Shown: in pieces, positions 1 through 64,000 of the stretch | Layout of the letters: every line of letters begins with the position of its first letter | How positions within the stretch are numbered: position 1 is the first letter of the stretch | The notes under the pieces: model-generated | Told to the model about the DNA's origin: nothing | The model's database searches: none | What the model saw: only the letters and a program-made list of their open reading frames with translations | Program-made: the position numbers and the translations under genes | Origin: Escherichia coli | GTDB lineage: Bacteria > Pseudomonadota > Gammaproteobacteria > Enterobacterales > Enterobacteriaceae | Length of the DNA: 64,000 nt | NCBI RefSeq assembly: GCF_024502345.1 | Contig: NZ_JALDNN010000001.1 | Direction: 5' to 3' (one strand)

Positions 1-13912: not shown

Positions 13913-15130
13913 ATGCCCGAACCCGTAGCCGAACCCGCGCTAAACGGATTGCGCCTGAATTTGCGCATTGTCTCTATAGTCATGTTTAACTTCGCCAGCT
14001 ACCTCACCATCGGGTTGCCGCTCGCTGTATTACCGGGCTATGTCCATGATGTGATGGGCTTTAGCGCCTTCTGGGCAGGATTGGTTATCAGCCTGCAATA
14101 TTTCGCCACCTTGCTGAGCCGCCCTCATGCCGGACGTTACGCCGATTTGCTGGGACCCAAAAAGATTGTCGTCTTCGGTTTATGCGGCTGCTTTTTGAGC
14201 GGTCTGGGATATCTGACGGCAGGATTAACCGCCAGTCTGCCCGTCATCAGCCTGTTATTACTTTGCCTGGGACGCGTGATCCTTGGGATTGGGCAAAGTT
14301 TTGCCGGAACGGGATCGACCCTGTGGGGTGTTGGCGTGGTTGGCTCGCTGCATATCGGGCGGGTGATTTCGTGGAACGGTATTGTCACTTACGGGGCGAT
14401 GGCGATGGGTGCGCCGTTAGGCGTCGTGTTTTATCACTGGGGCGGCTTGCAGGCGTTAGCGTTAATCATTATGGGCGTGGCGCTGGTGGCCATTTTGTTG
14501 GCGCTCCCGCGTCCGACGGTAAAAGCCAGTAAAGGCAAACCGCTGCCGTTTCGCGCGGTGCTTGGGCGCGTCTGGCTGTACGGTATGGCGCTGGCACTGG
14601 CTTCCGCCGGATTTGGCGTCATCGCCACCTTTATCACGCTGTTTTATGACGCTAAAGGTTGGGACGGTGCGGCTTTCGCGCTGACGCTGTTTAGCTGTGC
14701 GTTTGTCGGTACGCGTTTGTTATTCCCTAACGGCATTAACCGTATCGGCGGCTTAAACGTAGCGATGATTTGCTTTAGCGTTGAGATAATCGGCCTGCTA
14801 CTGGTTGGCGTGGCGACTATGCCGTGGATGGCGAAAATCGGCGTCTTACTGGCGGGGGCCGGGTTTTCGCTGGTGTTCCCGGCATTGGGTGTAGTGGCGG
14901 TAAAAGCGGTTCCGCAGCAAAATCAGGGGGCGGCGCTGGCAACTTACACCGTATTTATGGATTTATCGCTTGGCGTGACTGGACCACTGGCTGGGCTGGT
15001 GATGAGCTGGGCGGGCGTACCGGTGATTTATCTGGCGGCGGCGGGACTGGTCGCAATCGCGTTATTACTGACGTGGCGATTAAAAAAACGGCCTCCGGAA
15101 CACGTCCCTGAGGCCGTCTCATCATCTTAA
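13913..15130 (+). CDS. yhhS: MFS transporter YhhS
   Basis: Track ORF starts at 13871; internal ATG at 13913 (MPEPVAEP...) gives the 405-aa K-12 length; polytopic membrane protein. Confidence 0.88.
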   Translation: MPEPVAEPALNGLRLNLRIVSIVMFNFASYLTIGLPLAVLPGYVHDVMGFSAFWAGLVISLQYFATLLSRPHAGRYADLLGPKKIVVFGLCGCFLSGLGYLTAGLTASLPVISLLLLCLGRVILGIGQSFAGTGSTLWGVGVVGSLHIGRVISWNGIVTYGAMAMGAPLGVVFYHWGGLQALALIIMGVALVAILLALPRPTVKASKGKPLPFRAVLGRVWLYGMALALASAGFGVIATFITLFYDAKGWDGAAFALTLFSCAFVGTRLLFPNGINRIGGLNVAMICFSVEIIGLLLVGVATMPWMAKIGVLLAGAGFSLVFPALGVVAVKAVPQQNQGAALATYTVFMDLSLGVTGPLAGLVMSWAGVPVIYLAAAGLVAIALLLTWRLKKRPPEHVPEAVSSS

Positions 15131-15133
15131 AAC

Positions 15134-15691
15134 TTACTGAATAACCAGCGTATTAATGATGTTTTCTGCAGTGGTCTGCGCTTTTTGCTGATCGTCAGCG
15201 GGCAGAGTAATTTGCATGGTCAGCAGTTGATTACCCACGTTACCCAGAATAACGGAAGAGTACGCCGTCTGGCCTTTCGCGGAGATAATACTGTCTAACT
15301 GCTGCATTTTGTGACCTTTCAGCTCAATGGCTTTATTGGTTACCACTTGCAGCTGCGGATCGCGGCTACGTTGCTGATCTTCAAGACGCTTCGCCAACAC
15401 CGCCAGATCTTCTTTCGGATCATCGCCCATGATGACGATGACTGCTTTCTGCCCGGTGGCGTCGGACCAGACATGCATGTTATTGGCCTGCGTTCCCAGC
15501 TTACCGCTCTGGTCGGTCATATCCGCTGGCAGCGAGAAACTTAACTTGCCATCAAGCAGGTTGACGGGATTCCCGGTAGCGTTACTTTCCGCGACCGAAC
15601 CCTGCGCCGTAGCGTTAGTGTCTTTATCATCACAGGCCGCAAGCCCCATAACCAGCAGGCCAATTCCGACATATTTAACCAGATTGCGCAT
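15134..15691 (-). CDS. dcrB: Periplasmic lipoprotein DcrB
   Basis: Track ORF 15134..15745; start chosen at [20 protein letters not shown] (lipobox LAAC) giving 185 aa. Confidence 0.88.
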
Positions 15692-15763
15692 TGACTTCTT
15701 CCTTTCGATAAACGGCCATAACGGCTCATTCATCCATCTTATCACAACTCTGATAACGAACCT

Positions 15764-16429
15764 TTAACTCGCCTGCAAAGCGTTGATTTCGGATTTATCT
15801 GCCAGTCTTTTCAACAGCATATTGAGTAATACGCCATACATTGGCAGGAAGAAAACGATACTGATTAACACTTTGAAACAGTAATCGACCAGCGCGATTT
15901 CCATCCAGTGTTCAGCCATAAAGGCATCCGGGCTACGCCAGAAGGCAATGAAGAAAAAGGCCAGCGTGTCGCTGACGTTACCGAACAGTGTGGACGCTGT
16001 CGGTGCCAGCCACCAGCGGCGACTCTGACGCAGGCGGTTAAAAACGTGCACGTCGAGGATCTGTCCCAGCGCGTAGGCCATGAAACTGGCGGTGGCGATA
16101 CGGGCGACAAACAGGTTGAAGTGGGCGAGTGCGCCGAATCCCTGCCATGAACCCATATAGAATAGCGACGAGATGACGTAGGAGATCAGCAATGCCGGGA
16201 TCATCACCGCAAAGATGATACGACGGGCCAGCGGTGCGCCAAAAATACGTACGGTCAGGTCGGTAGCGAGAAAGATAAACGGAAAGCTAAACGCGCCCCA
16301 GGTGGTATGGAAACCAAAAATGGAGACGGGAAGCTGAACCAGATAGTTACTGGAGGTGATCACCAGAAGATGAAATAACGATAACCAGAACAACGCCTTA
16401 TAGCGTTGCGTTTGCGAGAAAACGTTCAT
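15764..16429 (-). CDS. yhhQ: Queuosine-precursor transporter YhhQ
   Basis: 221 aa polytopic membrane protein; matches K-12 YhhQ. Confidence 0.9.
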   Translation of the reverse strand: MNVFSQTQRYKALFWLSLFHLLVITSSNYLVQLPVSIFGFHTTWGAFSFPFIFLATDLTVRIFGAPLARRIIFAVMIPALLISYVISSLFYMGSWQGFGALAHFNLFVARIATASFMAYALGQILDVHVFNRLRQSRRWWLAPTASTLFGNVSDTLAFFFIAFWRSPDAFMAEHWMEIALVDYCFKVLISIVFFLPMYGVLLNMLLKRLADKSEINALQAS

Positions 16430-16649
16430 ATTGTACCTTTTTGATTAACCATTGGGGTGAGGGAACCCAATACGTACGACACGTCTGTTACCTTAACATA
16501 ATAACGTGCTTACCCTTTTTTCGAGCCGCCGCATGATACTGCTTTACGTTGACAATGCAATGGTTAATTTTCACGCAATCGTTAACCTGGTTTGCTTACG
16601 GACTCACAGGGCGTAAACTAGCGCCGTTTTTTTATGTGATGAGAAGAAA

Positions 16650-16895
16650 ATGACCGATCTCTTTTCCAGCCCTGACCACACACTCGACGCACTTGGCCTG
16701 CGCTGCCCGGAACCAGTCATGATGGTGCGCAAAACAGTGCGCAATATGCAGCCAGGTGAAACGTTGCTGATTATTGCTGACGATCCGGCGACGACCCGCG
16801 ATATTCCTGGGTTTTGTACCTTTATGGAACACGAACTGGTTGCTAAAGAGACGGATGGACTGCCTTATCGTTATTTGATTCGTAAAGGCGGTTGA
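16650..16895 (+). CDS. tusA: Sulfur carrier protein TusA
   Basis: 81 aa; CPxP motif (LRCPEPVM); matches K-12 TusA. Confidence 0.95.
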
Positions 16896-16896
16896 T

Positions 16897-16990
16897 GGGG
16901 AAAGATTGGCTTCGATGCCGCCTTTTCCCCTCACCCTAACCCTCTCCCCAGAGGAGCGAGGGGACCGATCGCGCTCAATGTTGCGATCGG
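16897..16990. repeat. Structured intergenic region between convergent tusA and zntA: nested inverted repeats, probably a bidirectional terminator or small repeat element
   Basis: GGGGAAAG...CTTTTCCCC; CCCTCTCCCC...GAGGGG; perfect 9-bp stem ACCGATCGC-N9-GCGATCGGT at 16964-16990. Confidence 0.4.
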
Positions 16991-16996
16991 TTTGCC

Positions 16997-19195
16997 TTAT
17001 CTCCTGCGCAACAATCTTAACGCATTCGCTGTCACCAGCACCGTCGCACCCGTATCTGCCAGCACCGCCAGCCATAGTCCGGTCATTCCTAACAGCGTGG
17101 TGACGAGGAAGATCCCTTTCAGCCCCAGCGCAATAGTGATGTTCTGGCGGATATTGGCGTGAGTGGCGCGTGCCAGTTCGATCATTTGCACCAGACCGCG
17201 CAGGTGGTTATGGGTTAATGCTGCGTCGGCGGTTTCCAGCGCCACGTCTGTGCCGCTGCCCATTGCAATCCCGATGGCGGCAGCTTTCATCGCTGGCGCG
17301 TCGTTAATACCGTCACCGACCATCGCCAGCGGCGCATGTTGATTCAGCTCGGTCACCGCTTTGACTTTATCTTCCGGCAACAGGCCCGCTTTAAACTCCA
17401 GCCCCAGCTCCCCGGCAATTGCCGCCGCTGCGCGTGGATTATCGCCGGTGAGGATCACCCCTTTGACGCCCAGCGCGTTCAGTTCACTGATGGCAGTTGC
17501 AGCATCGGCGCGCAGGGTATCCTGTAACGCAATGACACCAAGCACGTCATCGTTACGTACTACCAGCACTACCGTTTGCCCGGCGCTTTCCAGTTCGTTA
17601 ATTAAACCAGCAAATGCATCAGCGGGATGTTTCCCGGCAGCGCAAATCAATACGCGCTCACCGTTAACCTGCGCTTCAATGCCAGACCCGACCAGCGCCC
17701 GCTGTGATTCGGCGGCGGGAATGGCGAGTGCAGCAACCTGTGCTTCGCGCACGATGGCCTGCGCCAGTGGATGCGTCGCGCCTTGCTCGACCGCCGCCGC
17801 CAGTGTCAGCAGTTCAGATTCACTAATACCCGTTGCCGGATGAATCGCGGTAACGCGCGGTTTACCGACGGTCAGCGTACCGGTTTTATCAAACGCCACC
17901 TGTGTAACACGACCTAGCTGCTCCAGCGCCGCACCGCCTTTAATTAACGCCCCACGACGTGCCGCTGCTGCCAGCCCGGAGGTAATCGCCGCGGGCGTGG
18001 AGATAACTAACGCACACGGGCAGCCAATCAGCAGCAGCGTCAGCCCTTTATAAATCCACTCTTGCCAGCTGGCGGCAAATAGCAGCGGCGGCACCAGCGT
18101 TACCAGCAGGGCGACGGCCATAATTGCTGGCGTATAAATACGGCTGAAACGGTCGATAAACCGCTCAATGGGGGCGCGGCGCTCTTCGGCTTCTTCGATC
18201 AGTTTCAGAATCCGGTCAATGGCGCTGGCACCCGGTTCTGACAGCACTTCCAGCGTTACCAGACGGTCTACGCTGGTGGCTCCTGCAGGAACTTTATCGC
18301 CCGTCGCGCGCTCCACCGGAATGGATTCTCCGGTCAGGGCGCTTTCATCAAAACTGGCAAACGGTGAGAGCAGTTTACCGTCGGCAGGCAAACGCCCACC
18401 TGCGGCGACTTCAATCACATCGCCAGGCCGCAGGCTGTTAATCGCCACCTCTTCCCGCTCACCGTTACGCAGGCGCGTGGCGGTTTCTGGTTTCAGCGCC
18501 ATTAACGCGCTAACGCCCTGACGCGCGCGGCTGGCGGCCCAGCCTTCCAGTCGTTCACCAATCAAAAACAGCAGCAACACCATCGCAGCTTCAGCCGTTG
18601 CGCCAATAAACAGTGCACCAATAGCGGCTACGCTCATTAAGGTTTCAATGGCGAAGTAGCTGCCGGATTTGATCAGCCGTAATGCCTGACGAGCAATCGG
18701 GTACAGCCCAACCAGCGTGGTCGCGATAAACGCCAGTTGCCCAAACGGATGATTAAATTGCTCCAGACCCCAGCTGATTGCCATCATCACGATTAGCGTA
18801 ATCAGCGGCAGATTCTCTTTCAGGCGCGATGCTTGTGGCTCGTCGGCGGCCTGCTCATCGCGCAGGGAATAGCCCGCTTTTTGCACCGCAGATTCAACCT
18901 GGGCACGGATGTCATTGTCGGCATCGACCACCAGTTTTTCGGTGGCGAACAGTACCTGCACCTGATTCACACCTGCAAGCTGGCGCACGGCATTTTCTAC
19001 CTTGCGCGCACAGGCGGCGCAGTCCATGCCGCTGACTTTCCAGCTATAGCGGGTGCCGGAGACGTTTTCAGAGAGCGTTGGCGAGCTGGAACATGCGCCG
19101 TCGCAGCAACAGTCGTTGGCGTTCTGTACCGTGGTTAGCGGTTTGAACGCAGCAAATTGAGGGGCTTTCTTGCCGTGATTGTCAGGAGTCGACAT
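16997..19195 (-). CDS. zntA: Zn/Cd/Pb-translocating P-type ATPase ZntA
   Basis: 732 aa; N-terminal CCCDGAC and GMDCAAC metal-binding motifs, CPC, DKTGT phosphorylation motif. Confidence 0.96.
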   Translation of the reverse strand: MSTPDNHGKKAPQFAAFKPLTTVQNANDCCCDGACSSSPTLSENVSGTRYSWKVSGMDCAACARKVENAVRQLAGVNQVQVLFATEKLVVDADNDIRAQVESAVQKAGYSLRDEQAADEPQASRLKENLPLITLIVMMAISWGLEQFNHPFGQLAFIATTLVGLYPIARQALRLIKSGSYFAIETLMSVAAIGALFIGATAEAAMVLLLFLIGERLEGWAASRARQGVSALMALKPETATRLRNGEREEVAINSLRPGDVIEVAAGGRLPADGKLLSPFASFDESALTGESIPVERATGDKVPAGATSVDRLVTLEVLSEPGASAIDRILKLIEEAEERRAPIERFIDRFSRIYTPAIMAVALLVTLVPPLLFAASWQEWIYKGLTLLLIGCPCALVISTPAAITSGLAAAARRGALIKGGAALEQLGRVTQVAFDKTGTLTVGKPRVTAIHPATGISESELLTLAAAVEQGATHPLAQAIVREAQVAALAIPAAESQRALVGSGIEAQVNGERVLICAAGKHPADAFAGLINELESAGQTVVLVVRNDDVLGVIALQDTLRADAATAISELNALGVKGVILTGDNPRAAAAIAGELGLEFKAGLLPEDKVKAVTELNQHAPLAMVGDGINDAPAMKAAAIGIAMGSGTDVALETADAALTHNHLRGLVQMIELARATHANIRQNITIALGLKGIFLVTTLLGMTGLWLAVLADTGATVLVTANALRLLRRR

Positions 19196-19237
19196 GGCAT
19201 CCTCCGGTTAAGTTTTTTCTCATTAACCGAAGGATAC

Positions 19238-19259
19238 ACTCTGGAGTCGACTCCAGAGT
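19238..19259 (-). promoter_or_regulatory. ZntR (MerR-type) operator in the zntA promoter
   Basis: Perfect 22-bp palindrome ACTCTGGAGTCGACTCCAGAGT 43 bp upstream of the zntA start, between -35-like and -10-like elements. Confidence 0.8.
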
Positions 19260-19268
19260 CAAGTTTTA

Positions 19269-19895
19269 TCAGAGATACAGCGAGCGGACGATGAGGAAAT
19301 GACCGGCAAAGTAGCAGGCCGCAGCAATCGCGTTATCTGCCCGGAAGCGGCGGCGATAGTGGCTACCCAGCCAGACAAAGTTACTGATAAACAGCAATGA
19401 AGCGCCAACAAACGCAGAGAGTGCCGGAGCGGTCGGACGGAAGAACCACAGTTCACCTGCCAGCCACACCATCACCAGCGTCATGCCGATAAACGTGCAG
19501 ATAGGCCAACGATACTCTTCCAGCCGCGTCCAGATAATCGCCAGTAACAGCGCGCCCAGAACCAGCAACACCAGTGGCAGAGGCCAGAAGAAAGAGAGCG
19601 TCATCTGACTGGCGAAATAGATGGTGTACAGCAGGTGCGAGAGGAAAAACGCGCCGATGGCGTACATCAGACGTTGACGTGGCAACAGGGTTAGCGCATC
19701 GCCCAGCAGTGAGGCGCACAGCCCTGCCAGCACCAGATAGCTAATGGCGTCGAACATCGGCGCTTGCCAGGCCAGTAACAGCAGGAGAAGAAGGGTTAAC
19801 GGTTTAAACACCCAGCGTTGCCAGGTTGGCCCACGATACGATGCATCCACAGATAGCCATGCGGAAAGACAGACAGCGATAAACGACCAAAGCAT
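19269..19895 (-). CDS. yhhN: Inner-membrane protein YhhN
   Basis: 208 aa hydrophobic protein; matches K-12 YhhN. Confidence 0.88.
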
Positions 19896-20035
19896 CTTAG
19901 TTCCTTGAATTCGTTATTTTTTCGTAAGCGGAATGCCTACGGTCTTGCTTCCAGTTTAGTGGCGAGGGTGGACGGATGACAACACCATAACTGGCAGGGT
20001 ATGCTTATTTCCGCATTTTCCGATGAGGGATAAAG

Positions 20036-20395
20036 ATGAGCAAACCACCTCTTTTCTTTATTGTTATCATTGGCTTAATTGTCGTCGCCGCATCGTTTCG
20101 TTTTATGCAACAGCGACGGGAAAAAGCTGATAATGATATGGCTCCGCTCCAGCAAAAGCTGGTGGTGGTGAGCAACAAGCGGGAAAAACCGATTAACGAT
20201 CGCCGTTCGCGCCAGCAGGAAGTGACTCCGGCAGGCACCAGTATGCGCTATGAGGCAAGCTTCAAACCGCAAAGCGGAGGAATGGAGCAGACGTTTCGCC
20301 TCGACGCCCAGCAGTACCACGCCCTGACAGTGGGCGATAAAGGTACGCTGAGCTATAAAGGAACGCGCTTTGTTAGCTTTGTTGGCGAACAATAA
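20036..20395 (+). CDS. yhhM: DUF2500-family protein YhhM
   Basis: 119 aa with N-terminal TM helix; matches K-12 YhhM. Confidence 0.88.
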   Translation: MSKPPLFFIVIIGLIVVAASFRFMQQRREKADNDMAPLQQKLVVVSNKREKPINDRRSRQQEVTPAGTSMRYEASFKPQSGGMEQTFRLDAQQYHALTVGDKGTLSYKGTRFVSFVGEQ

Positions 20396-20397
20396 GG

Positions 20398-20667
20398 TTA
20401 TTTTTTAACTTTAAATTTCTTCTGCCAGACCAGCAGTTCAAACACGCCGAAAAGGAAAATCCGCACCTTTTCGGCGGTGGTCATCTGCGGGCCATCTTTC
20501 GGTAAAGTGGATTTCAATAGCGCCAGCTGCATACCATGCATCAGCACGGTAAAAATCAGCGCCACGTTAACGAAAATATTCAGCGGGCGCGGGAAGGGAT
20601 GCACCAGATTGAGGATTAAAAATCCCCAAACGCAGAGCATTAACAAACGACCAATATTAATCAGCAT
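20398..20667 (-). CDS. yhhL: Small inner-membrane protein YhhL
   Basis: Track ORF 20398..20790; internal ATG at 20667 (MLINIGRLLM...) gives the 89-aa K-12 protein; overlaps the rsmD stop. Confidence 0.8.
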   Translation of the reverse strand: MLINIGRLLMLCVWGFLILNLVHPFPRPLNIFVNVALIFTVLMHGMQLALLKSTLPKDGPQMTTAEKVRIFLFGVFELLVWQKKFKVKK

Positions 20668-21253
20668 CACTTTCTCCTTGTGCTTCGCGTTGATACAGCC
20701 GATAAGCCACCTGACCCGCCACTTTTTCCCGATGTAATGACCAGTTTGCCGGAACAGTGGGCAGACCGTTTTCGACTTCGCTTTCGACATAAATCAGGGC
20801 TTCGTCAGCCAGCCAGCCGTTATCTTCCAGTAAATTTATCGTCTCTTCTAACAAGCCACGGCGGAACGGTGGATCGACAAACACGATATTATGCGGTGTG
20901 CCTTTTTGCGCCAGGAATGACATTGCGTTGCTGTTCACCACGCGTGCATTGCCTGCTTTTAGTGTCGCCAGATTCTTAATTAACTGCTGAGAAACCGCGC
21001 GATCCATCTCAATCAACGTTGCCCCCGCAGCATAGCGCGACAACGCTTCCAGCCCCAGCGCGCCGCTTCCGGCGAAGCAATCCAGACATTGGGCGTCAAC
21101 AATGACCGGAGCCAGCCAGTTAAACAACGTTTCGCGTACGCGGTCGGTGGTGGGGCGCAGACCTGGGCTATCAGGAACCGGGAGTTTACGGCCTCGCCAC
21201 TGCCCGCCAATAATGCGGATTTGGCCGCTGCCGGAATGATTCGGTTTTTTCAT
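20657..21253 (-). CDS. rsmD: 16S rRNA m2G966 methyltransferase RsmD
   Basis: 198 aa; SAM-binding motif (LDCFAGSGALGLEALSR) and DPPF motif. Confidence 0.93.
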   Translation of the reverse strand: MKKPNHSGSGQIRIIGGQWRGRKLPVPDSPGLRPTTDRVRETLFNWLAPVIVDAQCLDCFAGSGALGLEALSRYAAGATLIEMDRAVSQQLIKNLATLKAGNARVVNSNAMSFLAQKGTPHNIVFVDPPFRRGLLEETINLLEDNGWLADEALIYVESEVENGLPTVPANWSLHREKVAGQVAYRLYQREAQGESDAD

Positions 21254-21402
21254 GATAAATTGCTCAATCCGCCAGATAACACATACTTGCAGGCGGTGAT
21301 GTGAATTAAGTTAAGTGATAGACTATTTCATCATTTTTTTAGCTGCTATGTACATAGCGTTAACGCTGTGCCATGAAGCAACAGCGAGGAGTGTAGTCGC
21401 AA

Positions 21403-22899
21403 ATGGCGAAAGAAAAAAAACGTGGCTTTTTTTCCTGGCTGGGCTTTGGTCAAAAAGAGCAGACCCCGGAAAAAGAGACAGAAGTTCAGAATGAACAACC
21501 GGTTGTAGAAGAAATCGTTCAGGCGCAAGAGCCTGTGAAGGCTTCGGAACAAGCCGTTGAAGAGCAGCCGCAGGCGCATACTGAAGCCGAGGCGGAAACT
21601 TTTGCTGCCGACGTTGTGGAAGTCACTGAACAGGTAGCTGAAAGTGAAAAAGCGCAGCCTGAAGCGGAAGTCGTTGCACAGCCGGAACCGGTCGTAGAAG
21701 AAACGCCGGAGCCAGTGGCTATCGAACGTGAAGAACTGCCGTTGCCGGAAGACGTCAACGCCGAAGAGGTTTCGCCAGAAGAGTGGCAGGCTGAAGCGGA
21801 AACCGTAGAGATTGTCGAAGCGGCGGAAGAAGAAGCGGCTAAAGAAGAAATCACCGACGAAGAGCTGGAAACACAGGCGCTGGCTGCCGAAGCGGCAGAA
21901 GAGGCGGTGATGGTGGTTCCTCCGGCAGAAGAAGAGCAGCCGGTGGAAGAAATCGCTCAGGAGCAGGAAAAACCGACCAAAGAAGGTTTTTTCGCGCGCC
22001 TGAAACGCAGCCTGTTAAAAACCAAAGAAAATCTCGGTTCCGGATTTATCAGCCTGTTCCGCGGTAAAAAAATCGACGATGATCTGTTTGAAGAGCTGGA
22101 AGAGCAGCTGTTGATCGCCGATGTGGGCGTGGAAACCACACGTAAAATAATCACCAATCTGACGGAAGGCGCATCCCGCAAGCAGCTTCGTGATGCCGAG
22201 GCGCTCTATGGCCTGCTGAAAGAAGAGATGGGCGAGATTCTGGCGAAAGTCGATGAGCCGCTGAATGTTGAAGGCAAAGCGCCGTTTGTGATCCTGATGG
22301 TGGGCGTCAACGGTGTGGGTAAAACCACGACGATTGGTAAGCTGGCACGTCAGTTTGAGCAGCAGGGTAAATCGGTGATGCTGGCGGCGGGCGATACTTT
22401 CCGTGCAGCAGCGGTTGAACAGCTTCAGGTCTGGGGTCAGCGCAACAATATTCCGGTGATTGCCCAGCATACCGGTGCGGATTCCGCCTCTGTTATCTTC
22501 GACGCCATTCAGGCAGCTAAAGCGCGTAATATCGACGTCCTGATTGCCGATACCGCCGGACGTCTGCAGAACAAATCGCATCTGATGGAAGAGTTGAAGA
22601 AAATCGTCCGCGTGATGAAGAAACTCGACGTTGAAGCGCCGCATGAAGTTATGCTGACTATTGATGCCAGCACCGGGCAGAACGCGGTAAGCCAGGCCAA
22701 ACTGTTCCACGAAGCTGTTGGTTTAACCGGCATCACGCTAACGAAACTGGACGGCACGGCGAAAGGCGGGGTAATTTTCTCGGTGGCTGACCAGTTTGGT
22801 ATCCCTATCCGCTACATTGGTGTCGGCGAACGTATTGAGGATTTGCGTCCGTTTAAGGCGGACGACTTTATAGAGGCACTTTTTGCCCGAGAGGATTAA
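21403..22899 (+). CDS. ftsY: Signal-recognition-particle receptor FtsY
   Basis: 498 aa; acidic Glu/Ala-rich N-terminal A domain and SRP-GTPase NG domain (GVNGVGKTTT, DTAGR). Confidence 0.95.
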   Translation: MAKEKKRGFFSWLGFGQKEQTPEKETEVQNEQPVVEEIVQAQEPVKASEQAVEEQPQAHTEAEAETFAADVVEVTEQVAESEKAQPEAEVVAQPEPVVEETPEPVAIEREELPLPEDVNAEEVSPEEWQAEAETVEIVEAAEEEAAKEEITDEELETQALAAEAAEEAVMVVPPAEEEQPVEEIAQEQEKPTKEGFFARLKRSLLKTKENLGSGFISLFRGKKIDDDLFEELEEQLLIADVGVETTRKIITNLTEGASRKQLRDAEALYGLLKEEMGEILAKVDEPLNVEGKAPFVILMVGVNGVGKTTTIGKLARQFEQQGKSVMLAAGDTFRAAAVEQLQVWGQRNNIPVIAQHTGADSASVIFDAIQAAKARNIDVLIADTAGRLQNKSHLMEELKKIVRVMKKLDVEAPHEVMLTIDASTGQNAVSQAKLFHEAVGLTGITLTKLDGTAKGGVIFSVADQFGIPIRYIGVGERIEDLRPFKADDFIEALFARED

Positions 22900-22901
22900 C
22901 A

Positions 22902-23570
22902 ATGATTCGCTTTGAACATGTCAGCAAGGCTTATCTCGGTGGGAGACAGGCGCTGCAGGGCGTTACGTTCCATATGCAGCCGGGTGAGATGGCGTTTCTG
23001 ACCGGTCATTCCGGCGCAGGGAAAAGTACCCTCCTGAAGCTGATCTGTGGGATTGAGCGGCCCAGCGCCGGGAAAATCTGGTTTAGCGGCCATGACATCA
23101 CGCGTCTGAAAAACCGTGAAGTTCCGTTTCTGCGCCGCCAGATTGGCATGATTTTCCAGGATCACCATCTACTGATGGACCGTACTGTCTACGATAACGT
23201 GGCGATCCCGCTGATTATCGCTGGTGCCAGCGGTGACGATATTCGTCGCCGGGTGTCGGCGGCACTGGATAAAGTCGGGCTACTGGACAAAGCGAAGAAC
23301 TTCCCTATTCAGCTTTCCGGCGGTGAACAACAGCGTGTTGGCATTGCCCGCGCGGTGGTGAATAAGCCCGCGGTACTGCTGGCGGACGAACCGACCGGTA
23401 ACCTGGACGACGCGTTGTCGGAAGGGATTCTACGTCTGTTTGAAGAGTTTAACCGCGTTGGGGTAACCGTATTGATGGCAACGCACGACATCAACCTGAT
23501 TTCACGGCGTTCCTATCGCATGCTCACCCTGAGCGATGGTCACTTGCATGGAGGCGTGGGCCATGAATAA
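22902..23570 (+). CDS. ftsE: Cell-division ABC ATPase FtsE
   Basis: 222 aa; Walker [18 protein letters not shown] signature. Confidence 0.95.
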
Positions 23571-24621
23571 GCGCGATGCAATCAATCATATTCGGCAGTT
23601 TGGTGGGCGTCTGGATCGCTTCCGTAAATCGGTCGGCGGCTCAGGCGACGGCGGTCGTAACGCACCGAAACGCGCGAAATCCTCGCCAAAACCGGTAAAT
23701 CGCAAAACCAACGTTTTCAACGAACAGGTGCGCTATGCCTTCCACGGCGCATTGCAGGATCTGAAAAGCAAACCGTTCGCCACGTTTTTAACGGTGATGG
23801 TTATCGCCATCTCCCTGACGCTGCCCAGCGTCTGTTATATGGTGTACAAAAACGTTAATCAGGCGGCGACGCAGTATTATCCGTCACCGCAAATCACTGT
23901 TTACTTGCAAAAAACGCTGGACGATGACGCCGCTGCGGGCGTGGTGGCACAGTTGCAGGCCGAGCAAGGCGTGGAGAAAGTGAACTATCTTTCTCGTGAA
24001 GACGCACTGGGCGAGTTCCGTAACTGGTCTGGTTTTGGTGGTGCGCTGGATATGCTGGAAGAAAACCCGCTTCCGGCAGTGGCGGTGGTGATCCCGAAAC
24101 TCGATTTTCAGGGGACGGAATCACTCAATACGCTGCGTGATCGTATCACGCAGATTAACGGCATTGACGAAGTGCGGATGGATGACAGCTGGTTTGCCCG
24201 TCTGGCGGCGTTGACCGGGCTGGTCGGGCGCGTTTCGGCGATGATCGGCGTGTTGATGGTGGCGGCAGTGTTCCTCGTCATCGGCAACAGCGTACGTCTG
24301 AGCATCTTTGCTCGCCGTGACTCCATCAACGTGCAGAAACTGATTGGTGCGACGGATGGTTTCATCCTTCGCCCGTTCCTGTATGGTGGCGCACTGCTGG
24401 GATTTTCTGGCGCATTGTTGTCATTAATTTTGTCAGAAATTCTGGTGCTGCGATTGTCATCGGCGGTTGCGGAAGTGGCACAGGTTTTCGGAACGAAGTT
24501 TGATATCAATGGTTTATCGTTCGATGAATGCCTGCTATTGCTGCTGGTATGCTCGATGATTGGCTGGGTGGCAGCGTGGCTTGCCACGGTACAACATTTA
24601 CGCCACTTTACGCCTGAATAA
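23563..24621 (+). CDS. ftsX: Cell-division ABC permease-like protein FtsX
   Basis: Track ORF starts at 23536; ATG at 23563 (MNKRDAINH...) overlapping the ftsE stop gives 352 aa. Confidence 0.92.
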
Positions 24622-24636
24622 TAAAAGCGTGTTATA

Positions 24637-24673
24637 CTCTTTCCCTGCAATGGGTTCCGTAGCAGGGAAAGAG
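24637..24673 (+). other. Perfect 11-bp stem hairpin downstream of ftsX (possible terminator or RNA processing structure)
   Basis: CTCTTTCCCTG-N15-CAGGGAAAGAG; no strong T-tract follows. Confidence 0.4.
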
Positions 24674-24745
24674 ATCCCGTTGTCTCTTCCCGGTATTTCA
24701 TCTCTATGTCACATTTTGTGCGTAATTTATTCACAAGCTTGCATT

Positions 24746-24772
24746 GAACTTGTGGATAAAATCACGGTCTGA
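24746..24772 (+). promoter_or_regulatory. rpoH sigma-E-dependent promoter (P3) overlapping a DnaA-box-like 9-mer
   Basis: GAACTT -35 and TCTGA -10 with 16-bp spacer; spacer contains TGTGGATAA, the reverse complement of the DnaA box TTATCCACA. Confidence 0.6.
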
Positions 24773-24865
24773 TAAAACAGTGAATGATAACCTCGTTGCT
24801 CTTAAGCTCTGGCACAGTTGTTGCTACCACTGAAGCGCCAGAAGATATCGATTGAGAGGATTTGA

Positions 24866-25720
24866 ATGACTGACAAAATGCAAAGTTTAGCTTTAGCCCC
24901 AGTTGGCAACCTGGATTCCTACATCCGGGCAGCTAACGCGTGGCCGATGTTGTCGGCTGACGAGGAGCGGGCGCTGGCTGAAAAGCTGCATTACCATGGC
25001 GATCTGGAAGCAGCTAAAACGCTGATCCTGTCTCACCTGCGGTTTGTTGTTCATATTGCTCGTAATTATGCGGGCTATGGCCTGCCACAGGCGGATTTGA
25101 TTCAGGAAGGTAACATCGGCCTGATGAAAGCAGTGCGCCGTTTCAACCCGGAAGTGGGTGTGCGCCTGGTCTCCTTCGCCGTTCACTGGATCAAAGCAGA
25201 GATCCACGAATACGTTCTGCGTAACTGGCGTATCGTCAAAGTTGCGACCACCAAAGCGCAGCGCAAACTGTTCTTCAACCTGCGTAAAACCAAGCAGCGT
25301 CTGGGCTGGTTTAACCAGGATGAAGTCGAAATGGTGGCCCGTGAACTGGGCGTAACCAGCAAAGACGTTCGTGAGATGGAATCACGTATGGCGGCACAGG
25401 ACATGACCTTTGACCTGTCTTCCGACGACGATTCCGACAGCCAGCCGATGGCACCGGTGCTCTATCTGCAGGATAAATCATCTAACTTTGCCGACGGCAT
25501 CGAAGATGATAACTGGGAAGAGCAGGCGGCAAACCGTCTGACCGACGCGATGCAAGGTCTGGACGAGCGTAGCCAGGACATCATCCGCGCGCGCTGGCTG
25601 GACGAAGACAACAAGTCCACGTTGCAGGAACTGGCTGACCGTTACGGCGTTTCCGCTGAGCGTGTGCGCCAGCTGGAAAAGAACGCGATGAAAAAATTGC
25701 GTGCTGCTATAGAAGCGTAA
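24866..25720 (+). CDS. rpoH: RNA polymerase heat-shock sigma factor sigma-32
   Basis: 284 aa; sigma-70 family regions 2 and 4; matches K-12 RpoH. Confidence 0.97.
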
Positions 25721-25741
25721 TTTCCGCTATTAAGCAGAGAA

Positions 25742-25773
25742 CCCTGGATGCGAGTCCGGGGTTTTTGTTTTTT
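25742..25773 (+). terminator. Rho-independent terminator of rpoH
   Basis: CCCTGG-atgcgagt-CCGGGG stem-loop followed by TTTTTGTTTTTT. Confidence 0.75.
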
Positions 25774-25990
25774 GGGCCTCTGTAATAATCAATTTCCCCT
25801 CCGGCAAAACGCCAATCCCCACGCAGATTGTTAATAAACTGTCAAAATAGCTATTCCAATATCATAAAAATCGGGTATGTTTTAGCAGAGTATGCTGCTA
25901 AAGCACGGGTAGTCATGCATAAAACGAAATAAAGTGCTGAACAACAACATCACAACACACGTAATAACCAGAAGAATGGGGATTCTCAGG

Positions 25991-27094
25991 ATGAACATAA
26001 AGGGTAAAGCGTTACTGGCAGGATGTATCGCGCTGGCATTCAGCAATATGGCTCTGGCAGAAGATATTAAAGTCGCGGTCGTGGGCGCAATGTCCGGTCC
26101 GGTTGCGCAGTACGGTGACCAGGAGTTTACCGGCGCAGAGCAGGCGGTTGCGGATATCAACGCTAAAGGCGGCATTAAAGGCAACAAACTGCAAATAGTA
26201 AAATATGACGATGCCTGTGACCCGAAACAGGCGGTTGCGGTGGCGAACAAAGTCGTTAACGACGGCATTAAATATGTGATTGGTCACCTCTGTTCTTCAT
26301 CAACGCAGCCTGCGTCTGACATCTACGAAGACGAAGGCATTTTAATGATCACCCCAGCGGCAACCGCGCCGGAGCTGACCGCCCGTGGCTATCAGCTGAT
26401 CCTGCGCACCACCGGCCTGGACTCCGACCAGGGGCCGACGGCGGCGAAATATATTCTTGAGAAAGTGAAACCGCAGCGTATTGCTATCGTTCACGACAAA
26501 CAGCAATACGGCGAAGGTCTGGCGCGAGCGGTGCAGGACGGCCTGAAGAAAGGCAATGCTAACGTGGTGTTCTTTGATGGTATCACCGCCGGGGAAAAAG
26601 ATTTCTCAACGCTGGTGGCGCGTCTGAAAAAAGAGAATATCGACTTCGTTTACTACGGCGGTTATCACCCGGAAATGGGGCAAATCCTGCGTCAGGCACG
26701 CGCGGCAGGGTTGAAAACTCAGTTTATGGGGCCGGAAGGCGTGGCTAACGTCTCGCTGTCTAACATTGCGGGCGAATCAGCGGAAGGGCTGCTGGTGACC
26801 AAGCCGAAGAACTACGATCAGGTTCCGGCGAACAAACCCATTGTTGACGCCATCAAAGCGAAAAAACAGGATCCAAGTGGCGCGTTCGTCTGGACCACCT
26901 ACGCCGCGCTGCAATCTTTGCAGGCGGGCCTGAATCAGTCTGACGATCCGGCTGAGATCGCCAAATACCTGAAAGCGAACTCGGTTGATACCGTGATGGG
27001 TCCGCTGACGTGGGATGAGAAAGGTGATCTGAAAGGCTTTGAGTTCGGTGTGTTTGACTGGCACGCCAACGGCACGGCGACCGATGCGAAGTAA
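25991..27094 (+). CDS. livJ: Leu/Ile/Val-binding periplasmic protein LivJ
   Basis: Track ORF starts at 25934; ATG at 25991 ([12 protein letters not shown]...) gives 367 aa; signal peptide plus type-I PBP. Confidence 0.93.
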
Positions 27095-27151
27095 TCATTA
27101 ATCGGCAACTTTGGGTTGCCGCCAAATTGCTAATATCGAGTACGTTGCTTC

Positions 27152-27254
<103 letters not shown>

Positions 27255-27292
27255 TTTCTCGTTGGTCATCACTTTTGAAATCAACTTGACGA

Positions 27293-27676
27293 TTAACGCT
27301 TCTCCCAGCCGCCCTGTTGCGCCGTAAACCCCAGCGCCTGCATAAACGCCGTCATCACACCGCGATCTTCCAAGCCTGCATCCGCCATCCACCAGCATGA
27401 AACGGCAGGATTGTTACGCAAAACCTCTTCCAGCAGATATTGCCCCACACCGCGACGGCGGGTGACTTCCCGCACGCGCAGGGAATCCAGTGCTCCCTCG
27501 GTGCCGCTTAAGGTTACCCGCACGGCCGCTAGCAGGCGCTCGTTAAAACGCGCGGCGTAGATGCGGTGGTTATCGTCAACCTGTAAAGAGGAAGGGGAAT
27601 ACTCCGGCCAGATCTTTTGCAGGTCAATCCGGTCCTGGTCGCTAAAGTTTTCTAATCGAATGATGGTCAGCTTCAT
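27293..27676 (-). CDS. panZ: PanD maturation factor PanZ (PanM)
   Basis: 127 aa GNAT-fold protein; matches K-12 PanZ/YhhK; between livJ and livK. Confidence 0.9.
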   Translation of the reverse strand: MKLTIIRLENFSDQDRIDLQKIWPEYSPSSLQVDDNHRIYAARFNERLLAAVRVTLSGTEGALDSLRVREVTRRRGVGQYLLEEVLRNNPAVSCWWMADAGLEDRGVMTAFMQALGFTAQQGGWEKR

Positions 27677-27865
27677 GGGTAACCCGTGTAAATCACAAAA
27701 GTGGAACCAGTGTAGCGAAATAATTTAATCGGAGGCTTTCTCTTTTTTATTTCTTTTGGCAGGTGATTAATTTTTTAACAGCAATAATTACAAAGTTAAA
27801 ACATTATAGAATGAAAAATACCCAGCATAATCCCCTGAATGATAGTGAATTATTCCGCCCTTTGT

Positions 27866-27898
27866 GCCGTTATTTTATGCTGACAACGGCGCTTTTTT
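27866..27898 (+). terminator. Attenuator-like hairpin with T-tract in the livK leader region
   Basis: GCCGTT-N13-AACGGC stem followed by GCTTTTTTCT, inside the AT-rich divergent panZ/livK regulatory region. Confidence 0.35.
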
Positions 27899-28099
27899 CT
27901 GTTTATCTATCAATAAATTCAGAATATTATCTGTTCTTAATCGACTGAAAAATAGGGATTTTAATCGCTATTATCACAAAATACTGCGCTAAACCCTTAA
28001 TCAGACAGGCAAAAACAGTGCAGTATAAAAAAAGAACAGTCTGATTTGTTAACACATAAAAACAAAGCAACACAACATCACGAATGGGGATTTTTGACT

Positions 28100-29209
28100 A
28101 TGAAACGGAATGCGAAAACTATCATCGCAGGGATGATTGCACTGGCAATTTCACACACCGCTTTAGCCGACGATATTAAAGTCGCCGTTGTCGGCGCGAT
28201 GTCCGGCCCGATTGCCCAGTGGGGCGATATGGAATTTAACGGCGCGCGTCAGGCGATTAAAGACATTAATGCCAAAGGGGGAATTAAGGGCGACAAGCTG
28301 GTGGGCGTGGAATATGACGACGCCTGCGACCCGAAACAAGCCGTTGCGGTCGCCAACAAAATCGTTAACGACGGCATTAAATACGTTATTGGTCATCTGT
28401 GTTCTTCTTCTACCCAGCCTGCGTCAGATATCTATGAAGATGAAGGTATTCTGATGATCTCGCCGGGAGCGACCAACCCGGAGCTGACCCAACGCGGTTA
28501 TCAACATATCATGCGTACTGCCGGGCTGGACTCTTCCCAGGGGCCAACGGCGGCAAAATACATTCTTGAGACGGTGAAGCCCCAGCGCATCGCCATCATT
28601 CACGACAAACAACAGTATGGCGAAGGGCTGGCACGTTCGGTGCAGGACGGGCTGAAAGCGGCTAACGCCAACGTCGTCTTCTTCGACGGCATTACCGCTG
28701 GCGAGAAAGATTTCTCCGCGCTGATCGCCCGCCTGAAAAAAGAAAACATCGACTTCGTTTACTACGGCGGTTACTACCCGGAAATGGGGCAGATGCTGCG
28801 CCAGGCCCGTTCCGTTGGCCTGAAAACCCAGTTTATGGGGCCGGAAGGTGTGGGTAATGCGTCGTTGTCGAATATTGCTGGCGATGCTGCCGAAGGCATG
28901 TTGGTCACCATGCCAAAACGCTATGACCAGGATCCGGCAAACCAGGGCATCGTTGATGCGCTGAAAGCAGACAAGAAAGATCCATCCGGGCCTTATGTCT
29001 GGATCACCTACGCGGCGGTGCAATCTCTGGCAACTGCCCTTGAGCGTACCGGCAGCGATGAGCCGCTGGCGCTGGTGAAAGATTTAAAAGCAAACGGTGC
29101 AAACACCGTGATTGGGCCGCTGAACTGGGATGAAAAAGGCGATCTTAAGGGATTTGATTTTGGTGTCTTCCAGTGGCACGCCGACGGTTCATCCACGGCA
29201 GCCAAGTGA
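28100..29209 (+). CDS. livK: Leucine-specific binding protein LivK
   Basis: Track ORF starts at 28046; ATG at 28100 ([11 protein letters not shown]...) gives 369 aa; paralog of livJ. Confidence 0.93.
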
Positions 29210-29256
29210 AAATCCCACCGCCCGTGAAATGCGGGCGGGTTTAGAAAGGTTACCTT

Positions 29257-30183
29257 ATGTCTGAGCAGTTTTTATATTTCTTGCAGCAGATGTTTAACGG
29301 CGTCACGCTGGGCAGTACCTACGCGCTGATAGCCATCGGCTACACCATGGTTTACGGCATTATCGGCATGATCAACTTCGCCCACGGCGAGGTTTATATG
29401 ATTGGCAGCTACGTCTCCTTTATGATCATCGCCGCACTGATGATGATGGGCATTGATACCGGCTGGCTGCTGGTGGCGGCGGGATTCGTCGGCGCAATCG
29501 TCATTGCCAGCGCCTACGGCTGGAGTATCGAACGGGTGGCTTACCGCCCGGTGCGTAACTCTAAGCGCCTGATTGCGCTCATCTCGGCAATCGGTATGTC
29601 CATCTTCCTGCAAAACTACGTCAGCCTGACCGAAGGTTCGCGCGACGTGGCGCTGCCGAGCCTGTTTAACGGTCAGTGGGTGGTGGGCCATAGCGAAAAC
29701 TTCTCTGCCTCTATTACCACCATGCAGGCGGTGATCTGGATTGTCACCTTCCTCGCCATGCTGGCGCTGACGATTTTCATTCGCTATTCCCGTATGGGGC
29801 GCGCGTGTCGTGCCTGCGCGGAAGATCTGAAAATGGCGAGCCTGCTTGGCATTAACACCGACCGGGTGATTGCGCTGACCTTTGTGATTGGCGCGGCGAT
29901 GGCGGCGGTGGCAGGTGTGCTGCTCGGTCAGTTCTACGGCGTAATTAACCCCTACATCGGCTTTATGGCCGGGATGAAAGCCTTTACCGCTGCGGTGCTC
30001 GGTGGGATTGGCAGCATTCCGGGAGCGATGATTGGCGGGCTGATTCTGGGGATTGCGGAGGCGCTCTCTTCTGCCTATCTGAGTACGGAATATAAAGATG
30101 TGGTCTCATTCGCCCTGCTGATTCTGGTGCTGCTGGTGATGCCGACCGGTATTCTGGGTCGCCCGGAGGTAGAGAAAGTATGA
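29257..30183 (+). CDS. livH: Branched-chain amino acid ABC permease LivH
   Basis: 308 aa hydrophobic permease; operon position. Confidence 0.94.
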
Positions 30184-31457
30184 AACCGATGCATATTGCA
30201 ATGGCGCTGCTCTCTGCCGCGATGTTTTTTGTCCTGGCGGGCGTCTTTATGGGCGTGCAACTGGAGCTGGATGGCACCAAACTGGTGGTCGATAGCGCTT
30301 CAGATGTCCGTTGGGAATGGGTGTTTATCGGCACGGCGGTGGTCTTTTTCTTCCAGATTTTGCGACCTGCTTTCCAGAAAGGGTTGAAAAGCGTTTCCGG
30401 GCCGAAGTTTATTCTGCCCGCGATTGATGGCTCCACGGTGAAGCAGAAACTGTTCCTCGTGGCGCTGTTGGTGCTTGCGGTGGCGTGGCCGTTTATGGTT
30501 TCACGCGGGACGGTGGATATCGCCACCCTGACCATGATCTACATTATCCTTGGTCTCGGGCTGAACGTGGTGGTAGGGCTTTCCGGCCTGCTGGTGCTGG
30601 GGTACGGCGGTTTTTACGCCATCGGCGCTTACACTTTTGCGCTGCTCAATCACTATTACGGCTTGGGCTTCTGGACCTGTCTGCCGATTGCCGGGTTAAT
30701 GGCAGCGGCGGCGGGCTTCCTGCTCGGCTTCCCGGTGCTGCGTTTGCGTGGTGATTATCTGGCGATCGTTACCCTCGGCTTCGGCGAAATTGTGCGCATA
30801 TTGCTGCTTAATAACACCGAAATTACCGGCGGCCCGAACGGTATCAGTCAGATCCCGAAACCGACTTTCTTCGGCATGGAGTTCAGCCGTACCGCCCGTG
30901 AAGGCGGTTGGGACACGTTCAGTAATTTCTTTGGACTGAAATACGATCCCTCCGATCGTGTCATCTTCCTCTACCTGGTGGCGTTGCTGCTGGTGGTATT
31001 AAGCCTGTTTGTTATTAACCGCCTGCTGCGGATGCCGCTGGGGCGTGCGTGGGAAGCATTGCGTGAAGATGAAATTGCCTGCCGTTCGCTGGGCTTAAGC
31101 CCGCGTCGTATCAAGCTGACTGCCTTTACCATCAGCGCCGCGTTTGCCGGTTTTGCCGGAACGCTGTTTGCTGCGCGCCAGGGCTTTGTCAGCCCGGAAT
31201 CCTTCACCTTTGCCGAATCGGCGTTTGTGCTGGCGATAGTGGTGCTCGGCGGTATGGGCTCGCAATTTGCGGTGATTCTGGCGGCAATTCTGTTGGTGGT
31301 GTCGCGCGAATTAATGCGTGATTTCAACGAATACAGCATGTTAATGCTCGGTGGTTTAATGGTGCTGATGATGATCTGGCGTCCGCAGGGCTTGCTGCCC
31401 ATGACGCGCCCGCAACTGAAGCTGAAAAACGGCGCAGCGAAAGGAGAGCAGGCATGA
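30180..31457 (+). CDS. livM: Branched-chain amino acid ABC permease LivM
   Basis: 425 aa hydrophobic permease; 4-bp overlap with livH. Confidence 0.94.
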
Positions 31458-32221
31458 GTCAGCCATTATTATCTGTTAACGGCCTGATGATGCGCTTCGG
31501 TGGCCTGCTGGCGGTGAACAACGTCAATCTTGAACTGTACCCGCAGGAAATCGTCTCGTTAATCGGTCCTAACGGTGCCGGAAAAACCACGGTCTTTAAC
31601 TGCCTGACCGGATTCTACAAACCCACCGGAGGCACCATTTTACTGCGCGATCAGCATCTGGAAGGTTTGCCGGGGCAGCAAATTGCCCGCATGGGCGTGG
31701 TGCGCACCTTCCAGCATGTGCGTCTGTTCCGTGAAATGACGGTGATTGAAAACCTGCTGGTGGCGCAGCATCAGCAACTGAAAACCGGGCTGTTCTCTGG
31801 CCTGTTGAAAACGCCATCCTTCCGTCGCGCCCAGAGTGAAGCGCTCGACCGCGCCGCCACCTGGCTTGAGCGTATTGGTTTGCTGGAACACGCCAACCGT
31901 CAGGCGAGTAACCTGGCCTATGGTGACCAACGCCGTCTTGAGATCGCCCGCTGCATGGTGACGCAGCCGGAGATTTTAATGCTCGACGAACCTGCGGCAG
32001 GTCTTAATCCGAAAGAGACGAAAGAGCTGGATGAGCTGATTGCCGAACTGCGTAACCATCACAACACCACTATCTTATTGATTGAACACGATATGAAGCT
32101 GGTGATGGGGATTTCAGACAGAATTTACGTGGTCAATCAGGGTATGCCGCTGGCAAACGGTACGCCGGAGCAAATTCGTAATAATCCGGACGTGATCCGT
32201 GCCTATTTAGGTGAGGCATAA
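31454..32221 (+). CDS. livG: Branched-chain amino acid ABC ATPase LivG
   Basis: 255 aa; Walker [10 protein letters not shown]. Confidence 0.94.
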
Positions 32222-32222
32222 G

Positions 32223-32936
32223 ATGGAAAAAGTCATGTTGTCCTTTGACAAAGTCAGCGCCCACTACGGCAAAATCCAGGCGCTGCATGAGGTGAGCCTG
32301 CATATCAATCAGGGCGAGATTGTCACGCTGATTGGCGCGAACGGGGCGGGGAAAACCACCTTGCTCGGCACGTTATGCGGCGATCCGCGCGCCACCAGCG
32401 GGCGAATTGTGTTTGATGATAAAGACATTACCGACTGGCAGACGGCGAAAATCATGCGCGAAGCGGTAGCGATTGTCCCGGAAGGGCGTCGCGTCTTCTC
32501 GCGGATGACGGTGGAAGAGAACCTGGCGATGGGCGGCTTTTTTGCCGAACGTGACCAGTTTCAGGAGCGCATAAAGTGGGTGTATGAGCTGTTTCCACGT
32601 CTTCATGAGCGTCGTGTTCAGCGGGCGGGCACCATGTCCGGCGGTGAGCAACAAATGCTGGCGATTGGTCGCGCGCTGATGAGCAACCCGCGTTTGCTGC
32701 TACTTGATGAGCCATCGCTCGGTCTTGCGCCGATTATCATCCAGCAAATTTTCGACACCATCGAGCAGCTGCGCGAGCAGGGGATGACTATCTTCCTCGT
32801 CGAGCAGAACGCCAACCAGGCGCTAAAGCTGGCGGATCGCGGCTACGTGCTGGAAAACGGCCATGTGGTGCTCTCCGATACCGGCGACGCGCTGCTGGCG
32901 AACGAAGCAGTGAGAAGTGCGTATTTAGGCGGGTAA
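32223..32936 (+). CDS. livF: Branched-chain amino acid ABC ATPase LivF
   Basis: Track ORF starts at 32211 (GTG); ATG at 32223 (MEKVMLSF...) gives 237 aa; Walker A GANGAGKTT. Confidence 0.92.
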   Translation: MEKVMLSFDKVSAHYGKIQALHEVSLHINQGEIVTLIGANGAGKTTLLGTLCGDPRATSGRIVFDDKDITDWQTAKIMREAVAIVPEGRRVFSRMTVEENLAMGGFFAERDQFQERIKWVYELFPRLHERRVQRAGTMSGGEQQMLAIGRALMSNPRLLLLDEPSLGLAPIIIQQIFDTIEQLREQGMTIFLVEQNANQALKLADRGYVLENGHVVLSDTGDALLANEAVRSAYLGG

Positions 32937-32997
32937 TAACACGTTGATTGATAAGGAGTCAAAAGACTCCTTTGAGACAGGTGACAAATGTAAAATT

Positions 32998-33096
32998 GCC
33001 TGATGCGCTGCGCTTATCAGGCCTACTGGGTGAGTTGCAATATATTGAATTTGCACGATCTTGTAGGCCGGATAAGGCGTTTACGCCGCATCTGGC
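32998..33096. repeat. REP/BIME element downstream of livF
   Basis: GCCTGATGCGCTGCGCTTATCAGGCCTAC and inverted GTAGGCCGGATAAGGCGTTTACGCCGCATC. Confidence 0.8.
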
Positions 33097-33196
33097 ATGA
33101 AACGATGAGTAATCTGTAGAGTTTGATTCAGACCTTCTATTTTTCCGCTTATCCGTGCCCCATCTCCCATTTTCCCTCACCCACGCCGTCACCGCC

Positions 33197-33214
33197 TTGT
33201 CATCTTTCTGACAC
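33197..33214 (+). promoter_or_regulatory. Putative Pho box in the ugpB promoter region
   Basis: TTGTCAT-cttt-CTGACAC resembles the PhoB direct-repeat consensus CTGTCAT-N4-CTGTCAT; a second similar element lies at about 33252-33277. Confidence 0.45.
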
Positions 33215-33332
33215 CTTACTATCTTACAAATGTAACAAAAAAGTTATTTTTCTGTAATTCGAGCATGTCATGTTACCCCGCGAGCATAAAACGCGTGAAT
33301 TCGCGCATTCGGTACAACAAGAGAGATAAACG

Positions 33333-34649
33333 ATGAAACCGTTACATTATACAGCTTCAGCACTGGCGCTCGGACTGGCGTTAATGGGGAATGCACAGGC
33401 AGTGACGACCATTCCGTTCTGGCATTCTATGGAAGGGGAACTGGGTAAAGAGGTGGATTCTCTGGCCCAACGTTTTAACGCCGAAAATCCGGATTACAAA
33501 ATTGTACCGACCTATAAAGGCAACTACGAACAGAATTTAAGCGCGGGGATTGCCGCATTTCGTACCGGCAACGCTCCGGCTATTTTGCAGGTTTATGAAG
33601 TTGGCACCGCCACCATGATGGCATCGAAAGCCATTAAACCGGTATATGACGTGTTTAAAGAGGCGGGGATTCAATTCGATGAGTCGCAGTTTGTGCCGAC
33701 GGTTTCCGGTTACTACTCCGACAGCAAAACGGGCCACTTACTCTCCCAGCCATTCAACAGCTCGACCCCCGTTCTCTATTACAACAAAGACGCCTTCAAG
33801 AAAGCAGGATTAGACCCGGAACAACCGCCGAAAACCTGGCAGGATCTGGCGGACTATGCCGCGAAACTGAAAGCCTCCGGTATGAAGTGCGGCTACGCCA
33901 GCGGCTGGCAGGGCTGGATCCAACTGGAAAACTTTAGCGCCTGGAACGGTCTGCCGTTTGCCAGCAAAAACAACGGCTTTGACGGCACGGACGCGGTGCT
34001 GGAGTTCAACAAGCCGGAGCAGGTGAAACACATCGCCATGCTCGAGGAGATGAACAAGAAGGGCGACTTCAGCTACGTCGGTCGTAAGGATGAATCCACC
34101 GAGAAGTTCTATAACGGTGATTGCGCGATGACCACCGCCTCTTCCGGTTCTCTTGCCAACATTCGCGAGTACGCCAAATTTAACTACGGCGTAGGCATGA
34201 TGCCTTACGACGCCGATGCGAAAGATGCGCCACAAAACGCTATTATCGGCGGAGCCAGCCTGTGGGTGATGCAGGGTAAAGATAAAGAAACGTATACCGG
34301 TGTGGCGAAGTTCCTCGATTTCCTCGCGAAGCCAGAAAACGCTGCCGAGTGGCATCAGAAAACCGGTTATCTGCCAATCACCAAAGCAGCGTATGACCTG
34401 ACCCGTGAGCAGGGCTTTTATGAGAAAAACCCAGGGGCGGATACCGCGACGCGTCAGATGCTGAATAAGCCGCCGTTGCCGTTCACCAAAGGGCTGCGTC
34501 TGGGCAACATGCCGCAGATCCGCGTGATTGTGGATGAAGAGCTGGAGAGCGTGTGGACCGGTAAGAAGACACCACAGCAGGCACTGGATACCGCCGTTGA
34601 GCGTGGAAATCAGTTGCTGCGCCGCTTTGAGAAATCGACGAAGTCTTAA
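33333..34649 (+). CDS. ugpB: sn-Glycerol-3-phosphate-binding periplasmic protein UgpB
   Basis: 438 aa; signal peptide; matches K-12 UgpB. Confidence 0.95.
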
Positions 34650-34657
34650 TCAGTGTA

Positions 34658-34726
34658 ATGTCGGATGCGTTTCGCTTATCTGACCTGGCATCGCGTGTAG
34701 GCCGGATAAGCGAAGCGCATCCGGCA
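34658..34726. repeat. REP element(s) between ugpB and ugpA
   Basis: GTGTAGGCCGGATAAGCGAAGCGCATCCGGCA preceded by a partial inverted REP-like copy. Confidence 0.7.
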
Positions 34727-34746
34727 CAGTTCAGGAATTAACCGTA

Positions 34747-35634
34747 ATGTCATCATCCCGTCCGGTGTTCCGCTCGCGCTGGCTGCCTTATCTGCTGGTC
34801 GCGCCGCAGCTCATCATCACCGTTATCTTTTTTATCTGGCCTGCGGGCGAAGCGTTGTGGTACTCGCTACAAAGCGTCGATCCGTTTGGTTTCTCCAGCC
34901 AGTTTGTCGGCCTGGATAACTTCGTCACGCTGTTCCATGACAGCTACTATCTCGACTCCTTCTGGACGACGATAAAATTCAGCACCTTTGTCACCGTCAG
35001 CGGTTTGCTGGTATCGCTGTTCTTTGCGGCGCTGGTGGAGTACATCGTGCGCGGCAGCCGTTTCTATCAAACCTTAATGTTGCTGCCTTACGCCGTGGCT
35101 CCCGCCGTTGCCGCCGTATTGTGGATCTTCCTGTTTAACCCCGGTCGCGGGCTGATCACCCATTTTCTCGCGGAGTTCGGCTACGACTGGAACCACGCGC
35201 AAAACAGCGGTCAGGCAATGTTTCTGGTGGTGTTTGCCTCAGTATGGAAGCAAATCAGCTACAACTTCCTGTTCTTCTATGCCGCGCTGCAATCCATTCC
35301 CCGTTCGTTGATCGAAGCCGCAGCCATCGACGGTGCAGGGCCGATTCGCCGCTTCTTTAAGATTGCGCTGCCGCTTATCGCCCCGGTGAGTTTCTTCCTG
35401 CTGGTAGTGAACCTGGTGTATGCCTTCTTCGACACCTTCCCGGTGATCGACGCCGCCACGTCCGGCGGGCCGGTTCAGGCCACCACGACGCTGATTTATA
35501 AGATCTACCGCGAAGGTTTTACCGGACTGGATCTGGCTTCGTCTGCCGCACAGTCGGTGGTGTTGATGTTCCTCGTCATCGTGCTGACGGTGGTGCAATT
35601 CCGCTATGTAGAAAGCAAGGTACGTTACCAATGA
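34747..35634 (+). CDS. ugpA: sn-Glycerol-3-phosphate ABC permease UgpA
   Basis: 295 aa permease. Confidence 0.94.
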
Positions 35635-36476
35635 TTGAGAACCGTCCGTGGCTGACGATATTCAGCCATACCATGCTGATCCTCGGGATCGCGGTGATCC
35701 TCTTCCCGCTGTACGTGGCGTTTGTCGCGGCGACGCTGGATAAACAAGCCGTCTACGCCGCGCCGATGACGCTAATCCCCGGCACGCATCTGCTGGAAAA
35801 CATCCACAACATCTGGGTAAACGGGGTAGGCACAAATAGTGCGCCGTTCTGGCGGATGTTGCTTAACAGCTTCGTGATGGCGTTCAGCATTACGCTCGGC
35901 AAAATTACCGTCTCGATGCTCTCGGCATTCGCCATTGTCTGGTTTCGTTTTCCGCTGCGTAACCTCTTTTTCTGGATGATTTTTATCACCCTGATGTTGC
36001 CGGTTGAAGTACGTATCTTCCCGACGGTGGAAGTCATCGCCAACCTGAAGATGCTCGACAGCTACGCAGGTTTAACGCTGCCGCTGATGGCCTCGGCGAC
36101 CGCGACGTTTCTTTTCCGCCAGTTCTTTATGACCCTACCGGATGAACTGGTGGAAGCCGCGCGGATCGACGGCGCGTCGCCAATGCGCTTCTTTTGCGAC
36201 ATCGTTTTTCCGTTGTCCAAAACTAATCTGGCGGCGCTGTTTGTGATCACCTTTATTTACGGCTGGAACCAGTATTTGTGGCCGTTGTTGATTATTACCG
36301 ACGTGGATCTCGGCACCACCGTGGCAGGGATCAAAGGGATGATCGCCACTGGCGAAGGCACCACGGAATGGAACTCAGTGATGGCGGCGATGTTGTTAAC
36401 CCTGATCCCACCAGTAGTGATTGTTTTAGTGATGCAGCGTGCCTTCGTGCGCGGCCTGGTCGATAGTGAGAAATAA
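35631..36476 (+). CDS. ugpE: sn-Glycerol-3-phosphate ABC permease UgpE
   Basis: 281 aa permease; 4-bp overlap with ugpA. Confidence 0.94.
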
Positions 36477-36477
36477 G

Positions 36478-37548
36478 ATGGCAGGACTGAAATTACAGGC
36501 AGTAACCAAAAGCTGGGATGGCAAAACCCAGGTGATTAAACCGCTGACCCTTGATGTGGCGGATGGCGAATTTATCGTGATGGTCGGGCCGTCAGGCTGC
36601 GGGAAATCGACGCTGCTGCGCATGGTTGCCGGGCTGGAGCGGGTGACGGAAGGCGATATCTGGATCAACGACCAGCGGGTGACCGAAATGGAGCCGAAAG
36701 ATCGCGGGATTGCGATGGTGTTCCAGAACTACGCGCTTTATCCGCATATGAGTGTTGAAGAAAACATGGCGTGGGGGCTGAAAATTCGCGGCATGGGCAA
36801 GCAGCAAATTGCCGAGCGCGTTAAAGAAGCAGCGCGCATTCTGGAACTGGACGGTCTGCTTAAGCGCCGCCCGCGCGAGCTTTCCGGCGGTCAGCGTCAG
36901 CGTGTGGCGATGGGTCGCGCGATTGTGCGCGATCCGGCGGTGTTCCTGTTTGATGAGCCGCTCTCTAACCTCGATGCCAAGCTGCGCGTGCAGATGCGCC
37001 TTGAGCTGCAACAGCTGCACCGTCGCCTGAAAACGACTTCACTCTACGTTACTCACGATCAGGTTGAAGCGATGACGCTCGCCCAGCGAGTAATGGTGAT
37101 GAACGGCGGCGTTGCCGAACAGATTGGCACACCAGTTGAAGTCTACGAAAAGCCCGCCAGCCTGTTTGTAGCGAGTTTTATCGGCAGTCCGGCGATGAAC
37201 CTGCTGACAGGCCGCGTGAATAACGAAGGCACGCATTTCGAACTGGACGGCGGTATTGAGCTGCCGCTAAACGGTGGCTACCGTCAGTATGCCGGGCGTA
37301 AAATGACTCTCGGCATTCGCCCGGAACATATTGCGCTAAGCTCGCAGGCAGAAGGCGGCGTACCGCTGGTGATGGACACGCTGGAGATCCTCGGCGCAGA
37401 TAACCTGGCGCACGGACGCTGGGGCGAGCAGAAGCTGGTGGTGCGACTGGCGCATCAGGAGCGCCCGACGGCAGGCAGCACGCTGTGGCTGCATCTGGCG
37501 GAAAATCAGCTGCATCTTTTTGATGGTGAAACAGGACAACGAGTATGA
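36478..37548 (+). CDS. ugpC: sn-Glycerol-3-phosphate ABC ATPase UgpC
   Basis: Track ORF starts at 36439; ATG at 36478 ([11 protein letters not shown]...) gives 356 aa; Walker [10 protein letters not shown]. Confidence 0.93.
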
Positions 37549-38288
37549 GTAACTGGCCTTATCCCCGCATCGTCGCTCATCGTGGCGGCGGTAAGCTGGC
37601 CCCGGAAAACACCCTGGCGGCAATCGACGTCGGGGCAAAATACGGTCATAAGATGATCGAATTTGACGCGAAGTTATCGAAAGATGGCGAGATCTTCCTG
37701 CTCCATGACGACAATCTCGAACGCACCAGCAACGGCTGGGGCGTCGCGGGTGAACTGAACTGGCAGGATTTACTGCGCGTGGATGCGGGCAGTTGGTACA
37801 GCAAAGCGTTTAAAGGTGAGCCGCTGCCGTTGCTTTCGCAGGTGGCGGAACGCTGTCGCGAACACGGGATGATGGCGAATATCGAAATCAAACCCACCAC
37901 TGGCACTGGACCATTAACGGGCAAAATGGTGGCGCTGGCGGCACGCCAACTGTGGGCCGGTATGACGCCGCCGCTGCTGTCATCGTTTGAGATTGATGCT
38001 TTAGAAGCTGCACAGCTGGCGGCACCGGAACTGCCGCGTGGTTTATTGCTTGATGAGTGGCGCGACGACTGGCGCGAACTGACCGCGCGGCTGGGCTGCG
38101 TCTCTATTCATCTCAATCATAAGTTACTCGATAAAGTGCGAGTGATGCAGTTGAAAGACGCCGGACTGCGGATTCTGGTTTATACCGTCAATAAACCCCA
38201 GCGCGCGGCAGAGTTGCTGCGCTGGGGCGTGGATTGCATCTGTACCGATGCGATTGACGTGATTGGTCCGAACTTTACGGCCCAATAG
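37545..38288 (+). CDS. ugpQ: Glycerophosphodiester phosphodiesterase UgpQ
   Basis: 247 aa; GDPD-family motifs (HRGG, EFD, LHDD). Confidence 0.94.
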
Positions 38289-38715
38289 TTTTCAACGGAA
38301 TGTCAGGCTGCGGCGTGCTGGGCTGATTCAGCATGTCGCCGTTTCTCCTCTCCGGCAGCATATGCTGCTGATTCAACGAACTATCCGGATTACGGTTGCT
38401 GTTTAACATCCCGCCGTTGGTGTTGGGCAGCATTTGCTGCCGGGCGGGATTTCGCTCCCCCGGCTGTGACTGCAACACCCGCTGAGAATTATTGTTTATC
38501 TGGTTTTCTAAATGCTGCTGTTGCAACTGAGTTTGCGTTTTCAGTTGCTGATTCAGCATCCCTTTTTGCTGGATTTGCTGAGTCTGCATCTGGGTTTGCA
38601 TCCGCTGCTGGCTGGGTATCTGATACCCCGGCTGGTTAGGGTTGTTCAGAGTATTAATGGGCTGTGCAAAGCCGACAAACGGCAGGAGTGCCGTAAGAAT
38701 CAGAAGTCGTTTCAT
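38275..38715 (-). CDS. yhhA: Secreted Gln-rich protein YhhA (DUF2756)
   Basis: 146 aa; signal peptide then a low-complexity Q-rich region; convergent 14-bp overlap with the ugpQ 3' end. Confidence 0.85.
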
Positions 38716-38834
38716 CGCGTATCCTCCTCTGAAGATATCCTTTAAGTTTACTCGCTTCCCGACAAAACGATGATTAATTCAGAGTTATATACCAGGCTTA
38801 GCTGGGGTTGCCCCTTAATCTCTGGAGAATAACG

Positions 38835-40577
38835 ATGATAAAACCGACGTTTTTACGCCGGGTGGCCATTGCTGCTCTGCTCTCAGGAAGTTGTTTTAGC
38901 GCCGCCGCCGCGCCTCCTGCGCCGCCCGTCTCGTATGGTGTGGAGGAAGATGTCTTCCACCCGGTACGCGCGAAACAGGGAATGGTAGCGTCTGTGGACG
39001 CCACTGCCACTCAGGTGGGGGTGGATATTCTCAAGGAGGGCGGGAATGCCGTTGATGCCGCCGTGGCGGTGGGCTACGCGCTGGCGGTAACGCATCCGCA
39101 GGCAGGGAATCTGGGCGGTGGTGGTTTTATGTTAATCCGCTCGAAAAATGGCAATACCACGGCTATCGATTTCCGCGAAATGGCACCCGCCAAAGCGACC
39201 CGCGATATGTTCCTCGATGATCAGGGCAACCCGGACAGCAAAAAATCACTCACTTCGCATCTGGCTTCCGGCACACCGGGTACGGTAGCAGGTTTCTCGC
39301 TGGCGCTGGATAAATACGGCACCATGCCGCTGAACAAAGTCGTGCAGCCCGCGTTTAAACTGGCACGCGATGGTTTTATCGTTAACGACGCGCTGGCTGA
39401 CGATCTCAAAACCTACGGTAGCGAAGTGTTGCCGAATCACGAAAACAGTAAAGCTATCTTCTGGAAAGAGGGCGAGCCGCTGAAAAAGGGCGACACGCTG
39501 GTGCAGGCGAACCTGGCAAAGAGCCTGGAGATGATTGCTGAAAACGGCCCGGACGAATTCTATAAAGGCACGATTGCGGAACAGATCGCCCAGGAGATGC
39601 AGAAAAACGGTGGCTTGATCACTAAAGAAGATTTAGCGGCCTATAAAGCGGTCGAACGCACTCCGATAAGCGGCGATTATCGCGGGTATCAGGTTTACTC
39701 CATGCCACCGCCATCCTCCGGCGGGATCCATATCGTACAAATCCTCAATATTCTGGAAAACTTCGATATGAAGAAATACGGCTTTGGCAGCGCCGATGCG
39801 ATGCAAATCATGGCAGAAGCGGAGAAACACGCCTACGCCGACCGCTCGGAATATCTTGGCGACCCGGATTTTGTCAAAGTCCCGTGGCAGGCACTGACCA
39901 ATAAAGCCTATGCCAAATCCATTGCCGATCAAATTGATATCAACAAAGCGAAGCCGTCCAGTGAGATTCGCCCTGGCAAGCTTGCGCCTTATGAGAGTAA
40001 TCAAACTACCCATTACTCAGTGGTGGATAAAGATGGTAACGCGGTGGCGGTGACCTATACGCTGAACACCACCTTCGGTACGGGCATTGTCGCGGGCGAG
40101 AGCGGTATTCTGCTTAATAATCAGATGGATGATTTCTCCGCTAAACCGGGCGTACCGAACGTTTACGGGCTGGTGGGCGGTGATGCCAACGCCGTCGGGC
40201 CGAATAAACGTCCGCTGTCGTCAATGTCACCAACGATTGTGGTGAAAGACGGTAAAACCTGGCTGGTCACCGGTAGCCCTGGCGGGAGCCGGATCATCAC
40301 TACAGTGCTGCAAATGGTGGTGAATAGCATCGATTATGGCATGAACGTCGCCGAAGCGACCAATGCGCCGCGTTTCCACCATCAGTGGTTGCCGGACGAG
40401 CTGCGTGTCGAAAAAGGGTTTAGCCCGGATACGCTCAAGCTGCTGGAAGCAAAAGGTCAGAAAGTGGCGCTGAAAGAGGCGATGGGCAGTACACAAAGCA
40501 TTATGGTTGGGCCGGACGGTGAGTTGTACGGCGCATCCGACCCGCGCTCGGTGGATGATTTAACGGCGGGGTACTAA
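38835..40577 (+). CDS. ggt: Gamma-glutamyltranspeptidase Ggt
   Basis: Track ORF starts at 38808; ATG at 38835 (MIKPTFLRR...) gives 580 aa; autoprocessing-site Thr in the TTHYSVVD region. Confidence 0.95.
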   Translation: MIKPTFLRRVAIAALLSGSCFSAAAAPPAPPVSYGVEEDVFHPVRAKQGMVASVDATATQVGVDILKEGGNAVDAAVAVGYALAVTHPQAGNLGGGGFMLIRSKNGNTTAIDFREMAPAKATRDMFLDDQGNPDSKKSLTSHLASGTPGTVAGFSLALDKYGTMPLNKVVQPAFKLARDGFIVNDALADDLKTYGSEVLPNHENSKAIFWKEGEPLKKGDTLVQANLAKSLEMIAENGPDEFYKGTIAEQIAQEMQKNGGLITKEDLAAYKAVERTPISGDYRGYQVYSMPPPSSGGIHIVQILNILENFDMKKYGFGSADAMQIMAEAEKHAYADRSEYLGDPDFVKVPWQALTNKAYAKSIADQIDINKAKPSSEIRPGKLAPYESNQTTHYSVVDKDGNAVAVTYTLNTTFGTGIVAGESGILLNNQMDDFSAKPGVPNVYGLVGGDANAVGPNKRPLSSMSPTIVVKDGKTWLVTGSPGGSRIITTVLQMVVNSIDYGMNVAEATNAPRFHHQWLPDELRVEKGFSPDTLKLLEAKGQKVALKEAMGSTQSIMVGPDGELYGASDPRSVDDLTAGY

Positions 40578-40614
40578 GGTTAGCGGCCCTCTTCGTGGGA
40601 AGAGGGCTATTTTG

Positions 40615-40899
40615 TCAGGGCAAGCCGAAGGTAGCCTTTTTTATTTCGTAATCCTGTAGATATTCTTCCAGCGGCTTTGCCGTTCCCAGAGAATGAATTT
40701 CACCACTGTCTTTATCAATAATAAAAGGTGCGTTACCAGCTAAGCGCGCGGCCTCATCTCCAGTTTCGAGAAATTCTCGTGCTTCGAAACAGAAATACCA
40801 GCCCTGGCTAAAGCGTCCATGTAGAGTAATGACGACCGGGAGATCTGCATCATCAAGGTAATGGTTCGCTTTCGCGAATGCGTCGTGATAAGTAATCAT
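40615..40899 (-). CDS. yrhB: YrhB, small stable protein; putative immunity-like protein of the yhhZ cluster
   Basis: 94 aa; matches recalled K-12 YrhB. Confidence 0.85.
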   Translation of the reverse strand: MITYHDAFAKANHYLDDADLPVVITLHGRFSQGWYFCFEAREFLETGDEAARLAGNAPFIIDKDSGEIHSLGTAKPLEEYLQDYEIKKATFGLP

Positions 40900-41098
40900 A
40901 ATTATAATAAATATTATTGTTGAGTGTTATATTATTATTCCTGTGTGATACATTGAGCAAAGACGCGTTCATCTTCGTCAAAGATATTATTAAATGCTGG
41001 TTTTGAAAAAAGTTCATCGGATAAGATATAGTCACGAAATAAGTATCTGCTAATATTTTATGATTTCTTTTTCAGAACGTCGAACGGGATTTTCTTAT

Positions 41099-41254
41099 TT
41101 AAGATATCAGAATCTTATGATTCGGGTAAAATTCTAAATAAATCAACATGTCATTAAAATCATCATAGCCATTAGCTATTTCGGCTAAAATAGAGACTAC
41201 ATGTCTTCGGTCCATCTCACTTAAGGAGTGTAGTTCCGTTGTAAGTTTTTCCAT
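41099..41254 (-). CDS. Small 51-aa ORF between yrhB and yrhA (possibly the K-12 small protein YrhD)
   Basis: Not in the ORF track (below the length cut-off); ATG...TAA translating to MEKLTTELHSLSEMDRRHVVSILAEIANGYDDFNDMLIYLEFYPNHKILIS; same strand as yrhA/yrhB. Confidence 0.4.
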   Translation of the reverse strand: MEKLTTELHSLSEMDRRHVVSILAEIANGYDDFNDMLIYLEFYPNHKILIS

Positions 41255-41348
41255 AGCTTGCACTGCTAAATTTCGAACAAGGAATTTTCTGCTGGTAATC
41301 TCTAAAAAGATGGCATGGTTTACAATGATTTTTGTTTCCTTTTGATTA

Positions 41349-41843
41349 TTATGAACAACTGTCCATGATTTCGTTTAAGAATGAAGAGAAATCACTAAAC
41401 GAACTGAATATATTTTCTGTGCCAATATTATCTCTAATTTCAAAAAAGTTACTTTTAATGTCATAAGTAAATATTGAAATGCTATCATCCCCGATCACTA
41501 ACCGTTCTTGTAGATCAGGGTTTATGAAATCATCATTATTTCTATAAAATTCATTTACGGCAAAAAGGTTTTTAACTGAAGGTTCTGGAATCGAGAGGCT
41601 AAATAATCGTAATCCATTAACTTCGAATCCATCCATTGCTCTTAAAAAAGTAAGATAATCAGGTTGATTCTTAAAAAGAATACTAACTTCATTACATAAC
41701 TTCTCCAGGCAATTAGTTGAATTAGAATTAAATTCTATTTGGATTATACTTTCAATAAATGATTCCTTGAGCGGAGCTTCAAATGGATAGTCTAAATCAT
41801 TCATCATTTTTATTAATTTATTTATTTGGGTTTTAGTCATCAT
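41349..41843 (-). CDS. yrhA: YrhA, putative immunity protein for the YhhZ nuclease domain; intact here
   Basis: 164 aa; start overlaps the yhhZ stop (ATGA); no IS1 interruption in this window. Confidence 0.75.
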   Translation of the reverse strand: MMTKTQINKLIKMMNDLDYPFEAPLKESFIESIIQIEFNSNSTNCLEKLCNEVSILFKNQPDYLTFLRAMDGFEVNGLRLFSLSIPEPSVKNLFAVNEFYRNNDDFINPDLQERLVIGDDSISIFTYDIKSNFFEIRDNIGTENIFSSFSDFSSFLNEIMDSCS

Positions 41844-43018
41844 TTTGTGTGGTCCATAATATTTTTCATGGGAGGATAAATTGAGCCAGATGGAATGGCC
41901 CAGGGAGTGATTTTGCTTTCACCTACTAATATTCCCTTAGCTATTCGTGATTGCATGTTAGTAAAAACTTTATGATATGGTTCGTTTTCGATTAATACTA
42001 AATTTTCGAAATCATTAGTACCACCATCATCTAGAGATAGTTTATGGTGAACATTATAATTTAGAGGAGCATTGCCCTTTCTCATTCTTAAAAGGTCTTC
42101 GGCGTTGAATCTTCCAGATGCTTCGGAGGTTTTTGCAAGTTTGATAAGAAAATTTTTTCTTACAGTTTTATTAAACTCCTTTCGTAAGTTAGCTAAGTCT
42201 TTTGAAGGTCTCTTAATGTATATTATTTCTATTATGTCTATACCATCAAGAAGTTTTTGTTGACCTCTAAGTTTGCCTAAGTAACTATTTATTTCTGTAT
42301 ATGTATCAACATTAGAACGCTTTGTTAAAAGAATAGATGCTGTTGCTATCGCTATGCCCGCTGTTTTTTCATTTAGTATTTGATCATAGCCTTTTATTGC
42401 ATCTCCACCCAGTTTTTCCGCAGTATCTCTGAATCCTTCAATGTTCCCATTGTATACGCCACCAGCAGCAAGTAGCCTGCCAATAGCTTTGCTGTTTAAC
42501 GTTTTGAAACGATTATTTGTTTGGTTTTTTGAATTTGGTAAAAACAAACGGTTATAATTTTCAGGGAGTGCCAAATAGCTGAACTCGGTATTTGCGATAA
42601 GATGTTGACAGAGGATAAATTCATAACTAATAGTTATTGTTTCTGTATCCAGTTGGTTTTCAATGATCTGGTGATGAATAGCCGATAAAAAAGCGCCTCT
42701 TAGTTGTATATAATAATACTTTTCCAATCTACCAAATCTATTTATTCGATAGAAGTCAAATCCCATAAATAATTGTTCATTATTGTTAATGGAATTAATA
42801 AATAATGGAGTGCTTTTATCAATTAATTTACAAAATGTTATACCATGGAACTGTGAACCAAGCCCCGTATTATTAATATTATTTAAGAGTGAGAATGTAA
42901 ATATTTCATCCTCATGCCCGCTCTGCCAACGATTACCTGTAGACTCAGAAGTCCCACAACCTGCGGAGATGCTTCCTTGTTGTTCTCCCGTTACTGTCAG
43001 GTAAACAATATTACTCAT
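41840..43018 (-). CDS. yhhZ: YhhZ, Hcp-like N-terminal domain fused to a C-terminal HNH-type nuclease domain
   Basis: 392 aa; N-terminal VYLTVTGEQQGSI... Hcp-like pattern; C-terminal NYNVHHKLSLDDGGTNDFENLVLIENEPYH HNH motif; low-GC sequence. Confidence 0.85.
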   Translation of the reverse strand: MSNIVYLTVTGEQQGSISAGCGTSESTGNRWQSGHEDEIFTFSLLNNINNTGLGSQFHGITFCKLIDKSTPLFINSINNNEQLFMGFDFYRINRFGRLEKYYYIQLRGAFLSAIHHQIIENQLDTETITISYEFILCQHLIANTEFSYLALPENYNRLFLPNSKNQTNNRFKTLNSKAIGRLLAAGGVYNGNIEGFRDTAEKLGGDAIKGYDQILNEKTAGIAIATASILLTKRSNVDTYTEINSYLGKLRGQQKLLDGIDIIEIIYIKRPSKDLANLRKEFNKTVRKNFLIKLAKTSEASGRFNAEDLLRMRKGNAPLNYNVHHKLSLDDGGTNDFENLVLIENEPYHKVFTNMQSRIAKGILVGESKITPWAIPSGSIYPPMKNIMDHTK

Positions 43019-43250
43019 CCCTGAAAAGTCCTTTTATGGCATGCTATTTTATCAATGGCAATATTATGCTTGTTAATTGTTATTTATTTACTCCAGGAAA
43101 TTGTAGGCGTATATATTAAAAAAATATTACACTTTAGGAAGTAATTATGAGTTAAATCTCAATATATGTATTGGGCAAATAAATACCTTAAAGGAAGGTA
43201 TGTCGATTTTGAATGACACCCTTTTTCCATCTCAGAAAAAGGGCACTATC

Positions 43251-43739
43251 TTACTTCACCCGCGCCATATAATATGCATCGACATATTCACCATTACGCA
43301 ATGCGTACTTCTTACCAGTCCCTTCAATTTCAAAGCCGTATTTTTTATAGACCTTAATTGCCGGGGCGTTATCGACAAACACGGTTAGTTCAATGCGATC
43401 TACCCGCAACCAGTTGTCGCACATTTCAATCATCTCTCGCATCAGGGCGCTGGCGACGCCGCGGTTCTTCCAACGAGAGTCGACACAGATACCAAAATCG
43501 GCAACATGACTGCGGCGTGGGCGCTGTTGCACGTCAATGGTGAGATGGCCCACGACGTCTCCATCAATACAGGCGACGAGTTGCTTGATGCCGGGACGAT
43601 CGGCGAGTCGCTCCTGCCACATATGATCGGAAGGATGAGGCACCTGTAGTGTGTTGCAATACACCTCCGGCTGGGCGTGAATCTGCCTGATGGCCTCGTA
43701 ATCCCGTGTTTCTGCGTGGCGTATTACTATCTCACTCAT
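43251..43739 (-). CDS. yhhY: GNAT-family N-acetyltransferase YhhY
   Basis: Track ORF 43251..43817; internal ATG at 43739 (MSEIVIRHAETRDY...) gives 162 aa. Confidence 0.88.
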   Translation of the reverse strand: MSEIVIRHAETRDYEAIRQIHAQPEVYCNTLQVPHPSDHMWQERLADRPGIKQLVACIDGDVVGHLTIDVQQRPRRSHVADFGICVDSRWKNRGVASALMREMIEMCDNWLRVDRIELTVFVDNAPAIKVYKKYGFEIEGTGKKYALRNGEYVDAYYMARVK

Positions 43740-43833
43740 TCCTTTGTCCTCTTTGGGGTAAATGTCCCTTTCAACATCATTGACTTTCAAATGCGAGTCA
43801 AATGCATTTTTTTGCAAAAAGTGTTGGACAAGT

Positions 43834-43856
43834 GCGAATGAGAATGATTATTATTG
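43834..43856 (+). promoter_or_regulatory. Fur box overlapping the ryhB promoter
   Basis: GCGAATGAGAATGATTATTATTG resembles the Fur consensus GATAATGATAATCATTATC; lies immediately upstream of the RyhB 5' end. Confidence 0.8.
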
Positions 43857-43860
43857 TCTC

Positions 43861-43955
43861 GCGATCAGGAAGACCCTCGCGGAGAACCTGAAAGCACGAC
43901 ATTGCTCACATTGCTTCCAGTATTACTTAGCCAGCCGGGTGCTGGCTTTTTTTTT
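43861..43955 (+). ncRNA. ryhB: Fur-regulated small RNA RyhB
   Basis: GCGATCAGGAAGACCCTCGCGGAGAACCTGAAAGCACGACATTGCTCACATTGCTTCCAGTATTACTTAGCCAGCCGGGTGCTGGCTTTTTTTTT matches recalled RyhB, including the terminator hairpin and poly-U; sits between yhhY and yhhX as in K-12. Confidence 0.92.
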
Positions 43956-44071
43956 GATCTTTCGTTCTCAATTTATCCACGGGAGTGCTTGTGTTCGTTA
44001 TGCGCACTCCAGTAGGAACCACGTCCGCTTTGCGCTAAGGTGTAAATAACCACCTTAAAAAGGACGAAATC

Positions 44072-45109
44072 ATGGTCATCAACTGCGCCTTTATTGGCTT
44101 CGGCAAAAGCACCACCCGTTACCATCTGCCGTATGTACTTAACCGCAAGGATAGCTGGCATGTCGCGCATATTTTTCGTCGCCATGCGAAGCCGGAAGAA
44201 CAGGCTCCCATTTATTCCCATATCCATTTCACCAGCGATCTCGACGAAGTACTAAACGATCCCGATGTTAAGCTGGTTGTTGTCTGCACCCACGCGGACA
44301 GCCATTTCGAGTACGCGAAACGCGCGCTGGAAGCCGGGAAAAATGTGCTGGTCGAAAAACCGTTCACTCCGACACTTGCGCAGGCGAAAGAGCTGTTTGC
44401 ACTGGCGAAAAGCAAAGGGCTGACCGTCACGCCATATCAGAATCGTCGCTTTGATTCCTGCTTCCTGACGGCGAAAAAAGCGATTGAAAGCGGCAAGCTG
44501 GGAGAGATTGTCGAAGTGGAAAGCCATTTTGACTATTACCGCCCGGTGGCAGAAACCAAACCTGGACTGCCGCAGGATGGCGCGTTCTATGGCCTTGGTG
44601 TGCATACGATGGACCAGATTATTTCTCTGTTCGGTCGCCCGGATCACGTCGCTTATGACATCCGCAGCCTGCGTAATACAGCCAATCCTGACGACACCTT
44701 TGAAGCGCAACTGTTTTATGGCGACCTGAAAGCCATCGTCAAAACCAGCCATCTGGTGAAAATCGATTATCCGAAATTTATCGTTCACGGTAAGAAAGGT
44801 TCGTTTATTAAATACGGTATCGACCAGCAGGAAACCAGCCTGAAGGCTAATATTATGCCGGGCGAACCGGGATTCGCAGCGGATGATTCGGTCGGTGTGC
44901 TGGAGTATGTCAATGACGAGGGCGTGACGGTCAGAGAAGAGATGAAGCCGGAGATGGGCGATTACGGGCGCGTTTATGATGCGTTGTATCAAACCATCAC
45001 CCACGGTGCGCCAAATTACGTCAAGGAATCTGAAGTTCTTACCAATCTGGAAATCTTTGAACGCGGATTTGAGCAAGCCTCTCCCTCCACAGTAACTCTC
45101 GCTAAGTAA
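44072..45109 (+). CDS. yhhX: Gfo/Idh/MocA-family oxidoreductase YhhX
   Basis: 345 aa; N-terminal Rossmann motif (AFIGFGKS); matches K-12 YhhX. Confidence 0.92.
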   Translation: MVINCAFIGFGKSTTRYHLPYVLNRKDSWHVAHIFRRHAKPEEQAPIYSHIHFTSDLDEVLNDPDVKLVVVCTHADSHFEYAKRALEAGKNVLVEKPFTPTLAQAKELFALAKSKGLTVTPYQNRRFDSCFLTAKKAIESGKLGEIVEVESHFDYYRPVAETKPGLPQDGAFYGLGVHTMDQIISLFGRPDHVAYDIRSLRNTANPDDTFEAQLFYGDLKAIVKTSHLVKIDYPKFIVHGKKGSFIKYGIDQQETSLKANIMPGEPGFAADDSVGVLEYVNDEGVTVREEMKPEMGDYGRVYDALYQTITHGAPNYVKESEVLTNLEIFERGFEQASPSTVTLAK

Positions 45110-45231
45110 GTTTGATGGCCCCTCGAATAGTTCAATTTTTTTGAACAGAGGGGTCAATTTTCACCCTCTATCATCCCAGGCAGATCGGGTCCACACTAAG
45201 CCCATCGAAATCATTCAGGGGGCGAATACAA

Positions 45232-45927
45232 ATGATCTACTTACGCAAAGCAAATGAACGTGGTCATGCAAATCATGGCTGGCTGGACTCCTGGCATACT
45301 TTCTCTTTTGCCAACTATTACGATCCGAACTTTATGGGCTTCTCCGCGCTGCGCGTGATTAACGACGACGTGATTGAAGCAGGGCAGGGCTTCGGCACTC
45401 ACCCGCATAAAGATATGGAAATTTTGACCTACGTGCTGGAAGGTACTGTTGAGCATCAGGACAGCATGGGCAATAAAGAGCAGGTTCCGGCGGGTGAGTT
45501 CCAGATTATGAGTGCGGGTACGGGTATTCGTCACTCAGAGTACAACCCAAACAGCACCGAGCGTCTGCATCTGTATCAGATCTGGATCATGCCTGAAGAA
45601 AATGGCATTACGCCGCGTTATGAACAGCGTCGCTTCGATGCCGTGCAGGGCAAACAGCTGGTGCTCTCGCCGGATGCGCGAGATGGTTCGCTGAAAGTGC
45701 ATCAGGATATGGAACTGTATCGTTGGGCGTTGCTGAAAGATGAGCAGTCGGTGCATCAGATTGCCGCTGAACGCCGCGTCTGGATCCAGGTGGTGAAAGG
45801 CAATGTCACCATTAACAGCGTGAAAGCCTCGACCAGCGATGGTCTGGCAATCTGGGATGAGCAGGCAATTTCCATCCATGCGGATAGCGACAGCGAAGTG
45901 TTACTGTTCGATCTGCCGCCGGTTTAA
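45232..45927 (+). CDS. yhhW: Pirin-like quercetin 2,3-dioxygenase YhhW
   Basis: 231 aa; cupin metal-ligand histidines (HPH...E...H); matches K-12 YhhW. Confidence 0.92.
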   Translation: MIYLRKANERGHANHGWLDSWHTFSFANYYDPNFMGFSALRVINDDVIEAGQGFGTHPHKDMEILTYVLEGTVEHQDSMGNKEQVPAGEFQIMSAGTGIRHSEYNPNSTERLHLYQIWIMPEENGITPRYEQRRFDAVQGKQLVLSPDARDGSLKVHQDMELYRWALLKDEQSVHQIAAERRVWIQVVKGNVTINSVKASTSDGLAIWDEQAISIHADSDSEVLLFDLPPV

Positions 45928-46150
45928 AGCTCCACGGCATTTTTGAAGCCTGCCTTTTTGCAGGCTTCCTCGCTCGCTCCGGTCGCGTGCTGATGCACGC
46001 TTCCGGGGTTTTGCCGCGTCGTTAGCACAATGCGATGCAATTGATTTAGTGTATATCTAATAATTGTAAACAAGCACTGTTTTCCCCGGGAAGGTTCTGA
46101 TGCGTCCGTGTTAAACTAAGAGAATCTATCTCTTTTGTACCTTCAGGACG

Positions 46151-47146
46151 ATGAAAAAGAAAAGACCCGTACTTCAGGATGTGGCTGACCGTGTAGGCGT
46201 GACCAAAATGACGGTCAGCCGTTTTTTACGCAACCCGGAGCAGGTTTCCGTCGCTCTACGCGGCAAGATTGCCGCCGCTCTTGATGAACTGGGCTATATT
46301 CCCAATCGTGCGCCCGATATCCTCTCTAACGCTACCAGCCGGGCGATTGGCGTCCTGTTACCTTCTCTCACCAACCAGGTTTTCGCGGAAGTATTACGCG
46401 GAATCGAAAGCGTCACCGACGCGCACGGTTATCAAACCATGCTGGCGCACTACGGTTATAAACCGGAAATGGAGCAAGAACGCCTCGAATCCATGCTCTC
46501 ATGGAATATCGATGGACTGATCCTCACCGAACGTACCCACACGCCGCGCACCTTAAAGATGATTGAAGTGGCGGGGATCCCGGTGGTGGAACTCATGGAC
46601 AGCCAGTCGCCGTGCCTCGATATCGCCGTCGGTTTTGATAACTTTGAAGCGGCACGCCAGATGACCACCGCCATTATTGCTCGCGGGCATTGCCACATTG
46701 CCTATCTCGGCGCGCGTCTCGACGAACGTACTATCATCAAACAGAAGGGATACGAACAGGCGATGCTGGATGCAGGTCTGGTGCCGTATAGCGTGATGGT
46801 TGAGCAATCTTCTTCTTACTCTTCCGGTATTGAACTGATTCGCCAGGCGCGGCGGGAATATCCGCAGCTGGATGGCGTGTTCTGTACCAACGATGACCTG
46901 GCGGTCGGCGCGGCGTTTGAATGTCAGCGTCTGGGATTGAAGGTTCCTGACGATATGGCGATTGCCGGTTTCCACGGTCATGACATTGGCCAGGTGATGG
47001 AGCCGCGGTTAGCGAGCGTGCTGACGCCGCGTGAGCGGATGGGCAGTATTGGCGCTGAACGCCTGCTGGCGCGTATTCGTGGCGAATCTGTGACACCGAA
47101 AATGTTAGATTTAGGTTTCACCTTGTCACCGGGCGGATCTATTTAA
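46151..47146 (+). CDS. gntR: Gluconate repressor GntR (LacI family)
   Basis: 331 aa; N-terminal HTH (VTKMTVSRFL) and periplasmic-binding-fold effector domain. Confidence 0.95.
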   Translation: MKKKRPVLQDVADRVGVTKMTVSRFLRNPEQVSVALRGKIAAALDELGYIPNRAPDILSNATSRAIGVLLPSLTNQVFAEVLRGIESVTDAHGYQTMLAHYGYKPEMEQERLESMLSWNIDGLILTERTHTPRTLKMIEVAGIPVVELMDSQSPCLDIAVGFDNFEAARQMTTAIIARGHCHIAYLGARLDERTIIKQKGYEQAMLDAGLVPYSVMVEQSSSYSSGIELIRQARREYPQLDGVFCTNDDLAVGAAFECQRLGLKVPDDMAIAGFHGHDIGQVMEPRLASVLTPRERMGSIGAERLLARIRGESVTPKMLDLGFTLSPGGSI

Positions 47147-47224
47147 GCCTACAAATTTGAAGTAGCTCACACTTATACACTTAAGGCACGGATGGATATT
47201 GCTTCTGATATTGTCCGGCTGGAC

Positions 47225-47256
47225 AATGTTACCGATAACAGTTACCCGTAACATTT
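47225..47256 (+). promoter_or_regulatory. Two adjacent GntR operator sites in the gntK promoter
   Basis: AATGTTACCGATAACA and AGTTACCCGTAACATT, each a near-palindromic GntR box. Confidence 0.75.
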
Positions 47257-47284
47257 TTAATTCTTGTATTGTGGGGGCACCACT

Positions 47285-47812
47285 TTGAGCACGACTAACC
47301 ATGATCACCACATTTACGTCTTGATGGGCGTATCGGGCAGCGGCAAATCTGCGGTCGCCAGTGAAGTGGCGCATCAACTTCATGCCGCGTTTCTTGATGG
47401 CGATTTCCTCCATCCACGGCGCAATATCGAAAAAATGGCGTCTGGCGAACCGCTGAATGATGACGATCGCAAACCGTGGCTGCAGGCGCTGAACGACGCC
47501 GCGTTTGCTATGCAGCGCACCAATAAAGTGTCGCTGATCGTCTGTTCTGCACTGAAAAAGCACTATCGCGACTTGCTGCGTGAAGGTAATCCGAATCTCT
47601 CTTTCATCTACCTGAAAGGCGATTTTGATGTGATTGAAAGTCGCTTGAAAGCGCGCAAAGGCCATTTCTTTAAAACCCAAATGTTGGTGACGCAGTTTGA
47701 AACGCTGCAGGAGCCGGGTGCGGACGAAACCGATGTGCTGGTGGTGGATATCGATCAACCGCTGGAAGGTGTTGTGGCAAGCACCATTGAGGTTATTAAA
47801 AAAGGCAAATAA
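47285..47812 (+). CDS. gntK: Thermoresistant gluconokinase GntK
   Basis: Track ORF starts at 47264; start chosen at the TTG at 47285 (LSTTNHDHH... read as M) giving 175 aa; P-loop GVSGSGKS. Confidence 0.88.
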   Translation: MSTTNHDHHIYVLMGVSGSGKSAVASEVAHQLHAAFLDGDFLHPRRNIEKMASGEPLNDDDRKPWLQALNDAAFAMQRTNKVSLIVCSALKKHYRDLLREGNPNLSFIYLKGDFDVIESRLKARKGHFFKTQMLVTQFETLQEPGADETDVLVVDIDQPLEGVVASTIEVIKKGK

Positions 47813-47815
47813 GTA

Positions 47816-49156
47816 GTGACTACATTAACGCTTGTTTTAACAGCAGTAGGGTCTGTTTTACTGCTGCTGTTTTTAGTCATGAAGGCGCGTATGCACGCTT
47901 TCCTGGCTTTGATGGTGGTGTCCATGGGGGCTGGCCTTTTTTCCGGTATGCCGCTCGATAAAATCGCAGCGACGATGGAAAAAGGGATGGGAGGCACCCT
48001 CGGCTTCCTGGCGGTGGTTGTCGCCCTGGGAGCTATGTTTGGCAAGATCTTACATGAAACCGGCGCAGTCGATCAGATTGCCGTCAAAATGCTCAAATCC
48101 TTCGGTCACAGCCGCGCGCATTATGCCATCGGCCTTGCGGGGTTGGTCTGTGCGCTACCGCTGTTCTTTGAAGTGGCGATAGTTCTGCTGATTAGCGTTG
48201 CTTTCTCAATGGCGCGCCACACCGGTACGAACCTGGTGAAGCTGGTAATCCCATTATTCGCAGGCGTGGCGGCAGCGGCGGCGTTCCTGGTGCCAGGGCC
48301 AGCGCCAATGCTGCTGGCATCGCAGATGAACGCCGATTTTGGCTGGATGATCCTGATTGGCCTGTGTGCGGCAATTCCGGGAATGATTATTGCCGGGCCG
48401 CTGTGGGGTAATTTCATCAGCCGCTACGTGGAGTTGCATATTCCTGACGACATCAGCGAACCGCATCTCGGCGAAGGCAAAATGCCATCTTTCGGATTCA
48501 GCCTGTCGCTGATCCTGTTGCCGCTGGTGCTGGTGGGGCTGAAAACCATTGCCGCGCGTTTTGTGCCAGAAGGCTCTACCGCTTACGAATGGTTCGAGTT
48601 TATTGGTCATCCGTTTACCGCGATTCTGGTTGCTTGTCTGGTAGCGATTTATGGCCTGGCAATGCGTCAGGGCATGCCAAAAGACAAAGTGATGGAGATT
48701 TGCGGTCACGCGCTGCAACCGGCGGGGATCATTCTGCTGGTGATTGGTGCAGGCGGCGTGTTCAAACAGGTGCTGGTTGACTCTGGCGTAGGTCCGGCAC
48801 TGGGCGAAGCGTTAACTGGCATGGGCCTGCCGATTGCTATCACCTGCTTCGTGCTGGCAGCTGCAGTGCGCATCATTCAGGGTTCTGCCACCGTAGCCTG
48901 TTTAACGGCGGTAGGACTGGTGATGCCGGTTATTGAACAACTGAACTACTCCGGTGCGCAAATGGCGGCGCTGTCGATTTGTATCGCTGGTGGTTCGATT
49001 GTTGTCAGCCACGTTAACGACGCCGGTTTCTGGTTGTTCGGTAAATTTACCGGCGCGACCGAAGCCGAAACGCTGAAAACCTGGACCATGATGGAAACCA
49101 TCCTCGGCACTGTCGGTGCCATCGTTGGGATGATTGCGTTCCAGCTGTTGAGTTAA
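47816..49156 (+). CDS. gntU: Low-affinity gluconate transporter GntU
   Basis: 446 aa GntP-family membrane protein; GTG start 3 bp after the gntK stop. Confidence 0.92.
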   Translation: MTTLTLVLTAVGSVLLLLFLVMKARMHAFLALMVVSMGAGLFSGMPLDKIAATMEKGMGGTLGFLAVVVALGAMFGKILHETGAVDQIAVKMLKSFGHSRAHYAIGLAGLVCALPLFFEVAIVLLISVAFSMARHTGTNLVKLVIPLFAGVAAAAAFLVPGPAPMLLASQMNADFGWMILIGLCAAIPGMIIAGPLWGNFISRYVELHIPDDISEPHLGEGKMPSFGFSLSLILLPLVLVGLKTIAARFVPEGSTAYEWFEFIGHPFTAILVACLVAIYGLAMRQGMPKDKVMEICGHALQPAGIILLVIGAGGVFKQVLVDSGVGPALGEALTGMGLPIAITCFVLAAAVRIIQGSATVACLTAVGLVMPVIEQLNYSGAQMAALSICIAGGSIVVSHVNDAGFWLFGKFTGATEAETLKTWTMMETILGTVGAIVGMIAFQLLS

Positions 49157-49165
49157 GTTTGTTCG

Positions 49166-49196
49166 CCCGGTAGTTGTGACACTACCGGGTTCTTTT
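49166..49196. terminator. Rho-independent terminator between convergent gntU and yhgN
   Basis: CCCGGTAG-ttgtgaca-CTACCGGG stem-loop followed by TTCTTTT. Confidence 0.75.
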
Positions 49197-49212
49197 CGAA
49201 AAACTCTCCTCG

Positions 49213-49806
49213 TTACCCCTTCATCCACATTCGAATGCCGTCGAGGAACATCTGGGTTGCCATCATCACCAGAATCAATCCCATCAGGCGTTCAAGTGCG
49301 TTCACCCCTTTCTCGCCCAGCAGACGTAAAAATAGCGAAGACTGTAGCAGGATGACAAAGGTGCCGCCCCAGGCCAGCAGCAGAGCAATCACCAGATGTC
49401 CCATCTGATTCGGGTACTGATGAGACAACAACATCAGCGTGGCGAGAATAGTCGGCCCGGCGACTAACGGAATTGCCAACGGCACGATAAATGGCTCTTC
49501 ACCTGCCGGAAGCCCGCTGCTATTTCCTGAAGCGCTGGGGAAAATCATCTTAATGGCGATTAGAAACAGAATGATGCCGCCAGAAATGGAGACGGTTTCT
49601 GCTCGCAGGCTGAGAAATGCCAGAATTTTCTCACCCGCAAACAGGAACACCAGCATCACCAGGAGAGCAATAAGCAACTCTCGCACCATGATTGCCCGCC
49701 GTCTTTTCGGTTCAGTATGTTTCAGTACGGACATGAAAATAGGCAGGTTTCCGAGCGGATCCATAATCAGGATCAATAAAACTGCTGCAGAAATGATTTC
49801 ATTCAT
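49213..49806 (-). CDS. yhgN: MarC-family inner-membrane protein YhgN
   Basis: 197 aa hydrophobic protein; matches K-12 YhgN. Confidence 0.9.
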   Translation of the reverse strand: MNEIISAAVLLILIMDPLGNLPIFMSVLKHTEPKRRRAIMVRELLIALLVMLVFLFAGEKILAFLSLRAETVSISGGIILFLIAIKMIFPSASGNSSGLPAGEEPFIVPLAIPLVAGPTILATLMLLSHQYPNQMGHLVIALLLAWGGTFVILLQSSLFLRLLGEKGVNALERLMGLILVMMATQMFLDGIRMWMKG

Positions 49807-49997
49807 AACTCAAATTCCCTGATAATTGCCGCGGACTTTCTGCGTGCTAACAAAGCAGGATAAGTCGCATTACTGATGGCTTCGCTATCATTGATTAATT
49901 TCACTTGCGACTTTGGCTGCTTTTTGTATGGTGAAAGATGTGCCAAGAGGAGACCGGCACATTTATACAGCACACATCTTTGCAGGAAAAAACGCTT

Positions 49998-51101
49998 ATG
50001 AAAAATGTTGGTTTTATCGGCTGGCGCGGTATGGTCGGCTCCGTTCTCATGCAACGCATGGTTGAAGAGCGCGACTTCGACGCCATTCGCCCTGTCTTCT
50101 TTTCTACTTCTCAGCTTGGCCAGGCTGCGCCGTCTTTTGGCGGAACCACTGGCACACTTCAGGATGCCTTTGATCTGGAGGCGCTAAAGGCCCTCGATAT
50201 CATTGTGACCTGTCAGGGCGGCGATTATACCAACGAAATCTATCCAAAGCTTCGTGAAAGCGGATGGCAAGGTTACTGGATTGACGCAGCATCGTCTCTG
50301 CGCATGAAAGATGACGCCATCATCATTCTTGACCCCGTCAATCAGGACGTCATTACCGACGGATTAAATAATGGCATCAGGACTTTTGTTGGCGGTAACT
50401 GTACCGTAAGCCTGATGTTGATGTCGTTGGGTGGTTTATTCGCCAATGATCTTGTTGATTGGGTGTCCGTTGCAACCTACCAGGCCGCTTCCGGCGGTGG
50501 TGCGCGACATATGCGTGAGTTATTAACCCAGATGGGCCATCTGTATGGCCATGTGGCAGATGAACTCGCGACCCCGTCCTCTGCTATTCTCGATATCGAA
50601 CGCAAAGTCACAACCTTAACCCGTAGCGGTGAGCTGCCGGTGGATAACTTTGGCGTGCCGCTGGCGGGTAGCCTGATTCCGTGGATCGACAAACAGCTCG
50701 ATAACGGTCAGAGCCGCGAAGAGTGGAAAGGGCAGGCGGAAACCAACAAGATCCTCAACACATCTTCCGTAATTCCGGTAGATGGTTTATGTGTGCGTGT
50801 CGGGGCATTGCGCTGCCACAGCCAGGCATTCACTATTAAATTGAAAAAAGATGTGTCTATTCCGACCGTGGAAGAACTGCTGGCTGCGCACAATCCGTGG
50901 GCGAAAGTCGTTCCGAACGATCGGGAAATCACTATGCGTGAGCTAACCCCAGCTGCCGTTACCGGCACGCTGACCACGCCGGTAGGCCGCCTGCGTAAGC
51001 TGAATATGGGACCAGAGTTCCTGTCAGCCTTTACAGTGGGCGACCAGCTGCTGTGGGGGGCCGCGGAGCCGCTGCGTCGGATGCTTCGTCAACTGGCGTA
51101 A
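49998..51101 (+). CDS. asd: Aspartate-semialdehyde dehydrogenase
   Basis: Track ORF starts at 49938; ATG at 49998 ([14 protein letters not shown]...) gives 367 aa. Confidence 0.95.
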
Positions 51102-51373
51102 TCTTTATTCATTAAATCTGGGGCGCGATGCCGCCCCTGTTAGTGCGTAATACAGGAGTAAGCGCAGATGTTTCATGATTTACCGGGAGTTAAATAGAGC
51201 ATTGGCTATTCTTTAAGGGTGGCTGAATACATGAGTATTCACAGCCTTACCTGAAGTGAGGACGACGCAGAGAGGATGCACAGAGTGCTGCGCCGTTCAG
51301 GTCAAAAAAATGTCACAACCAGAAGTCAAAAATCCAATTGGATGGGGTGACACAATAAAACAGGAAGACAAGC

Positions 51374-53560
51374 ATGTCCGATCGTATCGATAGAGACGTG
51401 ATTAACGCGCTAATTGCAGGCCATTTTGCGGATCCTTTTTCCGTACTGGGAATGCATAAAACCACCGCGGGACTGGAAGTCCGTGCCCTTTTACCCGACG
51501 CTACCGATGTGTGGGTGATTGAACCGAAAACCGGGCGCAAACTCGCAAAACTGGAGTGTCTCGACTCACGGGGATTCTTTAGCGGCGTCATTCCGCGACG
51601 TAAGAATTTTTTCCGCTATCAGTTGGCTGTTGTCTGGCATGGTCAGCAAAACCTGATTGATGATCCTTACCGTTTTGGTCCGCTAATCCAGGAAATGGAT
51701 GCCTGGCTATTATCTGAAGGTACTCACCTGCGCCCGTATGAAACCTTAGGCGCGCATGCAGATACTATGGATGGCGTCACAGGTACGCGTTTCTCTGTCT
51801 GGGCTCCAAACGCCCGTCGGGTCTCGGTGGTTGGGCAATTCAACTACTGGGACGGTCGCCGTCACCCGATGCGCCTGCGTAAAGAGAGCGGCATCTGGGA
51901 ACTGTTTATCCCTGGGGCGCATAACGGTCAGCTCTATAAATACGAGATCATTGATGCCAATGGCAACTTGCGTCTGAAGTCCGACCCTTATGCCTTCGAA
52001 GCGCAAATGCGCCCGGAAACCGCGTCTCTTATTTGCGGGCTGCCGGAAAAGGTTGTACAGACTGAAGAGCGCAAAAAAGCGAATCAGTTTGATGCGCCAA
52101 TCTCTATTTATGAAGTTCACCTGGGTTCCTGGCGTCGCCACACCGACAACAATTTCTGGTTGAGCTACCGCGAGCTGGCCGATCAACTGGTGCCTTATGC
52201 TAAATGGATGGGCTTTACCCACCTCGAACTACTGCCCATTAACGAGCATCCCTTCGATGGCAGTTGGGGTTATCAGCCAACCGGCCTGTATGCACCAACC
52301 CGCCGTTTTGGTACTCGCGACGACTTCCGTTATTTCATTGATGCCGCACACGCAGCTGGTCTGAACGTGATTCTCGACTGGGTGCCAGGCCACTTCCCGA
52401 CTGATGACTTTGCGCTTGCCGAATTTGATGGCACGAACTTGTATGAACACAGCGATCCGCGTGAAGGCTATCATCAGGACTGGAACACGCTGATCTACAA
52501 CTATGGTCGCCGTGAAGTCAGTAACTTCCTCGTCGGTAACGCGCTTTACTGGATTGAACGTTTTGGTATTGATGCGCTGCGCGTCGATGCGGTGGCGTCA
52601 ATGATTTATCGCGACTACAGCCGTAAAGAGGGGGAGTGGATCCCGAACGAATTTGGCGGGCGCGAGAATCTTGAAGCGATTGAATTCTTGCGTAATACCA
52701 ACCGTATTCTTGGTGAGCAGGTTTCCGGTGCGGTGACAATGGCTGAGGAGTCTACCGATTTCCCTGGCGTTTCTCGTCCGCAGGATATGGGCGGTCTGGG
52801 CTTCTGGTACAAGTGGAACCTCGGCTGGATGCATGACACCCTGGACTACATGAAGCTCGACCCGGTTTATCGTCAGTATCATCACGATAAACTGACCTTC
52901 GGGATTCTCTACAACTACACTGAAAACTTCGTCCTGCCGTTGTCGCATGATGAAGTGGTCCACGGTAAAAAATCGATTCTCGACCGCATGCCGGGCGACG
53001 CATGGCAGAAATTCGCGAACCTGCGCGCCTACTATGGCTGGATGTGGGCATTCCCGGGCAAGAAACTGCTGTTCATGGGGAACGAATTTGCCCAGGGCCG
53101 CGAGTGGAACCATGACGCCAGCCTCGACTGGCATCTGTTGGAAGGCGGCGATAACTGGCACCACGGTGTCCAGCGTCTGGTGCGCGATCTGAACCTCACC
53201 TACCGCCACCATAAAGCGATGCATGAACTGGATTTTGACCCGTACGGCTTTGAATGGCTGGTGGTGGATGACAAAGAACGCTCGGTGCTGATCTTTGTGC
53301 GTCGCGATAAAGAGGGTAACGAAATCATCGTTGCCAGTAACTTTACGCCGGTGCCGCGTCATGATTATCGCTTCGGCATTAATCAGCCAGGCAAATGGCG
53401 TGAGATCCTCAATACCGATTCCATGCACTATCACGGCAGTAATGCAGGTAATGGCGGCACGGTACACAGTGATGAGATTGCCAGCCACGGTCGTCAGCAT
53501 TCACTAAGCCTGACACTACCACCGCTGGCCACTATCTGGCTGGTTCGGGAGGCAGAATGA
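51374..53560 (+). CDS. glgB: 1,4-alpha-glucan branching enzyme GlgB
   Basis: 728 aa; GH13 catalytic motifs; first gene of the glg cluster. Confidence 0.96.
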
Positions 53561-55530
53561 CACAACTCGCCATTGGCAAACCCGCTCCCCTCGGCGCGCA
53601 TTACGACGGTCAGGGCGTCAACTTCACACTTTTCTCCGCTCATGCCGAGCGGGTAGAGCTGTGTGTCTTTGACGCTAATGGCCAGGAACATCGCTATGAC
53701 TTGCCAGGGCACAGTGGCGACATTTGGCATGGTTATCTGCCGGATGCGCGCCCGGGTTTGCGTTATGGTTATCGCGTTCATGGCCCCTGGCAACCTGCCG
53801 AGGGGCATCGCTTTAACCCGGCGAAGTTGTTGATTGATCCTTGCGCGCGGCAAATTGACGGGGAGTTTAAAGATAACCCGCTGCTGCACGCCGGTCATAA
53901 TGAACCTGACTATCGCGACAACGCCGCCATTGCGCCGAAATGCGTAGTGGTGGTTGATCACTATGACTGGGAAGATGATGCCCCGCCGCGCACGCCGTGG
54001 GGCAGCACCATCATTTATGAAGCCCATGTCAAAGGATTAACGTACCTGCACCCGGAGATCCCGGTCGAGATCCGTGGCACTTATAAAGCCCTCGGGCATC
54101 CGGTGATGATCAACTATTTGAAACAGTTGGGCATTACCGCGCTGGAACTGCTGCCAGTGGCGCAGTTTGCCAGTGAACCACGTCTGCAACGCATGGGGCT
54201 AAGTAACTACTGGGGTTACAACCCGGTGGCGATGTTTGCGCTGCATCCGGCGTATGCCTGCTCGCCAGAAACGGCGCTGCATGAGTTTCGCGATGCAATC
54301 AAAGCACTGCATAAAGCGGGTATCGAAGTCATTCTTGATATCGTGCTCAACCATAGTGCGGAACTGGACCTCGACGGCCCGTTATTCTCGCTGCGTGGGA
54401 TCGACAACCGTAGCTATTATTGGATAAGAGAAGACGGCGATTATCACAACTGGACCGGTTGTGGCAACACGCTCAATTTGAGTCACCCGGCGGTGGTGGA
54501 TTATGCCAGCGCCTGCCTGCGTTATTGGGTAGAAACCTGCCACGTCGATGGTTTCCGCTTTGATCTGGCGGCAGTCATGGGCCGTACGCCAGAGTTCCGT
54601 CAGGATGCGCCGTTGTTTACCGCTATCCAGAACTGCCCGGTGCTCTCGCAGGTGAAGTTAATTGCTGAACCGTGGGATATCGCTCCTGGTGGTTATCAGG
54701 TGGGAAATTTCCCGCCGCTGTTTGCCGAGTGGAACGATCATTTCCGCGATGCTGCCCGTCGTTTCTGGCTGCATTATGATTTGCCTCTGGGGGCGTTTGC
54801 CGGGCGTTTTGCTGCCTCCAGCGATGTTTTTAAACGTAATGGTCGTCTGCCGAGTGCCGCGATTAATCTCGTCACCGCACATGACGGTTTTACGCTTCGC
54901 GACTGCGTTTGCTTCAACCATAAACACAATGAAGCAAACGGAGAAGAAAATCGCGACGGGACCAACAACAATTACAGTAACAATCATGGTAAAGAAGGGT
55001 TAGGCGGTACTCTTGATCTGGTTGAACGGCGGCGCGACAGCATTCATGCCCTGTTAACAACGTTGTTGCTCTCCCAGGGCACGCCGATGTTACTGGCCGG
55101 TGACGAACATGGTCACAGCCAGCATGGCAATAACAATGCCTACTGTCAGGATAACCAATTAACCTGGTTGGACTGGTCGCAGGCAAGCAGTGGTTTAACC
55201 GCATTTACCGCCGCGTTAATCCATCTGCGCAAGCGTATTCCCGCTTTGGTGGAGAATCGCTGGTGGGAAGAAGGCGACGGCAATGTCCGTTGGCTAAATC
55301 GATATGCTCAACCTTTAAGCACGGATGAGTGGCAAAACGGGCCGAAACAGCTGCAAATTCTGCTCTCGGATCGCTTTTTGATCGCAATTAACGCCACGCT
55401 TGAGGTAACAGAGATTGTTTTACCTGCTGGGGAGTGGCACGCCATTCCCCCATTCGCTGGAGAGGATAACCCAGTGATTACGGCTGTCTGGCAGGGACCT
55501 GCACACGGATTGTGTGTGTTCCAGAGATGA
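53557..55530 (+). CDS. glgX: Glycogen debranching enzyme GlgX
   Basis: 657 aa; GH13; 4-bp overlap with glgB. Confidence 0.96.
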
Positions 55531-55547
55531 TAAAAAAGGAGTTAGTC

Positions 55548-56843
55548 ATGGTTAGTTTAGAGAAGAACGATCACTTAATGTTGGCGCGCCAGCTGCCATT
55601 GAAATCTGTTGCCCTGATACTGGCGGGAGGACGTGGTACCCGCCTGAAGGATTTAACCAATAAGCGAGCAAAACCGGCCGTACACTTCGGCGGTAAGTTC
55701 CGCATTATCGACTTTGCGCTGTCTAACTGCATCAACTCCGGGATCCGTCGTATGGGCGTGATCACCCAGTACCAGTCCCACACTCTGGTGCAGCACATTC
55801 AGCGCGGCTGGTCATTCTTTAATGAAGAAATGAACGAGTTTGTCGATCTGCTGCCAGCGCAGCAGAGAATGAAAGGGGAAAACTGGTATCGCGGCACCGC
55901 AGATGCGGTCACCCAAAACCTCGATATTATCCGCCGTTATAAAGCGGAATACGTGGTGATCCTGGCGGGCGACCATATCTACAAGCAAGATTACTCGCGT
56001 ATGCTTATCGATCACGTCGAAAAAGGCGCACGTTGCACCGTTGCTTGTATGCCAGTACCGATTGAAGAAGCCTCCGCATTTGGCGTTATGGCGGTTGATG
56101 AGAACGATAAAATTATCGAATTCGTTGAAAAACCTGCTAACCCACCGTCAATGCCGAACGATCCGAGCAAATCTCTGGCGAGTATGGGTATCTACGTCTT
56201 TGACGCCGACTATCTGTATGAACTGCTGGAAGAAGACGATCGTGATGAGAACTCCAGCCACGACTTTGGCAAAGATTTGATTCCCAAGATCACCGAAGCC
56301 GGTCTGGCCTATGCGCACCCGTTCCCGCTCTCTTGCGTACAATCCGACCCGGATGCCGAGCCGTACTGGCGCGATGTGGGTACGCTGGAAGCTTACTGGA
56401 AAGCGAACCTCGATCTGGCCTCTGTGGTGCCGGAACTGGATATGTACGATCGCAATTGGCCAATTCGCACCTACAATGAATCATTACCGCCAGCGAAATT
56501 CGTGCAGGATCGCTCCGGTAGCCACGGGATGACCCTTAACTCACTGGTATCCGGCGGCTGTGTGATCTCCGGTTCGGTGGTGGTGCAGTCCGTTCTGTTC
56601 TCGCGCGTTCGCGTGAATTCATTCTGCAACATTGATTCCGCCGTATTGTTACCGGAAGTATGGGTAGGTCGCTCGTGCCGTCTGCGCCGCTGCGTCATCG
56701 ATCGTGCTTGTGTTATTCCGGAAGGCATGGTGATTGGTGAAAACGCAGAGGAAGATGCACGTCGTTTCTATCGTTCAGAAGAAGGCATCGTGCTGGTAAC
56801 GCGCGAAATGCTACGGAAGTTAGGGCATAAACAGGAGCGATAA
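55548..56843 (+). CDS. glgC: Glucose-1-phosphate adenylyltransferase GlgC
   Basis: Track ORF starts at 55512; ATG at 55548 ([11 protein letters not shown]...) gives 431 aa. Confidence 0.95.
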
Positions 56844-58276
56844 TGCAGGTTTTACATGTATGTTCAGAGATGTTCCCGCTGCTTAAAACCGGCGGTCTGG
56901 CTGATGTTATTGGGGCATTACCCGCAGCACAAATCGCAGACGGCGTTGACGCTCGCGTACTGTTGCCTGCATTTCCCGATATTCGCCGTGGCGTGACCGA
57001 TGTGCAGGTAGTATCCCGTCGTGATACCTTCGCCGGACATATCACGCTGTTGTTCGGTCATTACAACGGGGTTGGCATATACCTGATTGACGCGCCGCAT
57101 CTCTATGATCGTCCGGGAAGCCCGTATCACGATACCAACTTATTTGCCTATACCGACAACGTATTGCGTTTTGCGCTGCTGGGGTGGGTTGGGGCAGAAA
57201 TGGCCAGCGGGCTTGACCCATTCTGGCGTCCTGATGTGGTGCATGCGCACGACTGGCATGCAGGCCTTGCGCCTGCGTATCTGGCGGCGCGCGGGCGTCC
57301 GGCGAAGTCGGTGTTTACTGTGCACAACTTGGCCTATCAAGGCATGTTTTATGCACATCACATGAATGACATCCAATTGCCATGGTCATTCTTTAATATT
57401 CATGGGCTGGAATTCAACGGACAAATCTCTTTCCTGAAGGCCGGTCTGTACTATGCCGATCACATTACGGCGGTCAGTCCAACCTACGCTCGCGAGATCA
57501 CCGAACCGCAGTTTGCCTACGGTATGGAAGGTCTGTTGCAACAGCGTCACCGTGAAGGGCGTCTTTCCGGCGTACTGAACGGCGTGGACGAGAAAATCTG
57601 GAGTCCAGAGACGGACTTACTGTTGGCCTCGCGTTACACCCGCGATACGTTGGAAGATAAAGCGGAAAATAAGCGCCAGTTACAAATCGCAATGGGGCTT
57701 AAGGTTGACGATAAAGTGCCGCTTTTTGCAGTGGTGAGCCGTCTGACCAGCCAGAAAGGTCTCGACCTGGTGCTGGAAGCCTTACCGGGTCTTCTGGAGC
57801 AGGGCGGGCAGCTGGCGCTACTCGGCGCGGGTGATCCGGTGCTGCAGGAAGGTTTCCTTGCGGCGGCAGCGGAATACCCCGGCCAGGTGGGCGTTCAGAT
57901 TGGCTATCACGAAGCATTTTCGCATCGCATTATGGGCGGCGCGGACGTCATTCTGGTGCCCAGCCGTTTTGAACCGTGCGGCTTAACGCAACTTTATGGA
58001 TTGAAGTACGGTACGCTGCCGTTAGTGCGGCGCACCGGTGGGCTTGCTGATACGGTTTCTGACTGTTCTCTTGAGAACCTTGCAGATGGCGTCGCCAGTG
58101 GGTTTGTCTTTGAAGATAGTAATGCCTGGTCGCTGTTACGGGCTATTCGACGTGCTTTTGTACTGTGGTCCCGTCCTTCACTGTGGCGGTTTGTGCAACG
58201 TCAGGCTATGGCAATGGATTTTAGCTGGCAGGTCGCGGCGAAGTCGTACCGTGAGCTTTACTATCGCTTGAAATAG
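56843..58276 (+). CDS. glgA: Glycogen synthase GlgA
   Basis: 477 aa; start overlaps the glgC stop (TAATG); KTGGL motif. Confidence 0.96.
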
Positions 58277-60742
<2,466 letters not shown>

Positions 60743-60758
60743 GTTCACCAATAAATAG

Positions 60759-60790
60759 AACGGGGCCAAAGGGTCCCGTTTTTTTCCGCC
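60759..60790 (+). terminator. Rho-independent terminator of the glg operon
   Basis: AACGGGGCC-aaa-GGGTCCCGTT stem-loop followed by TTTTTTT. Confidence 0.75.
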
Positions 60791-60858
60791 ATCATTTCGG
60801 AAAAGTGTCCAGAAGGGGCAAGGGGACTCGGGGAGTATAATTTCACCATTCAAAAAGA

Positions 60859-62376
60859 ATGGAAAGAATAATGCAAAACAGAAAATGGATTTTGTCCTCG
60901 CTGGTAATGACTTTTTTCGGCATCCCCATACTGACGCAATTTTTGGCGGCGGTTGTTGCTATGCTGGGTGTCGGACTTGCCGGTATTATTGAAGTTTGTA
61001 ATATCCTTATCACGCCAACAAGTTACCTTCTGCTCAACATTTTTATGCTGGCGCTGGGCGCATTAATGCTATTTTTCTCGGGGCGAGTATGGGCAGGCGA
61101 TAGTGCACCAGAAAAAAGAGAAATAGCCGTCTGGCGACAATGTCTTTTTTTAGTACCCGGTTTATTAATCCTGGTTGGCTGGATAATCGCGCTGCATCTG
61201 GCAGATTATCAATTTCACCAGATGGGATCGGGTTGGTTGGCTGATCTTATGCTCCCCTGGCTGGGCGTTTTGTTAGTCTCAGTAGTCGGAGGTGAGTACT
61301 GGTGGATAGTCATTATACCCGTTGGCGCGCATATCAGTTTTTCGCTGGGGTACGGCCGGCCAACCAGACATCCTTTAACCGGTACATCCGGGCTACGTTG
61401 CCGTAATTCCCTCCTGTTTATCCTTCTCATGCTTGGTTTTGTCGCTGGTTATCAGGGTTATTTATATAAACAGCTCAATCCCGGCGTCGGTGTGCGCGAA
61501 AATATTGATACCTGGGCCTGGCGACCCGATAAACTCAATAATCAACTGACACCACTGCGTGGTAAACCGCAAATTCAGTTTACGCAAAACTGGCCGCGAC
61601 TCGATGGTGCTACGGCGGCGTACCCAATTTATGCCTCTGCATTTTATGCTTTAAGCGTTATACCGGAAGATTTTCACACCAGGGAATATCTGGAGAGCTC
61701 TCGTACCCCCGATGCGTATAACAGGATTGTTAAAGGTGATGCTGATAGTATTTTTGTGGCGCAACCTTCCGGTGGGCAGAAAAAACGCGCTGAGGAATCG
61801 GGCGTTACTTTGCTGTACACGCCTTTTGCCCGTGAAGCGTTTGTTTTCATCGTCAATGCGGATAATCCGGTTAATTCCCTGACTGAACAACAGGTGCGTG
61901 ACATCTTCAGTGGTGCAATTACCAACTGGCGTACTGTTGGCGGTAACGATCAGGAGATCCAGACCTGGCAACGCCCGGAAGACTCTGGTAGCCAGACGGT
62001 GATGCAATCCCAGGTCATGAAAAATGTCCGCATGATCTCGCCGCAGGAAACAGAAGTGGCAAGTATGATGGAGGGAATGATTAAAGTCGTTGCCGAATAC
62101 CGTAATACAAACAACTCAATAGGTTACACCTTCCGTTATTACGCAACACAAATGAACGCCGATAAAAATATAAAACTGCTAGCGATTAACGGTATTGCAC
62201 CGACTGCCGAAAACATTCGCAACGGCAAATATCCCTATATCGTCGATGCCTTTATGGTAACGCGGGAAAATACGATGTCAGAGACACAAAAATTGTTGGA
62301 GTGGTTTTTAACGCCGCAGGGACAGAGTTTGGTGGAAGATGTAGGTTATGTCCCGATGTATAAGACGCTACCTTAA
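60859..62376 (+). CDS. Membrane-anchored PstS-like (PBP_like_2) substrate-binding protein; likely the intact form of the gene that survives in K-12 as the yzgL remnant
   Basis: 505 aa; about 190 aa of N-terminal TM segments, then a C-terminal phosphate-binding-protein-like domain (NSLTEQQVRDIFSGAITNWRTVGG, RPEDSGSQ). Confidence 0.7.
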   Translation: MERIMQNRKWILSSLVMTFFGIPILTQFLAAVVAMLGVGLAGIIEVCNILITPTSYLLLNIFMLALGALMLFFSGRVWAGDSAPEKREIAVWRQCLFLVPGLLILVGWIIALHLADYQFHQMGSGWLADLMLPWLGVLLVSVVGGEYWWIVIIPVGAHISFSLGYGRPTRHPLTGTSGLRCRNSLLFILLMLGFVAGYQGYLYKQLNPGVGVRENIDTWAWRPDKLNNQLTPLRGKPQIQFTQNWPRLDGATAAYPIYASAFYALSVIPEDFHTREYLESSRTPDAYNRIVKGDADSIFVAQPSGGQKKRAEESGVTLLYTPFAREAFVFIVNADNPVNSLTEQQVRDIFSGAITNWRTVGGNDQEIQTWQRPEDSGSQTVMQSQVMKNVRMISPQETEVASMMEGMIKVVAEYRNTNNSIGYTFRYYATQMNADKNIKLLAINGIAPTAENIRNGKYPYIVDAFMVTRENTMSETQKLLEWFLTPQGQSLVEDVGYVPMYKTLP

Positions 62377-62391
62377 AGCTGGATAATAAAA

Positions 62392-64000: not shown

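Follow-up and report, generated by a model that had tools for sequence, protein, structure and literature searches.

The window analysed here, a stretch of 64,000 nucleotides of Escherichia coli DNA (contig NZ_JALDNN010000001.1), carries on its plus strand, directly 3' of glgA and glgP, a maximal open reading frame of 505 codons (60859..62376). The frame is intact and constitutes a real, intact accessory gene of E. coli, referred to in the following as the PstS-like gene. Its start codon is likely the second ATG, at 60871, giving a protein of 502 aa, because PGAP uses the equivalent ATG in the homologue at locus L001 (502 aa) and because the ATG is preceded by GGAAAG. After glgP, a terminator-like hairpin on the plus strand (60757..60789; 11-bp stem followed by UUUUUUU) was read from the sequence and evaluated by RNA folding at -17.1 kcal/mol (z -2.98); this predicted terminator sets the glg operon apart from the PstS-like gene. 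A perfect -10 hexamer, TATAAT (60836..60841, plus strand), lies further downstream without a good -35 element and is a candidate for the gene's own promoter. A consensus promoter/terminator scan that needs both hexamers reported neither the -10 element nor the glgP terminator. No Pho box was detected upstream of the gene in a search allowing at most 3 mismatches; the 8 matches that it gave over the window all lie away from the gene and do not exceed chance. Rfam gave no match on 60000-64000.

The PstS-like gene is followed after 16 nt by a gene for a 236-aa protein, beginning at 62392, which is split after codon 26 by an insertion sequence. Its 5' fragment, codons 1-26, occupies 62392..62469 (plus strand), and its 3' continuation (63536..64000, plus strand) runs past the end of the window. 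The intervening IS903B (1057 bp, 62470..63526, minus strand) is 100% identical to annotated copies, has terminal inverted repeats and a transposase ORF on the minus strand (62526-63494), and is flanked by a 9-bp target duplication, ATTGCCAAC, at 62461-62469 and 63527-63535. When rejoined, the two halves of the interrupted gene match its intact counterpart in L001 with 99.6% identity. A sequence-only reading of this DNA had proposed a two-gene unit, a notion that finds no support in that form: the partner gene is disrupted by IS903B, the unit in intact strains comprises four tightly spaced genes (505, 236, 255 and 201 aa), and the partners are restricted in lineage. Homologue searches recovered only 25 clusters for the 236-aa and 53 for the 255-aa protein, almost all from Escherichia or Shigella, and the partner genes are classed as ORFans largely of Escherichia, Shigella and Klebsiella, absent from most relatives. 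Co-occurrence of the PstS-like gene with the 236-aa gene, likewise raised in that reading, holds in Escherichia and Klebsiella but is not conserved beyond. Pfam and NCBIfam searches of the downstream cluster proteins and of their Salmonella and Klebsiella counterparts gave nothing significant, and PDB sequences held no match to the 236- or 255-aa protein. PGAP labels the 236-aa protein YbbD; the label was rejected, as tblastn at E up to 1 found no match in the rhsD-ybbD region of K-12. About 45 N-terminal residues are shared with a Salmonella protein of 181 aa, which is a fusion of that same head with a true YbbD-like lipoprotein.

Distribution and selection in E. coli

Of 5426 complete E. coli genomes, 3345 (about 60%) carry the PstS-like gene intact; K-12 is among the many strains that have lost it. 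The earlier suggestion that K-12 yzgL is a remnant of the gene is borne out: only the first 346 nt of the query are kept there, as a 5' remnant that arose by deletion, with codons 1-76 joined, in a shifted reading frame, to roughly 55 nt from the 3' end of the gene that closes the cluster. Absence from K-12 may explain why the gene has been overlooked. In EHEC EDL933, the O157 version of the locus is, by gene order, O-island 133 (OI-133; Z4787-Z4789), which carries an 89%-identical allele and has a second, lipoprotein-type paralogue where the 236- and 255-aa genes are found otherwise. Z4786 is glpD, and Z4789, located within the island, would by gene order be the PstS-like gene; its expression is near background in the one array data set found. 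The sole experimental clue to function comes from EHEC TUV93-0, where deletion of OI-133 lowered type III secretion (T3S) in a screen, a single result on a three-gene island that had no follow-up (PMC3378721). Salmonella has short paralogues situated in an array of small ORFs, among which are an Ntox34 fragment and a HEAT-repeat protein; NCBIfam was uninformative on ten small ORFs of this array. The Salmonella neighbour STM3527 appears in an SPI-2-linked co-regulation network.

Between E. coli alleles of the PstS-like gene, dN/dS ranges from 0.09 to 0.35, and the gene is therefore under purifying selection. That it is a decaying, non-functional relic in the manner of yzgL is hardly credible, and the selection analysis already largely refutes it. 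Such decay would be in keeping with the loss from K-12 and many other strains, the IS-disrupted neighbour and the low measured expression, but the frame is intact here and in the majority of complete genomes, constraint has persisted over old alleles, and the protein is conserved across phyla.

E. coli strains show at least 5 layouts of the hypervariable slot between glgP and glpD, and synonymous divergence between alleles of the PstS-like gene amounts to 0.26-0.42, compared to 0.03-0.12 for the adjacent glgP. One could thus envisage an island of inter-bacterial competition or immunity at a recombination hotspot, with PstS-like proteins as periplasmic protective factors that co-vary with ORFans of toxin/immunity type. 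The tandem paralogue arrays that occur in the family and the composition of the Salmonella array fit with this idea, as does the company of YbbD: a true YbbD-like lipoprotein gene follows the PstS-like gene in Klebsiella, and ybbD of K-12 follows an orphan Rhs C-terminal fragment. We nevertheless consider the idea very improbable. PADLOC's defence models matched none of the four cluster proteins (E up to 0.1); there is no intact toxin gene nearby; and the binding domain shows deep conservation and no diversification, with dN/dS well below 1. In most taxa, moreover, the gene stands alone among housekeeping genes, and true plasmids and phages carry no copies: every match in searches of their proteins traced to a mislabelled chromosome, a chromid or a canonical PstS.

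Binding domain and membrane anchor

The architecture anticipated from sequence alone, a polytopic membrane region joined to a PstS-like domain, is supported. A two-lobed binding domain occupies residues about 246-501 (61594..62361, plus strand), and the match to a binding-protein family that the earlier reading had set as a test was found as PBP_like_2 (PF12849; residues 249-485, E 1.8e-29, model positions 15-265 of 267). In the AlphaFold2 model (pLDDT 86.5), the C-terminal domain is a two-lobed type II periplasmic-binding-protein structure. The best 45 Foldseek matches in the PDB are all phosphate-binding proteins (PstS), with TM-scores up to 0.79 on target, and a profile search against PDB sequences retrieved PstS-type proteins only (E down to 1e-25). 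The fold is the same as in the PstS of PstSCAB transporters, members of PBP_like_2 and of the TIGR02136 'ptsS_2' subfamily (4gd5/4q8r, 9l8j, 1twy, 4exl). E. coli PstS itself belongs to another PstS subfamily, with only about 17% identity in structural alignment.

Most anion-binding residues of PstS are common to the PstS-like protein: the Thr of GAT, a Thr at the S38 position and the R-x-E/D-x-SG(S/T) signature. The conserved motifs are G250-A-T252, T283 and R372-P-E374-D-S376-G377-S378-Q379. Alignment to the phosphate-binding protein 4q8r/4gd5 puts T252, T283, R372, E374 and S376-G377-S378 at anion-site positions, and these residues are invariant or nearly so in sets of 39 and 70 homologues. 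They correspond to T10, S38, R135, D137 and S139-G140-T141 of E. coli PstS, whose phosphate-ligating set comprises T10, F11, S38, D56, R135, S139, G140 and T141. A253, conserved too, counts among the equivalents of that ligand set. The position equivalent to D56, the specificity-determining acceptor in E. coli PstS, is occupied by P303, a proline nearly invariant in the family and placed beside a variable Q/A/G.

Beyond the anion site, the domain departs from canonical PstS in several ways. Many further residues are conserved at 96% or more in 70 sequences, among them polar and aromatic ones that the canonical site lacks (S304, Q307, E326, N336, W357, Q371, Q379, Y414, N416, Y458, W482), where part of the invariance is search-imposed, Q371 and Q379 falling inside the motif used for the search. 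Family-specific motifs are AREAFVF, GYTFRYY and NGxxPT. On TIGR02136, the PstS-like protein scores 117.7 bits against a cut-off of 206.6 and covers profile positions 102-295 only; a canonical PstS from Sporosarcina reaches 226.7 bits. The only PHROGs match was to the generic phage PstS family. Binding-domain identity between E. coli and Bacillales is 40-47%, which exceeds what a generic Pi binder would need and may point to a ligand or activity that is more specific.

The N-terminal membrane domain (residues about 10-206; 60886..61476, plus strand) consists of hydrophobic helices over residues 10-200, of which AlphaFold2 models six as long helices. Hydrophobic segments number 7, and the positive-inside rule together with the three-helix core of the Bacillales relatives favours 5 crossings. 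Prediction places the K/R-rich N-terminus and the two loops 75-94 and 166-183 in the cytoplasm, the loops being at most about 20 residues long. Ahead of the last membrane helix, every homologue has a loop strongly enriched in K/R (4.2 on average). This feature, along with close paralogues (binding domain 56-63% identical) in which a lipoprotein signal, LLAGC, replaces the membrane domain, supports an outward orientation of the binding domain. Residues 1-240 gave no Pfam or NCBIfam match, BPD_transp_1 included, and BLASTP, used to look for a duplicated module, revealed no similarity to the 201-aa membrane protein of the cluster. A profile of the membrane domain found only 163 representatives among 1.84 billion proteins, and the matches of at least 450 aa were all significant for the family-specific binding-protein profile as well, except the divergent P0161.

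A membrane-tethered binding domain is typical of sensors, and the earlier reading had favoured a sensor or receptor on this ground. In a true sensor, ligand closure would be relayed via the protein's own membrane helices to a cytoplasmic or membrane partner. The exclusive occurrence of the membrane module with the PstS-like domain agrees with that proposal, and the altered T3S output upon deletion of OI-133 and the co-regulation of STM3527 can be cited in its favour. The sensor or receptor idea is weakened though still conceivable, and relay through the helices is quite improbable. The protein has no Pfam domain beyond PBP_like_2 and hence no cytoplasmic output domain, and its cytoplasmic loops are short. 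The membrane domain is weakly conserved (31% mean column identity in the proteobacterial set; no position at 85% or more across phyla), is down to three helices in Bacillales and gives way to a lipobox in the close paralogues. The gene also has no conserved kinase or regulator as neighbour.

Gene context across phyla

The binding domain defines a distinct subfamily spread over many phyla, with members in Enterobacterales, Betaproteobacteria, Pasteurellaceae, Bacillales, Clostridia, Actinomycetota, Planctomycetota, Campylobacterota and Spirochaetes. It is nearly always C-terminal to a polytopic anchor of variable make-up, and a few paralogues have the lipoprotein signal instead. No pstC, pstA or pstB gene adjoins the PstS-like gene in the window, as had been noted before, and the same holds in relatives: nine genomic contexts contained no pst genes, none of 80 further loci from many phyla, collected by motif-based search, had an adjoining pst gene or ABC transporter, and just one of the 80 had pstB/pstS within 8 kb. 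PstS proper is encoded with pstCAB, in contrast to the PstS-like gene, which lies beside pstCAB in 0 of about 90 loci; it is soluble or lipid-anchored, not carried on a polytopic membrane domain; and the PstS-like gene, unlike that for PstS, is accessory in E. coli. No ATPase gene was found nearby, and the 80 loci share no conserved neighbour, be it a kinase, regulator or envelope-biosynthesis gene. The database name 'PstS family phosphate ABC transporter substrate-binding protein' implies transport and is contradicted by gene context in every relative examined. A literature search on yzgL, YbbD, Z4787-9, STM3527/8, PBP_like_2 and PstS-like transmembrane orphans found no functional study of the family.

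Importers of the GlnPQ/OpuA type likewise have a binding domain covalently joined to a multi-helix membrane domain. The PstS-like protein differs from them in having neither BPD_transp_1 nor an ATPase neighbour, and in a membrane domain of weak conservation that shrinks to three helices in Bacillales. Analogies also exist with solute-binding proteins that serve signalling, such as PstS of Pseudomonas aeruginosa acting on the chemoreceptor CtpL, and with binding domains fused to sensor kinases such as BvgS and EvgS. A domain of the PstS or substrate-binding-protein type there serves beyond its own transporter, and a membrane-proximal receptor role is plausible. The PstS-like protein differs in that it is fused neither to a kinase nor to a chemoreceptor, a GGDEF or any other output domain, and in that it lacks a conserved signalling neighbour.

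Proposed function

Regarding function, the reading we favour, tentatively and at rather less than an even chance, is that of a receptor tethered to the membrane and independent of a transporter, which would bind phosphate or a phosphoryl group and act in trans. The protein would reside in the inner membrane with its PstS-type domain facing the periplasm, and the N-terminal helices would mainly keep that domain at the membrane surface. The domain would close around an oxyanion of the phosphate type (free Pi, or else a terminal phosphoryl group) through contacts from T252, T283, R372/E374 and S376-G377-S378. Rather than serving a dedicated ABC importer as its binding subunit, the protein would have a single-gene function and most likely act in trans on machinery encoded elsewhere, by hand-off of Pi to PstCA or by modulation of Pst/PhoR signalling. 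Signalling of P. aeruginosa PstS to the chemoreceptor CtpL provides a precedent for action in trans (PMC8050422). Since E. coli PstS belongs to the other subfamily, at about 17% identity, docking of the PstS-like protein onto PstCA is not obviously expected. Counting against a phosphate receptor are, in addition, the proline in place of D56, the sub-cut-off TIGR02136 score, the missing Pho box and the near-background expression of Z4789.

Some of these observations could also suggest a different target: instead of free Pi, the domain would bind a phosphorylated envelope molecule, organic or lipid-linked, on the outer side of the cytoplasmic membrane. A sugar phosphate, a substituent such as phosphoglycerol or phosphoethanolamine, and a polyprenyl phosphate head group are among the candidates, with the protein serving as a stand-alone receptor, a chaperone or even an enzyme. 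The unusual conservation of the binding domain across phyla, with its many extra residues, would find an explanation there, as would the loss of the D56 equivalent and the score under the PstS cut-off; anchoring near the membrane is obligatory in all phyla, and a GGDF-like motif recurs in a loop of the membrane-anchored family that is predicted to face outward. We regard this alternative as unlikely. Inorganic phosphate is the ligand of nearly all PBP_like_2 members with a characterised structure (PMC10443332), which also speaks for the favoured reading; envelope-biosynthesis genes are missing among the neighbours, and the motif-based collection of loci imposed part of the invariance.

A bolder interpretation, rather improbable in our estimate, is that the polytopic-anchored PstS-like proteins make up a deeply conserved, pan-bacterial family that has no part in phosphate import. 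On the outer side of the cytoplasmic membrane, its members would recognise a phosphorylated ligand universal among bacteria, perhaps the phosphate head group of a lipid-linked molecule or a phospho-substituent of the envelope. If true, the family would be a class of receptors or enzymes new in kind and independent of transporters, which in enteric pathogens feeds virulence regulation such as T3S. Phosphate sensing influences the LEE, and the link between the EHEC locus and type III secretion comes from one screen.

A PstS-type binding domain outside the curated PstS family

Based on the analyses performed, the protein encoded at 60859-62376 (+ strand; 505 codons as read from the sequence) is understood as a binding protein of known kind whose architecture and gene context are new. 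Its residues 10-200 are hydrophobic and its residues 249-485 match the Pfam model PBP_like_2 (PF12849; E 1.8e-29); the membrane-anchored, PstS-like protein described in the sequence-only reading is real, and the description was mostly accurate. The AlphaFold2 model, built from a 39-sequence alignment (pLDDT 86.5, pTM 0.72), predicts six long helices (2-47, 53-82, 87-114, 125-144, 149-169 and 176-206), followed by an alpha/beta domain. The top 45 Foldseek matches of this model in the PDB are phosphate-binding proteins without exception, including 9l8j, 4gd5, 4q8r, 1twy, 4exl and the E. coli PstS of the PstSCAB cryo-EM structure 9k3x, and a family profile run against PDB sequences retrieved PstS-type proteins only (E down to 1e-25).

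The site residues were mapped via HMM alignment to a phosphate-bound Clostridium protein, and the E. coli PstS numbering of the phosphate-ligating positions follows established structural work. G250-A-T252 corresponds to T10 of E. coli PstS, T283 to S38, R372-P-E374 to R135/D137 and S376-G377-S378 to S139-G140-T141; the position equivalent to D56 is occupied by a nearly invariant proline (P303). On the PstS subfamily model TIGR02136 the protein scores 117.7 bits, far below the cut-off of 206.6 and over the second half of the profile only; a canonical PstS met by chance in a Sporosarcina locus reaches 226.7 bits. Its fold, and the greater part of its anion site, are therefore those of PstS, yet the protein falls outside the curated PstS family.

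Almost all characterised PBP_like_2 proteins bind Pi (PMC10443332). Together with the largely retained site, this leads us to favour, tentatively and by analogy, a phosphate-type ligand combined with a trans-acting role. A phosphorylated organic or lipid molecule would be a serious rival as ligand, somewhat less probable and consistent with the loss of the D56 equivalent, the sub-threshold TIGR02136 score and the exceptional conservation of the domain. In a set of 70 family proteins, conservation of at least 96% is seen at 35 positions of the binding domain, an invariance partly forced by the search motifs, and at no position of the membrane domain does it reach 85%. The SGSQ motif is invariant in 70 of 70 members. 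In the intact locus of E. coli OkiPb01717 (L001 6117-7634), the allele is near-identical to that of the window except that it carries S378R in this motif, which may represent a loss-of-function or altered-specificity variant; five non-synonymous changes and one synonymous change separate the two alleles, all within the binding domain.

An exchangeable membrane anchor in a widespread family

Orientation of the anchor is predicted from the distribution of basic residues. Mean K/R counts over 39 homologues are 2.3 at the N-terminus, 3.4 in loop 75-94 and 4.2 in loop 166-183, with means below 0.8 in the remaining loops, and the shorter members from Bacillales, Pasteurella and Bacteroidia likewise have a strongly basic loop before the last helix. 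By the positive-inside rule that loop is predicted to be cytoplasmic and the binding domain to lie outside; the number of membrane crossings may be five or seven. Paralogues 56-63% identical in the binding domain carry an N-terminal lipoprotein signal (MNKFTGVLLLGTALLAGC) or a single anchor helix, for which export of the binding domain is the only sensible reading. The data agree with a domain that has to be located at the cytoplasmic membrane's outer face and that works without a transporter of its own. The anchor is interchangeable (polytopic, three-helix or lipid), which argues that the membrane part tethers rather than signals or transports. A self-contained sensor, the type of function proposed earlier, is possible in principle and not favoured; we consider it improbable. 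A role in competition or immunity appears less probable still.

The membrane-domain profile found only 163 representatives among 1.84 billion proteins, and all matches of at least 450 aa except the divergent P0161 also match the family binding-domain profile significantly. Scanning two family motifs over 100,044 species genomes gave at least 578 loci, with binding-domain identities of 40-47%, in taxa including Bacillales, Clostridia, Actinomycetota, Planctomycetota, Treponema, Campylobacterota, Pasteurellaceae, Cardiobacterium and Betaproteobacteria. The family gene was recovered in 76 of 80 loci examined, nearly all copies having 3-8 hydrophobic segments ahead of the binding domain and a few having one. 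AFDB matches to the family bear automatic names only. The family is widespread and unstudied, and the question of its function is directly testable.

Tandem arrays of 2-4 members recur in unrelated phyla, as in a Helicobacteraceae MAG (L044 1675-8598), Intestinirhabdus alba (L030 208-3382) and Sporosarcina (L084 7593-11899); between tandem paralogues the binding half is 67-75% identical, the membrane half only 29-48%. Salmonella and Klebsiella also have full-length homologues between glgP and glpD. Elsewhere the homologue stands alone: its neighbour is PPK2 in Leclercia, and of two metagenomic genomes one has it between ruvC and ruvA, the other next to TetR/MFS genes. Clustering of neighbours over the 80 loci revealed no conserved partner. 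The largest clusters are of generic types: 11 loci have a peptide-type ABC ATPase at a distance of about 4 kb, 10 have GGDEF response regulators and 6 have an XRE-type regulator immediately upstream. Only one locus has a genuine pstB and pstS within 8 kb, and in no locus are they adjacent, which bears out the earlier claim that no transporter is linked. In these six loci (L060, L071, L075, L090, L092 and L093; from five Bacillales genomes and an Oscillospiraceae MAG) the XRE-type HTH protein, of roughly 153 aa and without an NCBIfam match, is encoded about 14 nt upstream of the PstS-like gene, whose dedicated regulator it may be in this lineage. In Salmonella enterica (L008 and L009, about 600-14200), two short PstS-like paralogues of 318 and 330 aa lie within a series of about 15 small unannotated ORFs that all run in one direction. 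Its members include an Ntox34 fragment of 67 aa, a HEAT-repeat protein and a DUF7674 protein, an arrangement similar to that of orphan toxin and immunity arrays.

The glgP-glpD slot in E. coli

In the window, glgP (58295-60742) lies 3' of glgA and ends 116 nt before the PstS-like ORF. A strong hairpin with U-run at 60757-60789 (RNA fold, -17.1 kcal/mol, z -2.98) looks like the glg operon terminator, and a perfect TATAAT stands at 60836-60841. The second ATG (60871) is considered the likelier start, since it is the PGAP start in OkiPb01717 (502 aa) and is preceded by GGAAAG.

Some part of the gene is matched in 4800 of 5426 complete E. coli genomes, at identities from 80 to above 99%, and at least 80% of it in 3345. 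Between E. coli alleles, dN/dS is lower for the binding half (0.09-0.17) than for the membrane half (0.22-0.35); judged by these values the gene is kept by selection, and a dead relic is very improbable. dS between the window and the alleles of L011 and L012 (O157-type) is 0.26-0.42 compared to 0.03-0.12 in adjacent glgP, which points either to alleles of long standing or to imports at a recombination hotspot. With its several-fold higher dS and its lower G+C (0.42-0.49 over the gene, 0.50-0.57 in the flanks), the slot behaves as a hotspot of recombination and insertion.

The two-gene unit suggested earlier is not supported. In OkiPb01717 the 505-aa gene stands between glgP and three further genes, of 236, 255 and 201 aa, which are followed by an oppositely oriented glpD; spacers of 15, 2 and 2 nt separate the four genes of the cluster. 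All three downstream genes occur in 2278 genomes and the 255- and 201-aa genes only in roughly 800 more; B2-type strains are without the 236-aa gene. In the window that gene is broken after codon 26 by IS903B (62470-63526; 9-bp target duplication ATTGCCAAC at 62461-62469 and 63527-63535), a copy 100% identical to others in E. coli; the two halves of the gene, once rejoined, match the intact gene at 99.6% identity, and the insertion probably has a polar effect on the genes farther down the cluster. For the 236- and 255-aa proteins, Pfam, NCBIfam, PHROG, PADLOC and PDB offer no relatives, and the families of both are tiny and confined to few lineages; neither they nor the 201-aa gene count as core partners.

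The PGAP label 'YbbD family' on the 236-aa protein (L001 7650-8360) was rejected as an artefact upon comparison with L002 9564-10109, L003 9838-10958 and L024 7641-8131. It traces to a 181-aa Salmonella protein that fuses the first 44 residues of the 234/236-aa type to a true YbbD-like lipoprotein, which also exists separately in Klebsiella; the 236-aa protein has only this 44-residue head in common with the fusion and no match in the K-12 ybbD region.

The O157-type layout has a second, lipoprotein-type PstS-like paralogue and a 200-aa membrane protein. K-12 yzgL (L105 1326-1620, compared to L012 7651-8253) is a remnant, as previously recognised: it retains codons 1-76 of the PstS-like gene, continued out of frame by about 55 nt from the 3' end of the O157-type 200-aa gene, and one deletion therefore took out the whole cluster. 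TA054 has three tandem PstS-like genes between small, repeat-rich secreted proteins of 141 and 142 aa (L007 4987-5412 and 10636-11064); these are paralogous (52% identical), bracket the three-paralogue island and consist of repeats such as D-R/K-Y/N-G-N-x-x-G-T, reminiscent of YD repeats. The slot holds fimbrial genes or their remnants in some strains, HH97 (L010 3700-8900) having fragments of chaperone, usher and subunit genes; in CFT073, the locus tags of the Auf fimbrial operon (c4207-c4214) point to the same neighbourhood (PMC5956150).

Z4786 is glpD, and by gene order Z4789 and STM3528 would be equivalents of the PstS-like gene and STM3527 its Salmonella neighbour. Z4789 is listed in O-island 133 with function unknown and an array signal near background, and STM3527 appears in an SPI-2-associated co-regulation network. 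Deletion of O-island 133 lowered type III secretion in an island-mutant screen of EHEC (PMC3378721).
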